Virus record (IMG/VR): IMGVR_UViG_2061766007_000727
Origin: an uncultured virus (IMG/VR IMGVR_UViG_2061766007_000727)
Taxonomy: Duplodnaviria > Heunggongvirae > Uroviricota > Caudoviricetes
Length of the DNA stretch: 64,000 nt
Direction: 5' to 3' (one strand)
Part shown: one piece after another, positions 1 through 64,000 of the stretch
Position numbering within the stretch: position 1 is the first letter of the stretch
Layout of the letters: each line of letters starts with the position of its first letter
The notes under the pieces: generated by a model
Database searches by the model: none
Seen by the model: only the letters and a program-made list of their open reading frames with translations
What the model was told of the DNA's origin: nothing
Made by a program: the position numbers and the translations under genes

Positions 1-2
1 CA

Positions 3-1727
3 GAGAAGTACAAGTACACTTTTGATTATATCAAAGATTTGTATGGATACAATCAGAAGAAACCTGTCATCAAGGTTTCAAATATGAGAGAGGTTACAAA
101 ACATTTATATTATCGTAGAAAAACAGTGTCGGAATATGGTGAGGACAAGGGTATTGAATTGTTGCCAAAGTATGTCTTTATAGAATCGAAGAATGTTTTT
201 TATGATGGTGGTAATTTTGCTATAGATACAGAATTAATCTATTATGCTGAAAGTTATGACTATGCTCATACAGGACATAATGATTCTGCGGTTATATTAG
301 TAGGTAATTTTTTCAACGTGTCTATTGATGAGAATGGTGTAATAACGAGAGTACCTGCAAGTCAAAAGATAGATGCCAATACTGTTATCAAAGAATGTTA
401 TATTAGTATTTCTAACGAAACATGGTTTTGGCATAAAAATGAATCATCAAACGCAAAGATATATACCGATTTAGAGAAAGATGATTTGATAAACGATAAT
501 GGGCGTATCATTTACAATGATAGTGAAAGGCATTTGGACACATACGAGAATATGAGTTTTGATTACAACAATGATGTAATCAAAGTGACATTAGAGAATG
601 TGGATGTGATTGGAAACAGACCAGAGATTGAGCAAACAACTTTGGAATCAAGACAATATCAAGTTTACGAGGATTCTTTTTATAACAAAAGATGGATTGT
701 GTTGGATTCCGTATCCGACTATTTTAATTTTTCTCTGCCGTATAAGAAAAACCAATTATACACGGAAGAATGCGCATTGAAGGCGCAGCCGTTGTTTTTG
801 TATGAGAATAACGAGAAGGTCTCTATGTGTGCCAATTTGATAAAAACAACAGGTGGTGAGGAAAAAATAACCTATGAATTGGAAAAACATATCGTAAACA
901 AGATTCAAAACTCGGAAACAGATTTAGTGAACAACACGACTTTGAACACAACACCAGCATTGGCGCAGAAGAACCAAATAAGTGATGTTTCCTATGGTAG
1001 TTATTTCTACAAATGGGAATTATATAATAAAGACAATTTGACGTATGTTCAAGATGTATATACACCCATTTTCTTTAGTAATGAAACAAAGAGTGATACA
1101 TCGTTAGAGAATATGTGCTATTTCTTTAATGAGAACAACCAATTGAGTGAAAGAATAAGGCAGGATTTAGATACGTTCACAAATAATGAAACCAAAGAAA
1201 TACGATTCGGTTCAAATACTTATATAGCCATTAATACGCATCGTAAGGAGTTTTTTGAAACAATGTACTTCAATCACTTCGTGAATGTGTATCCTATAAC
1301 TGATGATTCAACAGACAATCTCGTGGAAACAACAAAACTATATTGTGATAACCTTGAGTTGGTGTCATTTGGTAATGTGATACCTTATGTTGTATCATAC
1401 GATAGAAAAGGTGAATACGAGGAAAACACCGAAACAGGCGAGTTTTACTATAACGATATAGATTGTTCTGTTTTTTCAAAGATATTGTCCTATAACAACA
1501 AGACACATTTGCTCACGGTGGAGAAACCCATTGCGTTTGAGAATCCGTCTGCGAACAAGCGAGTGGTCATAGCATATCAGAACGCCTCACCATTCAATAA
1601 GATAAAATCTTTGACAATAGTTGCACCCAATTCAGTTAAGGATGTTGTTGGGGAATTATTAGAGGATTACAAGAATAATAACTACGAGTTAAAACTTTAT
1701 TCGGAAAGTGAATACAATAAATTGTAA
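3..1727 (+). CDS. Hypothetical (probably virion) protein, 5' truncated by the window edge
   Basis: Frame is open from position 3 to TAA at 1727; Asn/Tyr-rich; no motif recognised. Confidence 0.7.
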   Translation, partial: EKYKYTFDYIKDLYGYNQKKPVIKVSNMREVTKHLYYRRKTVSEYGEDKGIELLPKYVFIESKNVFYDGGNFAIDTELIYYAESYDYAHTGHNDSAVILVGNFFNVSIDENGVITRVPASQKIDANTVIKECYISISNETWFWHKNESSNAKIYTDLEKDDLINDNGRIIYNDSERHLDTYENMSFDYNNDVIKVTLENVDVIGNRPEIEQTTLESRQYQVYEDSFYNKRWIVLDSVSDYFNFSLPYKKNQLYTEECALKAQPLFLYENNEKVSMCANLIKTTGGEEKITYELEKHIVNKIQNSETDLVNNTTLNTTPALAQKNQISDVSYGSYFYKWELYNKDNLTYVQDVYTPIFFSNETKSDTSLENMCYFFNENNQLSERIRQDLDTFTNNETKEIRFGSNTYIAINTHRKEFFETMYFNHFVNVYPITDDSTDNLVETTKLYCDNLELVSFGNVIPYVVSYDRKGEYEENTETGEFYYNDIDCSVFSKILSYNNKTHLLTVEKPIAFENPSANKRVVIAYQNASPFNKIKSLTIVAPNSVKDVVGELLEDYKNNNYELKLYSESEYNKL

Positions 1728-1772
1728 AATAACTTATATTTGCATTTGCTGATAATCAATTGAATAATGCTT

Positions 1773-1820
1773 GAATGGCGGTGGATTTTTGGAAGTTTTC
1801 TCACCGCCATTCTTGTTTTT
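1773..1820 (+). terminator. Intrinsic terminator
   Basis: GAATGGCGGTG...CACCGCCATTC inverted repeat followed by TTGTTTTT. Confidence 0.75.
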
Positions 1821-1829
1821 GTTTGTAAG

Positions 1830-1852
1830 TAACAAAATAAGTATTACATTTG
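1830..1852 (+). promoter_or_regulatory. Early/host-sigma promoter (representative copy of TAACAAAA-N4-TATTA-NN-TTTG)
   Basis: Contains the Bacteroidota -7 element TAnnTTTG; 23-nt copies also start at 2127, 8231, 17474, 17926, 26018, 31244, 33089, 34688, 40417, 49162 (22-nt variant at 13419). Confidence 0.8.
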
Positions 1853-1875
1853 CCGTAATTTTAATTCATAAGGAT

Positions 1876-2097
1876 ATGACATTTGCGATAGTATTTTTGA
1901 TTTTATACGGATTTGGATATGGTGTCTGCCGACTGACTGCTATGTTATTTAGCGGTACGGATGCCACCATAGTCAAGAATGTGGCTTTAGTTCCGATACT
2001 GAATGTTATTGCGGTGATACTCATCGTTTTCTTCTTGTTTTACATAGTGAAGGACTACCGCAGAACAAAGAATAAACTTGAGGAAAATAAAAAATAA
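1876..2097 (+). CDS. Small membrane protein (2 TM helices)
   Basis: ATG at 1876 downstream of the promoter; two hydrophobic stretches and a basic tail. Confidence 0.7.
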   Translation: MTFAIVFLILYGFGYGVCRLTAMLFSGTDATIVKNVALVPILNVIAVILIVFFLFYIVKDYRRTKNKLEENKK

Positions 2098-2206
2098 TTA
2101 AAAAAATATTATTTTTCTCTTGCAGATAACAAAAAATGTATTACTTTTGTTGCCATAAAGTTTAACAATTAAAGGTTGCGCTCGACACGGATAAGGGCAT
2201 AAGATT

Positions 2207-3211
2207 ATGAAAAAGAGTATTTTGATAGCATCAGTAGTTGCGTTGGCAATGGGTGCGCAGGCGCAAGTAGATGAGTGGGTTAATCCATTGAAAGACCTTT
2301 GTGAGAATCATCAAGGTAAAATTAAGGATTACGGTGTCTTTGATTACGTGCAGAAAGAATCCGATATGGAGTTGGGTAAATGGTATTTACAAAATTTAAA
2401 TATTAAAGACAAATATCCAACTGTTGTGAATTACAATGATGAAATGTTTGTAAGAATAAACGGTGATGATTATTATCACTTTGTTATAATTCTGAAAAAA
2501 GAAAATTTGAATAATGTATCTATTAAATACAATGCGATTCATTTTAATGACAATGGTGAAGAAACATTAAATCCTTGTGTACGTGCAAATATGACATTTT
2601 TTAACATAGAAGATTTCGGTCTTTTAGATTCAAGTGAAGTTTTTAATGAAGCATTTACTATTTACGGATTAGAACGTGCTGATAACTCCATTTATTTTAG
2701 TGCAAATGACGAGTTAAAAACTTTTTCATCTTTTAAAGATTATGTAAGGATTCGATTATCAGTTGTAAAAGGTGAGAAAGAGATAGCAGGTGGTTATTGT
2801 TTGATTAATAATATTGAGATTAAATTTGAAGGTTATAATTCAACAGTTTCTAAAAAATATTTCTATGAGCCTTATTATATTAATGAATCAAATCAACTTG
2901 ATTACAATTGTTCACCGGAAGACCATACTAAATATATGTATGAAAAATATCCGAACTTACCAGAGTTGTATCCAGACATATATGGATATTTAGCAACCAT
3001 AACCTCAATAAACGATAACGATATGGAATCAAACATTTATGTATCAAACAACGTTCTCTACACTGATGAGCCATCAAGCGTGTATATCTTCAACGCAAGC
3101 GGTATCTTGGTTAAGACGGAGAACAACACCACATCGGTTGACTTGTCAGACCTTAAAAAAGGTGTTTACATTGCGAAAGTGAACGAGAAAACAATTAAGT
3201 TTGTAAGATAA
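2207..3211 (+). CDS. Secreted protein with Sec signal peptide and T9SS type-A C-terminal sorting domain
   Basis: MKKSILIASVVALAMGAQA signal; C-terminus VYIFNASGILVK...LSDLKKGVYIAKV...KFVR matches the T9SS CTD pattern. Confidence 0.8.
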   Translation: MKKSILIASVVALAMGAQAQVDEWVNPLKDLCENHQGKIKDYGVFDYVQKESDMELGKWYLQNLNIKDKYPTVVNYNDEMFVRINGDDYYHFVIILKKENLNNVSIKYNAIHFNDNGEETLNPCVRANMTFFNIEDFGLLDSSEVFNEAFTIYGLERADNSIYFSANDELKTFSSFKDYVRIRLSVVKGEKEIAGGYCLINNIEIKFEGYNSTVSKKYFYEPYYINESNQLDYNCSPEDHTKYMYEKYPNLPELYPDIYGYLATITSINDNDMESNIYVSNNVLYTDEPSSVYIFNASGILVKTENNTTSVDLSDLKKGVYIAKVNEKTIKFVR

Positions 3212-3221
3212 TAAAAAGGAT

Positions 3222-3293
3222 AGTCAATTCGTTCAATGGTTAGGACGCTTGTCTTATACACAAGTAATCGTGGTTCAAGTCCACGATTGACTA
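3222..3293 (+). tRNA. tRNA-Ile (anticodon UAU)
   Basis: Acceptor AGTCAAT/ATTGACT, D stem GTTC/GGAC, anticodon stem CTTGT/ACAAG with loop CT-TAT-AC, T arm CGTGG-TTCAAGT-CCACG, discriminator A; CCA not encoded. Confidence 0.9.
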
Positions 3294-3397
3294 CAAAGTG
3301 CGAAGCCACTCTAAAACAAGGTTCTTTTAATGTGGGATTTGCCGCAATCTCACAGATTGACGGTTGCGGTTGAGAATCTTAAAATTAGGTAAAAAGC

Positions 3398-3461
3398 GAA
3401 GTGAGTGATGCAGTGGTTGTCTATTCAATAGGTGTAGGGTTCGATTCCCACCATCACTTCA
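3398..3461 (+). ncRNA. Degenerate tRNA or tRNA-like RNA
   Basis: GAAGTGA/TCACTTC acceptor-like stem and GGG-TTCGATT-CCC T loop; D and anticodon arms are shortened and weak. Confidence 0.45.
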
Positions 3462-3482
3462 ATTTTAAAACAACAACGAGTT

Positions 3483-3962
3483 ATGCAGGTATGTGAATAC
3501 GCAAAGTACACCAAATGCACCGACTGTGAGCATCCGTTCCACAATCAGTGCAAGAAGTTCCTACAGATACACGCAAAGTATCTTATGAGGAACGTTTTAA
3601 AGAACAAGGATGAGGCTTTCACCTTCACCCCAATCAAGGATACTGACAAGAATGATGTCCTTTACTCAAAGAACCCAGACATCGCTAAATCAGCGTTGTT
3701 GCAGTTCGCACTTGAGAAGAACAAGGACGCAGTGCCAATGACCACAAGCGTGGCTATGGATATGTCTGTTAACAAGACTGACGAGATAGAAGGTGATGTG
3801 GTCTATCTGCATGTCACCAATCGTGTGGGGGATAAAGATGCCATCAAGCAGATGATTGAATCGTTTGTTGACATCACCGTAAAGAATGGCGGAAAGGTGG
3901 CTATGTATATAGACAAACTCTGTCTTTACAAGTTCAAATACAATGAAGCAAAACAGAAATGA
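3483..3962 (+). CDS. Cys-rich protein translationally coupled to the helicase (possible loader)
   Basis: N-terminal Cys/His cluster; ATGA overlap with the helicase start. Confidence 0.6.
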   Translation: MQVCEYAKYTKCTDCEHPFHNQCKKFLQIHAKYLMRNVLKNKDEAFTFTPIKDTDKNDVLYSKNPDIAKSALLQFALEKNKDAVPMTTSVAMDMSVNKTDEIEGDVVYLHVTNRVGDKDAIKQMIESFVDITVKNGGKVAMYIDKLCLYKFKYNEAKQK

Positions 3963-5320
3963 TTACGATATATTTCTACTCAATAGCAGGTTTGGAATCC
4001 AACGAGAACATAAACGAATCGTTGGAGAACCTTATAAGCCTTGATTGTTTCAGTGAATCGGACAAGAATATTGCGAAACACTGCCTTGCTTGTGCGGAGA
4101 ACGGAAACTACCCTTCTAAAGAGTATTTCAACAATATCTATAAGAACGAGCCTGTAACAACCTACAATTCCGTTGCGGAGATACTGACGCACTACAAGGC
4201 TATGGTGGACTTCTACCAACGTCAGTTCCTTCAACGAGAGATAACGAGAAAGATAAACGAGACATCGAACACATCCGACTTACTGAACGGATTGTCGAAG
4301 ATACTTGTTGATGCGGAGAACTCAAACACAGACGAGTTCGACTTTGACAACGAGATGTACGAGCCGAAGTTCTATGGTGACAGACCAGACAAGCCTTTGG
4401 AGAACGGAATGCTGCTTGGTGTCAAGGGAATTGACGATGCAACCTACGGCTTTGAGCGTGGGCAGGTGGCATCCATCTGCGGATTCACCGCACACGGAAA
4501 GTCAACGCTCATAAACTCTGCCGTATATCTCAACGTGATGAACGGAAAGAAGGTGCTTATACTATCGCTTGAGTTGCCTATTGATGTGTATTGGGAGTAT
4601 TTTGAAACTCGCTATATGTTTGATGAGAAACAACTGAACGTCAGTCTGGGTGACATAAAGCACCACACGCTCAACCCCAATCTTGCGGAGAGTGTGAAAT
4701 CGTTTGAAGGGGAGTTGAGAGACGATGTGGTATCCAATCTGCTTATAATAGACGAGATAACGCTTACGAAGAAAATGTTACTTGATTACCGCAAGTTCAA
4801 TAAATTGTTGAAGGCTGCGGAGAAGAAGTTGGGTGGATTGGATATGGTGGTGTTAGACCACGTTGGTCAGTTGGAGAGATTGTGGCCCGACTGCGGTAAC
4901 TCTATGCTGAAACACTTGACCACATCAGCGAAAACATTCTTGAACGAGAAGGGTGAGCATATATCTATGATTTGGGCGGTGCAGACGAACCGAGAGGGAG
5001 TTAGGAGAGCCGACAGAAAGGATGGTCAGTATGACTTGCAGGCTATCGGTGACTTGAACGAGGTGGAACGTTCAAGCGCATACTGCGTGTTCATATACAC
5101 ACCAGACGGAATGAAGATAACGCAACGGACAAAGATTTCGTTGTTGAAGAACAGATTCGGCTCACCGATACCTGTGCCTATTGTCACATCGTTCACACCT
5201 GCGGTTGTTGCGGTGGGCAAGGAGTTTGAAGGGGTGCAACTTGAAACGAGTGATTTCAACTTCACACAAGGGAACGATGATTTTGATGACTTGCCAGAGG
5301 AGGATATTGTGCCGTTCTAA
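3959..5320 (+). CDS. dnaB: DnaB-like (SF4) replicative helicase
   Basis: Walker A GFTAHGKST, LSLE, VVLDH, AVQTNR, KNRFG motifs. Confidence 0.9.
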   Translation: MITIYFYSIAGLESNENINESLENLISLDCFSESDKNIAKHCLACAENGNYPSKEYFNNIYKNEPVTTYNSVAEILTHYKAMVDFYQRQFLQREITRKINETSNTSDLLNGLSKILVDAENSNTDEFDFDNEMYEPKFYGDRPDKPLENGMLLGVKGIDDATYGFERGQVASICGFTAHGKSTLINSAVYLNVMNGKKVLILSLELPIDVYWEYFETRYMFDEKQLNVSLGDIKHHTLNPNLAESVKSFEGELRDDVVSNLLIIDEITLTKKMLLDYRKFNKLLKAAEKKLGGLDMVVLDHVGQLERLWPDCGNSMLKHLTTSAKTFLNEKGEHISMIWAVQTNREGVRRADRKDGQYDLQAIGDLNEVERSSAYCVFIYTPDGMKITQRTKISLLKNRFGSPIPVPIVTSFTPAVVAVGKEFEGVQLETSDFNFTQGNDDFDDLPEEDIVPF

Positions 5321-5342
5321 TGATTTGGATTTGGAATATTAG

Positions 5343-5354
5343 TTATATATTATA
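5343..5354 (+). promoter_or_regulatory. Putative phage late promoter TTATATATTATA (representative copy)
   Basis: Same motif about 25-60 nt upstream of ATGs at 5895, 15324, 19593, 22175, 27972, 32690, 38418, 39741, 40457, 43617, 45402, 48274, 50398, 50901. Confidence 0.8.
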
Positions 5355-5386
5355 GTATATTTGTTAACAATTAAAATTTTGAAATT

Positions 5387-5788
5387 ATGAACATTAAGAA
5401 TTTAAGTGCTTGTAAATCAAGTAAATGGGGGGGTAAACTCTCATNNNNNNNNNNNNNNNNNNNNNNNGATTTTGAGTTTCAAGTTTCCGATATTTATATT
5501 GAAGATGAAAGATTCGGTAAGGTTATTGAAGATGCTTTTTATAGAGGAAATCTTTATTATCGAATAAGTATTGACGAATTTAGTCAATTATGCAAAAGCG
5601 TTGCTGATAAAATAAATGGTTTTTGGTTTGTAGAGTATGACAAACCAAAAAGAGATAGTTTTCCAGAAGGATATGTTGTTCATTTTCTAACAGAGCAAAA
5701 CAGAGATTATATAGGTGGTGTTTATTTTGACCTTATTACAGGCAATGAAAAATATGTAAGTTTGATTGAACAAGAAATGACAAAATAA
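5387..5788 (+). CDS. Hypothetical protein spanning an N gap
   Basis: ORF after a late promoter; continuity across the N-run (about 5445-5467) is unverified. Confidence 0.5.
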   Translation: MNIKNLSACKSSKWGGKLSXXXXXXXXDFEFQVSDIYIEDERFGKVIEDAFYRGNLYYRISIDEFSQLCKSVADKINGFWFVEYDKPKRDSFPEGYVVHFLTEQNRDYIGGVYFDLITGNEKYVSLIEQEMTK

Positions 5789-5812
5789 AATTTCTCATAC
5801 ACAAATACAACC

Positions 5813-5850
5813 AAGCGCACTCACTTGTAAGAAGGTGGGTGCGTTTTTTT
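5813..5850 (+). terminator. Intrinsic terminator
   Basis: AAGCGCACTCAC...GTGGGTGCGTT hairpin plus T-run. Confidence 0.75.
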
Positions 5851-5934
5851 GTTTACACCTTTTCGATACACTTTCACACCATTCTCAACCTAAATTATAT
5901 ATTATAGTAGTTTTGTTTTAAAAATTTAATACAA

Positions 5935-8118
5935 ATGAGTAAAGGTGATTTTTTAGCAGGATTGGTAAAAATCCGTGATGGTGTTTACAACGAGCGTAAC
6001 ACTAACGTAAGCGGTTATCAAGTAACCAAACGCACAGGTACAATCCTTGATGATGCGATAACAGACAAGGACAAGATTGGTGAGAGAATGAAAATCCGAG
6101 ACCGCAACCTACAGACACGCAAGGTGTCAAGGATTCAGTCGATAAGCAGACAACAACCCACTTCAAAGACGAAGTACGTGGTACTTGACAGTAGGGCGAT
6201 AGATGAGATTTCGGAGATGAGCAACTCGCAGCGTAGGAACTTTCTCTCGCATTTGAGCGATAGTGACAGACGGAGAGTGCTACGAGCCATTCGTGTCAAA
6301 GACGATTTGGATGATGGTGAGGTTAAACGTAGGGACATCAACCGAGAACTTGAGCCGCAGGACTTGTATGTTATAAACGACCTGCTTACAAAATTCGCTT
6401 ACTCACGCAAGGATGATGAGTTGAAGATGTTGGAATCGTACAAGGACTTGTTAGACGAGACAGACGGACAGGAGATGGCGGTTCTCACGCTAATCAACAA
6501 GGTTATAGATGGTGATTTGGATATGGAAGCCGATGCTGATGTAATCAACGATGTATGCACGTTCTTTGAGGACAACGGCTTTGAAACAGAATCGCTTGAG
6601 GCATCGCTTACCGCAGGTTTCGGTGATACGATGGGTGACGCTGACATTGAGGGTGAGGATACTAATGGTGATTTGGATTTGGGTGATGACGAAGGACTTG
6701 AAGAGGAAGGTGATGATTTAGGCGGTGAGGAAGATAATCTTGACTTGGATTTAGAGGATGGTGAAGAAGAAGGTGGAGAAGGTGAAGAAGGTGATAACAA
6801 GTTAAGTCTTGGTGATAGTGCGAAACCGAAACAGACCTTGAGAGAGCGTGTGGCTGATTCAAGGAAACGTGTGGCTGACACCGATAAGAAGGCACTCAAG
6901 TCCTTTGCGTCTGTTGAATCGGACATTATAGATGATTCGTACAACCTTGCTATGGATGTTCTGAACAACAAGGTTACAAACATAATGGATTCCTCAAACG
7001 AGATTATCAACAAGTATGTTGAGATGACAGGTGAGGAGGTGCGAGTTAAGGATTGTTTCAACAAATCGTTCACCTATTCGTTGAGTAAGATTTCGGACAA
7101 TATGCACGATGATATGCAACAGAAGGTGATGGATGATATTATCAATGATATAGACGAGAGTTTGGGTGAGGAGAGTGCGGAATCGGAAGGCAAGACACTG
7201 CTTGAATCATTAGGTTCTGCTCTTGAGGCATTCGCAAACGGAGACAATAGTGAACTTGAAGCGTTGTCGGAACTGACGATTGACGATGTGCAAGCAGAAG
7301 AAGACTTCGACATTACCAACGAGAACAACGATGAGGAGGAAGAAGACGAGGTAGGCTTGGAAGATGAAGAAGATGAAGAAGGTGAGAAAAAACCACATAA
7401 GTTGGATTTGAATGTCAAACTTGGTGATTCGGTGAAGAACCTTGCCACCGCACTTTTGAACAAGGATAAGAAGGCTAACGAGTATATAGACCAACTGAAA
7501 GACAGTGTTGATATTCTGCGTAAGTACAACTTCAAGATTTCCGATGATGAGATGATGGAGGAGGAAGAAGAATATGTTCAGCCAGAGTTTGATGTGGTAG
7601 AGCCTATACTGACAAGAGAGGAGTTCCAATCGACATACGATTACCCTGTGTATGTGGGTGAGATGGCGAAAGAGACTAACCCTTGCGCTTGTATCAATCC
7701 AACTGCGGTGAACTACGGAGAGACGAACCCAATCATACAGGTTGAGTGCAACGGAGTGGTGCAGAATTGGATGCCGATTACAGGTAGTAACGAGAAGGTA
7801 GTAGAGGAATTGGAAAAAGAAGGTGTCGATGTGGCGAAGACCATAACGGATAACTGCGTACCTATTGAGGACTACTACACTGCGGCAGCGAAAACTAACA
7901 ACTTGGGTTTGATTGATGACCGATTCTACAAACGCAAGATGTCGGATAACGCTTGGGTATGTGACGGAATAGCGGACTGCGTTGCAGGTTGCGAGGGAGT
8001 TGGCGAAGGTGCTACCTTCGTACAGAGTGGTATGACCGTTATGCCGAAGGTTGTTCCGAGCGGTAGTGTGCTGATATACGGAACGAAGTATGACTATTAT
8101 AATAAGATGAATAAGTAA
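5935..8118 (+). CDS. Large acidic protein, putative internal head/scaffold protein with many [VIL]-x-D sites
   Basis: Late promoter; D/E-rich tracts; RVADSRKRVADT, KIRD, KISD, LGDS motifs. Confidence 0.6.
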   Translation: MSKGDFLAGLVKIRDGVYNERNTNVSGYQVTKRTGTILDDAITDKDKIGERMKIRDRNLQTRKVSRIQSISRQQPTSKTKYVVLDSRAIDEISEMSNSQRRNFLSHLSDSDRRRVLRAIRVKDDLDDGEVKRRDINRELEPQDLYVINDLLTKFAYSRKDDELKMLESYKDLLDETDGQEMAVLTLINKVIDGDLDMEADADVINDVCTFFEDNGFETESLEASLTAGFGDTMGDADIEGEDTNGDLDLGDDEGLEEEGDDLGGEEDNLDLDLEDGEEEGGEGEEGDNKLSLGDSAKPKQTLRERVADSRKRVADTDKKALKSFASVESDIIDDSYNLAMDVLNNKVTNIMDSSNEIINKYVEMTGEEVRVKDCFNKSFTYSLSKISDNMHDDMQQKVMDDIINDIDESLGEESAESEGKTLLESLGSALEAFANGDNSELEALSELTIDDVQAEEDFDITNENNDEEEEDEVGLEDEEDEEGEKKPHKLDLNVKLGDSVKNLATALLNKDKKANEYIDQLKDSVDILRKYNFKISDDEMMEEEEEYVQPEFDVVEPILTREEFQSTYDYPVYVGEMAKETNPCACINPTAVNYGETNPIIQVECNGVVQNWMPITGSNEKVVEELEKEGVDVAKTITDNCVPIEDYYTAAAKTNNLGLIDDRFYKRKMSDNAWVCDGIADCVAGCEGVGEGATFVQSGMTVMPKVVPSGSVLIYGTKYDYYNKMNK

Positions 8119-8153
8119 TTGTAATCATTATTAACTATTAGTTGTTGTTTGGG

Positions 8154-8202
8154 TAAAGGGGGGATGAAACCGAAAGGCAGATTTTCCCCTTTATTTTTTT
8201 TG
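8154..8202 (+). terminator. Intrinsic terminator
   Basis: TAAAGGGG...CCCCTTTA stem plus long T-run. Confidence 0.7.
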
Positions 8203-8296
8203 TAAATATTTTCATATTACCTATTGTACGTAACAAAAAATGTATTACTTTTGCAAGTGTTGAAACAAATGAGAGTTGAACTAAAAAATAACAACA

Positions 8297-9547
8297 ATGG
8301 AACTTATCAATAGCAAGGGTAACAGAACCCTTATATATGCAAAGACAATTGAGGATGCTTGTATAGAGCAGTTAAAGGCTTTGATTGAGAATCCTGCGTA
8401 TGAGGATGAGAAGATACGTATAATGCCAGACACTCACGCAGGAAAGGGAAGTGTCATAGGTTTCACTTCAACTTATTCGGACAAGATTATTCCTAACACT
8501 GTAGGAGTTGACATATCGTGCGGAATGTTATGTGTAAAACTTGGTAATGTTGATATAGACTTACAAGCGTTTGACAATCTCGTTAGGTTGAAGATTCCTT
8601 CTGGAATGTGCATACACGATGGTAAGGTAGTGCCGTTCAAGGAACTTGAGGATTTGAAGTGTTTCCGCAGTTTGAATGATATGAAGCGTATTCACCGCAG
8701 TATAGGTACGCTTGGCGGTGGAAACCATTTTATTGAGTTGGACAAGAATGAGAATGGTGACATTTATCTGGTGATTCACACAGGCTCAAGGAATCTTGGA
8801 AAGCAGGTGTGTGAGTATTATCAGAAGATTGCCGTTGACTTGTGTCACGGAAAGGAGGAGTGGTATAACGAGAAGGAGAGAATCATACGTGAGTACAAGC
8901 GTCAAGGCAGAAAGAACGAGATACAAGACGCTTTAAGAGATTTAAAGTACAAGTATGAGGAGTGTTCCATTTCGGATGAGCAGTGTTATCTGTACGGAAA
9001 GTTTATGGATGACTATTTAAATGATGTGGATATATGTGCAAGATTTGCTCATTTAAACAGACTTACCATTGCTGACATCATCATTTCAAAATATTTCAAG
9101 GGAAAGTCATTGAAGGATTTTGAGTGGTTTGAGACGTTACACAACTACGTTGACACCAAGCACAGACTGATTCGCAAGGGTTCAATATCCGCTATGAACG
9201 GGGAGAAGGTCATTATTCCTATGAATATGCGAGACGGTAGTTTGGTTTGCATAGGAAAGGGTAATGATGATTGGAACAATTCAGCACCGCATGGTGCAGG
9301 AAGGCTTATGTCGAGAGCGAAGGCGTTTGACACATTGTCGCTTGAGGATTTCAAAATGAGTATGAATGGTATTTACACCACATCTGTCAATAATGACACC
9401 ATTGATGAAGCACCTATGGTTTACAAGCCTATGGATGAGATAATGGAACTGATTAAGGATACGGTTGATGTGGTTGAGATTATCAAGCCTATTTATAATT
9501 TCAAGGCGAGCGGTGAACTCCCGTGGAGAAAGAATAAAGATAAATAA
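8297..9547 (+). CDS. rtcB: RtcB RNA ligase
   Basis: MPDTHAG, GVDISCG, GGGNHF, HTGSR, HN, HGAGR and EAP motifs all present. Confidence 0.95.
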   Translation: MELINSKGNRTLIYAKTIEDACIEQLKALIENPAYEDEKIRIMPDTHAGKGSVIGFTSTYSDKIIPNTVGVDISCGMLCVKLGNVDIDLQAFDNLVRLKIPSGMCIHDGKVVPFKELEDLKCFRSLNDMKRIHRSIGTLGGGNHFIELDKNENGDIYLVIHTGSRNLGKQVCEYYQKIAVDLCHGKEEWYNEKERIIREYKRQGRKNEIQDALRDLKYKYEECSISDEQCYLYGKFMDDYLNDVDICARFAHLNRLTIADIIISKYFKGKSLKDFEWFETLHNYVDTKHRLIRKGSISAMNGEKVIIPMNMRDGSLVCIGKGNDDWNNSAPHGAGRLMSRAKAFDTLSLEDFKMSMNGIYTTSVNNDTIDEAPMVYKPMDEIMELIKDTVDVVEIIKPIYNFKASGELPWRKNKDK

Positions 9548-9624
9548 TAACATTATGTGAAATGGAAAACGAATCAAATTCAGTTGGGAAATAACAAAAG
9601 TGTTAAAACATAACAAATAACAGT

Positions 9625-9867
9625 ATGGTAAGAGTGAGATTTCATCGAGGTTCGCTTGAAGATTCTATGAATACGATGTTCACGGCAGAAACGTGGAATG
9701 ACTTTGAAAAAGAATTAGAACATAATGGATATACCAATGGTGAAATAACTTGGCACAAATACACAAATGATGGTGATAGCAGAGTTGGTTGGAAGGAATT
9801 GTGGATTATTCTTTATAATGGTGCTGCAATCGCTTTTGCGGATAATGATTTGAACAAACTAATTTAA
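9625..9867 (+). CDS. Hypothetical protein
   Basis: Clean ORF in operon context. Confidence 0.7.
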   Translation: MVRVRFHRGSLEDSMNTMFTAETWNDFEKELEHNGYTNGEITWHKYTNDGDSRVGWKELWIILYNGAAIAFADNDLNKLI

Positions 9868-9877
9868 AATTTAAGTT

Positions 9878-10279
9878 ATGAAAACCATAATAGAAAAAAT
9901 GGCATCAAATGGTCTGTTATATTTAATAGCGGAAAACAAAACACAGAAGGTCTATAAGACTATAGCAGGTTTTTTACCAATGATGATTAAAAATAACAAA
10001 AAATATTTCATTCTTGACAACAAGAAGTATCTTATAGACCCAAATAAAGTGGAGTTTGGTTATAAATATGCTTTATGTGCTGACTTTCATACTATATATC
10101 ATAATTACTCCCCCGAAAAACATTCTATTATATGGGATGTTAATTTATTATCTCCCCTAAAACATTTTAAATACAACACCTACAAGGATGCAAAAAACGC
10201 TTATAGGATAAAGTTCGGAAAAGAGCCACACGATTGGGATATTAAAGTAAGGCTGGATTGTATAGTTGTTACCAAATAA
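9878..10279 (+). CDS. Hypothetical protein (AT-rich)
   Basis: Clean ORF in operon context. Confidence 0.65.
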   Translation: MKTIIEKMASNGLLYLIAENKTQKVYKTIAGFLPMMIKNNKKYFILDNKKYLIDPNKVEFGYKYALCADFHTIYHNYSPEKHSIIWDVNLLSPLKHFKYNTYKDAKNAYRIKFGKEPHDWDIKVRLDCIVVTK

Positions 10280-10321
10280 TATCTTTAAAAGGTTATTGAA
10301 GTTAACAAATAAGAAAATGTA

Positions 10322-10705
10322 ATGGGTGCGTTAATCAACTATATCAACGAGAAACTTGACATTGGAGTTGAGTATCAGCGTGTGTTCGGAAGGCAGATGC
10401 CGAATGGGAAGTTCTTCTGTCCGTTCCATCACAACACCAACACACCTGCCGCAAAGAGGTACTTCAACGGAATAAAGTGTTTCTCTTGCGACAAGTTCTA
10501 CACAGTGTATGATTTTCTCAAGCAGTTCAATCCGAGAAGAATTGATGAAATAGCGGGCAGTGCGGTTCTGCCTAACACAAATAATATTACCTTTGTTTCC
10601 AATAAGGATAAAATCAACATCGTCAAGTACGATGAGAACGATAACATTAAGTCTATAATTGATAAAATTCTACAAGCCAATGGTATTTCAATTCAAGAAC
10701 AATGA
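10322..10705 (+). CDS. Stand-alone CHC2 zinc-finger (primase N-terminal domain) protein
   Basis: CPFH...CFSC motif; no TOPRIM domain follows. Confidence 0.8.
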   Translation: MGALINYINEKLDIGVEYQRVFGRQMPNGKFFCPFHHNTNTPAAKRYFNGIKCFSCDKFYTVYDFLKQFNPRRIDEIAGSAVLPNTNNITFVSNKDKINIVKYDENDNIKSIIDKILQANGISIQEQ

Positions 10706-10868
10706 AGTTGTGCAAGGCACAGTCTTGGTAAGAACAAAGTTATTCTGTTTGATTAAGACGCAGGACGGAGGGTACGCACTCATCAACAAGAAACAACTTA
10801 AAAACAACAACGATGATTCAGACAACGACAAACGGACACAATCTCATTCTGATACAGAACAAGGATGA
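10680..10868 (+). CDS. Small hypothetical protein
   Basis: ATG at 10680; overlaps both neighbours. Confidence 0.45.
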   Translation: MVFQFKNNEVVQGTVLVRTKLFCLIKTQDGGYALINKKQLKNNNDDSDNDKRTQSHSDTEQG

Positions 10869-13395
10869 GTTGTACGATATTATTGACAATAATGACCACA
10901 AGTCAATCTCAATAAACGTTGAGACAACAGGGTTCGACTACATCAAGGATTATATAGTTGGTGTGTCGGTGGGTATAGAGCGTGTCGATAATTCAATTGA
11001 TTCGTATTACATACCATTACGGCACAAGAACTATGGTGCGAACATAGACACCGAGCCTGTGTTCACGTTCATCCAACACCTTATAGACAATGAGCGGATT
11101 CTATTCTTCAATAGAGTGTTCTCGTTTTTCTTTCTTGAGAAGGAAGGAATCAAGTGCGCACTAAACAAGACGCACGATGTGCAGATAATGCTTTATCTTG
11201 CAACAAGCAAGTCGTGTCCTTCAAGGAATGAGTATGCGAGGTTGTTCATACCAAACGTGGATATATTCGACTTGGATTTCAGCAAGCAGAATTTCAGTGA
11301 GTACAACCCAGAGAACGCATATATCTTCTCCGCACAGAAGGCGGTTATAAACATACTGCTTGGTGCGTATGTGTGGGAGAAATACGATATGATACACAAC
11401 ATCTATCTGTTGGACAACAAGTCAAACGAGGTGGTGCGTTGGTTCTGTAAGAACTCCGAGATGTGCGTGGATTACGATTACATCAAAGCGCAGTATGAGA
11501 AAGTGAACTTTGAGATTGAGAACATCAAGTCGCAGATAAAGAGCATAGCAGGGTTTGAGATTGATATTGACAACCAAGCAACGTTATTACAATCGTTGAA
11601 GGATTTGAGAATAGTTGGTAGTGGTGTCGAGAGTATGAACAATGTCTATCTTGATGACTACAACCATCCGATAGCAAGGTTGTTGTATCTGTACGAGAAG
11701 AAACACAAGCCGTACAAGGCATCGCTTGAGAACATATTAGCCAACGATGGTAGGAACTTGAAACTGCGTTATTCAACCGTTACCGCATCCACAGGCAGAC
11801 TTACAAGCGGACACTCAAAGGACAACTCGTACTTCTCTGATTTCAACGCACAGAACGTTGGAAAGACGGAGATGGTACGATACGTTCACAAAGGTGGTGA
11901 CATCGGATTCTACGTTGACGATAACGCAGATGGTGCAGTTAAGGAAATCAAATGCAAAGGTGGATTGAGAGACGCTTTCGTGTGTCCGAGCGATGAATAC
12001 GTGTGGGTTTCGTGCGACTATAGCGGAGAGGAGATGTGTCTGCTTGCCAATTTCAGCAAGGAAATGAACTTGATTGAGCCGATAAAACGTGGAGAGGATA
12101 TTCATACATTCGTAGCGAGGAACATATTCGGAATAGAGAGCAGTGAGTGCAGAAGCAAGACAAAGGCACTCAATTTCAGTGTGGTGTACGGAATGGGTAA
12201 TTACAGATTAGCAAAGAATCTTGGCATTTCGATTGAAGAATGTGAGAAACTGCTGAAAAAATACTATGGGTTATTACGTGGTGTGGCTATTTGGAAAGAT
12301 AAGATGATAGCCAAAGCGAGAAGGCAAGGTTACGTAAGCACGTTGTTCGGAAGACCGAGAATGTTGTTCAACGAGTACCAAAGCACCAACAGAGCAGACC
12401 ACAACGCTGCCGACAGAGCAGCCTGCAACTCACCCATTCAAGGTTGCACACCACTGAACGGACATCTTGAGACGAAGGATTCCGCAGTGCGTATTAAGAA
12501 CTACGTGGGAAGGAGTGTTGTAGGTGCAGACGGAAGGGGGTTGATACTCACCCATCGTGGGGAGAGCCAACCATTGTTCTGTCTGTTCAAGAGCGGTGAC
12601 TATTTGATTTGTGACAACAACCACCAACTTGTTTACAACAATATGAAAAAACCGAAGGTAACAAGTGTGAGAAACGGATACCGAGACGGAAGGGTTATGT
12701 TGTCGAAGTTACAAAGAAAATCGTTCAAGTTGAGCAGATTCTTCTTCAAGAGTTTTTCCGACTGCAAGGCGTTGTTCACTATGTCGTGCAAGCGAGACGA
12801 TGTGATAAAGAAAACAAACAAGGACATCAATAGTGCGTTATTGAGACTTGCGTTGAGTTGGAAGTGGTTCAAGGCTGACTACGATGCCGCAATCAGTATG
12901 AGAAGTGTTGCGAGTGTGTTCGGCTACAACGTGGTGTATAGTGCGAGAAAGGACAAGTTCAAGGTTAGATTTTGGAGAAGAAGGAAAAGCGGAATAAAGA
13001 GTATATGGTGGTGTTTTGAGGATGACAGACGAGTTCCTGTGGGGACTTGTACCGCAACGAAGGGATACCAGATGTACGTCAATCAAGGCTTTTGGAACAA
13101 GAACACAGGTGCGGACATAATGAGGATTGTTCTATGCAAGTTTAAGGATTTGTTTGATAAAGATACAGAGTGGGCGGAGAATGTGAAGTTCGTTTGTTCC
13201 GTTTACGATGAGTGCAACTTCTACGTTAAGAAAAGTTACTTGGAGAAGGGGTGCAGGAAGATTTACGAGACTATGTATTTTACTCACCCTTTATGTATAT
13301 TACCCATTAAAGGTGTTGTATCAATAGGAATAGATTGGGGTCATTTAATGGAAGTTGATATTGACAAAATTAAAGATAATAAAGTGTTATTTTAA
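10813..13395 (+). CDS. polA: Family A DNA polymerase with an intein; last 42 codons supplied by the inserted element
   Basis: TGRLTS, motif A CDYSGEE, motif B KALNFSVVYG, NSPIQG/TGADI, motif C VYDE. Confidence 0.95.
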   Translation: MIQTTTNGHNLILIQNKDELYDIIDNNDHKSISINVETTGFDYIKDYIVGVSVGIERVDNSIDSYYIPLRHKNYGANIDTEPVFTFIQHLIDNERILFFNRVFSFFFLEKEGIKCALNKTHDVQIMLYLATSKSCPSRNEYARLFIPNVDIFDLDFSKQNFSEYNPENAYIFSAQKAVINILLGAYVWEKYDMIHNIYLLDNKSNEVVRWFCKNSEMCVDYDYIKAQYEKVNFEIENIKSQIKSIAGFEIDIDNQATLLQSLKDLRIVGSGVESMNNVYLDDYNHPIARLLYLYEKKHKPYKASLENILANDGRNLKLRYSTVTASTGRLTSGHSKDNSYFSDFNAQNVGKTEMVRYVHKGGDIGFYVDDNADGAVKEIKCKGGLRDAFVCPSDEYVWVSCDYSGEEMCLLANFSKEMNLIEPIKRGEDIHTFVARNIFGIESSECRSKTKALNFSVVYGMGNYRLAKNLGISIEECEKLLKKYYGLLRGVAIWKDKMIAKARRQGYVSTLFGRPRMLFNEYQSTNRADHNAADRAACNSPIQGCTPLNGHLETKDSAVRIKNYVGRSVVGADGRGLILTHRGESQPLFCLFKSGDYLICDNNHQLVYNNMKKPKVTSVRNGYRDGRVMLSKLQRKSFKLSRFFFKSFSDCKALFTMSCKRDDVIKKTNKDINSALLRLALSWKWFKADYDAAISMRSVASVFGYNVVYSARKDKFKVRFWRRRKSGIKSIWWCFEDDRRVPVGTCTATKGYQMYVNQGFWNKNTGADIMRIVLCKFKDLFDKDTEWAENVKFVCSVYDECNFYVKKSYLEKGCRKIYETMYFTHPLCILPIKGVVSIGIDWGHLMEVDIDKIKDNKVLF
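12445..13104 (+). mobile_element. Intein (220 aa) in PolA
   Basis: Interrupts NSPIQG|TGADIMR; begins with Cys, block B CDNNH, ends WNKN followed by Thr. Confidence 0.85.
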
Positions 13396-14682
13396 TTTTT
13401 TATGTTATATTTTGTTTTTAACATAAATTTTGTATTTTTGTAGTGTAATTATCATTTACACTAATGATACAAATGTTTACATACCAATATAAGTTAAAAC
13501 CCACAAAGGAACAAAGGATTCTTTTGGCGAAACATTGTGGGGCAATGAGATTTGTTTGGAATAGGTATTTGAATCAAAGAGTGGAAATATATAGAAATGA
13601 AAATCGTTGTATAGGTTATTATGACCAATGCAAGGATATTACATTGTTAAAGAAACAAGATGAGTTTAAGTGGTTAAGAGAAATAAATGCACAATCCATT
13701 CAACAATGTCTTGACCAACTTGATACTGCGTTTGGTAGATTTTTTAAAAAAAAAGCCAAGTTTCCTAATTTTAAAAATAAATCAAATGGTGGTAGTTTTG
13801 TTATACCACAATATGTTTTTTTAAAAGATAATAAAATATATTTCCCTAAATTTAAAGAGGGAATCAAACTTATATTACATAGAAAGTTTGAATGTGAGAA
13901 AATATGCTATTGTACCATAAAGAAAAGAAACGATGATTACTATGCTTTTATTTCAGTACAAAAAGACATACAACCATTAGAAAAGACAGGTGCGATAGTT
14001 GGTATTGATTTGGGTATAAAAGATATTGTTATTACATCAGATGGAAAAAAGTTTGATAATCCGAAAGCGTTGGAACGATATGAGAAACGTTTGCAACATT
14101 ATCAAAAGAAATTATCCAGACAAATAAAGGGTAGTAAGGGTAGAGAAAAAACACGTAAACATCTTTCAAGGGTACACGAAAAAATATCCAATCTTCGTAA
14201 TAATGCTATTCATAACATTACAACTCAACTTGTACGAGAAAATGATGTTATTGTAATGGAAGATTTGAACGTTGAAGGAATGTTAAAAAATCACCATTTG
14301 GCAAAGGCTATTGTTAATGTATCATTTTCAAGAATAAAAAGACAACTTGAATATAAATGTCAATGGTATGGTAAAAAACTGATAAAGATAGACAGATGGT
14401 TTCCAAGCAGCAAGACTTGTAATTGTTGTGGTTACATCAACAACCACCTTACACTCAATGATAGAGTGTGGGAGTGTCCGCAATGTGCGTCTAAAATAGA
14501 CAGAGATATAAATGCCGCAAAGAACATCAGAGATGAAGGTTTGCGGCAGGAAAATAGGGTGGCAACCACCCAAATTAACGATGATGGAGTGGAAGGTAAG
14601 ACTACACCGAACTACGAGTTAGTTGAAGGTAATGTAGCCACAATGAAGTCATAAATCTTTTTTTTACAAAAAGATAGTTGAT
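13267..14682 (+). mobile_element. IS200/IS605-family tnpB-only element inserted in the polA 3' end, carrying a replacement polA C-terminus
   Basis: Left junction after ATTTAC; right end GAAGTC...ATCTTTTT-TTAC-AAAAAGAT-AGTTGAT; the original polA tail resumes at 14683. Confidence 0.85.
13464..14654 (+). CDS. tnpB: TnpB RNA-guided endonuclease
   Basis: N-terminal HTH region, RuvC GIDLG / MEDL / DRDINAA, CNCCG..CPQC zinc ribbon. Confidence 0.95.
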   Translation: MIQMFTYQYKLKPTKEQRILLAKHCGAMRFVWNRYLNQRVEIYRNENRCIGYYDQCKDITLLKKQDEFKWLREINAQSIQQCLDQLDTAFGRFFKKKAKFPNFKNKSNGGSFVIPQYVFLKDNKIYFPKFKEGIKLILHRKFECEKICYCTIKKRNDDYYAFISVQKDIQPLEKTGAIVGIDLGIKDIVITSDGKKFDNPKALERYEKRLQHYQKKLSRQIKGSKGREKTRKHLSRVHEKISNLRNNAIHNITTQLVRENDVIVMEDLNVEGMLKNHHLAKAIVNVSFSRIKRQLEYKCQWYGKKLIKIDRWFPSSKTCNCCGYINNHLTLNDRVWECPQCASKIDRDINAAKNIRDEGLRQENRVATTQINDDGVEGKTTPNYELVEGNVATMKS

Positions 14683-14702
14683 GATACGATGTATTTCCAA
14701 CA
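14557..14702 (+). ncRNA. Predicted omegaRNA scaffold plus guide (guide from 14683); boundaries approximate
   Basis: GGGTGG-CAA-CCACCC hairpin overlapping the tnpB 3' end and a right-end hairpin, the usual TnpB omegaRNA layout. Confidence 0.65.
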
Positions 14703-14811
14703 TCCGCTTTGTGTGCTGCCGATAGTGGGTAAGTTGTCAGTGGGTACGGATTGGGGACATCTGATGGATATTGAGTTGAATCAAATAGAGAATAACACAA
14801 TTAAAATTTAG
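14683..14811 (+). pseudogene. polA: Displaced original polA 3' end (42 codons plus TAG)
   Basis: Translates DTMYFQHPLCVLPIVGKLSVGTDWGHLMDIELNQIENNTIKI*; 22/42 identical to, and the same length as, the resident tail at 13267-13395. Confidence 0.9.
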
Positions 14812-14816
14812 GACTT

Positions 14817-15095
14817 ATGTTAGAAATTTCAAATATGGACTATAGAGTAGTCAATGGTCAAAAGACTTGGCTAACGTATAAGGAAGGAAACCAAGTGGAA
14901 TGTATAATTGATGTGGCGCAAATTAGAACTATCAAAAGATACGAGTGTAAAGTTTGCGAAGGTAGGGGTTTGAGGGCAAAGTATATCAAAAAAGAAAAAA
15001 CCATTATCGAGTATTTGAATGGTGATGAAATAATTCTTAATTCACCAATATCCAATTTTTTAGAGCCATTGGGAATAAACTTGGATAATTGTTAG
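14817..15095 (+). CDS. Hypothetical protein
   Basis: ORF starts 5 nt after the displaced polA stop; CxxC. Confidence 0.65.
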   Translation: MLEISNMDYRVVNGQKTWLTYKEGNQVECIIDVAQIRTIKRYECKVCEGRGLRAKYIKKEKTIIEYLNGDEIILNSPISNFLEPLGINLDNC

Positions 15096-15301
15096 TTCAG
15101 CATAGCGATAACATCGTCACGCATAACCTTCTGCATAGTGCGTATGAGCATTGCCTTGAAGTTGGGTTGGTTACAAGCAGTCAGAATCATCTTCTCAATG
15201 GTGGGGTAACTGCTATCAATAAGCACACACTCGTCAGTGAAGACGATGAACTCTTTCGCTCTGTCGAGGAAGTCTAAAGCCGTTTGTTTGGTGTCTTGCA
15301 T
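15092..15301 (-). CDS. Hypothetical protein (only plausible minus-strand gene)
   Basis: Fills the gap, convergent stop overlap with the 14817 ORF, AT-rich leader before ATG. Confidence 0.6.
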   Translation of the reverse strand: MQDTKQTALDFLDRAKEFIVFTDECVLIDSSYPTIEKMILTACNQPNFKAMLIRTMQKVMRDDVIAMLN

Positions 15302-15354
15302 AAAATTAAAATTTCGTTTGTAAATATATATTATATTGAATAAAAATTTGATAA

Positions 15355-15978
15355 ATGAAGACGAAATTTTTACTCATATTATCTGGTCTTGTAATGCTAT
15401 TAGGATTAGCGTTGACTTTCACATATATGCGTTTCTGCACCCTTCAAGAGCAGTATAGCAACGCAATGAACAACTACAAGGCTTACGATGAGTTGCTTGC
15501 GAGAAGGTTGGATTCAGCGAATGCGAAAAACTACGAACTGAAACTGACGAAGGAACAACTTGAATACTCGCAGGATAGTGTGATACAGAAACTGAACGAA
15601 GTCAGAAAAGAGTTGAAGATTAAGCAGAAGAATATAGAGCGTTTGGAGTACATATACGAGAACACCATAAGACACGATTCGATATTCTTGTTTGATACTA
15701 TTTTGAGAGATGGTGTGAGCATAGACACCACGTTGGCTGACGAGTGGAGGGTGCTGAACTTGAAACTGATGTATCCGAACAAGATTGATATTAAAACGGA
15801 GTTTCGAAACGAGTTGAGCGTGGTGGTGAGTTCGGAGAAACAGACGATAAACCCACCATCAAAGATTTTCTTTGTGAGATGGTTTCAACGGAAACAAAAG
15901 TTGATAAAGATTGATGTGGTGGATAGCAACCCTTACGCAAGCGTGAAGGAACAGAGATTTGTGGAGATTGTTAAATAA
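15355..15978 (+). CDS. Membrane-anchored coiled-coil protein, spanin-like
   Basis: N-terminal TM plus coiled coil; late promoter; near the holin. Confidence 0.55.
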   Translation: MKTKFLLILSGLVMLLGLALTFTYMRFCTLQEQYSNAMNNYKAYDELLARRLDSANAKNYELKLTKEQLEYSQDSVIQKLNEVRKELKIKQKNIERLEYIYENTIRHDSIFLFDTILRDGVSIDTTLADEWRVLNLKLMYPNKIDIKTEFRNELSVVVSSEKQTINPPSKIFFVRWFQRKQKLIKIDVVDSNPYASVKEQRFVEIVK

Positions 15979-15994
15979 TTTAAATATTAAAGTT

Positions 15995-16459
15995 ATGATT
16001 ATTGATTTGATTTTAGACCGTAGAGATGGCGATACTTACAATCCGAAAGATTTGTATGATTATGCCGTTAGAGCCAATGCTGATGAAATAGCAAGCGCAA
16101 TGGATGGAGGTTCAAATGAAGATATTCAGCAAGCCTTGTGTGATTATGTTGTTTCAAGTCAATATGATGTAGAGGGTGGTGACATTTATAATTACATTCT
16201 ATCAGTAAATTGGTTGGATAATGATTTCGGCACAATATTGATTACGGCACAAAATGACAATACATCTACCTTGTTATATAAGGTAAGTATATCGGATGAG
16301 AATTTTGATTTAGGATTATATCTGCGTGAAAATATGGCATTATTTGATTGGCAACTTGACGATGGTGAGGAAGGTAGTGGCTATGTGCAATATTCTTGCT
16401 ATACAGAAGAAGGCAGTTATCTTTTAGCAAATTATTATCAAGAAGATTTTAATTACTAA
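15995..16459 (+). CDS. Acidic hypothetical protein
   Basis: ATG at 15995; clean ORF. Confidence 0.65.
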   Translation: MIIDLILDRRDGDTYNPKDLYDYAVRANADEIASAMDGGSNEDIQQALCDYVVSSQYDVEGGDIYNYILSVNWLDNDFGTILITAQNDNTSTLLYKVSISDENFDLGLYLRENMALFDWQLDDGEEGSGYVQYSCYTEEGSYLLANYYQEDFNY

Positions 16460-16466
16460 TAATATT

Positions 16467-16982
16467 ATGCACAGTTCAGTCATCTACGACCATATAGTCC
16501 GAGCCTTATTCGCAATGATAGGCGGAATACTCGCATACATTGAGCCGCTTCAAGAAGTGATGTATGTGGTGTTCGCAACCATATTGGTTGATGTAGCGAC
16601 CGCCTATCTGCTCAACAGACGAGTTGCTTGGAAGTACAAGGGAGTAAGTCACGGAAAGATTTCATCACAGAGGTTGAAATCGTTGGGCAGAAGTGTGATA
16701 GGAATATCGGTAATCATATTATTACTGCAAGGCATAGACCAATATTGTTTCGTGATGTTCGACTTAAAACTGCCTTATATTGCCGCAAGTGCTTTCTGTA
16801 TGATACAGGTGGTGAGTATCCTTGAGAATATGAGCAGTTGCAACGATGCGAAGTGGGCGAAGTTGTTACAGAAGATATTGGTGGACAAGACCGCAAGGCA
16901 CTTTGATATGACCGCAGGAGACTTCATCAAGGAAGTGCAGGATATGAAGGTGAATGAAAAGAAAAAGAAATCTAAAAAATAA
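16467..16982 (+). CDS. Holin
   Basis: Multiple TM helices, SILEN and DKTARHFD motifs, basic C-terminal tail. Confidence 0.8.
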   Translation: MHSSVIYDHIVRALFAMIGGILAYIEPLQEVMYVVFATILVDVATAYLLNRRVAWKYKGVSHGKISSQRLKSLGRSVIGISVIILLLQGIDQYCFVMFDLKLPYIAASAFCMIQVVSILENMSSCNDAKWAKLLQKILVDKTARHFDMTAGDFIKEVQDMKVNEKKKKSKK

Positions 16983-16989
16983 TAATGCT

Positions 16990-17472
16990 ATGAACTTAAA
17001 GAAGTTAATGGGTAAGAATAAAATAAGTGATTCAAAAAAAGAAATTATAATGATTGTTTGCCCAGAAGATAGAGAAGGTTGGAAGGCGGAAGTTACATTT
17101 GGCTCTATTCAAGAAATGATAGACAATAGATATGACTATGTGGATGGTGGTGAAGGACTTATAATAGGTGGTGATTTTAATCAAAAAATACAAAAAGTGT
17201 TTTCAACGGCATCAAAGATAGAGTTGAGAGCATATTTTATATCACCTTCCATCAAAAAACAAGTAGATGTAAAAGAAATGGAATATGGTGCAGAAATATG
17301 GAATTATAGTCGATATGGTGGTGTTATGAGTAGAGAAAATGAGTTTGACAATTATATAAAACAAGGACTTTTTCCTATAAACATAGATTGGTATGACGAT
17401 ATTACCTATATCTATGATAAAGATTACAAATTTGTACCATACTACGATAATTATAGAAAAAGATTTTTGTAA
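16990..17472 (+). CDS. Hypothetical protein with MNLKKLM leader and KISDS motif
   Basis: ATG at 16990; leader shared with ORFs at 32732, 34867 and 48317. Confidence 0.7.
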   Translation: MNLKKLMGKNKISDSKKEIIMIVCPEDREGWKAEVTFGSIQEMIDNRYDYVDGGEGLIIGGDFNQKIQKVFSTASKIELRAYFISPSIKKQVDVKEMEYGAEIWNYSRYGGVMSRENEFDNYIKQGLFPINIDWYDDITYIYDKDYKFVPYYDNYRKRFL

Positions 17473-17527
17473 ATAACAAAAAATATATTACTTTTGTGAA
17501 TGTTTAACAATTAAAAACATTAGAGAT

Positions 17528-17830
17528 ATGAAAAAGTATAGTGAAATGTATTACGATGATAGAAATATCATTATGATGCAATGGTATGAGGGTTGTTTTT
17601 CCTATATGATGAGAAACCTTGCTGATTACGTAAGTGACATTTACGATGTAGAACAGGTTGAAGCAGTATTGAAAGGTCAAGTTGAAACAGAAGTGGAACG
17701 TTCCTTAACAATAGACCGAGATGAGTACGATTATGGTGATTTTGAAATTGATGATGCCGACTTCTTCAAGAAAGATATGGTTGACTATCTAATGGGTGTG
17801 TACGAAGAAATGTATTTAGACGAAGATTAA
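17528..17830 (+). CDS. Small acidic early protein
   Basis: Own promoter (17474) and terminator (about 17862-17898). Confidence 0.75.
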   Translation: MKKYSEMYYDDRNIIMMQWYEGCFSYMMRNLADYVSDIYDVEQVEAVLKGQVETEVERSLTIDRDEYDYGDFEIDDADFFKKDMVDYLMGVYEEMYLDED

Positions 17831-17971
17831 ATAATTTCTGCATAGTTTGAAGTTTGATGGGAAAGCGTGAATCCTTAATTGGGTTTGCGCTTTTTTTTAT
17901 AAAAAATAATAATTTTTGTATTATGTAATAAATTTTCTATTATTTTTGTCGATGTAATAGCAAAGAGTTAT

Positions 17972-18769
17972 ATGAAACAATATGGCGAGATACTGATGTT
18001 AGGTAAATGCAACCAAAGGTGTTTTTACTGTTTGGGAAACGAAATGCCGAAGGCAAGCAAGGTTAACTTGATGGACACCCATTATAATGAGTGGGTGGAT
18101 TTTGAAAGATTCATATCCTTGTTACACAAAAATAATATCAAGGATATTTATCTGTCATCAGTCAACACTGAACCTATGTTATACAAGTATGTGGATTCGT
18201 TGGTACTTTATCTTATAGACAAAGGTTTTGATGTGGGAGTTAGAACCAATGGTACAATATACAGTGAGATATTCAAGTATATGGAGGGTGAAATATCTAT
18301 CAGCATCAACTCTTTGAATAACGATGTCAACCGTAAGATTTGCGGTAGAGAATCACCATTAGAAACCATAAGGAAGATAATGCGTCTGTTGGAGGATAAT
18401 AACAAGAAGTGCAGATATTCTATTCTTGTCAACGAATACAACTATAACGATATTATTGACACCATTACCACATTAAGGGAATATACGAATACCATTGAAT
18501 ACATTCAGTTGAGAAGGTGGTACAGATACAACAATGATAAGGATAACTCACCTTATAATAATATTGTGGAAAGAATCCGTAATGAATATGAGAGAGTAGG
18601 TAATTTTTATGAAAGTGATATTTATAACGTCAACGGAGTGAAGGTTTCCTTATGGAATGATGTGTTCAAAAAGGAGAGTGTTAAAAGCATAAATTATTTC
18701 ATAGACGGTAAAATGAGTGACTACAATCTGCTTGTACCCATCTATGAGGAAAACAAAAATCTTATTTGA
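17972..18769 (+). CDS. Radical SAM protein
   Basis: CNQRCFYC (CxxxCxxC), EP, TNG motifs. Confidence 0.9.
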   Translation: MKQYGEILMLGKCNQRCFYCLGNEMPKASKVNLMDTHYNEWVDFERFISLLHKNNIKDIYLSSVNTEPMLYKYVDSLVLYLIDKGFDVGVRTNGTIYSEIFKYMEGEISISINSLNNDVNRKICGRESPLETIRKIMRLLEDNNKKCRYSILVNEYNYNDIIDTITTLREYTNTIEYIQLRRWYRYNNDKDNSPYNNIVERIRNEYERVGNFYESDIYNVNGVKVSLWNDVFKKESVKSINYFIDGKMSDYNLLVPIYEENKNLI

Positions 18770-18770
18770 T

Positions 18771-19532
18771 ATGGAAGCGAAGGAATATTATGACAATGTT
18801 TACAAAGAGGAGAACCGTTTGGGTGCTGATTGTGACAATCGACACAAGGTCGAGAAGATAAACAAGGCTATCCTAATAGACGGAGTATGTTCACGATTTA
18901 GGAATGAGAGAGAGTTCAATGTATTGGATATTGGTGCAGGAACAGGGTTGTGGACTGAATACATACACACACGTTACCCAAACACACGTATTGTGTGTGG
19001 AGACATATCCGACAGACACAATCAAATAATGGAACAGAAATTCAGTAAGTTGGATTGTGTCAAAGTTGTCCCTATGAACGCATTATATCTTGGGAAGTTT
19101 GTCAAAGACAGATATGATGTGGTTCTTTGTGGTGGTGCGTTATACCATTTGAACTATACTGATTCAAAGAAAGTAATTTACGATATAACTCGTTTTAAGA
19201 ACGCTTATTGTATGGTGGATTGGTTGTCGGAGACAAGCGGTGAGTTGAATTGGAGTTTTATGAAAGGCAGTCCTGTTTTGGATTTAAAAAAAGATGACAA
19301 GACATTCCATTACTTGACAACAACGAAAATGGAACAGTTGTTACGTCCGTATAAGGACAGAATAGAAATACACGGACATTACGGAGTTGATTCCATAAGC
19401 AGATTCGTAACAGACCGAATCAATGGTTACAATAATGATGAGTTGGAACAATACTGTTCAATAATAAGAAAAAGTTGGGACAAGAACGCTGATTGTAGCG
19501 AACATTCCATCACTGTTTGGAAAAATATGTAG
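18771..19532 (+). CDS. Class I SAM-dependent methyltransferase
   Basis: VLDIGAGTG, GDIS, YDVVLCGGALYHL. Confidence 0.9.
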   Translation: MEAKEYYDNVYKEENRLGADCDNRHKVEKINKAILIDGVCSRFRNEREFNVLDIGAGTGLWTEYIHTRYPNTRIVCGDISDRHNQIMEQKFSKLDCVKVVPMNALYLGKFVKDRYDVVLCGGALYHLNYTDSKKVIYDITRFKNAYCMVDWLSETSGELNWSFMKGSPVLDLKKDDKTFHYLTTTKMEQLLRPYKDRIEIHGHYGVDSISRFVTDRINGYNNDELEQYCSIIRKSWDKNADCSEHSITVWKNM

Positions 19533-19641
19533 AACGTTGTGTTTATACTTGGTTTTGGCGCAAATTCCAATTGGGGGGTTTGCGCTTTTTTGTTATATAT
19601 TATATGTAGAGAAAGAGTTTAACATTTAAAAATAACAAGTT

Positions 19642-20118
19642 ATGACTAAATTAGAGATAGTTAACGCAATCAAGAAATACTTCAAGGTACAAGAGTTGGT
19701 ATCGAAGGCGGTGTATGACAAGTGGGGTGAGAAGGCTTGGAACTTCCTTGACGAGAAGTTGCTTGAGACACTGCTTGTATTACGCAGGGACATACTCAAA
19801 GTACCCCTTGTGTGCAACGATTGGTGTTATGGCGGCAAGAGCAGTCAGCGTGGGTTGCGAGAGAATATATGCAGCATAGTCAAGGAAAAGACAGACAAGG
19901 GTGTTCTGTATCTGTCGCAACATTGTTTCGGAAAGGCGATAGACCTTGTGTCATCTAAAATGAGTGCGGATGATATGCGCAAGACCATCAAGGCTAACGA
20001 GAAGAAACTGCCGTATAACGTGAGAGTTGAAGACGGGGTGTCAGCACCAACTTGGTTACACGTGGACTTGATGTGTGATATTAACCAGAAGGAAAAAGTT
20101 TATTTCTTTAAAGCGTAA
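19642..20118 (+). CDS. Endolysin, peptidase M15-type
   Basis: R..SQHCFGKAID and WLHVD zinc motifs; late promoter. Confidence 0.85.
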   Translation: MTKLEIVNAIKKYFKVQELVSKAVYDKWGEKAWNFLDEKLLETLLVLRRDILKVPLVCNDWCYGGKSSQRGLRENICSIVKEKTDKGVLYLSQHCFGKAIDLVSSKMSADDMRKTIKANEKKLPYNVRVEDGVSAPTWLHVDLMCDINQKEKVYFFKA

Positions 20119-20122
20119 AGAG

Positions 20123-20515
20123 ATGTTGTGGACTAAGGACAGTGATTTAGAGTTATTTGCGGTGCTTACCGATGTCAACGGAGATTTGATTGATGTTGAC
20201 TTGAATTGGATTTCCATTGAGATAAAGGTGGGTAAAAGTCTGTTCAAGGCTGATTCCAATCCTTTGGCGGTTGTTACAAACGAAGCAGGAGAAGTGGAAC
20301 AAGGGGTGTGGGAGAACTGCTACATAACCACAAAAGATGGTGAGAAAGGTATAATGGTTGTTGTGCCTTCCGAATCGCTTGACTTCGGAACGGTGTATAT
20401 GCGCACCTGCACACATCAGCAAGATGAGCATTTCAAGGATGGTTACAAGGATATATGGACTATATGGATGCCTTGTGACTTGGCTATTATAACGGAAAAA
20501 GGATTTAATCAGTGA
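20123..20515 (+). CDS. Hypothetical virion protein
   Basis: ATG at 20123; first gene of the structural cluster. Confidence 0.65.
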   Translation: MLWTKDSDLELFAVLTDVNGDLIDVDLNWISIEIKVGKSLFKADSNPLAVVTNEAGEVEQGVWENCYITTKDGEKGIMVVVPSESLDFGTVYMRTCTHQQDEHFKDGYKDIWTIWMPCDLAIITEKGFNQ

Positions 20516-20522
20516 TATTGCT

Positions 20523-21662
20523 ATGCCGAGATTAGATGTAACACAGTGTGAGGGAAGTTATTTGAGAGTTAGAGTGCCTTTGTTGGTAGTGAACGGAGGC
20601 GGTGCTGACGAGAATAATCTTGTGTCCTATGTGAAGGAACAGGACAAGAGTGAATCCGAGAGAGCGAGAGCGAGACAGAACATAGGTATCAGCGATGATA
20701 TGTATGAGTTCATTGAGAGCGGTGTGGGAACGTATCTGACACCAGACAATGAGACAATCAAGGTGAGCGAAGTTGATGATGACAAGGTTATGTACGCCAT
20801 AGACTGCAAGTTGGATGATGAGAACGGAATACGTGTTAATGGTGTGAGTATTGGCGGATACAACGATGGTGATGTGATAAATGAAGGAACGAAGATTTGG
20901 GATGTGTTGAGAAAGATACTATCTAAAGTCATAGATGTCAGGGCGGTGTTACCAACAATCAAACTCAATTCCGCAATGTCGAGTGCCGACAGAGCGAAGG
21001 TTGACAACGGCAAGATTGAGATAGGGGAGACGCTTACACAGGAATTTTCGGTAACACAAACCAATGGTAAGTTTGAAGGCTTGAGCGGTTACACATACAC
21101 GATAGACGCAGGTTGTGAGTGGGGCAGTAACGTGTCATACAAGAAGGGTTATGAGAACATAGGCAGTACGGATGTGTCAACATTCGGAACAGAAGGAAAC
21201 GTAACATTCACCGCATCGTTGGACTATGGTGCGAGTACGGTAGTACCTGTGAAGAATGACGGCACACCATCGGAAGTAAGGATTGAGAGTGGTACTGCGA
21301 CATCGAGCATAACGTACAATGTAACCAAGAAGGTGTTCTATGGCAATGTGAGCGGACAGATTACGGATAGTGATGAGATTAGGGAACTTGACTATGTATG
21401 GTCTGGTGCCGTAACGTTAGAGATAGCGAACATAGGCACAGGTGTGTTGGTTGTTATGCCGAACAACAGAAGTATTTCGGAAGCCAAGACGGGCAACAAC
21501 CAGATATGGAAGAACAGTGTTATAGACGAGTTCACCTATTATGATGTGGTAATCAAGTATGCGAACAACACAGAGCAGAATCCGTCAGTTGAGACATACA
21601 AGGCTGCGATGGTTATACCTGCGACACCAATGGATACGAGTGTTACGATAAAAATAAGTTAA
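20523..21662 (+). CDS. Putative tail/fibre-associated beta-rich protein
   Basis: ARARQNIG motif; Thr/Val/Gly-rich C-terminal half. Confidence 0.6.
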   Translation: MPRLDVTQCEGSYLRVRVPLLVVNGGGADENNLVSYVKEQDKSESERARARQNIGISDDMYEFIESGVGTYLTPDNETIKVSEVDDDKVMYAIDCKLDDENGIRVNGVSIGGYNDGDVINEGTKIWDVLRKILSKVIDVRAVLPTIKLNSAMSSADRAKVDNGKIEIGETLTQEFSVTQTNGKFEGLSGYTYTIDAGCEWGSNVSYKKGYENIGSTDVSTFGTEGNVTFTASLDYGASTVVPVKNDGTPSEVRIESGTATSSITYNVTKKVFYGNVSGQITDSDEIRELDYVWSGAVTLEIANIGTGVLVVMPNNRSISEAKTGNNQIWKNSVIDEFTYYDVVIKYANNTEQNPSVETYKAAMVIPATPMDTSVTIKIS

Positions 21663-21669
21663 TAGAGAT

Positions 21670-22173
21670 ATGGCGAATAGTTTTGATTTATCGGTTAATG
21701 TGCGGAACGCCAATCCGAGTGCGAACATAGACCACTATTACGGAACATACAATAGTGTTGCTGCCGCTTGCGCAGGTGTGCCGAAGGCGGTGCGCTTGAA
21801 GGGCAAGACCGTTGGTGTGATAGTGAATGGCTCTGTTGTGGAGTATTGGTGGAAGTCTGGAATAGAAGATGCCGACTTGGTGGAGAAAACAAGCGGTGGT
21901 GGTGGTGGTGATAGCGGAAGAAAATACGTATGCACCTTCATAAACACGGCAGGTGGAACGAGTGTCACGATACCTGCGAATGCTCACAACTGCGGAACGG
22001 AGATAGTGGTTCAGTGCAGAGTGAAGGGTGACTTGGCGAATATGGATACCAATGTGTTGTCAAACGGAGATGTCATCATAAGATGGGGTAACGCAAGCCT
22101 AATCAATAGTAACAATCCGTTAGTCATAAGCATAATAGGTATGAATGTGGGAAATGTGCCATTTGGCTCGTAA
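21670..22173 (+). CDS. Putative fibre-associated protein
   Basis: GKTVGV..VVEYWW..GIEDADLVEK N-module; C-module shared with 23414 and 54748. Confidence 0.6.
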   Translation: MANSFDLSVNVRNANPSANIDHYYGTYNSVAAACAGVPKAVRLKGKTVGVIVNGSVVEYWWKSGIEDADLVEKTSGGGGGDSGRKYVCTFINTAGGTSVTIPANAHNCGTEIVVQCRVKGDLANMDTNVLSNGDVIIRWGNASLINSNNPLVISIIGMNVGNVPFGS

Positions 22174-22230
22174 GTTATATATTATAATAGAGATAAGTTG
22201 TATTGTTAAACATTTAATAAATAATAAGTT

Positions 22231-23400
22231 ATGAAATTTTATAACGATATTGATTTACAAGGTAACAGATTGCTGAATGTAGCGAATATGCCAAATGATT
22301 TGCTTGACATCAAGTTGTTACACGCAAAGGATTTGGGTACGCAGAATCCGATAATACCTACATATACGGAGACATCGGCAGGCAGTGGTGTGTACGTGTG
22401 GACTGACATTGATTCGGAGTATCAGATACCGAAGTATTCAGCGTTATGTTACGCATACAAGACAACAAGCGGAATCATAGTTGAAGCGGTCAGTGTGAGT
22501 GATTTTCTGCAAAATGCAGAGTTCAAGGATGGTTTGACGGTGAACGGCAATGGTGAGGTCAGTGTTTTGATTGACCCCACATCTGCGAAGGATAGTGACA
22601 ACCACGACTTGCTGACGGTGAGTGCGAATGGTTTGAAGTTCAGTGGCTCAACGTTGTCGGCAGAGCAGTTGGCGGCTATCGCTTGGGCGATTGGAAAGCG
22701 TCAAGAAGATATGCAAGAGATTGCGGACAGTCTGTATGTAATAACCACAACCGCATCTGGCAGTACAGGCACTACAATAGCCAATGATGGTGTTACGTAC
22801 AACGCTGATGAAAATTCTTCGGTTACTATGACTGTGAACGTTTCAATCAAGTTCAATGATAGTTATGTCACACCGACAAACGAGGCTGATGTGTTAACCG
22901 CAGGATGGTCGAGAGTTGATGTCGGCAGATACTCAAAGAGTTTGACAAGTGGCAGTGGTAATGTGGGTGCGCAAGTGTTCACATACACAGTTGAGAGCGG
23001 TGATTACGCAGGAATAACGGTGTCAAAGAGCAGTAAGCAGATGAGCATCAGTGCGGTTTATCCGATATTCTACGGATTCTATCCTACGAATGTGGCAACC
23101 GACTTGGCAACTGCGGTAGGTACGTTGACACGCAGTGTGTCGAAGTACACTATGACAGATGGTGTGCTTACGAACAACTTGAACGAAGTTGCGTACTATT
23201 GGGTGCTTACACACAATTCCGCTACTGTCACCGACAAGATGACAGGCAATATGGTGGATTTGAAGACGAGTGCGGCTACGTTCACTTCAACGCAGAATCC
23301 AAGTATCACTATGGAGAACTACAAGTTGTACATATCGAGAAGCAGTGCGCTTGCCAATAGTCCGTTGTCGAGTGCGGCTACAATAGTTATCAACCTTTAA
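22231..23400 (+). CDS. Putative tail/fibre protein
   Basis: N-terminus DIDLQGNRLLN shared with 57086; late promoter. Confidence 0.6.
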   Translation: MKFYNDIDLQGNRLLNVANMPNDLLDIKLLHAKDLGTQNPIIPTYTETSAGSGVYVWTDIDSEYQIPKYSALCYAYKTTSGIIVEAVSVSDFLQNAEFKDGLTVNGNGEVSVLIDPTSAKDSDNHDLLTVSANGLKFSGSTLSAEQLAAIAWAIGKRQEDMQEIADSLYVITTTASGSTGTTIANDGVTYNADENSSVTMTVNVSIKFNDSYVTPTNEADVLTAGWSRVDVGRYSKSLTSGSGNVGAQVFTYTVESGDYAGITVSKSSKQMSISAVYPIFYGFYPTNVATDLATAVGTLTRSVSKYTMTDGVLTNNLNEVAYYWVLTHNSATVTDKMTGNMVDLKTSAATFTSTQNPSITMENYKLYISRSSALANSPLSSAATIVINL

Positions 23401-23413
23401 TATTTGAAGAATT

Positions 23414-23983
23414 ATGGCACGTAAGAAACCAGATACAACGAAGGTTAGTCAGAACACGATACCTGCTTCTCTGACCGCATCCAACCCAAACGAGTTTCCG
23501 ATAGTATATGGTGATGACATTTGGGATGTGGTGGCAGGCGGTAGCAGTCTTGCGACACTGATTGGCAACACAGGTCAGTATGACCAACATTCGATTAATG
23601 AAGTGTTGGCGAACACGACATCGGTTGCATCGAACATACATTATGATTATGACACAACGGAATCGGTTTTTGATTCTGAAACTAACAAGGGTATTCCGTC
23701 AGTAGGCACTACATACGTAAAAGTTCCTTCGTATTACTACACTATGTTTGACAATACGGAGATAGTGGAAGGAGTGCCTGTGCCGTTGAATCCGCCTGTG
23801 AACAGTTTCTCTATTCCTATCACGGATTGCGGTAACTGTCCTATTGTGCAGGTGGTTCAAGACGGACACGTTGTTTTTTGTGATTTGGATATTAACATAG
23901 GTACAGGTGTGATAACAATCAATTGGGGTGACACGATAACGGTTAACACACAACATCCTTTGTATATTTCAGTTATAGGTTAG
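23414..23983 (+). CDS. Fibre-associated protein, paralog of 23988
   Basis: Shared ~65-aa N-terminus MARKKPD...HSINE. Confidence 0.65.
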   Translation: MARKKPDTTKVSQNTIPASLTASNPNEFPIVYGDDIWDVVAGGSSLATLIGNTGQYDQHSINEVLANTTSVASNIHYDYDTTESVFDSETNKGIPSVGTTYVKVPSYYYTMFDNTEIVEGVPVPLNPPVNSFSIPITDCGNCPIVQVVQDGHVVFCDLDINIGTGVITINWGDTITVNTQHPLYISVIG

Positions 23984-23987
23984 TTTT

Positions 23988-24923
23988 ATGGCAAGGAAGA
24001 AACCAGATATTGAGAAGATAAGTCAGAACACGATACCTGCGTCAATAACGGCATCGAATCCGAATGATTTTCCGATTGTGTACGGAGATGACATTTGGGA
24101 TGTTGCTATAAGCGGAAGTGGCTTGGCTAACTTGATGGGTAACATAGGTCAGTACGACCAACATTCCATCAATGAGGCACTTGCCAATAATGGTGGTGTG
24201 TTGGAACAGAACTTGAAAGTTTCGATAGACTTGGGTGGTATAACAACGAAACCCACATATACCGCAGGCACTTCTATTGAGAGTATCTTGAGAGCGTTGT
24301 TAAGTCCGTATGTGGCTTTTGACTACACTGTTGTAGGAACTGCTTCAAGCGGTACGTTTGAGTACGGAACGAGCAAGATAATATCTAAATTCAATATCAC
24401 GATAACAGACGGAACGGAAACACCAACAAGTTTGAGCATAGGCACAACGCTTGATGATGATGACTTGAAGTCGGTAAGCAATCCTACGAGTGGTGAGGTT
24501 GCTTTGGATAGCAGTATAACGCTTGACGGAACAACAGACACCACGTACTACTTCAAGATAAGTGATGGCACATCGGATGTAAGAAAGACATTGAGTTACA
24601 ACTTTCCGAAGTACATATATTATGGTGTGGTGAACTCTAACGAGAAACCCACAAGTGGTGTAGGGTTGTCGAGCGCACAATCGGTGAGTGGGGGTGTAAG
24701 TCTGACAACAACTCAAGGGAGTTACATTGTGTTCTTGACACCGACAGAGATGGTGAGCAAGCAGATACTGCAAGAGGCTGAACAGAATATTTACGTACCT
24801 TTGACATCAACAACGGATGCAGGTTCGGTTACATTCACAACGAACACGGGGCAGAGTTTGACATATTATGTGTATTTCAGTCCAGAGATGAGCGTGGGTA
24901 CAGGTAAGTTTAAAATAAGTTAA
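23988..24923 (+). CDS. Fibre-associated protein, paralog of 23414
   Basis: Shared N-terminus; Thr/Ser-rich beta region. Confidence 0.65.
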   Translation: MARKKPDIEKISQNTIPASITASNPNDFPIVYGDDIWDVAISGSGLANLMGNIGQYDQHSINEALANNGGVLEQNLKVSIDLGGITTKPTYTAGTSIESILRALLSPYVAFDYTVVGTASSGTFEYGTSKIISKFNITITDGTETPTSLSIGTTLDDDDLKSVSNPTSGEVALDSSITLDGTTDTTYYFKISDGTSDVRKTLSYNFPKYIYYGVVNSNEKPTSGVGLSSAQSVSGGVSLTTTQGSYIVFLTPTEMVSKQILQEAEQNIYVPLTSTTDAGSVTFTTNTGQSLTYYVYFSPEMSVGTGKFKIS

Positions 24924-24929
24924 GGTATT

Positions 24930-26009
24930 ATGGCGAAGACATACGGATTTCAGATAGCAAGTCAGTTGGCGAGTAAGCATTTGATTGATGCCGACAACGT
25001 GAAGGGTGGATTCTGTGTGGTGGCAACCACAAGTGATAGGGATGAGTTGCCTGCTGCGTATGGTGTCACCGATGGAATCATCACGAAGGGTAGTCTTGTC
25101 TATTGTCAGTCATCAAGTGAGTTATATGTATGCACAGGTGTCGAACTTGTAGGCAGTAAGCCGACCGCCACTTGGACGGAGTTCGTGAGTGGTGGTGATG
25201 TCAATCCTATGGTGTTTATGGGAACACTTGGTTCAAATGATGCCACAATAAGCGTGTTACCAGACACAAGCAGTGCGAACAAGGGGAATGTTTATAAGGT
25301 CAAGACGGAAGGCACATACACATATAACACTGATATGAGTGTGACGGTGAAGGTGGGTGACACGCTCATAAGCAACGAGACGGAGTGGGTTGTGATACCG
25401 AGTGGTGATGAGCCTACGTATCAGTCATTGTCGGAATCGCAGAATAGCAGTGAGGTGTCATTGGTTACAAGGGGGGAGAAATACACTTGGAATCATAGTT
25501 TTCTGCCTTTGAGTGGTGGTATGCTTAATAATACTTCAACCGACACACCATTGAGAGTTAAGGGTAATAGTACAACACAAACATTCATACAATATCAGAA
25601 TAGTGGTGGCACATCTATGGGTTACATAGGTGTCAAAGATAGTGGAAGTGGCGTGTACAAACCCTATTTCTTTGATTCATCAGCGAAACAGATTGCGTTA
25701 TCTGCGGAAACGCCATATATATACAATGATACATATCCGACATTGATGCCTGCGAAGGATACAAACAATTGGATAAAGATAGGCACTACCAACTCCGCAA
25801 ATCAAGGTCTTGGTTACGGATTACTACCGCAACAACAAGGTAGTGCAGGAAGTGGACACGGATATATAGGTGTTTCGTCTTGGTATTGGAAATACGCATA
25901 TATAGATGAGATTTATAGTACAGGCGGAAACCGAGTACCTGTGGTGCAGACCGCATCATCAGTACCATCTTCAATGACAACAGGTGTGCTTTATTTAATT
26001 AGCGGATAA
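24930..26009 (+). CDS. Putative tail fibre protein
   Basis: LPLSGG motif, Gly/Ser-rich, GVLYLI terminus. Confidence 0.6.
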   Translation: MAKTYGFQIASQLASKHLIDADNVKGGFCVVATTSDRDELPAAYGVTDGIITKGSLVYCQSSSELYVCTGVELVGSKPTATWTEFVSGGDVNPMVFMGTLGSNDATISVLPDTSSANKGNVYKVKTEGTYTYNTDMSVTVKVGDTLISNETEWVVIPSGDEPTYQSLSESQNSSEVSLVTRGEKYTWNHSFLPLSGGMLNNTSTDTPLRVKGNSTTQTFIQYQNSGGTSMGYIGVKDSGSGVYKPYFFDSSAKQIALSAETPYIYNDTYPTLMPAKDTNNWIKIGTTNSANQGLGYGLLPQQQGSAGSGHGYIGVSSWYWKYAYIDEIYSTGGNRVPVVQTASSVPSSMTTGVLYLISG

Positions 26010-26063
26010 TTGTAATATAACAATATTTGTATTACATTTGTAGTTCTAAATAAATATAGAGGT

Positions 26064-26744
26064 ATGGCACAATACGCATATTATAAGATAGGTAACACCA
26101 ACACACAGATAAAGAGAGTTGGATGGAAGGTTGGAAACAATACCTCCACATTCCGCAAGGTAGGGTGGAACAATTCGGTATATATACTTGAATCGTGGCG
26201 GAGTTGTTCTGCGAATGTGCCTGTTACTTATAGATATTATACACAAGGAAAATCAATACCTACTGCAAACCATTCTTATACTTTGGTTAGTTCTTGGGAA
26301 TCATCATATTATTATGGTAATATAGTACACCACTCTGGTACATCTTATTGTTGGGATGTTAATTGGTTTTCAACGTATGATGATGAAAATGTTATGCACG
26401 TAGATAACGCATATACTTTTGTTACAAATGGTATGACTTACACAAATGGTTTATATAGAAGTATTAGTGATGGTTATACTTTTGAAGTAAAATCTTATGA
26501 AAATGGTACAAAGAATGTGCAGACATCCGTTTCACATACAGTAGAGACACCTGTACACGGTGGTAATTTCCAACAAAAGGCTGAATTTAAGTATGAGCAG
26601 TCAACAATACCAAATCAAGGACATATTAACAATTCGTTGATTATTGATAAATATAATCTGTATCCTATTATTGATAATGTCAATCATTTGACAACAAGTT
26701 ATTTTCTGCCATCAGAAACACCTTTTGTTTGGAACACTTGGTAA
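26064..26744 (+). CDS. Hypothetical protein
   Basis: Own early promoter at 26018; KRVGWK/RKVGWN repeat at the N-terminus. Confidence 0.65.
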   Translation: MAQYAYYKIGNTNTQIKRVGWKVGNNTSTFRKVGWNNSVYILESWRSCSANVPVTYRYYTQGKSIPTANHSYTLVSSWESSYYYGNIVHHSGTSYCWDVNWFSTYDDENVMHVDNAYTFVTNGMTYTNGLYRSISDGYTFEVKSYENGTKNVQTSVSHTVETPVHGGNFQQKAEFKYEQSTIPNQGHINNSLIIDKYNLYPIIDNVNHLTTSYFLPSETPFVWNTW

Positions 26745-26771
26745 AATAAATAATATAAAACAACAACAACA

Positions 26772-27971
26772 ATGGAAAGAGTTATTACGGCAGTGATACC
26801 TGCCTTTGGTGAGATTGGAATAGTTAAAAATTCAGTTGTCTCACTTGCGACACAATGGATACCAGATGATGAGTTCCGATTGGAGATTATCATAGTGAAC
26901 GATAATCCCAAAATGAACTATTCTTATTTTCTGGGTGAGGAATTTCAAAAAATAGTGAATAACAATATCGTTATTAGAATAATTGATAATAATAACAATT
27001 ACGGACAAGGAATATCACGGCAGATAGGTATTGATAATGCGAGTTCAAATTGGATTCTCCTGTGTGATGAGGACGATATGTACGCAACTAATGCGGTATA
27101 TAGGTTTTGGGAGATACTAAACGAGCAACATTATGGTGGAGAAGACGGAAAGGGTGTCGCTTTAATATCAGCACCATTATATTCTTTTGAAAAGAATAAG
27201 GAACGGAAGATAATAAACGCCCAATCAATATGGGTGAATGGAAAACTGTACAACAGACAGTTTTTAAGGGAAAATATGATAATGTTTCCGACAGGCAAGA
27301 ACTCACACAGGTCGGAGGATTATCCATTCATAAAGATGTTGGATTATGCGATAGCGAACAATTCAAATTACAAGCGAGTTGACTTTGATGATGACGCAGA
27401 CACATTCTACTATTGGATACCAAATCAAAATTCGAGAACGAGATGTGAAAAATTCTATTCAGCCTTACTGACACCGTTCACAATGAAGTCATCATTAATG
27501 ATATTCAAATATCAAAAATGGTTTAATGAGTATCACAACATAGTTAAGGATAAAGATGAGGAGATGAAACACACGATTTTAAATATGTGTGTGTATGCGT
27601 ACTTCAACTACAACTATTGGTTGTTCTGTATGAATCAAGGCTGGAAGGATGATGAGAAGTTTTTGGAGGAAGATTGGGAGATGTACAAGAGTGTTCTTAA
27701 AGGTTTGAGGGATGAGTTGAAGTATTATTGGAACGAGATTGTTCCTTCGGACATATTCTTGATGTTATCAAGTGTGAAGATGAACTCCGATGTCAACTTT
27801 GTGGAATCGTGGCTGGGTTCGTTTGAGACTTGGGTAACGAAGGGGTTCAAGACGGACAAGATGAATTTTGGGGAGATAAAGGAATACTGCGGCAGTTTGA
27901 GTTTTGACACCGCAAAACACGAAACCAACTCATCTTACTCTCGAGCGTGGAAGAAACGTAATAAAATATAG
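26772..27971 (+). CDS. Family 2 glycosyltransferase
   Basis: VIPAF, IIIVND, GISRQIG, CDEDD, SED motifs. Confidence 0.9.
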   Translation: MERVITAVIPAFGEIGIVKNSVVSLATQWIPDDEFRLEIIIVNDNPKMNYSYFLGEEFQKIVNNNIVIRIIDNNNNYGQGISRQIGIDNASSNWILLCDEDDMYATNAVYRFWEILNEQHYGGEDGKGVALISAPLYSFEKNKERKIINAQSIWVNGKLYNRQFLRENMIMFPTGKNSHRSEDYPFIKMLDYAIANNSNYKRVDFDDDADTFYYWIPNQNSRTRCEKFYSALLTPFTMKSSLMIFKYQKWFNEYHNIVKDKDEEMKHTILNMCVYAYFNYNYWLFCMNQGWKDDEKFLEEDWEMYKSVLKGLRDELKYYWNEIVPSDIFLMLSSVKMNSDVNFVESWLGSFETWVTKGFKTDKMNFGEIKEYCGSLSFDTAKHETNSSYSRAWKKRNKI

Positions 27972-28014
27972 TTATATATTATAGATAGGATAATATTAAA
28001 AACAAAAAAGTTAT

Positions 28015-28827
28015 ATGGCTACACAAGTAATACAGTTACATAAAGCGGATGACCCCGTAGAACAATGGATGCCTAAAACATACGCAAGTGCGGTGAATTT
28101 GGATAAGTGGGATGATATTAATTGGCAAAGCGGACACAGAAGTTTTTATCCAAGTGGTATTAATTCCAATACCACTGTTGATGAGGCACTTGTTGCAATG
28201 AGAAACTCGTTAGAGGGCAAACAATCAAATCTTGGTATAGATTCACAAGGTGGTGATGAAACATTATTTCTCAACCAAAAAGGTGAATGGGCAGTACCTG
28301 CTGGTGGCGGAGGTAGCGGAAGTGGTACTGTCAAACCAAGCACTGTGGGACGGCTCGCCTATTATACCGAAAACACTGCGGTCAGCGGATGTAACTTGAA
28401 TTGGGATGCGCAGAACGGAAGACTTGGGGTTGACAAGGATTCTCCAACGGTTGCGTTGGATGTGGATGGTAACATTTACGCTTCTGGCGGAATCACCTGC
28501 GCAGCGTCATCGTCAGACAGGAGGCTGAAAACGGACATCAAGCCGTTCAATGGTTTGGATATAATCAACAATATGGATTATGTTCAGTTCAAGTGGAACA
28601 ACAAGGTTGACGGATTGGATGGCAATGACAAGTTTTTCGACAAGAGCAGTATTAACTATGGTGTTATTGCGCAGGACGTGGAAGGTGTCATAGACGGATT
28701 GGTGTTTGATATGCCAAACGGATACAAGGGTGTGAGATATGAGAAACTTATTCCCATAATGGCGCAGGCAATCAAGGAACTATCGGAGAAAGTTGATTAT
28801 TTACAATCTTTAATTAAACAGAGATGA
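28015..28827 (+). CDS. Tail fibre/spike with intramolecular chaperone (peptidase S74) domain
   Basis: SSDRRLKTDI, YGVIAQDV, YEKLIPIMAQAIKEL. Confidence 0.85.
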   Translation: MATQVIQLHKADDPVEQWMPKTYASAVNLDKWDDINWQSGHRSFYPSGINSNTTVDEALVAMRNSLEGKQSNLGIDSQGGDETLFLNQKGEWAVPAGGGGSGSGTVKPSTVGRLAYYTENTAVSGCNLNWDAQNGRLGVDKDSPTVALDVDGNIYASGGITCAASSSDRRLKTDIKPFNGLDIINNMDYVQFKWNNKVDGLDGNDKFFDKSSINYGVIAQDVEGVIDGLVFDMPNGYKGVRYEKLIPIMAQAIKELSEKVDYLQSLIKQR

Positions 28828-30815
28828 GTGTAGATATACATCAAGTTAAAGAAAAATTATCGGAGAACACCTGTGATTTGTATTCTTTGTGTAAAAGTTC
28901 CAAAATCAACCCGTGGTCAAGAATGAAACCCTATGATATGGACAAGGTTGAATCATTGACTGAATCGGAAAGGTCTGGGTTGTATTATGGTTTCGGCAAC
29001 TTGAGTAATGAGGGTAATTTAAAACTGATGTTTCAAGATTTGACGGAAGGTATAGGTGGTGATTTATCAAAACTTTTTGATACAAAAAAAACAACTTATA
29101 ACAAACCTACAACAAAATACAGGCTGGCGGATTTTGATGGGTATGATGAAAATCCAAGTCCATTATTTAAGGTTAATTACAATTCGTCAATAGCGGATTA
29201 TTTCTATTTTTACAATGAAATGTATTATAAGGAATATAACGCAACCAATGTGCTTTTATGCGACCAAAACTGCGGATATTATTCACAAAATACCAACCCT
29301 CAATTAAGGGTGTTAGAGTATGAATATGACAATAATACAAGATACAGAATATTCAGTTATAATGAAAATTCCATTTCATCAAATTGTTTAATTCCAGAAT
29401 TTTCATCTGTAACAATACACACACCATTATCTTTGAAAGAATTAGGAATAGATAAAAACATATCGGATGATTATACAATCGGTTTATTATTAAAAATAAA
29501 CAACAAATATTATTTGTATAATACGTTATTTCCTATTAATAAAATAGTTTCATCTAATTATTCATCGGAAATTTATCATAATTATGAAGGAAATCAACAG
29601 AGTTGTGTTTTAGCAACCAAAACGAACAATACATTAACCATATACGCACACGCTTGGTTGTTTGACACACGTTTGAATTGTGAAGATACGGAAACGAGCG
29701 GTCATACAACATATAAAGGTTGGTCTCCAAGTTCAGATTATAGTATGAATGTCCTCTATAGATTGAATGAAGATACCTTGATAAATTCAAAGATAGTGAT
29801 AACGAAACTAACAAATGTCCCCACACAAGACACATCACAGTTGTTTAGAGAGATAACAACAAGCAGTGTTGGTAATGAAACAATATTATCGTGTGAGTTC
29901 ATTAATAACATTAATAAAAGAAATGGCACGTATCTTAAAAAACCTATTTTAAGCAATATGCCAAAAAATAACGCATATTATATTTCAAAATTAAGAATAG
30001 ACCCAAATCCAGAGTGTAATCCAACTACAAATTTGATTTACAGGAGAATAAAACGCAGTGATACTAATATATATATTTATGATTTAAAACCCATATTATA
30101 CAATATTAATATTGACTTAATCACGCAGGTTCAAAAAAAGGTATTGAATAGTTACAGTAATGCTCAAGACCAAGACCCGTATAACGGACTTACTGAAGAA
30201 TACTATCAGTTTGACAATGTTACAAGTCCTTCTTATGAAGATACACAAACCGCATTTATAAAAATAAATGTTAAAATAACCAACAATAATACTGCTCAAC
30301 CTATTTCTGGTAAAAATTTTTGTTTTTACAAAAATGACGATACCGTATCTTATGCGGATTCTTTGAGTGTCAAGGGTAATATGTCTTATACGAATAATAC
30401 ACTTTATTTATTCAAACCAGACCCAGACAAGGATGGTTATGATTTTATGTTATACGGTCATTATTCGCTGAATAAACAGACTTATAATAATCAGACAATC
30501 TATTACAAAAATAATAGGGAACGCTTCCCTTTAAATACGATTCCTATTTATTTGACAAAGAAAGAAGGCACACAGATTGTGCAGGACGGAATATTAAATA
30601 GACTTCTTATTCAAGATAAGAATTTCGACAACTATGATTGTGATTTTACATTTGAATTTGATATAAAATATGGTGTGGAAGACACTATAAGTGGTGACGT
30701 ACAATATAATGGGTTTGAAGTGTCGGCAAATAACACACAAAACTATCATAAAATTAAAATAGACACGAGTGACCCTAATTACGATAGTGATGTGAATTGG
30801 CTTGATAATGTTTAA
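28824..30815 (+). CDS. Putative tail tip/receptor-binding protein
   Basis: INPWSRMKP...YRLADFDGY N-terminus; coupled to the S74 gene; AT-rich body. Confidence 0.6.
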   Translation: MSVDIHQVKEKLSENTCDLYSLCKSSKINPWSRMKPYDMDKVESLTESERSGLYYGFGNLSNEGNLKLMFQDLTEGIGGDLSKLFDTKKTTYNKPTTKYRLADFDGYDENPSPLFKVNYNSSIADYFYFYNEMYYKEYNATNVLLCDQNCGYYSQNTNPQLRVLEYEYDNNTRYRIFSYNENSISSNCLIPEFSSVTIHTPLSLKELGIDKNISDDYTIGLLLKINNKYYLYNTLFPINKIVSSNYSSEIYHNYEGNQQSCVLATKTNNTLTIYAHAWLFDTRLNCEDTETSGHTTYKGWSPSSDYSMNVLYRLNEDTLINSKIVITKLTNVPTQDTSQLFREITTSSVGNETILSCEFINNINKRNGTYLKKPILSNMPKNNAYYISKLRIDPNPECNPTTNLIYRRIKRSDTNIYIYDLKPILYNINIDLITQVQKKVLNSYSNAQDQDPYNGLTEEYYQFDNVTSPSYEDTQTAFIKINVKITNNNTAQPISGKNFCFYKNDDTVSYADSLSVKGNMSYTNNTLYLFKPDPDKDGYDFMLYGHYSLNKQTYNNQTIYYKNNRERFPLNTIPIYLTKKEGTQIVQDGILNRLLIQDKNFDNYDCDFTFEFDIKYGVEDTISGDVQYNGFEVSANNTQNYHKIKIDTSDPNYDSDVNWLDNV

Positions 30816-30832
30816 TTTTAAATTATAAGAAT

Positions 30833-31156
30833 ATGGTAGAACTCACAAGTAAGAACCAAATAGGTAATTTCACCTATACAAACGGTACAATCACCTTGAC
30901 AGGCAGTTTCAAGGCTGACGCTGACAACACCCTTGTCAACATAACTGCCAATTACGAAGATGTAAATGTAAATATGTATTATGATGTTAATAACGATATG
31001 TTCCAATATTACATCAACGGACTGACCACAGAGAAAATCATTGAGGTTTCGGAAATCTTGAACGATGCTTGGGAAGATGTGAGCAACAACCTTAACAGTG
31101 ATGTTGTTGTGGAATCCGAAGAAGAACAATCCGAACAGGAAGAAGAACTGAAATGA
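30833..31156 (+). CDS. Hypothetical protein
   Basis: Clean ORF followed by the AAAGCCTTC/GAAGGCTTT terminator. Confidence 0.65.
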   Translation: MVELTSKNQIGNFTYTNGTITLTGSFKADADNTLVNITANYEDVNVNMYYDVNNDMFQYYINGLTTEKIIEVSEILNDAWEDVSNNLNSDVVVESEEEQSEQEEELK

Positions 31157-31309
31157 TGAGTGTGAATCCAAAGCCTTCCCAAAACACCGAGAAGGCTTTT
31201 TAACACCACCTACTTAAAAAGTAATTATGATTTTGTTTTTCTATTACAAAATATATATTACTTTTGTGGTTTGAAATTTAATTAGAATGTCTAACTAAAA
31301 AGAGTTGTT

Positions 31310-31564
31310 ATGACGGAGAAAGAGTTATTATTGAAGATGAATTTTGAGCGAGAGGAACTCGCCCAAGCGATTAGGGACACTCTTGAAACTCACAGACCGA
31401 AACTCACACAACGCAAGATATGTGAGGATTTGTCTGCGAAGTACAGTAAGGAGATTGGTAAGGAATGGAAGTTCTATCCGCAGAACTTCAACGCATTCTT
31501 GAACGGAAGGGCGAAACTTTCCTTCCAAAAGGTGAAAATGATTGTTGACTATCTTGGTATGTAA
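31310..31564 (+). CDS. XRE/Cro-like helix-turn-helix protein
   Basis: LTQRKICEDL...FNAFLNGR..LS..KV..I..YLG pattern; own promoter. Confidence 0.7.
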   Translation: MTEKELLLKMNFEREELAQAIRDTLETHRPKLTQRKICEDLSAKYSKEIGKEWKFYPQNFNAFLNGRAKLSFQKVKMIVDYLGM

Positions 31565-32459
31565 GAATATCAAAATGAGTGCTGATGTGAACATATTGAG
31601 TTCAGTAACCAACTATCTTATGGGCGAAAGCCGAGATGGTTTAAAGGGTATGTGCGGTGACGTGCATAACCTACGGGCCGCAGGAAAACTACACCACCAG
31701 ACCGCATCTTGTTCCGTATGCAGTGAGTTATGGGGTTGCTCAAAACAACCTCACAACAATACCTATGGTGTAAGGGAGTTGCAGATACTGCTGAATACAA
31801 AGTCAGAAAAAACGAATAATAATAGTAATGATGGTAACAATTACGTTAGTTATTGTTATGATTACAATAACAACGATAACAACAATTGCGTAAGCAATTT
31901 TGTTAGAAGTCTGTCTATGTGTATCCCTTTCTTTAATTTATTTAAAGAAATAAATAGAGATATAGATAGTATCTATGGTCTTGGGATGAATAACGGTACG
32001 GAGAACGAAAAGCCTGCCGTAATATTAGGCTCTGCAAGGGTCTGCACATACAAACCACATACGAGCGTTAATCGGGTATGCGAGGTATCTGGGGCAGAAT
32101 GGGGTGGTGATAAGTGCGGAAATCAGTATGGTTTTCTCACAAAAGCCACACAAACCGTTTCTAACGCATTATTTCGTGTTAGGTGGGCAAGCATACGCTT
32201 GTCGGTTTTAATGTGCTTAAAACGGATTTTTATAGCCTTAAAAACGATTTCGGATAGTTCATCTACTACTCCACGTTTGCAAGGTGTCGGTTTTATGGGG
32301 TGATTTAAGGGTGTTTTAGCACTCGTTAGGTTGTCTCATAGTTGAACGGATGGTGCGGACAATGTGCTTGAACGGCAAGAAGTATGTCCGAAAGAATCCG
32401 AAACTTACAAGAAGTGATTTTTGTGAGATTGTTATAGGTATGTAAAGTTGTGAAGAAAA

Positions 32460-32684
32460 ATGGATACGTTGACCGCAGAATGGAAACCGAAAGGAAGGAT
32501 ATACTTGGTGGAGATTGAATCCAACAAGAGAAACAGAAGTGTGTTCTCCGCACCCACTTGGGTTAGGGATGACAATACGCTTGTGCAGTGGTTGAAGGAC
32601 AGAATCGCTGACAAGACACTGCTTGCGTTTGAGGAAGTAAGAATCGTGAAACCAATCACTGATGTGGTGGTTAAACTTTCGTAA
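32460..32684 (+). CDS. Hypothetical protein
   Basis: Clean ORF. Confidence 0.6.
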   Translation: MDTLTAEWKPKGRIYLVEIESNKRNRSVFSAPTWVRDDNTLVQWLKDRIADKTLLAFEEVRIVKPITDVVVKLS

Positions 32685-32731
32685 CGTTGTTATATATTAG
32701 AATATGTTTAACAATAAAAATTGATTTTGGT

Positions 32732-33007
32732 ATGAATTTAAAGAAGTTAATGAATAGTCGCAGAGTAAGTGATGGTGTAGATGAATTAGAAGATTACAGA
32801 CGAACAATTAAAAGTCATTATGGTTCTAATAAGAATATGATAATGGAATATTTGGATAATCAATGTTTAAATTGGCATATTCTTGATTATAAAGATTATC
32901 GTATTTTATGTGAAGAAAATGGTATAAAACCACTTCCAATGGGGTATCAACCAAGAAAAACTGCTGCTTCAAAAGCGTATGAAGAAAGTGCGTTATATAC
33001 TATGTGA
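32732..33007 (+). CDS. Hypothetical protein with MNLKKLM leader and RRVSD motif
   Basis: Late promoter at 32690, terminator at about 33037-33069. Confidence 0.7.
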   Translation: MNLKKLMNSRRVSDGVDELEDYRRTIKSHYGSNKNMIMEYLDNQCLNWHILDYKDYRILCEENGIKPLPMGYQPRKTAASKAYEESALYTM

Positions 33008-33135
33008 TTTTTTTTGAAATTCAATATACCATTTAAAAAGCGAACCCCACAAAAGAGTTCGCTTTTTTTATTATCCATCTATTGCATATAACAAAAATTC
33101 TATTATCTTTGCGGTTCTAAAACAACAACAGAGGT

Positions 33136-34497
33136 ATGAAGAAATCCGATTTAGAGTTTTTGTGGAACATACGCACCAAAGGTCTTTCCGAAGAAACGAA
33201 GTCAAGGCTGCTCAAACCCACAGGTAAGAACAACGCTCTTGTCAATCGAGACTACATATACGCTCTCGCCATAGTGGTAGGTTTCCAACGCAGTAACCCA
33301 GAGTTTGAGTTCACGGAAAGCACCACCGCACAGGACATTTGGTTGGGAATACCGCAGACTGAACGATTCCGACTTTCGTTCTACACACCCTGCCTTGCGC
33401 TCAACTTTGATGAGTTGAAGGAAACAGAGCAGAAGGAGATACTTGACAAACCTAATTGGTACTTCACACGTAAATACACAGGCATACGTTGCATTCTCGT
33501 TTACATCAACGGAACAATCAAACTTTATAGTAGGAATTTCTCCGATGATGACTGCCACTGCCTTGAGTATTTTTCAAAGATATACCAACAACCTAACACA
33601 ATCAACACCACCTATGTTGTGGATGTGGAGATGGTGCTTTCAAAACGAATCAATATCTCTGATGATTTGAACAAGCATAACGTTTACCCCACCAACGATA
33701 TTGAATCCCTAATCGGTTTGATAGGACTTGAGATAAACGATTCGCTCTACATACAGAAACAAGTCAAGGAACAATTCGGAACAGACCTGATTGAGTTCCG
33801 ACTGATTGCACCTATCTATTATAATGGTGTGAACTACTTGAAGAAAACGTTGGGAGAAGGAATGGATGTTTACAACCGATGTGCGGAGTATGGTTACAAC
33901 ACATTAGGGTTAAACGTTAAACCAATCGGCAGGTGCAATGGTGGAAGGTACGAGAAGTTGGTTTTTCTCAATTCCATTCTCAACGAAGGCGGAGAGGGTG
34001 TTGTGGCGCAGAACTACAACGGAACGTACTGCACATCCGACAAGCGCAGTAAGGAATCGTACATCAAGATAAAACACCAATTAGGTGAGAGGGAAGGGTT
34101 GTGCGACACCATAGACGGATACGTAGGTGGATTCAAGGTGGGTGATGACGGAATAATCAACGCTCTGCAAGTGTTCGTTCAAGCGGAGTTCAACGGAAAG
34201 TACAATCCGCACTTGATTGCGACAGTGCCGATAGGTGTTAGGTTGGGAAAGCAAATATCAGTTGATGGTTATGAAGGATATGCGCCTGTGAGCGTTGGTG
34301 ACAAGGTTGTGTCGCTCAAATATGATTACTACCACAAGGTTGTTGAGATTGACGGAAACGGAATCAACGCAGGTAGGAAGGTTATCGCACCCAAGTTCGT
34401 TAGGTTTAGGGATGACAAGAGTATGAGCGAGTGCGTCTATTCGGCAGATTTTATTTTGAGCCAGATAAAGGAGAAGAATAACTATACTAAAGTTTAG
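33136..34497 (+). CDS. ATP-dependent DNA ligase (divergent motifs)
   Basis: KYTGIR, LYSR, EGVV, IKIK, PKFVRFRDDK. Confidence 0.85.
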   Translation: MKKSDLEFLWNIRTKGLSEETKSRLLKPTGKNNALVNRDYIYALAIVVGFQRSNPEFEFTESTTAQDIWLGIPQTERFRLSFYTPCLALNFDELKETEQKEILDKPNWYFTRKYTGIRCILVYINGTIKLYSRNFSDDDCHCLEYFSKIYQQPNTINTTYVVDVEMVLSKRINISDDLNKHNVYPTNDIESLIGLIGLEINDSLYIQKQVKEQFGTDLIEFRLIAPIYYNGVNYLKKTLGEGMDVYNRCAEYGYNTLGLNVKPIGRCNGGRYEKLVFLNSILNEGGEGVVAQNYNGTYCTSDKRSKESYIKIKHQLGEREGLCDTIDGYVGGFKVGDDGIINALQVFVQAEFNGKYNPHLIATVPIGVRLGKQISVDGYEGYAPVSVGDKVVSLKYDYYHKVVEIDGNGINAGRKVIAPKFVRFRDDKSMSECVYSADFILSQIKEKNNYTKV

Positions 34498-34501
34498 GAT
34501 T

Positions 34502-34672
34502 ATGGAAGAAAACGTAAAAATTGAGTTGAAGAAGTTCGCAGAGTATGTGGAACACCATTTAGGGCATATCATCACCAAGAACAGAGATGGTAATTACGAG
34601 TTGTTGGATTCGTTCAAAAACGGAAAACTGCTTGAATTGTATCTCAAGTTGAGAGAAATGAAAATTTTGTAG
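34502..34672 (+). CDS. Small hypothetical protein (56 aa, below the ORF-track cutoff)
   Basis: MEENVKIELKKF...REMKIL*, starting 4 nt after the ligase stop. Confidence 0.6.
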   Translation: MEENVKIELKKFAEYVEHHLGHIITKNRDGNYELLDSFKNGKLLELYLKLREMKIL

Positions 34673-34799
34673 GTTTATGTTTGTACATAACAAAACTCTT
34701 ATTATATTTGCGGAGTTAATAAGAAACAACAAAAACATTATTTGTGTTGCGGACAGATAATGGTAAAACTTAAAAATAGGTTGTAAAAGACCGAAAGGG

Positions 34800-34844
34800 A
34801 ACTTGTAGTTTGAGAGCCGCAACCTTTCAGATTACAAGTTTTTT
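34800..34844 (+). terminator. Long hairpin (17 bp with 3 G-U pairs) plus U-run; terminator or attenuator
   Basis: AACTTGTAGTTTGAGAG-CCGCAAC-CTTTCAGATTACAAGTT-TTTT. Confidence 0.7.
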
Positions 34845-34866
34845 AATTTAAAAAAAGTTTAGTGTT

Positions 34867-35319
34867 ATGGATTTGAAAGGTTTAATGAATGTAAGGAATG
34901 AAGAAATGCGTAAGATATACGATATGGCACATATCGGTAACTTCGGTAGTGATAATCTTGAGTTATACATAAACTCAAGGGAAGGTAAAAATATTCCGCA
35001 TTTTCACGTTTTAGACCACACTTCGGAAGGTGAGGAAGTTGAAACGTGTATTTATATTAAAGAGAACAGATATTTTCATCACGGCAGACATCAAGGTACA
35101 TTGAATGCAAAACAACGTGATGCTTTGATGGCTTTTATGCAGTCCAAACCCAAGACAAACAAACCGCAGTTCAATAAGTTTGATACTTATTATGAACTGA
35201 TAGCGTATTTGTGGGAGTTGTTTTATCCGAACAGTGATACGGAAATCAAGTATGATAAGGATGGTAATGTGATAATACCAGACTACACCAATATTCTACC
35301 TTATAAAGAGAGTAAATAA
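34867..35319 (+). CDS. DUF4160-like (HicA-related) protein with MDLKGLM leader
   Basis: LYINSREG..PHFHV motif. Confidence 0.6.
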   Translation: MDLKGLMNVRNEEMRKIYDMAHIGNFGSDNLELYINSREGKNIPHFHVLDHTSEGEEVETCIYIKENRYFHHGRHQGTLNAKQRDALMAFMQSKPKTNKPQFNKFDTYYELIAYLWELFYPNSDTEIKYDKDGNVIIPDYTNILPYKESK

Positions 35320-36482
35320 TGTCAGCGGATTTCAAAATCAAGAATTTCCAATCCATCAAGGATGCCGACATCAAAGTGGATGGTTTCACAATCCTTGTGG
35401 GAGAATCAAGTCAAGGCAAGTCAGCCTGCCTTCGTGCCATCAATGCGGCTTGTAACAACAAGTTCAAGCAGAATTTTCTGCGTTATGGTGCTGACACCAT
35501 ACAGGTTGACATCGATTACAACGAAGGTTCAAAACTTCAAGTCACCAAGACGAAGAAGGAATCACCAACCTACAAACTGAACGACCTTGTTTTTCAAAAA
35601 CTCAACCGCACAGTGCCAGACGAGGTGAACGACTTCAATAACTTCGGTGTCATAGACTACTTTGAGCAGAAGTATCCGCTCAACTATTTCAGTCAGTTCG
35701 CAAAGCCGTTACTGCTTGAGTTCAGTCAGAAACGCATACTTGAGATATTATCGTCATCCAAAGCATACGATGATATGAACACCGCTTCCACCAACCTTAA
35801 CAAGCACAAGGAACAGAACAATGGTGCGTTCAAGCAACTATCGTCTATGCTTTCCGAAAACAAGAACCAACTATCCGTTCTCAAAAAGCAACGAGACACC
35901 ATAGAAGGTGGTATAATGCAGATGAGAGATTGTCAGCAGTCTTTGACTGACATAGACAAAACCCAAACCAATATTACCGAACTGACAACATTATATGATA
36001 CCTACAACAAGTCAAACACAAGGTTATCAGTTCTGTTGAAATTACAAGAAACGTATGACCAATACAATGACATACATACCATTCTTGACAAGGCTTGTGA
36101 GTTGGACAGACTTATTTCGGAGAGTGATTCAGTAAACGATTCGCTCAACGTACTGAACGAGGACTTGTCCAAGTGCGACAAATGCCTTTCAATAAAGAAG
36201 GATATAGACAACTTGAATTTTGAATCAGTAACAACGTTGGATAAACTGATTACCGAGCATAAGCAGTTCAAGGACAAATACAAGGTTATTGAGCATACCT
36301 TCACCAAGTTGTCAGCCATTATGGATTTCAAAAGGAATAAAACCAACCTTGAAACCCAACTCAACAAACTGAACACGCTTTTCGACTTGATGGGTATAGC
36401 GAAGTCACAACAAGAGGAACTAAAGAAAAAGGAGTATATGGTGAACAACCGTATATGTCCGATATGTGGTAATAAAATCTAA
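35319..36482 (+). CDS. SbcC/Rad50-like ATPase, N-terminal half (Walker A, coiled coil, Zn hook)
   Basis: IKNFQSI, GESSQGKS, terminal CPICG. Confidence 0.85.
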   Translation: MSADFKIKNFQSIKDADIKVDGFTILVGESSQGKSACLRAINAACNNKFKQNFLRYGADTIQVDIDYNEGSKLQVTKTKKESPTYKLNDLVFQKLNRTVPDEVNDFNNFGVIDYFEQKYPLNYFSQFAKPLLLEFSQKRILEILSSSKAYDDMNTASTNLNKHKEQNNGAFKQLSSMLSENKNQLSVLKKQRDTIEGGIMQMRDCQQSLTDIDKTQTNITELTTLYDTYNKSNTRLSVLLKLQETYDQYNDIHTILDKACELDRLISESDSVNDSLNVLNEDLSKCDKCLSIKKDIDNLNFESVTTLDKLITEHKQFKDKYKVIEHTFTKLSAIMDFKRNKTNLETQLNKLNTLFDLMGIAKSQQEELKKKEYMVNNRICPICGNKI

Positions 36483-36488
36483 ACAACA

Positions 36489-36734
36489 ATGGAACACAAC
36501 ATCGAACAAATCTACGAAAAGACACGTCAAGAGATTGAACGTATCAAGACAGAGCAGGCGGTGCGTATGGAGAAAATCAAAACGCTTGCGAGTGAACTGA
36601 ATCTGCAAGTTGATGCCAATCTGCCAAACAACGTTGCCGCACTCAAGCAACAGACTGAAACACAGAAGGCGGAACTTGAGGGTAAACTGAACGAGTTACT
36701 GAAAGAATTGGAATCCGATGGAATCAACGCTTGA
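36489..36734 (+). CDS. Coiled-coil protein (middle piece of the split SbcC?)
   Basis: Heptad-rich; lies between the two ATPase halves. Confidence 0.6.
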   Translation: MEHNIEQIYEKTRQEIERIKTEQAVRMEKIKTLASELNLQVDANLPNNVAALKQQTETQKAELEGKLNELLKELESDGINA

Positions 36735-37314
36735 ACAGAGGTGCAACGCACAGAATCTTCGGTACGAGCAGTTGAACGCAAACATATCCCACATTGAGAA
36801 TGTTATAAGCACAACCGAATCCGAACTTACGAAGATTACCAACGAGAAGGAACTGATAGAACGTGCAAGCCTTGCGCTCAAGCAAGTGCGACCATTGTTG
36901 AGCGGTTCTTCAATCAAGGATTGTGAGCAGTTAGCCAATTCAGCCATCAGTTCCATCTTTGGATTCGACTACACTGTGGAGTACGATTTGGAATCAAACC
37001 GATTCGTTCTCAACAAGGGTGATTACTCAACAGACCTTTCCGAAGCGGAGGGTGGTGGTATCATAACAGTAATATCGTTTGTGTTTCTAATCTACTTGAT
37101 TGTGAAACTCAACAAACGCAGGCTCATCATTCTTGACGAGGCGTTCACGCAGATTAGTGATGCTTACTTTGACAAGTTTATTGAGTTCGTGAACCAACTA
37201 TGTACTGACTTGGGTTTTGACATCTTGTTGGTGTCACATGACCAGAGAATAACTGTTGATAGCGTACAACACGCTTATTTGATTAGTAATGGTGAATCTA
37301 AAAAGATAAAGTGA
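36718..37314 (+). CDS. SbcC/Rad50-like ATPase, C-terminal half
   Basis: EGGG signature-like motif, Walker B IILDEAF, VSH H-loop. Confidence 0.85.
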   Translation: MESTLEQRCNAQNLRYEQLNANISHIENVISTTESELTKITNEKELIERASLALKQVRPLLSGSSIKDCEQLANSAISSIFGFDYTVEYDLESNRFVLNKGDYSTDLSEAEGGGIITVISFVFLIYLIVKLNKRRLIILDEAFTQISDAYFDKFIEFVNQLCTDLGFDILLVSHDQRITVDSVQHAYLISNGESKKIK

Positions 37315-37318
37315 AACT

Positions 37319-37531
37319 ATGAGTACAGACAAGAAGTACACGCAGAAAGACCTTGATAAGATGAAGGATACCGTTTACATTGTTTTCCGTGCGGAGGACA
37401 CCATCAAGGGTGATTGGGTTGAAAAACTGAACGAGACCAAAGACGCTGATTCGGAAACAAAGGAGAGAATAGCGGATGAGTATGTAACCGCTATCGCTAC
37501 CGAGATTCTTGAACACCTTGTAATATATTGA
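37319..37531 (+). CDS. Hypothetical protein
   Basis: Clean ORF in operon. Confidence 0.65.
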   Translation: MSTDKKYTQKDLDKMKDTVYIVFRAEDTIKGDWVEKLNETKDADSETKERIADEYVTAIATEILEHLVIY

Positions 37532-37537
37532 AAACTT

Positions 37538-38404
37538 ATGGCAACTAAATTCGTGTTCATAACGGACTTGCACATAACCGACAAGTCCAACATACGCACA
37601 GGAGACATTCTCCAAGACATAGCCGACAAACTTGAGTATGTGGTGTCTTTCGCAAACAAGACCAAAGCGAACATACTGATAGGTGGTGATGTGTTCGACA
37701 GACCTACTGTCCCAGACTACGTGAAGTCAAAGATTGCACCTATCTTCAAGAATGCGAAGCAAACCATTTACACCATCGCAGGAAACCACGATATACTCTA
37801 CAACAACACCGAGTTCAACTACCGAACATCCTACAATCTGTTCACAGAGTTCGGTTTGTTCACCGACATAGAAAACGGAGTGGACTTGAACGATGTGTAC
37901 CTTACTTGTGGTCTGCCGTTGGTAACAAGAAATAAGCCGCAGATATGTGTGTTTCACGGATTTTGGAACAAACAAGACGGAAAATGTACTTGTATGAGTT
38001 CCGATGTGATAACAACCCAAGACGAGTGCGTTGTACTGCTTGGACACGACCATAGCGTATATCCTGTTGAGAATCCGAGAAACAACGTTAGGGTTTACAG
38101 AGAGGGTTCGTTCCTTCGTGGAATACGAGACGATTCACAGAACAGAACACCCAATATGGTGTGCCTTGAAGTAACCGATGGTAAGATAAACGTTACGTTA
38201 GAGCCAATCAAGTGCAGAGCCGCAAGCGAGATTTTTGAGGCGAAGAAGTTTGAGATAACACAGACACAGAAACACAACTCGTATGAGGATGTTATTGAGA
38301 AGATTCGTGAATCAAGAAACACCGAGATGACACTTCAATCTGCGTTGAAGGAGGTGACAACAGACGATGTGGTGGACTATGTTATGATGTTGGTGGGTGA
38401 GTAA
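37538..38404 (+). CDS. sbcD: SbcD/Mre11-like metallophosphoesterase nuclease
   Basis: TDLH, GDVFD, GNHD, HG, GHDH motifs. Confidence 0.9.
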   Translation: MATKFVFITDLHITDKSNIRTGDILQDIADKLEYVVSFANKTKANILIGGDVFDRPTVPDYVKSKIAPIFKNAKQTIYTIAGNHDILYNNTEFNYRTSYNLFTEFGLFTDIENGVDLNDVYLTCGLPLVTRNKPQICVFHGFWNKQDGKCTCMSSDVITTQDECVVLLGHDHSVYPVENPRNNVRVYREGSFLRGIRDDSQNRTPNMVCLEVTDGKINVTLEPIKCRAASEIFEAKKFEITQTQKHNSYEDVIEKIRESRNTEMTLQSALKEVTTDDVVDYVMMLVGE

Positions 38405-38448
38405 GTTTGGAAGTTTGTTATATATTATAGATATAACATTGTTTGAAT

Positions 38449-39069
38449 ATGTCAAAGATTTCACATTTAGACGATTACAAGATGGGTAAACTCAAAGGTA
38501 AGTGTACCGACTTCCCCAACAAGGAACGTTTGAACACTTCTGATGAGAACTACCGCAGAGGTTACAAGGTGGGTAAGAAGGCAGGCGCAAAGGACACCCT
38601 TGACAAAGCGTTTTCCGATTCCGTTTCCGACCTTAAAGCCTTAATCGCACAATACAGACAAACCAAAGACATCAAGGTTTACGATGCCATTATTGACAAG
38701 TACCAAGACTTCCTTCTCACCAACGGAAGGCTTTCCGATTCTTCAAACATCAAGAATATGATTGCCGAATACCGCAAGACGAAGGATAGTGGTCTGTTCA
38801 AGTCCATAGTCAAAGCCTACACCAAAGTGAAGGACGCTGACGATGATGATGACTTCGTTCTCTTTGAGGACAAGGATGGTGATATGAAACTCGCCAAGAA
38901 ATACGCAAAGAACAACCTTGAATCAGCGAAGGAGTTCCTTGAGGACAACCCAGATATGAAGGTTGTCGGTGAGGATGAGGATGGTGGTGTGCTTGTGACC
39001 GACAAGGATGATGACGATGACACAACCAAAGAGGATGTGGTTGAACAAAAAGAGTTAAAAATGAAATAA
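38449..39069 (+). CDS. Late protein with internal duplication and x-D-S motifs
   Basis: LIAQYRQTKD / MIAEYRKTKD repeat; late promoter at 38418. Confidence 0.65.
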   Translation: MSKISHLDDYKMGKLKGKCTDFPNKERLNTSDENYRRGYKVGKKAGAKDTLDKAFSDSVSDLKALIAQYRQTKDIKVYDAIIDKYQDFLLTNGRLSDSSNIKNMIAEYRKTKDSGLFKSIVKAYTKVKDADDDDDFVLFEDKDGDMKLAKKYAKNNLESAKEFLEDNPDMKVVGEDEDGGVLVTDKDDDDDTTKEDVVEQKELKMK

Positions 39070-39070
39070 T

Positions 39071-39739
39071 ATGGCAGAGACCTACAATCTTAAAAGAGTT
39101 TCCGATTCGTCTTTCATTGTGAACAAGGACGGAAAGGATGAGTACAACCTATCCAAAGTGAACGGATATTGGACTTGCACCTGCACAGGCTACTACTATC
39201 GTGGAACGTGCAAGCATATTGATATGCTCAAGGGTAAGGTTTCCGATTCCGAGATAGGTTCGGTTGATGAGATACACACCGCAGGGGAGATTGAGAAAAT
39301 AAAGAAATCGTTGTATGAGACGGTTCAAGACTACGATTACACCTTGAGCGGTGATTACAGACGAGGTGCTGACATTGTTACCACACTGCCGATAATCGTT
39401 CTTGCGGATGTGAAGGCGTTCAAGGAGTTTACAACCAAGTTGGATGGTGAGCGTTTCAAGGCAACGTTATCCGATGACAATGTGGTTAGGGGTTACTTCG
39501 ACAGAGTGCCTGTTGTGTTTATGCGCACCGATAGGAACAATTTCGCAACCACACTGCTTGCGACCACAGGCGGCAAGGATGAGAACGCAAGGTTGAGAAA
39601 CATTGCCAAAATCAAAGGTTGGAGGTTGGTGGAGAACGGATTGTTTGATGGAAACGGTGCGCAGATACAGACTGAAACCGAGAAGGAAGTGTATGAGAAA
39701 CTTGGTGAGAGTTACAAAGAACCGAAAGATAGGAAGTAA
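39071..39739 (+). CDS. SWIM zinc finger fused to a degenerate DNA polymerase X-like domain
   Basis: CTC..CKH; GDYRRG; TGGKDEN..LR..A...GWRL.ENGLF; TEKEVYEKLG..YKEP.DR. Confidence 0.75.
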   Translation: MAETYNLKRVSDSSFIVNKDGKDEYNLSKVNGYWTCTCTGYYYRGTCKHIDMLKGKVSDSEIGSVDEIHTAGEIEKIKKSLYETVQDYDYTLSGDYRRGADIVTTLPIIVLADVKAFKEFTTKLDGERFKATLSDDNVVRGYFDRVPVVFMRTDRNNFATTLLATTGGKDENARLRNIAKIKGWRLVENGLFDGNGAQIQTETEKEVYEKLGESYKEPKDRK

Positions 39740-39786
39740 ATTATATATTAGGATAATAATGTTTAACAATTAAAATTTATAAAGTT

Positions 39787-40341
39787 ATGAAAATTAATAA
39801 ATTTGGCTCTCGTAGGATAAAAGATAACGATGAGTTTATCGGTTCGGAATTGAAAGATTATATTTGGTCTGCGAAAAAACTATCAACAAAACAGTTGGCG
39901 AATTACTTTATGGAGGCGATGACTTCAAGCGGAGTTGATGATGCTACCTATGTAAATGTATGTAAGAAGGTATTAGGTTGGTTGAAAGATTGGAATCAAA
40001 AATATAATAAGGTTTCTGATTCTCGCAGAGTTGCTGATTATCGTGGTCAGTACATAGGAGAAAGTCAGTATAAGGATAAATATATTGAGTTAGCCGATAT
40101 GTTATATCGGATGATACCAGATGGTTTGACTTACCAAGAAGCAAGTGAAATTCTTGAAGATGAAGGTCTTGTACTTGTAGAGTATGGTGGTGGTTTTGGT
40201 GGAAAATATCCAAGTTATGCCGTTTATGCTTATGAAGATGATGAGCGTTTTGGTGATTATGGTAATTCTGATGCAGGTGTATGGCTTGATTATGAATCAG
40301 ATGGAGAAATGTATGTAACTGATGCTTATAAGGTAGGTTAA
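39787..40341 (+). CDS. Two-module late protein with RRIKD and VSDSRRVAD linkers
   Basis: Late promoter, terminator, linker motifs. Confidence 0.7.
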   Translation: MKINKFGSRRIKDNDEFIGSELKDYIWSAKKLSTKQLANYFMEAMTSSGVDDATYVNVCKKVLGWLKDWNQKYNKVSDSRRVADYRGQYIGESQYKDKYIELADMLYRMIPDGLTYQEASEILEDEGLVLVEYGGGFGGKYPSYAVYAYEDDERFGDYGNSDAGVWLDYESDGEMYVTDAYKVG

Positions 40342-40497
40342 TATCAAACTATATTCCAAAGCACCACAAAACCCTAAAAAGTTTCTGTGGTGTTTTTTTT
40401 ATCAATCCGTTTTATATAACAAAATTTCTATTACTTTTGTTAAACTCAAATCCAACTTATATATTATAGTTAGATTCGATATTTAAAACATTTTAAA

Positions 40498-41322
40498 ATG
40501 AAACGTAATTTAAAATCAAAACGCATTCAAGACGCAGTAAACCGATTCTTGAATAAAGACCTTAAAAACCGTCAGTCGTTTATGCGAGTGGTGGATAGTG
40601 AGGGCAGAATAAAAGAGAACGTTGTTTTTCGAGTAGAAGATGATGGTAACATCCTTTCTGTGTTCCCCAACACATACGGAAACGCAGACCGCAGTAGGGA
40701 TACAATGGTGTGCGCTGACAGTAAAGGACATTCTGTATGCACCTACGATTATGTGGAGGAATACACAAGAGCCGCAGATGCCGCAGAGTATGAGGCACTC
40801 TACAACCAACTGACTGATTCAGTAGGTTATTCACTCACAGTGCTTGACAAACTTCCGACACGTACCGAACTTGCGAAGGTTCGTGACAACTTCATCAAAG
40901 CCTATCGTGACGAGCGCAAGCGCAGGCTTGCTGACGCTCAACAACAGATTGAGGACGCACGTATGCTTGAGCGTGGTGAGGAAATAGAGTACAAAGGCAA
41001 GCGTGGAAAGGTTCAGTACGCACTCTTTCACGGACAAGAGCCTGTTATAATTCGTTGGCAGAACGAGGATGGCAGTGAGGAGTTTGAAGTTCCTTATGGT
41101 GAGGTTGGTGACTTGAAGGTAAAGGATAGCGTTAACGAGAAACCCCAAGCCGACAATAAGGTAATGGATGACGATGAATCAGCAGAGGAAAATGTTGACG
41201 AGAACGTTGACGAGAACACCGACATTGAAGAAGGTGACGAGGTTGCTGATGGTTGCGGCAAGAAGAAAACCAAAGACAGCAAGGTGAACATTTTCAAACG
41301 TAAAACCACTAAAAAACAGTAA
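40498..41322 (+). CDS. Multi-module late protein
   Basis: RIQDA, RVVDS, KVRDN, KVKDS motifs; late promoter. Confidence 0.7.
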   Translation: MKRNLKSKRIQDAVNRFLNKDLKNRQSFMRVVDSEGRIKENVVFRVEDDGNILSVFPNTYGNADRSRDTMVCADSKGHSVCTYDYVEEYTRAADAAEYEALYNQLTDSVGYSLTVLDKLPTRTELAKVRDNFIKAYRDERKRRLADAQQQIEDARMLERGEEIEYKGKRGKVQYALFHGQEPVIIRWQNEDGSEEFEVPYGEVGDLKVKDSVNEKPQADNKVMDDDESAEENVDENVDENTDIEEGDEVADGCGKKKTKDSKVNIFKRKTTKKQ

Positions 41323-41327
41323 GAGGT

Positions 41328-43523
41328 ATGAAACGAGTAAAAGATAGTGATGAACGTTTAGTTGACGTTAAGGTGATATTCAAGAATGGTGATGAGCGTG
41401 AACTCACACTTGATTATTTTCCTAATGAAATAAATGATATTATGGGTTATATAGAATATCATTATTTAATGGAGAAAATTGATAAGGTGATAGTTAAAAC
41501 AGGTGGACAATATTGGGAAACTGTTTATAAAAACGGACATCAGATAACCGATTCACGTAAAATCAAGGATTCTAATATCGCATATAGTGTGTTAGATGAG
41601 AATGACCGTTTGTTAGATGAGTTTACAAGTAAGGAAAAAGCCATAGCCTATGCTGAAAAGAATAACAAAGCCGATGGTGTTGTTAGATTTAAGTATTCAG
41701 AAGATGGTGATGTTTTAGATGCCAAAGAGATTTGGACAAAAAATAAATCCGTTACTGATTCACGTAAAATCAAAGATGCAGACGATATAGTTTATTGGCA
41801 AAAAGGGAAGTGGTCTATTAGAAAAACTGATTATGGCTTGGCAGTATCCGATGGATGGTACACCGATTTAATTTTCATCTATGATTATAAAACTCCAAGA
41901 GTAGGTTATGAAATGAATATAGCACCAGAATTTGTTAAAAGAAAAGTTTTAGAACTTGTTAAAAAAGGTGTTTTAGTTAACAGAAGTGATTCTGTTTCCG
42001 ATTCACGTAAAAACAATAAGGATATGAAACGAGTTAAGGATGGATATTTTAACGATAATACCGAAACCGAGTGTGAGCAGATAAGGAGTGAGGTTTATAA
42101 TGTTATTAGAGATATGTCCACAAGTAATGGTAGAGCATTACCAAAAGTCAATTTTGAGGATTTGAAGAATTTTTTGGCGGACAAATTTGGTTTTGAGTAT
42201 TGGGGTTCTGTAGCGGCACAACAAGGTTATTGTTTTTATAGTAAGAGTTTGGATATGGAATTATGGGTTTACACCACACCTTATAGTTATTATCCAAATC
42301 CCACTGATATTGATGTGTTCAATGTATTCGTAAATTACGGAGAGCCTTATGCAGACGATGTGGATAATGTTTCCGATTCACGTAAAATCAAAGACGCAGA
42401 CGAAACCCAAGATGTACTTGACGGAATCCTTATGATTGCGTTCAACGATGGCAGTGAGGAGGAAGGCTACAACGAGGTTAAGAAACACGCAAACGAGCAG
42501 GGAGAGTTGGAAGGTGTTCAGTACGAGACCTACGATACCGACAACCAAGACGGAGTTACCTTGATTGACTTGTGTGCCGCAACAGACGATGCCAACGCAT
42601 TTGTGAAGGCACTTCTCACCGAGTGGGGTATCATTGATGCAGTAGCCGACATTGAGTTTGAGAAATCGGAACTGATGGAGAACGCAGAGGAAGGTGGAGA
42701 AGAAGAACAAGTTTCGGATTCACTTAAAACTGCTTTAGCCAAAGGTGCTTTAAAACTTTTGAGCAGTAAGATTGGCAAGTGGGCAGTCAAGGAAGTGGGT
42801 AAATATTTGCTTGAAAAGGGTTTTGAGAAACTTACAGGTAAGTCCGATGATGATAAAGAGGTTTATGAATCGGAAGATGGTGATGAAATTGAAGTATCAT
42901 ACAAAGACGGTAAACTTGATAAGGTTTCCGATTCAAAGGTAGAAGATATGACCAAGCCTGCGCACTTACGTGGTTACGCAGAGAAGTACCGCAAGAAAAG
43001 ACGTGAGCAGAAGGAATCGTACAAGGAGAATGAAGAAGAAACTCAAGACAAGGAAGTTTCGGATTCACGTAGAGTAAGGGATGGTTTTGTAACCAAGTAC
43101 AATGTTGCTTACAACGAAGACCCCTACAAACTTGCAAGACGCATAGCGCAGAAAGGTACTGTTTCTGTAAATTCAAGACACCAACGCTCACACGAAGAAA
43201 ATGTAAACGAAGATACAATTTTCCACGTTTACAACGATGGTGATTACAAATACAACGACTTTATGTCGAAGTATGGTGTTAACGATTCACGCAGAATCAA
43301 GGATTATGTTGTAGGCACAAAACATCCGCAAGAATATTTTGCAGAATTGCGTTGGATGTTGGAAAGTTTGAAAAAACGTGGTTATATTGACGCTTACCTT
43401 GACGATGACATCATTAAGGGTTTTGCTGAATATTATGATTATCCTTCACTTCGTGAGTTTAATGAATGGGGTGATGAGGAAGTTGCCGCAGGATTTGATG
43501 AGTATTTAGAATCTCTTGAATAA
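41328..43523 (+). CDS. Polyprotein-like array of small domains joined by DSRKIKD-type linkers
   Basis: Eight in-frame [VI][STN]DS linkers separating unrelated segments. Confidence 0.8.
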   Translation: MKRVKDSDERLVDVKVIFKNGDERELTLDYFPNEINDIMGYIEYHYLMEKIDKVIVKTGGQYWETVYKNGHQITDSRKIKDSNIAYSVLDENDRLLDEFTSKEKAIAYAEKNNKADGVVRFKYSEDGDVLDAKEIWTKNKSVTDSRKIKDADDIVYWQKGKWSIRKTDYGLAVSDGWYTDLIFIYDYKTPRVGYEMNIAPEFVKRKVLELVKKGVLVNRSDSVSDSRKNNKDMKRVKDGYFNDNTETECEQIRSEVYNVIRDMSTSNGRALPKVNFEDLKNFLADKFGFEYWGSVAAQQGYCFYSKSLDMELWVYTTPYSYYPNPTDIDVFNVFVNYGEPYADDVDNVSDSRKIKDADETQDVLDGILMIAFNDGSEEEGYNEVKKHANEQGELEGVQYETYDTDNQDGVTLIDLCAATDDANAFVKALLTEWGIIDAVADIEFEKSELMENAEEGGEEEQVSDSLKTALAKGALKLLSSKIGKWAVKEVGKYLLEKGFEKLTGKSDDDKEVYESEDGDEIEVSYKDGKLDKVSDSKVEDMTKPAHLRGYAEKYRKKRREQKESYKENEEETQDKEVSDSRRVRDGFVTKYNVAYNEDPYKLARRIAQKGTVSVNSRHQRSHEENVNEDTIFHVYNDGDYKYNDFMSKYGVNDSRRIKDYVVGTKHPQEYFAELRWMLESLKKRGYIDAYLDDDIIKGFAEYYDYPSLREFNEWGDEEVAAGFDEYLESLE
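41550..43304 (+). repeat. Dispersed in-frame direct repeat GATTCACGTAAAATCAA[AG]GA
   Basis: Full or near-full copies at 41550, 41757, 42000, 42375; degenerate copies at 42717, 42930, 43062, 43284. Confidence 0.85.
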
Positions 43524-43648
43524 GACTTGAAAGAAAAGCCATTTTTTAAATTAAAGTTAGTTAAGGGCAGAACCCCAATCCGTAACAAGGTTGGGGTTTT
43601 GTTTTTCTATAACAACTTATATATTATAAGTAAAGAGTTGAAACATAT

Positions 43649-45397
43649 ATGGCATCACAGGAATCAATACTTGATATTCTTACCGAAGCGTTTTCCACAG
43701 ACAAACTTGTATCCTTCAAGGAGTTTGTGACATCGCCTTCCTTCTGCAACAACCAAGATTTGTACGATTATTGGATTAAGAAGGGTACTGACATACCGCT
43801 CAAGACTTCTGAAATCATTCTTGATGGTTCAATCGGTGGTGGTAAGACAACATTCTCAAACTACTATTTCGCCTATCGTGTCTATCGTCTGTTCGCACAA
43901 GGCTCACCGCAGGTGCAACTTCATCTTGCGCTAAACACGGAGATATACTGCTTGTATTTCTCTGTCAGCCTTGATATGGCGAAGAAGTCGGGTTTCCTAC
44001 AACTATACAACATATTCAACGAGTGTGTGTGGTTCAACGAGAACTACCCTATTGACAAGGGTTTGAAGTCATCCATATCTTTCCCTAATAAGTTCCATAT
44101 AGACTACGCAAGTTCGGAATCGCACCAAATCGGTCTTTCAGTTTGGGGTTTCATTCTTGATGAGGCGAACTTTCGTAGCGGTGGTGTGGGTGCAGGTATG
44201 GCAGAAGAATACCAAGAAGTAACCCTACTCTACAATCAACTTATGGATAGGTTGGTTTCACGTTTCAGTAACCCAGATGGTTCAGTCAACGCATTGGCTA
44301 TTCTTATTTCATCAGCAAGTTACCAATCGTCTTTTGTTGAGAAACGTAAGCAAGCGGTAAAAGATGACAAGTGGACTACTTGTATCACTTCCGTTTCATA
44401 CGAGGTCAAGCCAGAGCGTTATGCCACAGAGAAGTTTGAGGTGTTTATCGGTAGTGGTTCAGCCGAGCCTTGTATCATCGAATCGGATGAGCAGAGGACA
44501 AGGCTTTTCCAAGCCATAGGTGTTCTTGGCACAGGTGAGGAGGATAAGTTCATACGTTTTGTTCCAATCAATCTTCTAAAGAACTTCAAGTCCAACATCG
44601 CACTCGCACTTCAAAACCATTGTGGTGTGCCTACTATGGTGCAAGGTTCTTTTATGTCCAATCTTAAATATCTGTATGAATCATATACGGAGGACATACC
44701 TAATATCTTCACCACATCCGATATAGAAGCATCAACTGATAATGATACGCAGATTATAGAGTACCTTATACCTAACAATATTCAGTTCCCAGAGCGACCG
44801 CACTCCATATACCTTGACTTGTCAACGCAAGGTGATAGGGGTTGTATAACGTGTTTCCGTTACGATGGTAGGGTTAACAACCTTGACCAACACACAAGGG
44901 TGTTCTGTATCAAAATCATACCACCGCACTATCCTGCGTCAACAAAAATCAGCAAGGTTCAGCAGTTCATTATGGACATATCGCAGTATGTCAACCTTGT
45001 CGCTTTCGCATCCGACCAATTTCAATCCGAATCGTTGCGGCAGGAGATTCTTTCCGACTTGGGACTTGACAACATACGCATATCGCTTGATAGCACCGAC
45101 AGACCATTCTTGCATTGGCAGCGTGGTCTTGTGGAGGGCAGACTGAAACAGACTGCTGATTCGTTACTTGAGCAAGAGGTGCAGGAAGCCGTTCACGATT
45201 ACAAACGGCACAGAGTGGTTAAGAACAAGAACTCGTCCGATGACGTTCTGCAATCCAACGTAGGTGCATTCTTCTTGTCTGACACTTTTGGTAAGAGTGG
45301 TGGTACGATTGAGGACTTGTATGGTAGTGAGAATAAAATCAATATCATTGGTGGTAAATCGGTTGACAGAATACTGCGAGAATTGGGTTATGAGTAA
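43649..45397 (+). CDS. terL: Terminase large subunit
   Basis: Walker A GSIGGGKT, Walker B FILDEA, nuclease YLDLS, DQFQS, SDD. Confidence 0.9.
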   Translation: MASQESILDILTEAFSTDKLVSFKEFVTSPSFCNNQDLYDYWIKKGTDIPLKTSEIILDGSIGGGKTTFSNYYFAYRVYRLFAQGSPQVQLHLALNTEIYCLYFSVSLDMAKKSGFLQLYNIFNECVWFNENYPIDKGLKSSISFPNKFHIDYASSESHQIGLSVWGFILDEANFRSGGVGAGMAEEYQEVTLLYNQLMDRLVSRFSNPDGSVNALAILISSASYQSSFVEKRKQAVKDDKWTTCITSVSYEVKPERYATEKFEVFIGSGSAEPCIIESDEQRTRLFQAIGVLGTGEEDKFIRFVPINLLKNFKSNIALALQNHCGVPTMVQGSFMSNLKYLYESYTEDIPNIFTTSDIEASTDNDTQIIEYLIPNNIQFPERPHSIYLDLSTQGDRGCITCFRYDGRVNNLDQHTRVFCIKIIPPHYPASTKISKVQQFIMDISQYVNLVAFASDQFQSESLRQEILSDLGLDNIRISLDSTDRPFLHWQRGLVEGRLKQTADSLLEQEVQEAVHDYKRHRVVKNKNSSDDVLQSNVGAFFLSDTFGKSGGTIEDLYGSENKINIIGGKSVDRILRELGYE

Positions 45398-45458
45398 CTA
45401 ATTATATATTATATAAGAGAGTTGTTAAAAAGAGTTATTAACTTTAAAATTTAGAACA

Positions 45459-45920
45459 ATGAAAAAGTATTCAAATAGTGACATCAAGTCGCTGAAACGC
45501 AACGAGATTATTGACTTGCTTAAAAAGGAAAATGTTGAGTTCGATGAGACAATGCCGTTTTTCTCACTTCGCAAACTTCTGCTTGACATAGAGGTTGAAG
45601 AAGAAAAGTCGGAGACCGAGCAACCCAACTTGTTTAACAACTCGTTCCCTAAAGAGGAGAATGAGGAATCAATCAAGATTGAGGAACAACCGAAAGAAGA
45701 ACCGAAGGTTGTTGTTGAGAACAAGCAACCCAAGCAGAACAGTGCTGCGGCTCGTAAGTCTTTCAACGCTGAACTTGCGAAACGTATGGCTACCTTCGGC
45801 AAGGTACACAGAAATAGTCCGTTTGAACTTGAACTTGCAAGACGCAAGGGCAAACCGCAGGGTTCTGCATCTTTCGCAGATGAGTTAAAGGCTCGTCAAA
45901 TCAAAGCAAGACGTTTCTAA
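45459..45920 (+). CDS. Hypothetical late protein with three F-x-x-EL-x-x-R repeats
   Basis: SFNAELAKR, PFELELARR, SFADELKAR. Confidence 0.7.
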   Translation: MKKYSNSDIKSLKRNEIIDLLKKENVEFDETMPFFSLRKLLLDIEVEEEKSETEQPNLFNNSFPKEENEESIKIEEQPKEEPKVVVENKQPKQNSAAARKSFNAELAKRMATFGKVHRNSPFELELARRKGKPQGSASFADELKARQIKARRF

Positions 45921-45933
45921 TCCGATATAGACG

Positions 45934-47517
45934 ATGTTAAACGTAGAAGGTTTCTTTACGGCTATAAGGAACGCAATGGGATTACCGCTTGGTGTGTCCT
46001 ACCGCAAGAGTTATGGTCTGTCAACGGACAAGAATCCGACACAGACTATGATTTTCGACAATCCTTACGCTGATGTTATTTGTGACATTACGGCAGATGA
46101 TGTTTGTAGGGGTGAAGAACCTGTGTCTTACGCTTACGAGTTGCCAGAGGGTATGGAGGAACTGCCAGACGATGTATTCTCCGTGCTTGAATCGTTCAAG
46201 AAGGAACTGAACTCAATCGTCAAATGGGTTAGCAAAGACTTACAAGCGGTGGGTGTTTCGGTTTACAACATCACGCTTGAGAAGGAAGGTGATGAGGATG
46301 AGGATGGTAAGAAGAAGAAAAACCCAGAGATTCACATTATGCCTAATGTTGATAATCTGTTGTTCTATCTCACCAAAGACAAGCGAGTGGTTGCTTATGA
46401 CCCTGCCGATAATGTGGGTAAGAAGAAGAACCTTGAGGATGTGATTATTTTCATCAACTACGATAAGAACGCACTTACGAAGGTGGATGAGAATAACAAG
46501 GATTTGGATAAGAGCATAATGTTTGAAATCAAGCCTACCCCTATGCAGTTCAAGAACGCACAAGGTACGCTTGACACCATCAACCTTGTTGAGAACGCAC
46601 TCAAACGATACAGAGCGCAACTTTCACGTATCGTAAGGTACGCTACGGTTGATGTTGGTCTATCCAATGGTGACACGCAGAAAGATGTGGTTGAAGCCAT
46701 ATCGTCAGCGATAAACGCAGATTCAATCAACTTGACCAGCACCACCAACGAAGAGTACAACGATAATATTCCTGTCATTCCGACACGTAATGGTAAGGGT
46801 GAGCCGCAAATGCACCTTGACGTTCCGAGTGGTGACATCAAGGAACTTGCGGACTTGAAATACTACCTTGACAAGTTGAATCTTATAACTCGTTTCCCTG
46901 CGACCTATATGGATTTCTCGCAGGCTATGGGTTCGACTGCCGCAAGTATGATACGTTCCGACTTACGTTATGCGAAACTTTGTGCATCAATCCGTACCTT
47001 GATTGAGAAAACCATAAACGAGTTCATAGAGCAGACTGAATCGCTCTCAAAATACAATGTGGTGTTCAGTCTTGTTCAGTTGCCGACATCCGAAGATGAC
47101 GATGTACTGCAAGCGATGTCCAACTATTCGGAACTTGCAGGTAACATCTACGAGTTCGTTATGGGTGACAATGAGGAAGAATCCCTTGATATGAAGATTC
47201 AACGCTTGAATATGGTGCAAGGCTTGTATAACGCATCAGTCAAATCACCTGTTCTGCAAAAATGGTTCGATGACTTCAACGAGTTTATTGAGGAGTTGAA
47301 GGAGAGCAAGCAACAAGGCACTGAAATGGGTGCGGAAGGCGAAGGCGGACTTGGCGGTGGATTCGGTGATGAAGGCGGAGGTGGAGATTTAGGCGGAGAC
47401 TTGGGTGGTGGCGGACTGCCAGACTTGGGTGAGCCGGACTTCACAAGTGAGGATTTAGGTGGTGGTGATGAAGGTGGTGGTGACATAGAAACGTTTGAGC
47501 CACAGACAGAAGGATAG
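45934..47517 (+). CDS. Portal protein (probable)
   Basis: Size, position after terL, DLKYYLDKL..TRFP.TYM and D.RYAK pattern resembling T4 gp20-type portals, acidic Gly tail. Confidence 0.7.
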   Translation: MLNVEGFFTAIRNAMGLPLGVSYRKSYGLSTDKNPTQTMIFDNPYADVICDITADDVCRGEEPVSYAYELPEGMEELPDDVFSVLESFKKELNSIVKWVSKDLQAVGVSVYNITLEKEGDEDEDGKKKKNPEIHIMPNVDNLLFYLTKDKRVVAYDPADNVGKKKNLEDVIIFINYDKNALTKVDENNKDLDKSIMFEIKPTPMQFKNAQGTLDTINLVENALKRYRAQLSRIVRYATVDVGLSNGDTQKDVVEAISSAINADSINLTSTTNEEYNDNIPVIPTRNGKGEPQMHLDVPSGDIKELADLKYYLDKLNLITRFPATYMDFSQAMGSTAASMIRSDLRYAKLCASIRTLIEKTINEFIEQTESLSKYNVVFSLVQLPTSEDDDVLQAMSNYSELAGNIYEFVMGDNEEESLDMKIQRLNMVQGLYNASVKSPVLQKWFDDFNEFIEELKESKQQGTEMGAEGEGGLGGGFGDEGGGGDLGGDLGGGGLPDLGEPDFTSEDLGGGDEGGGDIETFEPQTEG

Positions 47518-47627
47518 AATATTAGGTGAAAGGTACTTTGTACCTTAAAGGAAGGGACTGATGGTTTCAACTCTTTTTCATCAGTTCCCTTCCTTTTAAA
47601 AATAAACAATTTAAACAACAACAGAAT

Positions 47628-48257
47628 ATGGGAAGTTTCAGTATGGGTTTGGCGCAGTTCATAGCGCAGGAGAACCAAAAAGAAGAAAACAAGGAACAGG
47701 ACAAGAAGGTTTACGATAGCCTTTCCAACGATGATTTTGAATCACGTATGCAGAAGTACATTGATTCAAAGATTGACAAGGTGGTTAAGAAACAACCGAT
47801 AGTGGTTGAGAAGAAGGATGGGCATACCATAACCATACCGACACCAAAGATGATTATACCCAACATCGGTGAGTTGAAGAATTATTTTGATTCGCTCACA
47901 ATGGTTGAGAAGTCATCGTATTTGAAATTTTATCAAAAAATCAAAGATTACTTGTTGGATGAGCAGAAGGTTGAGTTCGACAAGATAGTGGATGGTTACG
48001 ATGAGTATGCTGATACTATGGTTGCGAACAACACAGATGAGACAACCGAGAGTATGGAATCAGCACTCAAAGAGAAGGGGTACAACGTCAAGGTTTCAAG
48101 GCACAAGATTAAATATGTGACACCTTGTATTAGAGTTGATTTCGACTTCAACTTGAAACGAGAGTTCAATTCAGAGCCTGTCAAGGAAGTGATGGGTGAG
48201 TTTGGTTACAAGTTCCAATCAAGAAGAAGGAATAGTATGTACTTTGTGGAAGGTTAA
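47628..48257 (+). CDS. Hypothetical head-module protein
   Basis: ORF after the portal; KVYDS and KIKD motifs. Confidence 0.65.
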   Translation: MGSFSMGLAQFIAQENQKEENKEQDKKVYDSLSNDDFESRMQKYIDSKIDKVVKKQPIVVEKKDGHTITIPTPKMIIPNIGELKNYFDSLTMVEKSSYLKFYQKIKDYLLDEQKVEFDKIVDGYDEYADTMVANNTDETTESMESALKEKGYNVKVSRHKIKYVTPCIRVDFDFNLKREFNSEPVKEVMGEFGYKFQSRRRNSMYFVEG

Positions 48258-48316
48258 GGGTTTTGAAATTGAAATATATATTATAGTAGTTTGTTTAATA
48301 TTAAACTTTAAGTACA

Positions 48317-49063
48317 ATGGATTTAAAAAAGTTGATGGAAGTTGGTATGGTTGCCAACAAGCGTGTGACGGATTCAGAAATCCGCAAACAACGCATTCTT
48401 GATGCCAAAGCAAAAATGGCAGAGAAACGTGGTGAGGAAGCCACAGGTGAGAAACTTAACCGCATTGGTGATTCGGCTCGTCCGACACGTACCCCAATGC
48501 GAGGTGTAGCACAGAGACGTGCAGTTGCTACACAGGCACGTATGCAAGATAGCCGTGCCAAATCGTATTTCGCACTTCGCAAACGCATCAAAGACGAACT
48601 TGAGGAAACCGAATCGACAGAAGATGCAATCGAGGCAGCAGTAAACGTAATGCAAGAGGAAGCAGTTGAGAATCCTGCTGATGTTATTGCCGCAGTTGTA
48701 GAAGTGTTGGGTGATGTAATGGACACATTACCAGAGGGTGATGGCGAAGCCGCAGAAGAAGGCGGTGCTGATGACTACGCTGACGAATATGAAGACGAGG
48801 TATCGGATTCACTCCGCAAACGTCAAGTTATCCGCAGAAACACAGTAGCAGATGCTCGCAAGCGTGTAGCACTCCGCAAACGTTCAGCAGTTGCTGATTC
48901 TCGCAAACGTGCAGAATTGCGCAAACGAGTATTGGATGCTCTTGCTCGCAAACGTGCCGCACAGAAACGTATCCGTGATGCACGTGAACGCAGAGCAGGT
49001 GTAACTCGCAGAGCAGTCGCTGACAACCAAGTTGCAGGCAAACGCCTTGTAAGACGTGGTTAA
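48317..49063 (+). CDS. Arg-rich/acidic scaffold- or core-like protein with MDLKKLM leader
   Basis: About 11 hydrophobic-x-D motifs; late promoter; strong terminator. Confidence 0.65.
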   Translation: MDLKKLMEVGMVANKRVTDSEIRKQRILDAKAKMAEKRGEEATGEKLNRIGDSARPTRTPMRGVAQRRAVATQARMQDSRAKSYFALRKRIKDELEETESTEDAIEAAVNVMQEEAVENPADVIAAVVEVLGDVMDTLPEGDGEAAEEGGADDYADEYEDEVSDSLRKRQVIRRNTVADARKRVALRKRSAVADSRKRAELRKRVLDALARKRAAQKRIRDARERRAGVTRRAVADNQVAGKRLVRRG

Positions 49064-49086
49064 TACGTTGGGAAAACGTTGAAGAA

Positions 49087-49122
49087 AGGGAGTTGGTTCG
49101 GTTTGAATCAACTCTTTTTTTT
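49087..49122 (+). terminator. Intrinsic terminator
   Basis: AGGGAGTTGGTTC/GAATCAACTCTTT plus T-run. Confidence 0.75.
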
Positions 49123-49130
49123 GTACTTAT

Positions 49131-50400
49131 ATATTCAAAAAGTTATAAAAATGTTTGTGGCTTACAAAAAATATTATACCTTTGTAAAAAAGGTAAGGTG
49201 TGAAAGTTATACACAGAACATATAAGTATAGATTATATCCAAATAAAGAACAAGAACAGATTCTTGCAAAACATTTTGGTTCAGTCCGTTTTGTATATAA
49301 TTATTTCCTTGCGGAACGAAAACAACAGTATGATGAAAAGAGTAAGAGTGATAATTATTATGCTCAAGCAAAAACTCTTACAAAACTTAAAAAACAAGAA
49401 GAATATTCTTGGTTGAATGAAATTAACTCGCAAACCTTGCAGTATTCTCTGCGTTGTTTGGAAACCGCATATACCAATTTCTTTAGTGGTAGAGCGAGAT
49501 TTCCTAAATTTAAGGCAAAAAAACAAGGTGGTAGTTTTAATGTACCACAATATTGTACCATTGAAAATGGTAGGATATATATTCCGAAATTCAAACAAGG
49601 AATAAAAATCAAAGAACATAGAACATTTCAAGGGAATGTTAAAAATATGACAATTTCTGTTACACCAAGCGGAAAATACTATGTTTCCATATTATCCGAA
49701 GTTGAATATGAGCCTATGCAGAAAACCAATGCAAAGGTTGGTATAGATTTAGGTATAAAGGATTTTATAGTGACAAGTGATGGTGTAAGGTGTTCTGGTA
49801 ACAAATTCATTAAACGTTATGAAAAGAAACTTGCGAAAACCCAAAAAGTTTTGTCAAGAAAGACTAAAGGTTCTAATGGGTGGAACAAAATGCGTTTGAG
49901 AGTTGCGAGAATACAGGAGAAAATACATAATTGCCGTATGGACAAATTGCATAAGATTTCCACCGATTTGGTAAGGAAATATGATGTAATTTGTTGTGAG
50001 GATTTGAATGTGAAGGGTGTGCAGAAAAACCATAGACTTGCCCAAAGCATAGCAGATGCAAGTTGGGGAACATTCTTGAATTTACTTTCGTACAAATGTG
50101 ATAGAGAAGATAAACAACTTATAAAAGTTAGTCGTTTCTATCCATCATCAAAAACTTGTCATCACTGTGGTTATGTAAAAGAAGATTTGTCATTGGATGA
50201 TAGAATTTGGGAATGTCCTAAATGCGGAAGTTTGATTGACCGTGACTTGAACGCTTCAATCAATATTCTAAACGAAGGCATTAAAAACATATCGGCAGGG
50301 ACTGTCGATTACACAGGTGGAGATGATGTAAGACTTGCTTGCAAGCAATTGTCTGTGAAGCCTGAAGCCCATAAATTTTTAGTTTGTGGGTAGTTTTCAT
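49131..50400 (+). mobile_element. IS200/IS605-family tnpB-only element inserted in a late promoter
   Basis: Right end GAAGCCCATAAA...TTTGTGGGTAGTTTTCAT; removing 49131-50400 restores ACTTATATATTATATT; junctions share ATATATT, so ends are uncertain by a few nt. Confidence 0.75.
49200..50393 (+). CDS. tnpB: TnpB RNA-guided endonuclease
   Basis: GIDLG, CEDL, CHHCG..CPKC, DRDLNAS. Confidence 0.95.
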   Translation: MKVIHRTYKYRLYPNKEQEQILAKHFGSVRFVYNYFLAERKQQYDEKSKSDNYYAQAKTLTKLKKQEEYSWLNEINSQTLQYSLRCLETAYTNFFSGRARFPKFKAKKQGGSFNVPQYCTIENGRIYIPKFKQGIKIKEHRTFQGNVKNMTISVTPSGKYYVSILSEVEYEPMQKTNAKVGIDLGIKDFIVTSDGVRCSGNKFIKRYEKKLAKTQKVLSRKTKGSNGWNKMRLRVARIQEKIHNCRMDKLHKISTDLVRKYDVICCEDLNVKGVQKNHRLAQSIADASWGTFLNLLSYKCDREDKQLIKVSRFYPSSKTCHHCGYVKEDLSLDDRIWECPKCGSLIDRDLNASINILNEGIKNISAGTVDYTGGDDVRLACKQLSVKPEAHKFLVCG

Positions 50401-50420
50401 ATATTATATTAAAACATAAT
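50291..50420 (+). ncRNA. Predicted omegaRNA plus guide (guide from about 50401); boundaries approximate
   Basis: ATCGGCAG/CTGTCGAT hairpin and right-end hairpin in the tnpB 3' end. Confidence 0.6.
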
Positions 50421-50423
50421 ATT

Positions 50424-50834
50424 ATGGCAGACAGAATGTATCGCAAAGTGCAACGAGTTGATGACGGACTATTTGATGGCATCAAGAAACTCTTTGGTGG
50501 AAAGAAGAAACGCAGAAAGAACTCCGACCCAGAACACGATGTGGGTGACAAGATAAAGTTTGAGCGCAGAAACGGACAGAACGCAAACGGAGTTATTGAG
50601 AATATCTATTACAACGAGGAGGATGGTGGAATAGACTATGGTGTGCGTTCAACAAGGTCAACAGACAATATTGTTGTGCCAGAGGAAAACATTGTGGATT
50701 CACACGCAGTCAGTGTTTTGGTTAGAAACTTTCCGAATGCGAGTGCGAACAGAATTGCGAGTTTTGTTGCTGATAGTTGGAATCCGAGATTATCGGATAA
50801 GGTTAATGTTAGAAGGTTTGAAAAAGGATTATAG
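50424..50834 (+). CDS. Late protein with an SH3-like barrel segment
   Basis: VGDKIKF..GVIENI..YGV..VPEENI; RVDD, IVDS and VADS motifs. Confidence 0.65.
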   Translation: MADRMYRKVQRVDDGLFDGIKKLFGGKKKRRKNSDPEHDVGDKIKFERRNGQNANGVIENIYYNEEDGGIDYGVRSTRSTDNIVVPEENIVDSHAVSVLVRNFPNASANRIASFVADSWNPRLSDKVNVRRFEKGL

Positions 50835-50941
50835 TTTTTTTCTTGATAAATCGGTTTGTTGAAAGGCGGAGATTCCTAACAAGGGGTTTCCGCTTTTCTT
50901 TTATATATTATAAGTAGAGAAATATTTAAAAGGATATAGTT

Positions 50942-51316
50942 ATGAATTTTGATGGGCAGTTTATAGCAGAGATGGCAGGTGTACTGCTTGGTGGTGGTGG
51001 AATAGGCATATTCCTTGACCGCAAGGCAAAGAAGAAAGCACTTGAGATAGAGAACAAGAAGAACGAATCCGAAGTCAAAAAGGATGAGGAATCGTATGTT
51101 ATGACCAATATTAAAGAGAGTTACGATAAACTTGAGCAAGAATATGACGAGGTTGTTGAAAAGCATAAAGCGTCTATTGCCAAAGGAAAGGCACTTTTTG
51201 AGGAAACGCTTGAACTCAAGAAGGTTATTGCCGAGAAGGACATTGAGATAGGTAAACTGAAATCAAAGAACAAGGAGTTGTCAACAAGACTTAAAAATAA
51301 GGGGAATGGAAAATAG
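50942..51316 (+). CDS. Membrane-anchored coiled-coil protein
   Basis: GVLLGGGGIG hydrophobic segment plus coiled coil. Confidence 0.65.
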   Translation: MNFDGQFIAEMAGVLLGGGGIGIFLDRKAKKKALEIENKKNESEVKKDEESYVMTNIKESYDKLEQEYDEVVEKHKASIAKGKALFEETLELKKVIAEKDIEIGKLKSKNKELSTRLKNKGNGK

Positions 51317-51491
51317 AGCCGTACATAATGTGATATTAACACTGCTTTTGATATTGAGTATTCTGTTCTTCATAATAGACGGATATGGTGTTTATGGTGT
51401 TATGACGATGTTCGGTGCGTTTCTCTACCTTCTTTGGAATGATAAAGGTGATGATAATGATGATGACTATTATAAGTTTAATTTAAGATAA
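51306..51491 (+). CDS. Small 2-TM membrane protein
   Basis: Two hydrophobic helices. Confidence 0.65.
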   Translation: MENRAVHNVILTLLLILSILFFIIDGYGVYGVMTMFGAFLYLLWNDKGDDNDDDYYKFNLR

Positions 51492-51498
51492 ACAAGAG

Positions 51499-51783
51499 AT
51501 GAATACGTTGAGTTTCCACGATTTACCAAGCGGTAAGTTTGAATCAGATGTTTTCCAATTCGGAGACGATGCCGCATTGGAACTGAATTTTGAGAGCGTA
51601 CCTAAATTTGTAGGTGTAGATATAGCGATATGCCAATCACTCTCGCAGGAGAATTGGCAGACTTGTTATTATGAGCAGCAGTATCATTATAACACGTTCT
51701 GCAAGTCGGTGCAGGGTGCTTCAAGGCAGGCATATTTCAAGATTATAACAACATTCCAACCTGTAAGCGCATATTACATCTAA
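51499..51783 (+). CDS. Hypothetical protein
   Basis: Clean ORF in operon. Confidence 0.65.
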   Translation: MNTLSFHDLPSGKFESDVFQFGDDAALELNFESVPKFVGVDIAICQSLSQENWQTCYYEQQYHYNTFCKSVQGASRQAYFKIITTFQPVSAYYI

Positions 51784-51787
51784 TATT

Positions 51788-51985
51788 ATGATTATTAATA
51801 GGGATAACATAGCGATTATTTTAGGCATTGCGTTACTTGATGTCATCCATATCAACAATATCGAACTTGGTGAGATAGGTGTTAGTGGCATCAATGGTGA
51901 ACTTGCGCCTATTGAGCGTGATTATCTGTGTGATGAGGATTGGAATCACTTGCTTGATGAGAATGGTAACAATATAACAGAATGA
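51788..51985 (+). CDS. Hypothetical protein
   Basis: Clean ORF; LLDENGNNI motif. Confidence 0.6.
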   Translation: MIINRDNIAIILGIALLDVIHINNIELGEIGVSGINGELAPIERDYLCDEDWNHLLDENGNNITE

Positions 51986-51989
51986 TATT

Positions 51990-53342
51990 ATGGCAGACAA
52001 GAGAGTTGTAGATTATAGCATTGAGGATTATAATAAGGATGACACCTATTTGGTGGGTGTCAAGAACGCTATGGTAAAGCGTATCCGTATGGGTAATGTT
52101 ACGAGCGTGAGTGCTAATCCTTCTACCACACCGACTGAATCGCTTAACTCCATTGAGATAGGTGGTGTAAGTTATAGTGTGGAAGGTGGTGGTGGAAACG
52201 TTGATGTTGACACCGAGCGTGGTTGGTTGCTTGTNNNNNNNNNNCGCTCGTAAACGTGCCGCACAGAAACGTATCCGTGACGCACGTGAACGCAAAGCAG
52301 GTGTAACTCGCAGAGCAGTCGCTGACAACCAAGTTGCAAGCAAACGCCTTGTAAGACGTGGTTAATACGTTGGGAAAACGTTGAAGAAANNNNNNNNNNG
52401 AGTTATAGTGTTGAAGGTGGTGGTGGTGGAAACGTTGATGTTGACACCGAGCGTGGTTGGTTGCTTGTTTCGGAGGGCGGACACAATTATTTCGCACCGC
52501 TTACCGAACTTGTAGCACCGAACAAGCCTACCATTTCGACCACTACATATTATGTGGTTACAGGTAACGCAAGTGTTTCCGTTTCTTCATCCACAAGTGG
52601 TGCGAGTGTGTCTTACAAGGTTGATGACGGAAGTTGGACTAATGGTTCGACCATCACGCTTGCGAGTGGATTCCAGAACAACACAAGCAACACCGACAAG
52701 CAGTACACTATTCAAGTGAAGGCTACAAAGAACGGAGTGGAGAGTGGTGTCAACTCGTACACTATCACAATCAAGCCGAAAGTTGCGGCAGGCAGTCTGT
52801 CTGTAACTCGCACACCTAACAATAATGATTGGGCAACGCAAGCGACAATCACATTCACCGCTTCGTCTATGAGTGGCACAACAAGCAGATATTCAACCGA
52901 TGGTGGTACAACGTGGACTGCTTTCACAGGTACGCACACCGAGACAATCACAGAATCTGCTGCCGCTAACAAGTTTAGGGTTAAGATTGACAGTGTTGCC
53001 AACTACCAAGACGCATCAGTGGCACAGAGCAGTGCAATCACGCTCAACAAGAAGAAGTTCTACTATGGTCGTGGTGGTGCTACACTTGCCAATGAAGCCG
53101 CAATCAAGGCTCTTGTAGGTGGTGGCAGTGAGGAGAAAGACACAATGGCAGGTAGTTACGATATTACTTCTACCGAGTTGGGACAATTCACTTGGTTCTG
53201 CGGTACGGGAACGCTCACATCTGTTTCTTCAAGCGGATTCGGTGTGCCTATGAACGCAGTGGTTGTGGTAGATGGTTATAACTGCTATCGTTCGGCATCG
53301 CACGTTATGAATTTGGATACAGACACATTTGTAGTTTCGTAA
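51990..53342 (+). CDS. Fibre/adhesin protein broken by an assembly gap (51990 start probably joins the 52461 ORF)
   Basis: VDVDTERGWLL appears on both sides of the gapped insert; C-terminal half paralogous to 53358. Confidence 0.6.
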
Positions 53343-53357
53343 ATAAGTTATTGAGTT

Positions 53358-54734
53358 ATGGCAAATATTAATATTTTCGGTACACTTAACAACGCCACAG
53401 GAGACCCTATCGTAAGGGCGAATCAAGTTGAAGGCGGATATATGGTGGTTGCGAATGCTGATGAGTTAGCAACCATACCAAGCACCATTGTCAAGGAAGG
53501 CAGTCTTGCTTACAACCAAGACGATGACAAGTTCTATCAGTATGATGGTACGCAGTGGAACGTAGCCGATTTTGGTGGAGGTGGTGATTTATCCAACTAC
53601 ATACAGAAATCGTTAACCGAAGGATTGGTTAAGAACGATGGTACGATTGATGAGACCGAATATCAAGAGCGTTTGATAGGTGAGCAGACCACAGGGCAGA
53701 ACATCAAGACCATAAATGGTACTTCAATTCTTGGTGAGGGTAATATAGAGATTCAAGGTGGTGGGAACGTTACTGTTGATACAGAGAACAAACTTCTGCT
53801 TGTAGAGGAGGGCGGACAGACATACTACACTACATTGGAGATTCTCGCCAAGCCTAACACACCGACAATATCAACAACCACACAGAGCATTGTTATTGGT
53901 AGTGCTGATTTTGCGGTTACATCTTCAACGAGTGGTGCTACCGCTTACTACAAGATTGCGGACACGGTTGAAGGACTTGATGAAGCCACATATACCACAA
54001 TCAGTGGTGGTAACATCACAATCGCAAGCGGATTTGACAATGATACCGAGAACGAGATTGTAACCAAGTATGTTATGCTCAAGGCGAAGAAGAATGGTGT
54101 TGAGAGTAATGAGAGTTCAGCGATTGAACTTACCATCAATCCCAAAGTCAAAGCAGGTAGTGTATCGTTCACAAGGAACAACAATAATAATGATTATTCT
54201 ACACAGGCTACCATCACGTTCACCGCATCGGATATGACAGGTACAACGAGCAGATATAGCATTGATGGTGGTACGACTTGGACTGCGTTTACTGATACTC
54301 ACACCGAGACAATAACCACATCCGCTACCGCTAACACATACCAAGTCAAGATTGATAGTGTTACCAACTATGTTGATGCCGCAGTTGCAAAGAGTGGTGC
54401 AATCACGCTTAACAAGAAGAAATTCTACTATGGTTTGGGTGCGGCTACTCTTGCAAATGAAGCCGCTATTCAAGCGTTGGTAGGTGGTGGAAGTGAGGAA
54501 AAAGACACAATGGCAAGTCCGTTGGATTCGCACAACAATCCGATACCATATACTGTTACTGCATCAGCCACAGGCTCTTACTTGTGGTTCTGCGGAAGTG
54601 GTACTTTAAGTGGTGTAACCTCAAGTGGATTTGCAGTGCCAATGAATGCGGTGACAGTAGTGGATGGTTACAACTGCTATCGTTCCGACAGTCCTATTAT
54701 GGTGATTGGTGCTAATGATTTTGTAGTAATTTAA
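53358..54734 (+). CDS. Fibre/adhesin protein
   Basis: MANINIFGTL N-module, IKTINGTSILGEGNI, C-terminal modules shared with 52461 and 57086. Confidence 0.7.
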   Translation: MANINIFGTLNNATGDPIVRANQVEGGYMVVANADELATIPSTIVKEGSLAYNQDDDKFYQYDGTQWNVADFGGGGDLSNYIQKSLTEGLVKNDGTIDETEYQERLIGEQTTGQNIKTINGTSILGEGNIEIQGGGNVTVDTENKLLLVEEGGQTYYTTLEILAKPNTPTISTTTQSIVIGSADFAVTSSTSGATAYYKIADTVEGLDEATYTTISGGNITIASGFDNDTENEIVTKYVMLKAKKNGVESNESSAIELTINPKVKAGSVSFTRNNNNNDYSTQATITFTASDMTGTTSRYSIDGGTTWTAFTDTHTETITTSATANTYQVKIDSVTNYVDAAVAKSGAITLNKKKFYYGLGAATLANEAAIQALVGGGSEEKDTMASPLDSHNNPIPYTVTASATGSYLWFCGSGTLSGVTSSGFAVPMNAVTVVDGYNCYRSDSPIMVIGANDFVVI

Positions 54735-54747
54735 TAATTAAGATACT

Positions 54748-57057
54748 ATGGCAAATATTAATATTTTCGGTACACTATACAATGCGGCAGGTACTGCGAT
54801 TGTCAAGGGTGAGCAAGTTGAAGGTGGTTACGCAGTTGTGGCTGATGTTGCGGCTCGTAACGCTATTCCTTTGAGCATTCTTAAAGTCGGTTCGCTTGTA
54901 TATTGTCAGTCGGATGGCAAGGTTTATAAGTGCAGTGCTATAGACGGAAACGAAGTTACTTGGGTTGAGTTTGAGACACCCGTGCCTACCAAACTTTCGG
55001 AATTTGAGAATGATATGAAGTTTGTAAGCATCGCAGAGCCAATCAATGTTGAAGGTTACAAGCAACTTCTTTACATAGAGGCTAATGGTGCGCAAGCGAT
55101 TGAGACAAGTATCATACCGAACCAGAACACAAGTTTTGATTTGGACTATATGTCTTATGATGCACCGACATCAAGCAACTCACCGCAAGTGATAAACGCA
55201 GGCGGTAGGGGAACACAACCACGTATGGCGGTCAGTCTATGGGTTGCGAACAAATTGAGTGGTGAGGTGATGATAAACACCACATCAAGCACTGCCAAGA
55301 TGTCAGCCAACGTGCGCAGTCTGTTGCGATATGTGAACGATGGTACTTCCAAGAAGATAATATATTCGGACAATACTACTACCAATTTAACAATTAATAA
55401 TTTTGAGGCGGTAGGCAGTCTTATACTCTTTGCATTGAAGAACGGAGACATATATGACAGATTCTTCAATGGTAGGTTGTACGGACTGAAACTTTACAAC
55501 CAAACAACTCTTACGCACAACTTCGTACCTGCAATGCGTTTGTCGGATAACGAGGTTGGTCTGTTGGATGTGGAAGATAATAACACGTTCTACACCAACA
55601 ACGGCACAGGCACGTTTGGTTATGGCGAGTTGAATATATTGTCACGTGTTAGTGAGTTGGTGATGGATAGGAACATTATCACTGACAATAACTTCACCAA
55701 CGCATACAAGAACCAAATTCAGCAGAACGCTAATGATATTGCGGACATTCAAGCACTTCTGCCCACACTTGTAGGCTTGAATTTTGAGGTTGTCAACGAG
55801 TTGCCGACACAAGACATAAGCACATCCACAATCTACCTTGTACCAAAGTCACAGAGTGGCACGAACAATGTTTATGATGAGTATATTTATATAAATAATG
55901 TTTGGGAGAAGATTGGTGACACCGAAATTGATTTATCGGACTATGTGGAGAAAGAGCAAGGCAAGGGTTTATCTACAAATGATTTCACAGACCTTGATAA
56001 AGATAAACTTGACGGTATTGAAGATGGTGCAGAGGAAAATGTTATTGAAAGCATTTCGGTGAATGGTACTGCGGCTACAATAACCAATAAGGAAGTGGAG
56101 TTGAGCGTTCCGCAACAGTATGTATATATATGTAAGAATTACGGAGGTACGACATCAGTAACGATAACCGCTTCTTCGCACGGATGTGGAAATATGCCAT
56201 TGGTTCAATGCTATATGGATAATGCGCAGATTGATGTTGTTGTGGAAAAAAATTCATCGGGCGATGTGACCGTAAGTTGGAATGGTATTGCTAATGTATC
56301 AGCACAAAATCCGCTTACCATTTGTATTTTGGGTATGAGTGTTACTCCTGTTGAAGAACAACAGTCTGTGCCTGATGCAAGCGATTTTCCGTATTTAACG
56401 TTTACAAAAACCGACAACGGTGAGTGCAGCGTAAAGGCTAAAGATACGGAAACATTTACCGAAACAAATGTTGTTATACCAGCCGCTGTTATGTTGAATG
56501 GTGAAGAATTGGCGGTTACAAGTATTGGAGAAGAAGCGTTTGATTCGTGTTCTTCGCTGACTTCGGTAACAATTCCTAACTCGGTTACAAGTNNNNNNNN
56601 NNGCGAATCTCCGCTGACTTCGGTAATAATTCCCGATTCGGTTACAAGTATAGGCAATTATGCGTTTGGGGAGTGTTCTGCTTTGGAAACGCTAATCATT
56701 GGAAACGGAGTTGAAACCATAGGCGAGTATGCGTTTACTGTATGTTCTTCGCTGACTTCGGTAACAATTCCCAATTCGGTTACAAGTATAGGCGAATCCA
56801 CGTTTGCATATTGTGATGGTATGGAAACACTAATTATTGGAAGCGGAGTTGAAACCATAGGCTCTAATGCGTTTTATTCGTGTTCTTCGCTGACTTCGGT
56901 AACAATTCCTAACTCGGTTACAAGTATAGGTGATTATGCGTTTAGTAATTTAGATTCAAACGCCGTTATCAATTGCGAAGCCGCATCCAAGCCTGCTGGT
57001 TGGGATAGTAATTGGACTGATTGTGAAAATGTTGTTTGGGGTGCAACAATGCCTTAA
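54748..57057 (+). CDS. Fibre/adhesin protein with C-terminal BspA-type leucine-rich repeats (gap inside)
   Basis: LTSVTIPNSVTSIG..AF repeats; GKGLSTNDFT motif. Confidence 0.8.
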   Translation: MANINIFGTLYNAAGTAIVKGEQVEGGYAVVADVAARNAIPLSILKVGSLVYCQSDGKVYKCSAIDGNEVTWVEFETPVPTKLSEFENDMKFVSIAEPINVEGYKQLLYIEANGAQAIETSIIPNQNTSFDLDYMSYDAPTSSNSPQVINAGGRGTQPRMAVSLWVANKLSGEVMINTTSSTAKMSANVRSLLRYVNDGTSKKIIYSDNTTTNLTINNFEAVGSLILFALKNGDIYDRFFNGRLYGLKLYNQTTLTHNFVPAMRLSDNEVGLLDVEDNNTFYTNNGTGTFGYGELNILSRVSELVMDRNIITDNNFTNAYKNQIQQNANDIADIQALLPTLVGLNFEVVNELPTQDISTSTIYLVPKSQSGTNNVYDEYIYINNVWEKIGDTEIDLSDYVEKEQGKGLSTNDFTDLDKDKLDGIEDGAEENVIESISVNGTAATITNKEVELSVPQQYVYICKNYGGTTSVTITASSHGCGNMPLVQCYMDNAQIDVVVEKNSSGDVTVSWNGIANVSAQNPLTICILGMSVTPVEEQQSVPDASDFPYLTFTKTDNGECSVKAKDTETFTETNVVIPAAVMLNGEELAVTSIGEEAFDSCSSLTSVTIPNSVTSXXXXESPLTSVIIPDSVTSIGNYAFGECSALETLIIGNGVETIGEYAFTVCSSLTSVTIPNSVTSIGESTFAYCDGMETLIIGSGVETIGSNAFYSCSSLTSVTIPNSVTSIGDYAFSNLDSNAVINCEAASKPAGWDSNWTDCENVVWGATMP

Positions 57058-57085
57058 TTTTTGATATTTAAAATAATTTAGAGAT

Positions 57086-58258
57086 ATGGCTACAAAGAAG
57101 ATTTATACAGACATAGACCTTAATGGTAATAAGATACTGAATGCTACTGTAGAAAATGCAGTTGAAGGCAAGGTGCTTACCATAAATGCGAATGGTTTGA
57201 TAGTTCCTGCGGACACGCAACATCAACCTATAAAGACAATCAATAATCAGTCTCTTATTGGTGAAGGTAACATCACGATACAAGGTGGTGGAAGTGATTA
57301 TGATATTGATACGTTGAATGATTATCTTATTGTGTATGATGGTGATGATAGTTACTTCGTACCTGTCACCAAACTCACCAAGCCTAACACTCCGACAATA
57401 TCAACAACCACAGTTAACGTGGTTACAGGTGATGGTTCGTTCAATGTTACAACAGATAGTGGTTCTACCGCTTACTATAAGATAGCAGACACAGTTGAAG
57501 GTCTTGACCAAGCAACCTATGCCGCAGTCAGCAGTGGTAGGATTTCGTTTGCGAGTGGATATACCAACAATTCCGACAATACTGATGTTGTCAAGTATGT
57601 CAAACTCAAAGCAACCAAGAATGGTGTTGAGAGTGATGAGAGTTCTGCTATCACGCTTACAATCCATCCGAAAGTTGCCAAACCTTCGCTTGTCACCAAT
57701 AACACCGACAAGTACATATCAACCGCTACTGTTGTTATATCGAAGTCAGCGAGTGCAAACGCTACAACAGAGTATAGTGAAGATGGTGGCACAACGTGGA
57801 CTGAACTCACAGAGAGTTCAATCACCATTACGGTTACGGAGAACAAGTCGGCAGGTGCATACAAGGTTAGAGCGACCAAGACTAACTACACTAATTCGGA
57901 CATTGCACAATCATCCGCTATCACGCTTAACAAGCCGTACACTTACTATGGTGTGACAAACGCTACAATAAGCGCATCGGTTGTCGCTAACTTGACGAAG
58001 GTTGCGGAGGAAAAGAGCGAGTGGAAGGTTGGTAACGATTACATCAAGAGCCTTTCGTACACTGCCGCAGCAGAACACGCAGTATTCGCTTATCCGAGCG
58101 AGTATGGTGTTCTGACGCATATTCTCGACCCTAACGGATACGAGAATATCAGTGGTTGGAGTATGTCAACTCTTACAATCAATGGTGTAGGTTACAATGT
58201 ATATCGCACTGATGACAAACTTACTTGCAACAATTTTGTTTATAGGTTTCAATTTTGA
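57086..58258 (+). CDS. Fibre/adhesin protein
   Basis: DIDLNGNKILN N-module, IKTINNQSLIGEGNI, KPNTPTIST modules. Confidence 0.7.
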   Translation: MATKKIYTDIDLNGNKILNATVENAVEGKVLTINANGLIVPADTQHQPIKTINNQSLIGEGNITIQGGGSDYDIDTLNDYLIVYDGDDSYFVPVTKLTKPNTPTISTTTVNVVTGDGSFNVTTDSGSTAYYKIADTVEGLDQATYAAVSSGRISFASGYTNNSDNTDVVKYVKLKATKNGVESDESSAITLTIHPKVAKPSLVTNNTDKYISTATVVISKSASANATTEYSEDGGTTWTELTESSITITVTENKSAGAYKVRATKTNYTNSDIAQSSAITLNKPYTYYGVTNATISASVVANLTKVAEEKSEWKVGNDYIKSLSYTAAAEHAVFAYPSEYGVLTHILDPNGYENISGWSMSTLTINGVGYNVYRTDDKLTCNNFVYRFQF

Positions 58259-58274
58259 TTAGAAAGGGAAGGTT

Positions 58275-60491
58275 ATGGGTATTCCATTGAATTTGGATTT
58301 TGAGATGGGTGTGGCGAAACCCATTGACAGTAGGTTTGTGATGACAAAGGCACAGATGCTATCTGTTGATGACAATGTTATGCCGCCTGTTTACGGATGT
58401 TGGTGTACGGATGATGGTAAGCCGTATTTATATAATAAGAGCAACATACCGAGTGAAACCACAGGTAAGTTTGTGCTTATGCCAGACGATGCAGAAAAAG
58501 TCAACGAGACTTATTCTAAAATGTTAAACCACGATTCCTTCCTTGTCAGTTTGCTACGAATGCAAGACAGAATAAGTCAGTTGGAAAAGGCACAAGCCGT
58601 TTCGGAAAAGTTTGTTAACACGCTTGAAGTTATATCTGGTGTAATAAAAACCGACATTCTTCCCAATCACGAACAAAGCAAATTCTGTCGCAAATTGGAA
58701 CTCACATATAGTGGTGAGATAGCAAGCGGAACATCAGCAGAAGTGGTTAAGATAAACAACAAGGTGGTGTCATTTGATAATGATATTACAATAGGTGTGG
58801 GTTCGCACACTATTGAGTTTGATGTTTATGAGACGGTTGAAACAAGTCACATATTGCTTATAAAGAAAACGTTTGACGCAGGAACGGAGAATGAGTTAAG
58901 TGTGGTTACTGAATTATCGGATTCTTTTATTCTCACCATTGAGGTTGCCACTGCTACAAACGCAGGCAGTTCTGCTATGGAGTATCAGTTAAAAGGAATG
59001 GCATACGCAGACATAGACCTTGACTATCCGTATCCTGTGCTTGAGTTAAGAGATGGAAGTGTGGTTTACAGAACGGATTTGAGTGGAATTTCAACATCCG
59101 TCACAACAGACCGCTTGGGTTTTTTGTTTGATATATACGCTTGTTACAATTTAGGAAACACTATAACGTATATGATTGCACCCCTTGTTGCTAAAACAAA
59201 GGCTTATGATAGTGGTTATAAGGGTTGCGAATATTGTTATATGGCTAATTGGTTGTGGTTGGAGAATGTGAATAGGTTGTTAGAATCTCGTCCATTCCAC
59301 ACAAAGCAAGACGCTACGATTCTTGAGACAGAGGATATGTATATTAGGAAACTTGACTTTTCTAATATCAGATTTAACAAGGAGAATCAAAATTTGAGTT
59401 CGACAGGTATGTTTCAAGAATTACCCATAACGTTTGTTGCGGATGATATTATTAAAGTTTTCTTTGAGAATCCTAATGCAAGTTACACTAACTTCCAAAT
59501 CAGACTTCCTTATGTAGAAAGTCTTGGTTCAAATATTTCCGACTTGCCTTTGGATAGGGTAACACAAGTGGTGTTCGCTCACTGTATGTCTCTTAAATCG
59601 CTTGGTGACTTGTCAAATTGGGACATTCAAAATAGCACAATCAATTCATTCCAAATGTTTCTCGCAAACGATGTGTCACTTGAGTATATCGGTGATATAT
59701 CAAAATGGGATATTACAGGAATAACATCTCTTGGTAATATGTTTAAGGGTTGTTTTAATCTGCAAGGCATAAGTGATAAGATTAGTGAATGGAACACGTC
59801 AAGTGTGACTGCAATATCTTGGACATTTGAATCTTGTAATTATATAGGTGATGAAACCTTGCACGGACTTGGAAAGTGGGATGTGGGTAATTGCGAAAAT
59901 TTTAGAGGTACGTTCTGTTACTTGTATGAGGCAGGATTTCAAAAAGGTGGCACATTGTATAATTTCTACGCAAGAAATCGTAAGACATTCCCAGATATTG
60001 TTAACAAACGTACAGATTTAAGTTTTGTTGAGAATTGGAACGTTAGCAAGGGAATCAAGTTTGAAGCGTTCTTTGCTAACAATCCGTACCTTGTTAATGT
60101 CGGAGACCTTCGCAAATGGGAACTTGACGCACTTATAGCCAATCCGTCAGCATCATCCAATCAAGGATTCACCGCTTTTATAATGGGGTGTTCGGCACTT
60201 GAGACAATCAAAATGCCTTCGATACCGAGAGGGGTTGATGTGGTTGATTTTGCCAAAGGTTGCACTTCGCTTGCGAACATCGAACTTGATGAACTGAATG
60301 TTGAAGCAATCAGTTTCGGTGACAGTCCGCTCACAAAGCAGTCTGTTCTCAACTTGGTGAACGCTGCGACAGACGATGTTACGATAACTTTGAGAGATGA
60401 CATCTATAATCTATATTATAATGATACCGATGTTGTAAGTGCCATCAATACAAAGGCAGGCAGTGGTATAAACGTTGTTTTAGGAATTTAA
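58275..60491 (+). CDS. DUF285/BspA-family surface-repeat protein, paralog A
   Basis: W[DN][VIT]S...MF repeats; N- and C-termini shared with 60505. Confidence 0.75.
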   Translation: MGIPLNLDFEMGVAKPIDSRFVMTKAQMLSVDDNVMPPVYGCWCTDDGKPYLYNKSNIPSETTGKFVLMPDDAEKVNETYSKMLNHDSFLVSLLRMQDRISQLEKAQAVSEKFVNTLEVISGVIKTDILPNHEQSKFCRKLELTYSGEIASGTSAEVVKINNKVVSFDNDITIGVGSHTIEFDVYETVETSHILLIKKTFDAGTENELSVVTELSDSFILTIEVATATNAGSSAMEYQLKGMAYADIDLDYPYPVLELRDGSVVYRTDLSGISTSVTTDRLGFLFDIYACYNLGNTITYMIAPLVAKTKAYDSGYKGCEYCYMANWLWLENVNRLLESRPFHTKQDATILETEDMYIRKLDFSNIRFNKENQNLSSTGMFQELPITFVADDIIKVFFENPNASYTNFQIRLPYVESLGSNISDLPLDRVTQVVFAHCMSLKSLGDLSNWDIQNSTINSFQMFLANDVSLEYIGDISKWDITGITSLGNMFKGCFNLQGISDKISEWNTSSVTAISWTFESCNYIGDETLHGLGKWDVGNCENFRGTFCYLYEAGFQKGGTLYNFYARNRKTFPDIVNKRTDLSFVENWNVSKGIKFEAFFANNPYLVNVGDLRKWELDALIANPSASSNQGFTAFIMGCSALETIKMPSIPRGVDVVDFAKGCTSLANIELDELNVEAISFGDSPLTKQSVLNLVNAATDDVTITLRDDIYNLYYNDTDVVSAINTKAGSGINVVLGI

Positions 60492-60504
60492 TATAATAAG
60501 GACT

Positions 60505-62781
60505 ATGGGTATTCCGTTGAATTTGGATTTTGAGATGGGTGTGGCAAAGCCTATTGATAGCAGATTGGTAATGACGAAAGCGCAGATGTTGTCGGTTGAC
60601 GATAACGTTATGCCACAAGTATATGGTTGTTGGTGCAGTGAGGATGGTAAACCCTATATATACAATAAGAATAACACCATCGACACTCAATTAGGCAAGT
60701 TTAGACAAGCACCAGACGCACAAGACTTGATTGACATAGGCTTGCAGAACGCATCTTTCAGTCAGTATTCATCCGCTTTCGCTGACATATATGCGAGATT
60801 GGAATCAATCGAAACATCTTTGAAGGCGATGGAGGACAAATACATTGAAACAGATACAACGCTCATATCCAACTACAACAAGAATTTCTTGCCAGACCAC
60901 GATAAATCGTATTTCTGCGACAATGTGAAACTCACATTCAAGGCTACCTATTCAAGCGGTGGAACGGAAAGTATCATTGTGAATGGTGAGACAATAGCAT
61001 TACAGACCGAACACCAAGCAGACGAGGAAACAACCATATCGCTCAACATAATAAATGAGTATGGTGTGGTTAACATATACGAAGGGGAAACGCTTATTCA
61101 CACACTATCAAACGATACCTTCATACTTTCGTTTGGCATAGTGGGGAATAATCTTACAAGTGGTGTGATAACAACGTTTGAGTATTTCTACAAGTATTAC
61201 GATTACAATAACATTAAGATTGCATCAAAGAACGGATTTCCGATTTCCGAGTGTTACGATGGTACAATAGAGTATTGGAACAGAAAGGTTGTACGAGGAG
61301 GCGGGCCCGTATTCACTGACTGCAAGCATTCTTTCAGTGGACACCATACAAGGGCGATTTACGCAGTCGGTAATGTGACAGGCTCACTTTACTACTTCTT
61401 CTGTACGGCTTGGAACGATTCGTACTATAATGAGACGCAAGCAGGCAGACCTGTTGACTATTCGGTTGATAGGGAGGGTGTGATTGAGTATGCCTACTGC
61501 TCTGGTTGGGATTTTAGTGGAACAACCGACTTGAAACAACCATTTTGGTTCACGGGCAACAGTCAAGTCTCACAATTATACAGACACAATAGGGAGTATA
61601 TGGAGAACCACTTGAAGAAGTTGGATTTGTCTAACGTCAAGTTCGGTGATACATTCAGCAGTTCCGATGCCATTCCGCAATATTCGATTGTCTCGCTTTT
61701 CGGAAACAAGTCGGTAGGTAACTTAACATTGTTGGGTAACTACATAAACAAGTATCCTACATTCTCAAGATTGAGATTTGATGGTAATTATAGCCTTGAA
61801 ACGTTGGGTGACTTGTCGGATTGGGATGTAAGTAGTATCATTCAGTTCAACGAGATGTTATCCTATTGTATGAATCTTGCTTTCATAGGTGATATTGGCA
61901 AGTGGAAGGTGGGACACAACAACACTTCATCCAACGCAACCGAGATAAAGAATATGTTTAGGTTCTGTTTTAAACTCAAAGGCATATCGTCTGCAATATC
62001 CGATTGGGACACAAGCAAGTGTACGAGAGTGAACGGAATCTTTCAAGGTGCGGTTTGTATGGGTGACAACACTTTGGCAAACCTTTGGAAGTGGAACACA
62101 AGCAATATAACCAACTTTGGTGAGATGTTCTCTTATCTTACACCTGTTGTTACAAATGGGTGGGTTGCGAGCAGATATGCGCCAGACAACTTCAAGCATT
62201 GGGGTGATTTGTGTGATGAGTACCAAAACGCTGAAACAACCGAAGCAAGAAAGGAAGAAATAGAGTGGGAGTTGGCTGATTTGCAGAAGAAGGTTATTGT
62301 TGAGAAACGCACTGATTTGTCCTTTGTTGAGAAATGGGATATGAGCAAGACCACACAGACGAGAGATATGTTCGCTTACAATCCGTATTTGAAGAACGTT
62401 GGTGATTTGAGAAAATGGAGTTTCAATCCTTCTAACACTTGGACTGATTTAGGTGCAAGTGGTATGTTCGCATACTGCACAGGGTTGGAGACACTGCAAA
62501 TGCCATCCATTCCAAACGGAGTGAATGTTGACAAGATTGTGAAAGGTTGCACTTCGCTTACAAATATTGAGATAGATGAGTTGAATGTGAGCGCAATATC
62601 GTTCCAAGATTGTCCGCTTACAAAGCAGTCTGTTCTCAATCTAATCAATGCCGCAACCACTGATGTGACAATAACATTAAGGTCAGATATATATTCTATT
62701 ATGAGCGTTGATGCGGATGTTCAGTCTGCTATAACGGCAAAAGGTGGAGATAATATAACAGTAACATTGGCAACGATTTAA
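60505..62781 (+). CDS. DUF285/BspA-family surface-repeat protein, paralog B
   Basis: MGIPLNLDFEMGVAKPIDSR start; WDVS/WDTS/WNTS repeats. Confidence 0.75.
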   Translation: MGIPLNLDFEMGVAKPIDSRLVMTKAQMLSVDDNVMPQVYGCWCSEDGKPYIYNKNNTIDTQLGKFRQAPDAQDLIDIGLQNASFSQYSSAFADIYARLESIETSLKAMEDKYIETDTTLISNYNKNFLPDHDKSYFCDNVKLTFKATYSSGGTESIIVNGETIALQTEHQADEETTISLNIINEYGVVNIYEGETLIHTLSNDTFILSFGIVGNNLTSGVITTFEYFYKYYDYNNIKIASKNGFPISECYDGTIEYWNRKVVRGGGPVFTDCKHSFSGHHTRAIYAVGNVTGSLYYFFCTAWNDSYYNETQAGRPVDYSVDREGVIEYAYCSGWDFSGTTDLKQPFWFTGNSQVSQLYRHNREYMENHLKKLDLSNVKFGDTFSSSDAIPQYSIVSLFGNKSVGNLTLLGNYINKYPTFSRLRFDGNYSLETLGDLSDWDVSSIIQFNEMLSYCMNLAFIGDIGKWKVGHNNTSSNATEIKNMFRFCFKLKGISSAISDWDTSKCTRVNGIFQGAVCMGDNTLANLWKWNTSNITNFGEMFSYLTPVVTNGWVASRYAPDNFKHWGDLCDEYQNAETTEARKEEIEWELADLQKKVIVEKRTDLSFVEKWDMSKTTQTRDMFAYNPYLKNVGDLRKWSFNPSNTWTDLGASGMFAYCTGLETLQMPSIPNGVNVDKIVKGCTSLTNIEIDELNVSAISFQDCPLTKQSVLNLINAATTDVTITLRSDIYSIMSVDADVQSAITAKGGDNITVTLATI

Positions 62782-62793
62782 CTATATTAAAAT

Positions 62794-63795
62794 ATGAGAA
62801 TTAACGTAAAAGATATTAGTGGTAAGTGGCTGACGGTTGAGAATGAAGCCGCAAGATTATCCTTGCCTCAAGAATATATAATTGCAGGCACGGCAGTTTA
62901 TCAGCAATCGGATGGCAAGGCATACGTTTATAATGGCACGGGGTGGGTTGAACTTGGTGCAGAAGGTGCGGCAAATCTTCAAGCGGCTTTGAATGTAACT
63001 GAAACTAAAGTAGGTGGCATTACGCAAGGCAAGCAATACGCATCTGGTACTTCGTTTGAGACAATCTTTAGAGATATGCTCAACCCTACTCTCAACCCAG
63101 ACATAACCGCACCAAGCGCATCCATAAGCGGGGGAACACCTTACATTCTTGAGGTAGGTACTTCTAAAAACGTAACCTTCACAATCAACTTTAACAAAGG
63201 TAAGATTCATCCGTTATACGGAACAGAACCGCTTGTTGATGCAGACCGAGCAGGTGATGCGGAGGAATACAAACTGAATGGTGGGACGGCACAAGTAACC
63301 AACACGTTTACTAATATCACGGTGGATAAAGACAACGCTACGTTTGTTGCAAACGTCAAGTATGCCGCAAGTTCGGTTCAGCCGAAGGATAGCAAGGGTA
63401 ACAACTACTTGACACCGCTTGCAAGTGGCAATGTTAACACTGCAATACTAACCTATTCGTTCACAAACACGATATGGTCTAACGTTGCGGACATCACCGA
63501 TATTAGGAAGATAGAGCCTACCACAATCAAGTATTCGGACAAGCAGGCTACATTGGAGTTTCCTGCCGCTACGATTGCCAACCCAGAGACATTTGATGTT
63601 CCGTCTTCTTGGTCGGTAACAAGTATAACCTACTACAATAGTTTTACACAGAGTTGGGATGACGTAGCGTTTGAGTTCAGTGTTACAACAACAACACACC
63701 TTGACGCAGGCGGAGAGACTGTAAGTTACAACAGATACACTTACAACAAGGGGATACCTATTGATAACAGAAACGTAAAAATAACTTGGAATTAA
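62794..63795 (+). CDS. Fibre-associated protein
   Basis: VGGIT..Y.SGTS.E.I.R.ML.P module shared with 23988 and, more loosely, 20523. Confidence 0.65.
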   Translation: MRINVKDISGKWLTVENEAARLSLPQEYIIAGTAVYQQSDGKAYVYNGTGWVELGAEGAANLQAALNVTETKVGGITQGKQYASGTSFETIFRDMLNPTLNPDITAPSASISGGTPYILEVGTSKNVTFTINFNKGKIHPLYGTEPLVDADRAGDAEEYKLNGGTAQVTNTFTNITVDKDNATFVANVKYAASSVQPKDSKGNNYLTPLASGNVNTAILTYSFTNTIWSNVADITDIRKIEPTTIKYSDKQATLEFPAATIANPETFDVPSSWSVTSITYYNSFTQSWDDVAFEFSVTTTTHLDAGGETVSYNRYTYNKGIPIDNRNVKITWN

Positions 63796-63818
63796 TCATT
63801 TTTTAGGAGGAAAATAAT

Positions 63819-64000
63819 ATGGCACGTTCAATCGGAACAATGAAATTATCGTCAAACTTTGAGCCACGTTTGGGCGCACCGCTTGACGCACGTATGGTAG
63901 TCCCAACACAAGCGGACTTGACCACATCAGATAATTGGGCATATCCTTATGTTGGTATGTTGGTTGCAGTACAAGCAACAGGTAAGGTATATGTATTGAA
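63819..64000 (+). CDS. Fibre-associated protein, 3' truncated
   Basis: MARSIG...NFEP..GAPLDAR..V..PYVGMLVAV, open to the window end. Confidence 0.6.
   Translation, partial: MARSIGTMKLSSNFEPRLGAPLDARMVVPTQADLTTSDNWAYPYVGMLVAVQATGKVYVL

Follow-up and report, generated by a model that had tools for sequence, protein, structure and literature searches.

A TnpB cassette and an imported gene end in a phage polA gene: a possible natural cut-and-rescue arrangement

The polA gene of a rumen phage that probably infects a member of the Bacteroidota is interrupted by a block carrying both a substitute gene end and a TnpB nuclease cassette, which we read, with a probability of roughly one half, as a natural cut-and-rescue layout combining a foreign polA tail with a TnpB aimed at empty polA in co-infecting phages. 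Cas12 descends from TnpB, whose role in nature is still under study; retention after excision and a plasmid gene drive have been demonstrated for it, and spread between phages has been proposed. If our reading is true, coding sequence is open to an RNA-guided nuclease that has neither intron nor intein, the polymerase gene being invaded without being killed because the cassette brings a diverged spare gene end. The persistence of displaced gene ends beside phage tnpB genes would then be explained, the displaced tail would be functional and not debris, and the arrangement would be a natural counterpart to the engineered design that joins a guide against an essential gene to a recoded rescue.

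The window (the whole stretch of DNA that was analysed, 64 kb of a genome of roughly 150 kb) contains the following features at this locus:

10813-13395, plus strand: polA open reading frame (860 aa, PF00476)
10813-13266, plus strand: polA body, residues 1-818, native to the phage lineage (PF00476 match)
13263-13266, plus strand: TTAC, insertion motif and presumed TAM, made of the T of an Ile codon and the Tyr818 codon TAC (from the empty-allele join)
13267-13395, plus strand: tail1, the foreign, AT-rich, in-frame replacement of the last 42 polA codons, plus stop (from GC3 and tail comparison)
13396-14682, plus strand: conserved core of the TnpB cassette, with promoter, tnpB, omegaRNA region and right end (from comparison with relatives of the cassette in sequencing runs X7 and X10)
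13411-13440, plus strand: promoter motif upstream of tnpB, taken to be of Bacteroidota type (from a motif scan)
13464-14654, plus strand: tnpB, encoding 396 aa with an intact zinc ribbon and intact RuvC motifs (Pfam OrfB_IS605, TNB and HTH)
14513-14682, plus strand: presumed omegaRNA scaffold overlapping the 3' end of tnpB (from RNA folding)
14683-14702, plus strand: presumed template of the guide, GATACGATGTATTTCCAACA, made up of the 20 nt with which tail2 begins (adjoins the right end; family rule)
14683-14811, plus strand: tail2, the displaced native polA tail, still an open frame of 42 codons plus stop (from identity to the near clade and the empty allele)
14817-15095, plus strand: next gene, 92 aa, no family (from the list of open reading frames; in the same order, as far as 15977, in the X4 contig with the empty allele)

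The anatomy of the locus, the empty allele, the native and foreign tails and the intact nuclease motifs are the observed part of this explanation. An empty allele was found in run X4, which belongs to a different study, where positions 13266 and 14683 are adjacent in a Logan contig of 1,993 nt (bases 1-689 of the contig correspond to 12578-13266, and bases 690-1984 to 14683-15977), so that the insert is a single 1,416-bp block (13267-14682) lying exactly 3' of TTAC, as the initial annotation had claimed. Relative to this allele no bases were lost or duplicated at the insertion point, and there is no target-site duplication. Further, more diverged empty alleles were present in two additional studies.

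The reading frame of polA continues across the left junction as ...AAG ATT TAC / GAG ACT ATG TAT TTT ACT..., and the amino acid sequence of the body is identical to that of P0181 (562-818), P0182 (629-817) and P0184 (728-817). Identity to these nearest relatives falls to 23/42 past residue 817/818; the foreign tract begins at TTAC. GC3 was 0.56 in the polA body, 0.19 in tail1, 0.26 in tnpB and 0.47 in tail2, bearing out the earlier description of a resident tail that is AT-rich at third positions like tnpB and of a downstream tail that is richer in GC there; the value for tail1 lies below those of all nine sampled polA tails (0.33-0.57), giving it the composition of the cassette and unlike that of any sampled polA. 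The resident polA open reading frame is intact, and tail1, which falls within positions 304-380/381 of the DNA_pol_A profile, retains all 12 family-invariant columns of the tail.

A second PolA C-terminus of equal length (42 codons) does follow the right end of the cassette, with 22/40 amino acids identical between the two tails (BLASTP E 2e-20). At the nucleotide level they share 77 of 129 positions, and their longest common run is 8 nt, which makes loss of the insert through recombination unlikely. Tails of the near clade match tail2 at 33-37 of 42 residues and tail1 at 22-25, and against the nucleotide sequence of L014 the scores were 88/102 for tail2, 66/102 for tail1 and 83% for the polA body, so the displaced copy is nearer to the polA ends of relatives than the inserted one. 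Alignment of related polA genes placed a tail of the tail2 type contiguous with the body in the closest relatives, including 6/6 full-length sequences that fall into one 90% cluster with the polA of the window, and a tail1-like end in 0/49 of the other polA C-termini examined. In agreement with the initial annotation, the downstream tail (14683-14811) is the native polA end, and the outcome that the annotation had named as refuting it on this point did not occur. The next gene keeps its native position 5 nt past the stop of tail2, the close abutment that had been described. The proposal that tail1 is a recoded version of the same tail did not hold: since it shares only 22/42 residues with tail2 and its best matches lie in distant polA clades (P0009, 30/43; P0014, 29/42), it is imported, foreign to the phage's own polA lineage, rather than synonymously recoded. 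P0009 was the only true match to tail1 among 1.84 billion representatives.

The nuclease gene is intact. TnpB aligned to ISDra2 TnpB with E 1e-61, with GIDLG (D182), MEDLN (E266) and DRDINAA (D346/D348) falling on the matching motifs and both CxxC pairs conserved, and four further copies of full length match it at 94% identity (P0061-P0064; X7 records 24/25). Upstream of it, in the 68-nt left region of the core, lies a match to TTTG-N-TAnnTTTG, which we take to be the consensus of Bacteroidota-type promoters; this is one of nine such sites on the plus strand of the window, against none on the minus strand. Another of these sites, at 49154-49184, precedes a second tnpB. The cassette ends in ...TAGTTGAT at 14682, with a terminal stem ATCTTTTT/AAAAAGAT (14655-14675) 7 nt before the right end, and the RNA of 14500-14682 folds at -44.9 kcal/mol (z -4.3; equalled by 0/200 shuffles). 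It was also correct that neither tnpA nor an intron is visible, as no Y1 HUH TnpA or serine recombinase was found among the 64 plus-strand open reading frames of the window, and an Rfam search of 12500-15500 matched no intron and no other family.

The guide, the TAM, cleavage, immunity and spread are the predicted part of the cut-and-rescue reading. Elements of the IS200/IS605 group insert 3' of a short motif, and the guide of their TnpB is the flank beyond the right end; by this rule TTAC is presumed to be the TAM and 14683-14702 the guide template. The block 13267-14682 entered the polA of the rumen phage at the single phosphodiester bond 3' of TTAC, bringing first the foreign, AT-rich last 42 codons, which keep the polymerase whole, and then a TnpB cassette that lacks tnpA but has a promoter of its own, the nuclease gene and a structured RNA region at its 3' side. 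This shifted the native tail intact to the right end of the cassette, where its first 16-20 nt would be transcribed as the omegaRNA guide. TnpB would then cut polA alleles reading TTAC+GATACGATG... in co-infecting relatives (predicted cut target TTAC+GATACGATGTATTTCC) and spare its own working allele TTAC+GAGACTATG... (predicted spared resident TTAC+GAGACTATGTATTTTA) through two mismatches in the TAM-proximal seed. A cut empty allele would be repaired from the occupied genome, copying the spare tail and the cassette (homing), or it would be lost, harming the competitor.

Comparison of the guide flank with the resident allele gave mismatches at positions 3, 6, 15, 16, 17 and 18, the same differences that the initial annotation had listed, and those at positions 3 and 6 are the two in the TAM-proximal seed. 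In the occupied genome the guide template is preceded by TGAT, not TTAC. As the guide of any IS605-type insertion automatically matches its empty site, this match alone is no proof of a drive. TTAC together with a perfect guide match occurred in 0/9 sampled DNA alleles: L014 has TTAC and five mismatches to the guide, and L020/L021 have one mismatch and ATAC in place of TTAC. Among 49 alleles compared as proteins, P0182 and P0184 are the only two whose tail start matches the guide, and they are also the only two in which the TAM codon Tyr818 is changed, to Phe and to His; from two related alleles known only as protein, this replacement is a hint of possible target escape.

Contigs carrying related copies of the cassette in X7 and X10 are about 93% identical in nucleotides and align only over 13396-13881 and 13875/14085-14683, with unlike sequence past both ends. 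With homology limited to 13396-14683, the conserved core begins after the tail1 stop (the junction reads TTTTAA/TTTTTT) and the spare tail is an add-on; as judged from these alignments, tail1 does not belong constantly to the mobile unit. This corrects the claim that the left end of the element supplies the polA tail: tail1 lies within the inserted block but outside the core of 13396-14682. The cassette occurred in 0/49 other polA protein tails and 0/10 polA DNA loci, and every related contig that spans the insertion site is empty; with the cassette in no other polA allele, no spread was seen. A duplicated gene end beside tnpB was found once more, in Vibrio phage 501E54-1, which has the same spare-tail layout with only 37 nt between the spare tail and tnpB, and for which phage 424E50-1 provides the empty allele. 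Identity within this pair is 82% in the left flank and 97.8% in the right, which is the expectation if the left side arrived with the cassette. A survey of 23 other phage TnpB loci gave 22 that lack a clear flanking tail duplication.

The limits of the conserved core also bear on an account that we consider unlikely, in which ordinary transposition was later patched by recombination. An insertion sequence with TnpB alone (13396-14682), mobilised by a TnpA in trans, would have landed 3' of TTAC and truncated polA, and rescue would have come from an AT-rich relative with the same insertion sequence behind its polA stop, through crossovers in polA and in the insertion sequence; TnpB would then only retain the transposon after excision, with no drive between phages. 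The unit common to the other copies has sharp, transposon-like ends on both sides, and the core's left flank, TTTAA, is one base off the polA site, TTTAC, both being possible sites of one insertion sequence. Insertion 3' of a tetranucleotide with no target duplication resembles IS200/IS605, and a single occupied allele is known. However, this account depends on two events that are each rare and on passage through an intermediate that is dead for a time, and no TnpA was found in the window; among the best 80 loci from bacterial and archaeal genomes, none encodes a relative of TnpB above 45% identity. The left region of the core holds a promoter and hairpins unlike the right-end hairpin, with no recognisable TnpA-type paired end hairpins, and the recurrence of the spare-tail layout in an unrelated Vibrio phage is not what chance patches predict.

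It is less probable again that the cassette is a weapon of competition and not a drive, with polA cutting excluding co-infecting relatives and copying of the cassette rare or irrelevant. Closely related alleles without the cassette occur together in this habitat in three further studies, spread of the cassette was not seen among the polA alleles examined, and phage homing endonucleases are described as killing competitors (PMC13565253; 10.1101/2023.09.30.560319). Against this, most sampled alleles lack TTAC or are mismatched to the guide; the two outcomes are in any case hard to separate, because the same cut would also trigger repair from the occupied genome.

A recently arrived but now inert relic, with TnpB or its RNA inactive and a layout that has no present function, seems more doubtful still. 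The occurrence is single, none of the sequencing runs that contain the stretch is an RNA run, and the RNA has no Rfam match, but the 396-aa open reading frame is unbroken and keeps the zinc ribbon and every catalytic motif, its sequence is conserved among the other full-length copies, a promoter is present and the 3' region is strongly structured. An assembly chimera, in which reads of two phages in the metagenome were mis-joined, is very improbable: a scaffolding artefact does lie elsewhere in the window (52235-52400), but both junctions are in frame and base-exact against the empty allele and a 9,952-nt Logan contig from the same sample, only partly independent because it was built from the same reads, is identical over 12000-15329 at even depth.

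Extending the cut-and-rescue reading beyond this locus, we tentatively suggest that phages may hold a class of natural RNA-guided home-and-rescue drives: tnpA-less TnpB genes at the 3' ends of important genes, each with a cleavage-immune foreign end as rescue and a displaced native end that would template the guide against uninvaded alleles. Such a cassette would be movable behind different gene ends, and its targets would escape by changes in the TAM codon, such as Phe or His in place of Tyr818 in the two polA alleles that match the guide.

The integrating elements phage 21 and e14, which enter the icd gene of E. coli, carry their own version of its 3' end. They likewise supply a diverged copy of the gene end and displace the original, but they do so by a site-specific recombinase acting within the duplicated segment, and into a bacterial chromosome. 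Together with the TnpB gene drive of plasmids, the mobile endonuclease open reading frames (mORFs) of fungal mitochondria are the nearest known parallel. One that inserts a foreign gene C-terminus was reportedly described in atp6 of Allomyces macrogynus by Paquin in 1994. The mitochondrial mORFs of Glomus insert a foreign C-terminus into atp6, atp9, cox2 and nad3 (Beaudet 2013, PMC3630166), and they show the same order of parts as here (native gene body, in-frame foreign C-terminus, endonuclease gene, displaced native C-terminus), with the native copy nearer to relatives than the inserted one and acquisition read as horizontal transfer. In the mORFs a homing endonuclease acts as protein alone, the tail that was displaced is mere debris and the host is an organelle, whereas the phage cassette encodes an RNA-guided nuclease and its displaced tail, lying where the guide would be templated, would be a working part. 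The mORF-like order of parts is present in the phage, and the same cassette was not found in the same gene of other genomes at the 49 tails and 10 loci examined.

Among phages, free-standing endonucleases such as T4 SegF, SegG and Mob home without introns. According to a 2026 review (PMC13565253), such a nuclease is encoded beside a conserved phage gene and cuts the allele of the rival, while sequence differences near the site protect that of the resident, and flanking markers are co-converted; these enzymes differ in recognising DNA through protein contacts and in leaving no duplicated gene end. The same review calls the homing of TnpB elements into co-infecting phages theoretical, and TnpA-independent spread of IS605 in plasmid populations, with TnpB cutting empty copies, is reported by Mears 2025 (PMC11870625; also PMC13565253). 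The designed home-and-rescue (HomeR) and cleave-and-rescue drives, as outlined in PMC7968924, also direct an RNA-guided nuclease against an essential gene and supply a cleavage-immune rescue copy; they are synthetic, Cas9-based and placed in insects, whereas the phage cassette is natural and TnpB-based, and its activity is putative. The IS200/IS605 TnpB-omegaRNA elements (ISDra2; Karvelis 2021, PMC8612924; Meers 2023) have a homologous nuclease, insert 3' of a short motif with no target duplication, and take from the right flank a guide that targets the empty site. The phage cassette differs from them in having neither a TnpA in the window nor recognisable paired end hairpins, and in lying inside a polymerase coding region with a replacement gene end. 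A guide matching the empty site is common to all IS605-type insertions; the spare gene tail is the unusual feature.

The polA gene of the window is followed by a tnpB gene and then by a repeat of its own C-terminal coding sequence. The initial annotation's descriptive account was correct throughout at the coordinates it gave. The features concerned, in the order in which they occur, are:

10813-13395, + strand: polA open reading frame, 860 aa, PF00476
within the core (13396-14682), before tnpB, + strand: promoter motif TTTG..TAnnTTTG, from a motif scan
13464-14654, + strand: tnpB, 396 aa, with HTH, OrfB_IS605 and TNB domains
14683-14811, + strand: tail2, an open frame of 42 codons and a stop that repeats the polA C-terminus

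The resident polA end (tail1, 13267-13395) and the displaced end (tail2) are identical at 22 of 40 positions as proteins (E 2e-20) and at 77 of 129 nt as DNA, where the longest common run is 8 nt. The polA body has a GC3 of 0.56, tail1 of 0.19, tnpB of 0.26 and tail2 of 0.47. The family A polymerase domain includes the tail, as the last 96 residues correspond to profile positions 304-380 of 381.

The same domain is interrupted precisely at profile position 304, after ..NSPIQG and before TGADI.., by a 220-aa insertion (window 12445-13104, residues 545-764) whose first residue is Cys and whose last is Asn, followed by Thr, and which was found in 22 of 22 relatives. Neither Pfam (E up to 10) nor PDB sequences supported an intein, the latter giving only weak PCNA matches (best E 1e-5), and the insertion may be an accessory domain or an intein-like element that has become fixed. 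One polA relative, on a 36,223-nt ENA contig, was called as two proteins (P0195 and P0197, 650 and 189 aa) with the break inside this insertion domain, which may reflect a frameshift, a sequencing error or another insertion.

The 90% cluster of the window polA has seven other members. In each of the six that are full-length, the body shows 17 to 96 differences over 818 positions and is followed by a single end of the tail2 type (..PIVGKLSVG.DWGHLAD.ELEQ..); within the cluster tail1 was present only in the window's own protein. No tail1-like end occurred among 49 other polA C-termini, or among the three matches obtained when short polA fragments were searched for such an end. Identity to the tails of the near clade was 33-37 of 42 positions for tail2 and 22-25 of 42 for tail1. 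Tail2 is the native end, as had been proposed, and the 13267-13395 tail was not seen in relatives. Alternative polA endings do occur inside a single 90% cluster (for example ..ELNQIKNNTIKI and ..DLKQIVNNQINI in P0192 and P0194), where the last 15 residues make the extreme 3' end of polA mosaic among close relatives.

The best matches to tail1 were in P0009 (30/43) and P0014 (29/42), which belong to clades whose polA is approximately 56% identical, and a search with tail1 alone against 1.84 billion representatives returned one true match, P0009; P0190 and P0191 were rejected as repetitive proteins with chance similarity. The twelve columns that are invariant in a 23-sequence tail alignment are all kept in tail1, and its GC3 lies below all nine sampled tails (0.33-0.57) and near that of the cassette. 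By these comparisons, the best description of tail1 is that of a gene end imported from an AT-rich polA lineage that has not been sampled. The initial annotation had regarded it as a recoded polA tail; this description did not hold, because tail1 has only 22 of 42 residues in common with tail2, too few for a synonymous recoding, and is nearer to distant clades. The polA body is identical in amino acid sequence to three relatives, P0181 (residues 562-818), P0182 (629-817) and P0184 (728-817), and beyond residue 817/818 this identity drops to 23 of 42. As the body is identical up to this point, a co-conversion tract to the left of TTAC (13263-13266) is excluded for the window phage, and on the aligned sequences the foreign tract begins exactly at TTAC.

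Logan contigs of four bovine-gut metagenome runs were aligned to window 12000-16000. In a 1,993-nt contig of run X4, which belongs to a different study from the source sample, bases 1-689 corresponded to window 12578-13266 and bases 690-1984 to 14683-15977, showing that an approximately 95%-identical phage has TTAC followed directly by GATACGATG. The block was also absent from contigs of X7 and X10 that are further from the window sequence, one of which joins 13148 to 14734 with 169 letters between, while another omits exactly 1,416 bases (13290 to 14707). These empty alleles in X4, X7 and X10 indicate that the insert is one block, 13267-14682. The insertion 3' of TTAC proposed earlier was borne out, since the empty allele places this block at a single bond with nothing lost or duplicated. 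A single-protein query of IMG/VR found no close polA relatives, and an alignment query gave two polA loci (55%), both without tnpB; a search for other occupied polA alleles in ten DNA loci (IMG/VR, JGI) found one tail and no tnpB in each.

Four proteins (P0061-P0064), known as protein sequences only and encoded on ENA contigs, are 94% identical to the window TnpB. Related contigs in X7 and X10 that are approximately 93-95% identical in DNA aligned only over 13396-13881 and from 13875/14085 to 14683, with 1,054 nt and approximately 250 nt of unlike sequence past the two ends. These alignment limits define a conserved core, 13396-14682, whose first base directly follows the stop codon of tail1. 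The initial annotation's element, which includes a polA tail, is thereby corrected in extent: tail1 lies outside the part common to these copies at a level of at least 80%. The promoter motif in the core is of a type that we take to be that of Bacteroidota; the window has nine such sites on the + strand and none on the - strand, and one precedes each tnpB. The 3' region of the core is much more stably folded than shuffled sequence (z -4.3) and has a terminal stem that stops 7 nt short of the end, and the hairpins of the left region are unlike the right-end hairpin; there was no match to Rfam families around the cassette. As initially reported, no tnpA was present among the 64 ORFs of the window, which covers less than half of the genome. 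Identity to TnpB relatives with DNA in IMG/VR was at most 41%, full-gene identity was 35-45% for the best 80 of 239 bacterial and archaeal relatives and rose to 53% in two partial matches, and a DNA search of INPHARED yielded short tnpB matches only. Two contigs, from X1 (3,035 nt) and X4 (1,187 nt), match only the 51 nt at window 14643-14693, from which they differ at 8 positions and by a 2-nt insertion; this stretch comprises the final 40 nt of the cassette and the first 11 nt of tail2, and the match may reflect a more distant version of the cassette that lies at a polA-like site.

A second tnpB (49200-50393, 397 aa; HTH, OrfB and TNB domains), 48% identical to the first, is intergenic and lies behind the gene at 48317-49063 and that gene's terminator; a TTTG..TAnnTTTG motif of its own is at 49154-49184. 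No gene-end duplication was detected in its flanks by tblastx, and when the regions on either side of the two tnpB genes were aligned, the promoter-like motif was the only common part. A 144-bp piece at 52246-52389, between two N10 gaps, is 97% identical to 48944-49087, the 3' end of the gene immediately upstream of the second tnpB. Its flanks are duplicated (52185-52234 equals 52419-52468, in region 52170-52468), it breaks an ORF otherwise continuous over 51990-53342, and it looks like a scaffolding artefact from a strain variant. All predicted genes of the window (1-64000) are on the + strand, and they include a DnaB-type helicase, RtcB, DNA ligase, radical SAM, T4-like portal and BspA-type LRR; one further product has a type IX secretion sorting domain. 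The window sequence occurs in bovine gut metagenomes, with no RNA run among the data sets listed for it, and the relatives' contigs reach approximately 140-158 kb.

Residues 5-361 of the window TnpB align to ISDra2 TnpB (E 1e-61). Its GIDLG (D182), MEDLN (E266) and DRDINAA (D346/D348) align to the matching ISDra2 motifs, which from the ISDra2 literature we take to hold the catalytic residues, and two CxxC pairs are present; judged by these motifs, the nuclease looks active. By the rule described for this family (PMC8612924, PMC10690162, PMC13565253), the guide corresponds to the flank past the right end, and the motif lying 5' of the insertion serves as TAM. The predicted target would be TTAC+GATACGATGTATTTCCAACA; the guide template in the occupied allele is preceded by TGAT, and tail1 differs from the guide at positions 3, 6 and 15-18, just as the initial annotation had it. 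A guide that matches the empty site is automatic for any IS605-type insertion, and what distinguishes this locus is its spare tail, by which the invaded gene stays both whole and mismatched. None of nine sampled DNA alleles had TTAC with a perfect guide match: locus L014 has TTAC and five guide mismatches, and loci L020 and L021 have one mismatch and ATAC. Only two of 49 protein alleles, P0182 and P0184, have a tail that starts with tail2's guide-matching DTMYFQHPLCVLPIVGKLSVG. Tyr818, encoded by the TAC of TTAC (window 13264-13266), is replaced only in these two (by Phe and His, respectively) and is invariant in the other 47 tails. This change may be a hint, from two related proteins, of escape from a TTAC-dependent nuclease.

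Twenty-three other phage tnpB loci were screened for similarity between their upstream and downstream flanks, with the window's own pair recovered as a positive control. No gene-end pair was found around tnpB in 11 IMG/VR loci, and 12 INPHARED loci gave one clear pair and four weak matches (E 7e-5 to 0.007), making one clear case in 23 loci. This case and its empty counterpart, both from cultured phages, are:

L111, 1092-2828 (Vibrio phage 501E54-1, OX241455.1): spare end, tnpB and displaced native end
L118, 989-1375 (Vibrio phage 424E50-1, OX241437.1): empty allele with the displaced-type end

In 501E54-1 the gene before tnpB ends ..KPYLKDRALSRKIARESKKSKSTGTIYTVR, and the displaced ..KPYLTQRKEGRKVARELKKAKQASGSESTHITR follows tnpB; in 424E50-1, which is without tnpB, the displaced-type end is contiguous with the gene. 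The left flanks of these phages are 82% identical and the right flanks 97.8%, as expected if the left side came with the cassette. In 501E54-1 the spare end and tnpB are just 37 nt apart, which leaves no space for a transposon left end.

We consider a home-and-rescue cassette the most likely reading of the polA/TnpB block, with a probability of about 0.5. In this model, TnpB would cut the empty polA of co-infecting relatives, and repair of the cut polA would copy the spare tail together with the cassette, or the rival would simply be damaged. Any such drive has to contend with the finding of no other occupied polA allele among 49 C-termini and ten DNA loci, and it leaves the tail1-core junction unaccounted for. 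The main rival, possible if rather unlikely, is that ordinary transposition brought the core 13396-14682 into TTAC and that a recombinational patch from a relative followed; the donor relative would have the same core behind its polA stop, and it agrees with this reading that the present left flank of the core, TTTAA, is one base off TTTAC. The explanation calls for two rare events and would not lead one to expect the Vibrio phage case. That the block is purely a competition weapon seems improbable, that it is an inert relic slightly more so, and an assembly chimera is scarcely credible.

Our literature search, with supplements outside its range, brought up no account of a TnpB cassette that carries a spare gene end. 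In plasmids, spread that TnpB drives independently of TnpA has been reported (PMC11870625); for phages, such spread is called theoretical (PMC13565253). The home-and-rescue drive (PMC7968924) is the engineered analogue of the proposed cassette. The parts of the window block stand in the same order as those of certain mobile endonuclease ORFs in fungal mitochondria, which bring a foreign C-terminus into a gene so that the native one is displaced (PMC3630166, citing Paquin 1994).

Follow-up and report, generated by a model that had tools for sequence, protein, structure and literature searches.

A solo tnpB gene with a predicted promoter-matching guide, inserted in a repeated promoter-like motif of an uncultured phage

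Free-standing homing endonuclease genes located between the phage genes of T4-like phages are selfish intergenic nuclease genes. The established role of TnpB is to cut the unoccupied site, with the result that the element is retained or copied (bioRxiv 10.1101/2023.11.30.569447). For the TldR relatives of TnpB, the same source describes a seed of about 6 nt in ChIP-seq and natural guides of 9-11 nt directed to promoters (bioRxiv 10.1101/2023.11.30.569447). Dra2 TnpB binds targets mismatched beyond approximately position 8 and passes through an intermediate of about 7 bp, while cleavage needs about 12-16 bp (PMC12803034). An active ISDge10 TnpB with the TAM TTAT and a 10-nt guide was described to engage DNA without cutting it (PMC13507860). 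A literature search on tnpB in phage promoters returned TldR and phage Cas12r, and no nuclease-active TnpB with a seed matching a phage promoter repeat.

The DNA analysed in this study, hereafter the window, is the whole stretch of 64,000 nucleotides from an uncultured virus (IMG/VR IMGVR_UViG_2061766007_000727). All of its long ORFs are located on the + strand, including genes for phage replication, lysis, tail-fibre and portal proteins. According to their records, the public runs that contain the stretch are metagenomes of bovine or other gut origin. No syntenic relative of the window was found in the phage GenBank collection searched in distant mode; the sole match, to Parabacteroides phage PF672P2, was weak (65.7%) and covered tnpB only. 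The window carries two tnpB genes, the first at 13464-14654 and the second, 48% identical to it, in the locus that is the subject of this work and comprises the following features:

48317..49063, + strand: upstream gene of 248 aa with basic repeats, in a scaffold-like position behind the portal gene; kept in the related contigs L035 and L037
49090..49122, + strand: hairpin GAGTTGGTTC...GAATCAACTC with a T-run, read from the sequence as a terminator-like end of the upstream gene; kept in L037
49126..49137, + strand: left promoter-like copy CTTATATATTCA, identical at 49127-49135 to bases 1-9 of the 12-base motif
49131..49157, + strand: 27 nt to the right of the predicted left boundary; absent from L037 and present in the tnpB-less contigs X4 and X5
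49158..49199, + strand: tnpB leader with a small hairpin (TTACAAA...TTTGTAA), resembling the tnpA-tnpB spacer of relatives
49200..50393, + strand: tnpB, 397 aa, GTG start, RuvC motifs and zinc ribbon intact
50211..50400, + strand: putative omegaRNA scaffold, which overlaps tnpB at the 3' end of the gene; a model built from relatives only matches its final 118 nt (50281-50398)
50368..50390, + strand: right-end subterminal hairpin CCCATAAA / TTTGTGGG, scoring as terminator-like with the TTTT behind it
50397..50408, + strand: regenerated promoter-like motif TCATATATTATA, 11 of 12 motif bases
50401..50420, + strand: predicted guide and target-matching DNA, consisting of the promoter core ATATTATA followed by the next gene's 5' leader, with 50399 as a possible alternative start
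50424..50834, + strand: downstream gene of 136 aa, located directly behind the motif in the empty allele L037

The terminator-like hairpin at 49090..49122 was not among the terminators listed by a pattern scan. Two repeats involving the genes on either side of the locus were observed further downstream. A stretch covering the leader and initial codons of the 136-aa gene (…ATATTATGGCAGACA, 50406-50433) recurs with 82% identity at 51972-51999, before a gene starting at 51990. The scaffold-like gene is represented a second time by its 3' end (48944-49087), of which a 97% copy at 52246-52389 is placed between two runs of 10 N, lies within a 50-nt exact direct repeat (52185-52234 and 52419-52468) and splits an apparent single gene at 51990-53342. 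The arrangement at 52170-52468 is most likely an artefact of scaffolding or assembly.

The motif TTATATATTATA occurs in ten exact copies in the window, on the + strand every time. Allowing at most one mismatch, 15 matches were counted against 0.84 +/- 0.90 expected, and none of 100 shuffles reached this number. Thirteen of the 14 sites on the + strand end 13-45 nt before the start of an ORF of at least 120 aa, the exception being a site at 32690, which is 434 nt away from such a start; many of the sites are situated immediately 3' of a stop codon or of a hairpin with T-run. Genes behind the motif include endolysin-like, virion, tail-fibre and portal-region genes, and also two unknown genes beside a helicase. 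In L037 the motif precedes both orthologous genes and is thus kept at orthologous sites. Being over-represented, strand-specific, gene-proximal and conserved at orthologous sites, it is most naturally read as a promoter, and the class of genes it would drive is plausibly "late". A scan of the window for the sigma-70 consensus yielded 11 sites against 9.0 expected, this consensus not being informative for this type of host. A different gene-proximal motif, ...TATCTTTGTGTG, was seen at 9330-9430 of L035, a more distant relative phage whose portal protein is 66% identical, at 2540-2650 of L001 and at 400-500 of L038; it resembles the Bacteroidota -7 box TAnnTTTG. A similar string, TACCTTTG, is present in the window at 49177-49184, just before tnpB.

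The original prediction had placed the second tnpB inside one copy of the promoter motif, and the sequence comparisons bear this out. Both quoted flanks could be located, GTACTTAT|ATATTCAAAA on the left at 49123-49140 and TAGTTTTCAT|ATATTATATTAAAAC on the right at 50391-50415. Their junction, said to be identical to other promoter cores, gives a 14-mer that matches 40455-40468 and 43615-43628 exactly, and the right end does regenerate a near-consensus motif for the gene at 50424 (TCATATATTATA at 50397-50408, 11/12). An empty allele, proposed as a check, was found in L037, a metagenome contig of 2,543 nt whose 136-aa protein is 82% identical to that of the window. L037 aligns with 48393-49124 (87%) and with 50399-52211 (83%), only 5 nt lying between the two blocks, and a copy of the motif with one mismatch comes directly after its terminator hairpin and T-run. 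The TTAT of L037 is located 23 nt before the ATG of the 136-aa gene, the same distance as that of the predicted right junction in the window. Given this colinearity and spacing, the approximately 1,270 bp with tnpB are an insertion into a motif copy, and L037 is a true empty allele. A 9,938-nt contig from run X1 covers 48300-51400 with 2 differences and spans the insertion, so the junctions are not an artefact of assembly or scaffolding, although X1 is possibly the source sample itself and is then no independent support for them. Among other contigs considered, L001, L002 and L038 were rejected as empty sites, as they share just one domain of the 136-aa protein in a different context; L035 has neither tnpB nor the 136-aa gene at the locus and is too distant to define a junction.

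The heptamer ATATATT is present at both junctions (49129-49135 and 50399-50405), and the boundaries are therefore ambiguous over 7 positions, with eight formally possible pairs, when judged from the window alone. The window reads CTTAT at the left junction and ...GGTAGTTTTCAT at the right one, the TTAT taken as TAM being situated at 49127-49130, inside the left motif copy 49126..49137. Only one of the eight pairs, the one originally predicted, combines a TTAT-type left flank with a right TTCAT that matches the TTCAC of relatives.

Those relatives are twelve loci in large viral contigs from rumen and gut (L003-L014), whose TnpB proteins are about 75% identical to that of the window. The right end reads ...GGTAGTTCAC in 12/12 of them and is followed by DNA that is unrelated between loci; the window has 2 extra T and ends in CAT instead of CAC. 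As in IS200/IS605 elements, the right end in the window consists of a subterminal hairpin and then unrelated flanking DNA. Four full elements (L005, L008, L010 and L011) encode a divergent Y1 transposase (Y1_Tnp, E 1.3e-37) and have matching left- and right-end hairpins, and three others (L004, L006 and L009) carry internal tnpA deletions that retain the 140-nt left end. The left junction was placed in eight relatives, i.e. all except L003, L007, L012 and L014, and TTTAT ends the flank in 8/8, of which 7 are independent; L010 and L011 represent one insertion. The predicted TAM of about TTAT thus agrees with the junctions of the family, which support a TTAT-like TAM. The lineage is also found more than once in single large phage contigs, with L003 and L009 on the same contig, 3 kb apart and on opposite strands, and L013, L014 and L027 together on another, giving two or three copies per contig; the TnpB copy of L014 is truncated to residues 123-397.

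The window copy differs from this pattern on its left side. It has CTTAT before the junction, compared with TTTAT in 8/8 relatives; the 7-nt repeat at both junctions and 27 nt shared with its sister phages make the original left junction less certain. No tnpA was found in the 64-kb window (tblastn with the L005 TnpA, best E 1.2), and no left-end hairpin in 49121-49200 (z -1.7, compared with -3.4 in L005). For lack of tnpA and of this hairpin, the window copy does not represent a complete IS200/IS605 transposon and is probably unable to transpose.

Two contigs from two other studies, X4 (48,439 nt) and X5 (7,406 nt), represent sister phages without tnpB. They follow the window as far as 49157 and rejoin it at 50399, 770 different letters standing in place of 49158-50398; the left flank differs from that of the window at 12-13 positions in 858 nt and the right flank at 36-44 in 695 nt. 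Because 49131-49157 is common to these tnpB-less sisters, the left junction as it now stands is possibly not the end of a transposon. It may be secondary, tnpB having for example replaced another cassette or been replaced by one, and the two alleles reflect either one insertion that was later remodelled inside or a swap between tnpB and the other cassette. In the case of a swap, 49126-49157 (a motif-like copy, 15 nt and then ATG) could be the promoter and start of the other cassette; the 27 nt at 49131-49157 could also be a decayed left-end hairpin or the start of another gene, with its ATG at 49151. The predicted left boundary therefore stands as the sole pair with TTAT on the left and TTCAT on the right, and is weakened by the missing left-end hairpin and by the presence of these 27 nt in phages without tnpB.

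The tnpB allele was seen only in the possible source sample and the other allele in 2/2 other studies examined. Two stretches of the window used as exact patterns each gave 0 matches among viral, metagenome and genome contigs. In RNA run X15, contigs cover 48318-49084 and 50438-50826, which belong to the flanking genes only and not to tnpB; the X15 phage may be a variant without tnpB, so this coverage is uninformative on tnpB expression, as it is on transcription starts at the motif. The intergenic site is a polymorphic hot spot at which several alleles coexist in nature, and the retention or copying role of TnpB fits such coexisting alleles.

The coexistence of several alleles at this exact site would also suit a weapon between phages, in which the ribonucleoprotein (RNP) cuts the unoccupied promoter of close competitors in mixed infections, with no gain in copy number. 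The target logic is the same as that of homing, and the TAM and seed would lie in a motif that relatives must conserve; L037 indeed keeps the motif at orthologous sites. The readable empty allele of L037 nevertheless has seed mismatches: it deviates from the predicted guide at positions 3, 9, 15 and 16, and for this reason would probably escape cleavage. As a weapon of this kind is, in addition, indistinguishable from homing by sequence, we regard it as improbable.

The protein itself is well preserved. Pfam analysis assigned it to HTH_OrfB_IS605 / OrfB_IS605 / Cas12f1-like_TNB (PF12323, 7.6e-21; PF01385, 5.9e-22; PF07282, 4.6e-24), and it matches solved ISDra2 TnpB chains in the PDB over its full length (8h1j, 8bf8, 8exa; E 4e-82). 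The RuvC D/E/D residues, reported as intact in the original prediction, are indeed found in the motifs GIDLG (D183), CCEDL (E267) and DRD (347-349), each aligned to its counterpart in TnpB1 and the best solved chain; a CxxC...CxxC zinc ribbon and a full C-terminus are present as well. We take the three acidic residues to be equivalent to D191/E278/D361 of ISDra2. Compared with five relatives, tnpB shows dN/dS values of 0.11-0.16 at saturated dS, dN being higher and dS lower in the tail that overlaps the omegaRNA. Local alignment of the tnpB leader is suggestive for two of six relatives only, the score being reached by 1/200 shuffles for L005 and by 2/200 for L009, and not significant against L007, L013, L012 and L003.

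In the region 13255-14815, the first tnpB (13464-14654) is flanked by two diverged versions of the final ~41 codons of a family A DNA polymerase gene. One is in frame and ends at 13395, and the other, at 14680-14812, is a remnant whose translation gives a similar C-terminus. The omegaRNA model from the relatives of the second tnpB has a weak match at 14546-14682 (E 0.077), ending TAGTTGAT, which would put the predicted guide of the first tnpB on the start of the polymerase remnant copy; the functional polymerase copy differs from this guide at several positions. The arrangement suggests that this TnpB came into an essential gene along with a 3' end that replaced the original one.

For the second tnpB, the last ~190 nt of the gene together with the right end fold into a structure of eight helices and 49 pairs that is common to the window and 11 relatives, with 96.6% of the alignment cells paired. 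Thirteen compensatory pairs were counted against 4.1 +/- 1.4 in shuffles (0/500 reaching this number), and at most 2 were obtained when the partners were slid. Some of the compensation is specific to the window, which for example has CTTGC/GCAAG where most relatives have CCCTT/AAGGG, and this argues that the omegaRNA stayed under selection in the window lineage. A covariance model built from the relatives without the window recovered 50281-50398 (83.8 bits, E 4e-19), its last base aligned ungapped to 50398. Rfam searches of 49000-50600, with gathering thresholds as well as with E values up to 10, found no omegaRNA family.

These data bear on whether the locus is an inert passenger, that is, a stranded IS605-type fragment with a dead nuclease or guide, kept by its harmless position and the restored motif. 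Such a fragment would explain the absence of tnpA and of a left end, the GTG start where relatives have ATG, and the absence of the allele from the two other studies examined. It would also accommodate the terminator-like hairpin and T-run just before the guide, at which window transcripts might stop; the relatives have no T-run after their right-end hairpin. Against it stand a frame of 397 codons that is open in a genome of 40% GC, catalytic and zinc motifs that are all present, omegaRNA stems retained through compensatory changes in the window, and the dN/dS of 0.11-0.16, though the latter reflects mostly older history. We therefore hold an inert fragment to be rather unlikely.

The predicted guide start at 50401, or possibly at 50399, is supported by the element ends. 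The originally proposed start stands at this position or within 2 nt of it, since 12/12 relatives end ...GGTAGTTCAC and the window ...GGTAGTTTTCAT; it is less secure in that the covariance model ends at 50398. The difference matters for the other promoters of the phage. Ten of these had been claimed to read TTAT plus an 8-9-nt seed match, and exactly ten other sites with TTAT + ATATTATA were counted in the window (5343, 5895, 19593, 22175, 27972, 38418, 40457, 43617, 45402 and 50901). Eight of them match the predicted guide over 8 contiguous nt and two over 9 nt (19597 and 45406). None of the ten has a 12-nt match, and elsewhere in the window at most 10 contiguous guide bases are matched at any site, so self-cleavage is not expected.

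A nuclease-active RNP could in principle bind these ten promoters without cutting and thereby damp or time the phage's own, possibly late, genes. The ten sites exist, and the published seed-only binding without cleavage makes the mechanism plausible. No sequence sign of selection for the match was seen, however, and the match follows automatically from the insertion site. The matching bases are A/T only, while stronger activity at higher GC is reported (PMC13507860), and the full family TTTAT is present at just one of the ten sites. With a guide start at 50399, the sequence preceding the target in the other promoters would not be TTAT-like, and the seed-match argument would fail. The sister phages of two other studies manage without tnpB, and repressing ten of its own promoters is more likely a cost to the phage. 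Regulation of the phage's own promoters is for these reasons quite doubtful, and the more specific proposal that the RNP occupies about ten own promoters uncut and tunes transcription, as a natural intermediate between a selfish TnpB and a TldR-type factor, is very unlikely.

We favour, with a probability of about 60%, a solo IS605-type TnpB-omegaRNA of a rumen phage whose predicted promoter-matching guide results passively from TTAT-directed insertion and which acts at most as a homing or retention nuclease. The unit is located in a promoter-like motif between the terminator of the scaffold-like gene and the 136-aa gene, its lineage inserting 3' of TT(T)AT and the phage motif containing TTAT. 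Through insertion in the motif, its core becomes the first 8 bases of the predicted guide and is followed by the gene leader, and the right end (…TTCAT) rebuilds 11/12 motif bases for the downstream gene. The RNP, if made, would recognise the unoccupied allele of sibling phages in a co-infection by TTAT and ~16-20 nt and would cut it, tnpB then being copied in or retained by recombination. The 8-9-nt matches at the ten other motif copies would be a by-product, too short for cleavage and with no selected role. Points against this explanation are the lack of tnpA and of a left-end hairpin, the possibly secondary left junction, the terminator-like T-run ahead of the guide, the guide mismatches of L037 and the fact that the tnpB allele was seen in the possible source sample only.

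With TT(T)AT as the target of the family and a TTAT within the motif, the likeness of the guide to the promoter consensus is automatic. The window has 87 intergenic TTAT per strand, 10 of them in the motif, and a random intergenic insertion would land in the motif in ~6% of cases, before any selection for harmless sites; the motif hit is thus unsurprising. Landing in a motif copy is also unremarkable because only harmless insertions survive and the right end restores 11/12 motif bases.

The locus is a clean natural case in which the gene for an RNA-guided nuclease occupies a phage promoter motif, with empty and competing alleles in wild populations. Insertion-site preference alone can give TnpB a guide seed that matches a whole promoter family, and such a match between seed and promoter is the condition from which RNA-guided repressors like TldR would be expected to evolve. 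Should seed-only binding prove measurable, the TldR-type evolutionary step could be tested at this locus; otherwise the locus represents an ordinary selfish element of the homing type.

Among known systems, the ISDra2-type TnpB-omegaRNA shares with the window a full-length protein match, an omegaRNA that overlaps the 3' end of tnpB, a guide taken from the DNA just past the right end and a TAM that equals the left-junction motif. The window copy differs in having neither tnpA nor a left-end hairpin, in its TTAT-like TAM as opposed to the TTGAT of ISDra2, and in its location in a lytic-type phage genome, inside a repeated promoter-like motif. The L003-L014 elements share the TnpB lineage, the omegaRNA fold, the right-end hairpin and the TT(T)AT target; they differ in retaining a 140-nt left end with hairpin and, at four loci, the Y1 transposase, both of which the window copy lacks. 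Free-standing homing endonuclease genes of T4-like phages likewise occupy a polymorphic intergenic site and target the unoccupied allele, but their target is set by the protein and that of TnpB by RNA. ISDge10 TnpB resembles the window copy in its TTAT TAM and is an active enzyme that binds without cutting at 10-nt pairing, although with an engineered short guide and in human cells (PMC13507860). TldR is also a TnpB-family protein with a promoter-complementary guide, is in some cases prophage-encoded and represses by 9-11-nt pairing. TldR proteins have an inactivated RuvC, truncated C-termini and a host-gene target, whereas the window TnpB has an intact RuvC and C-terminus; the full-length target of its guide is its own insertion site, and its matches to promoters are partial.
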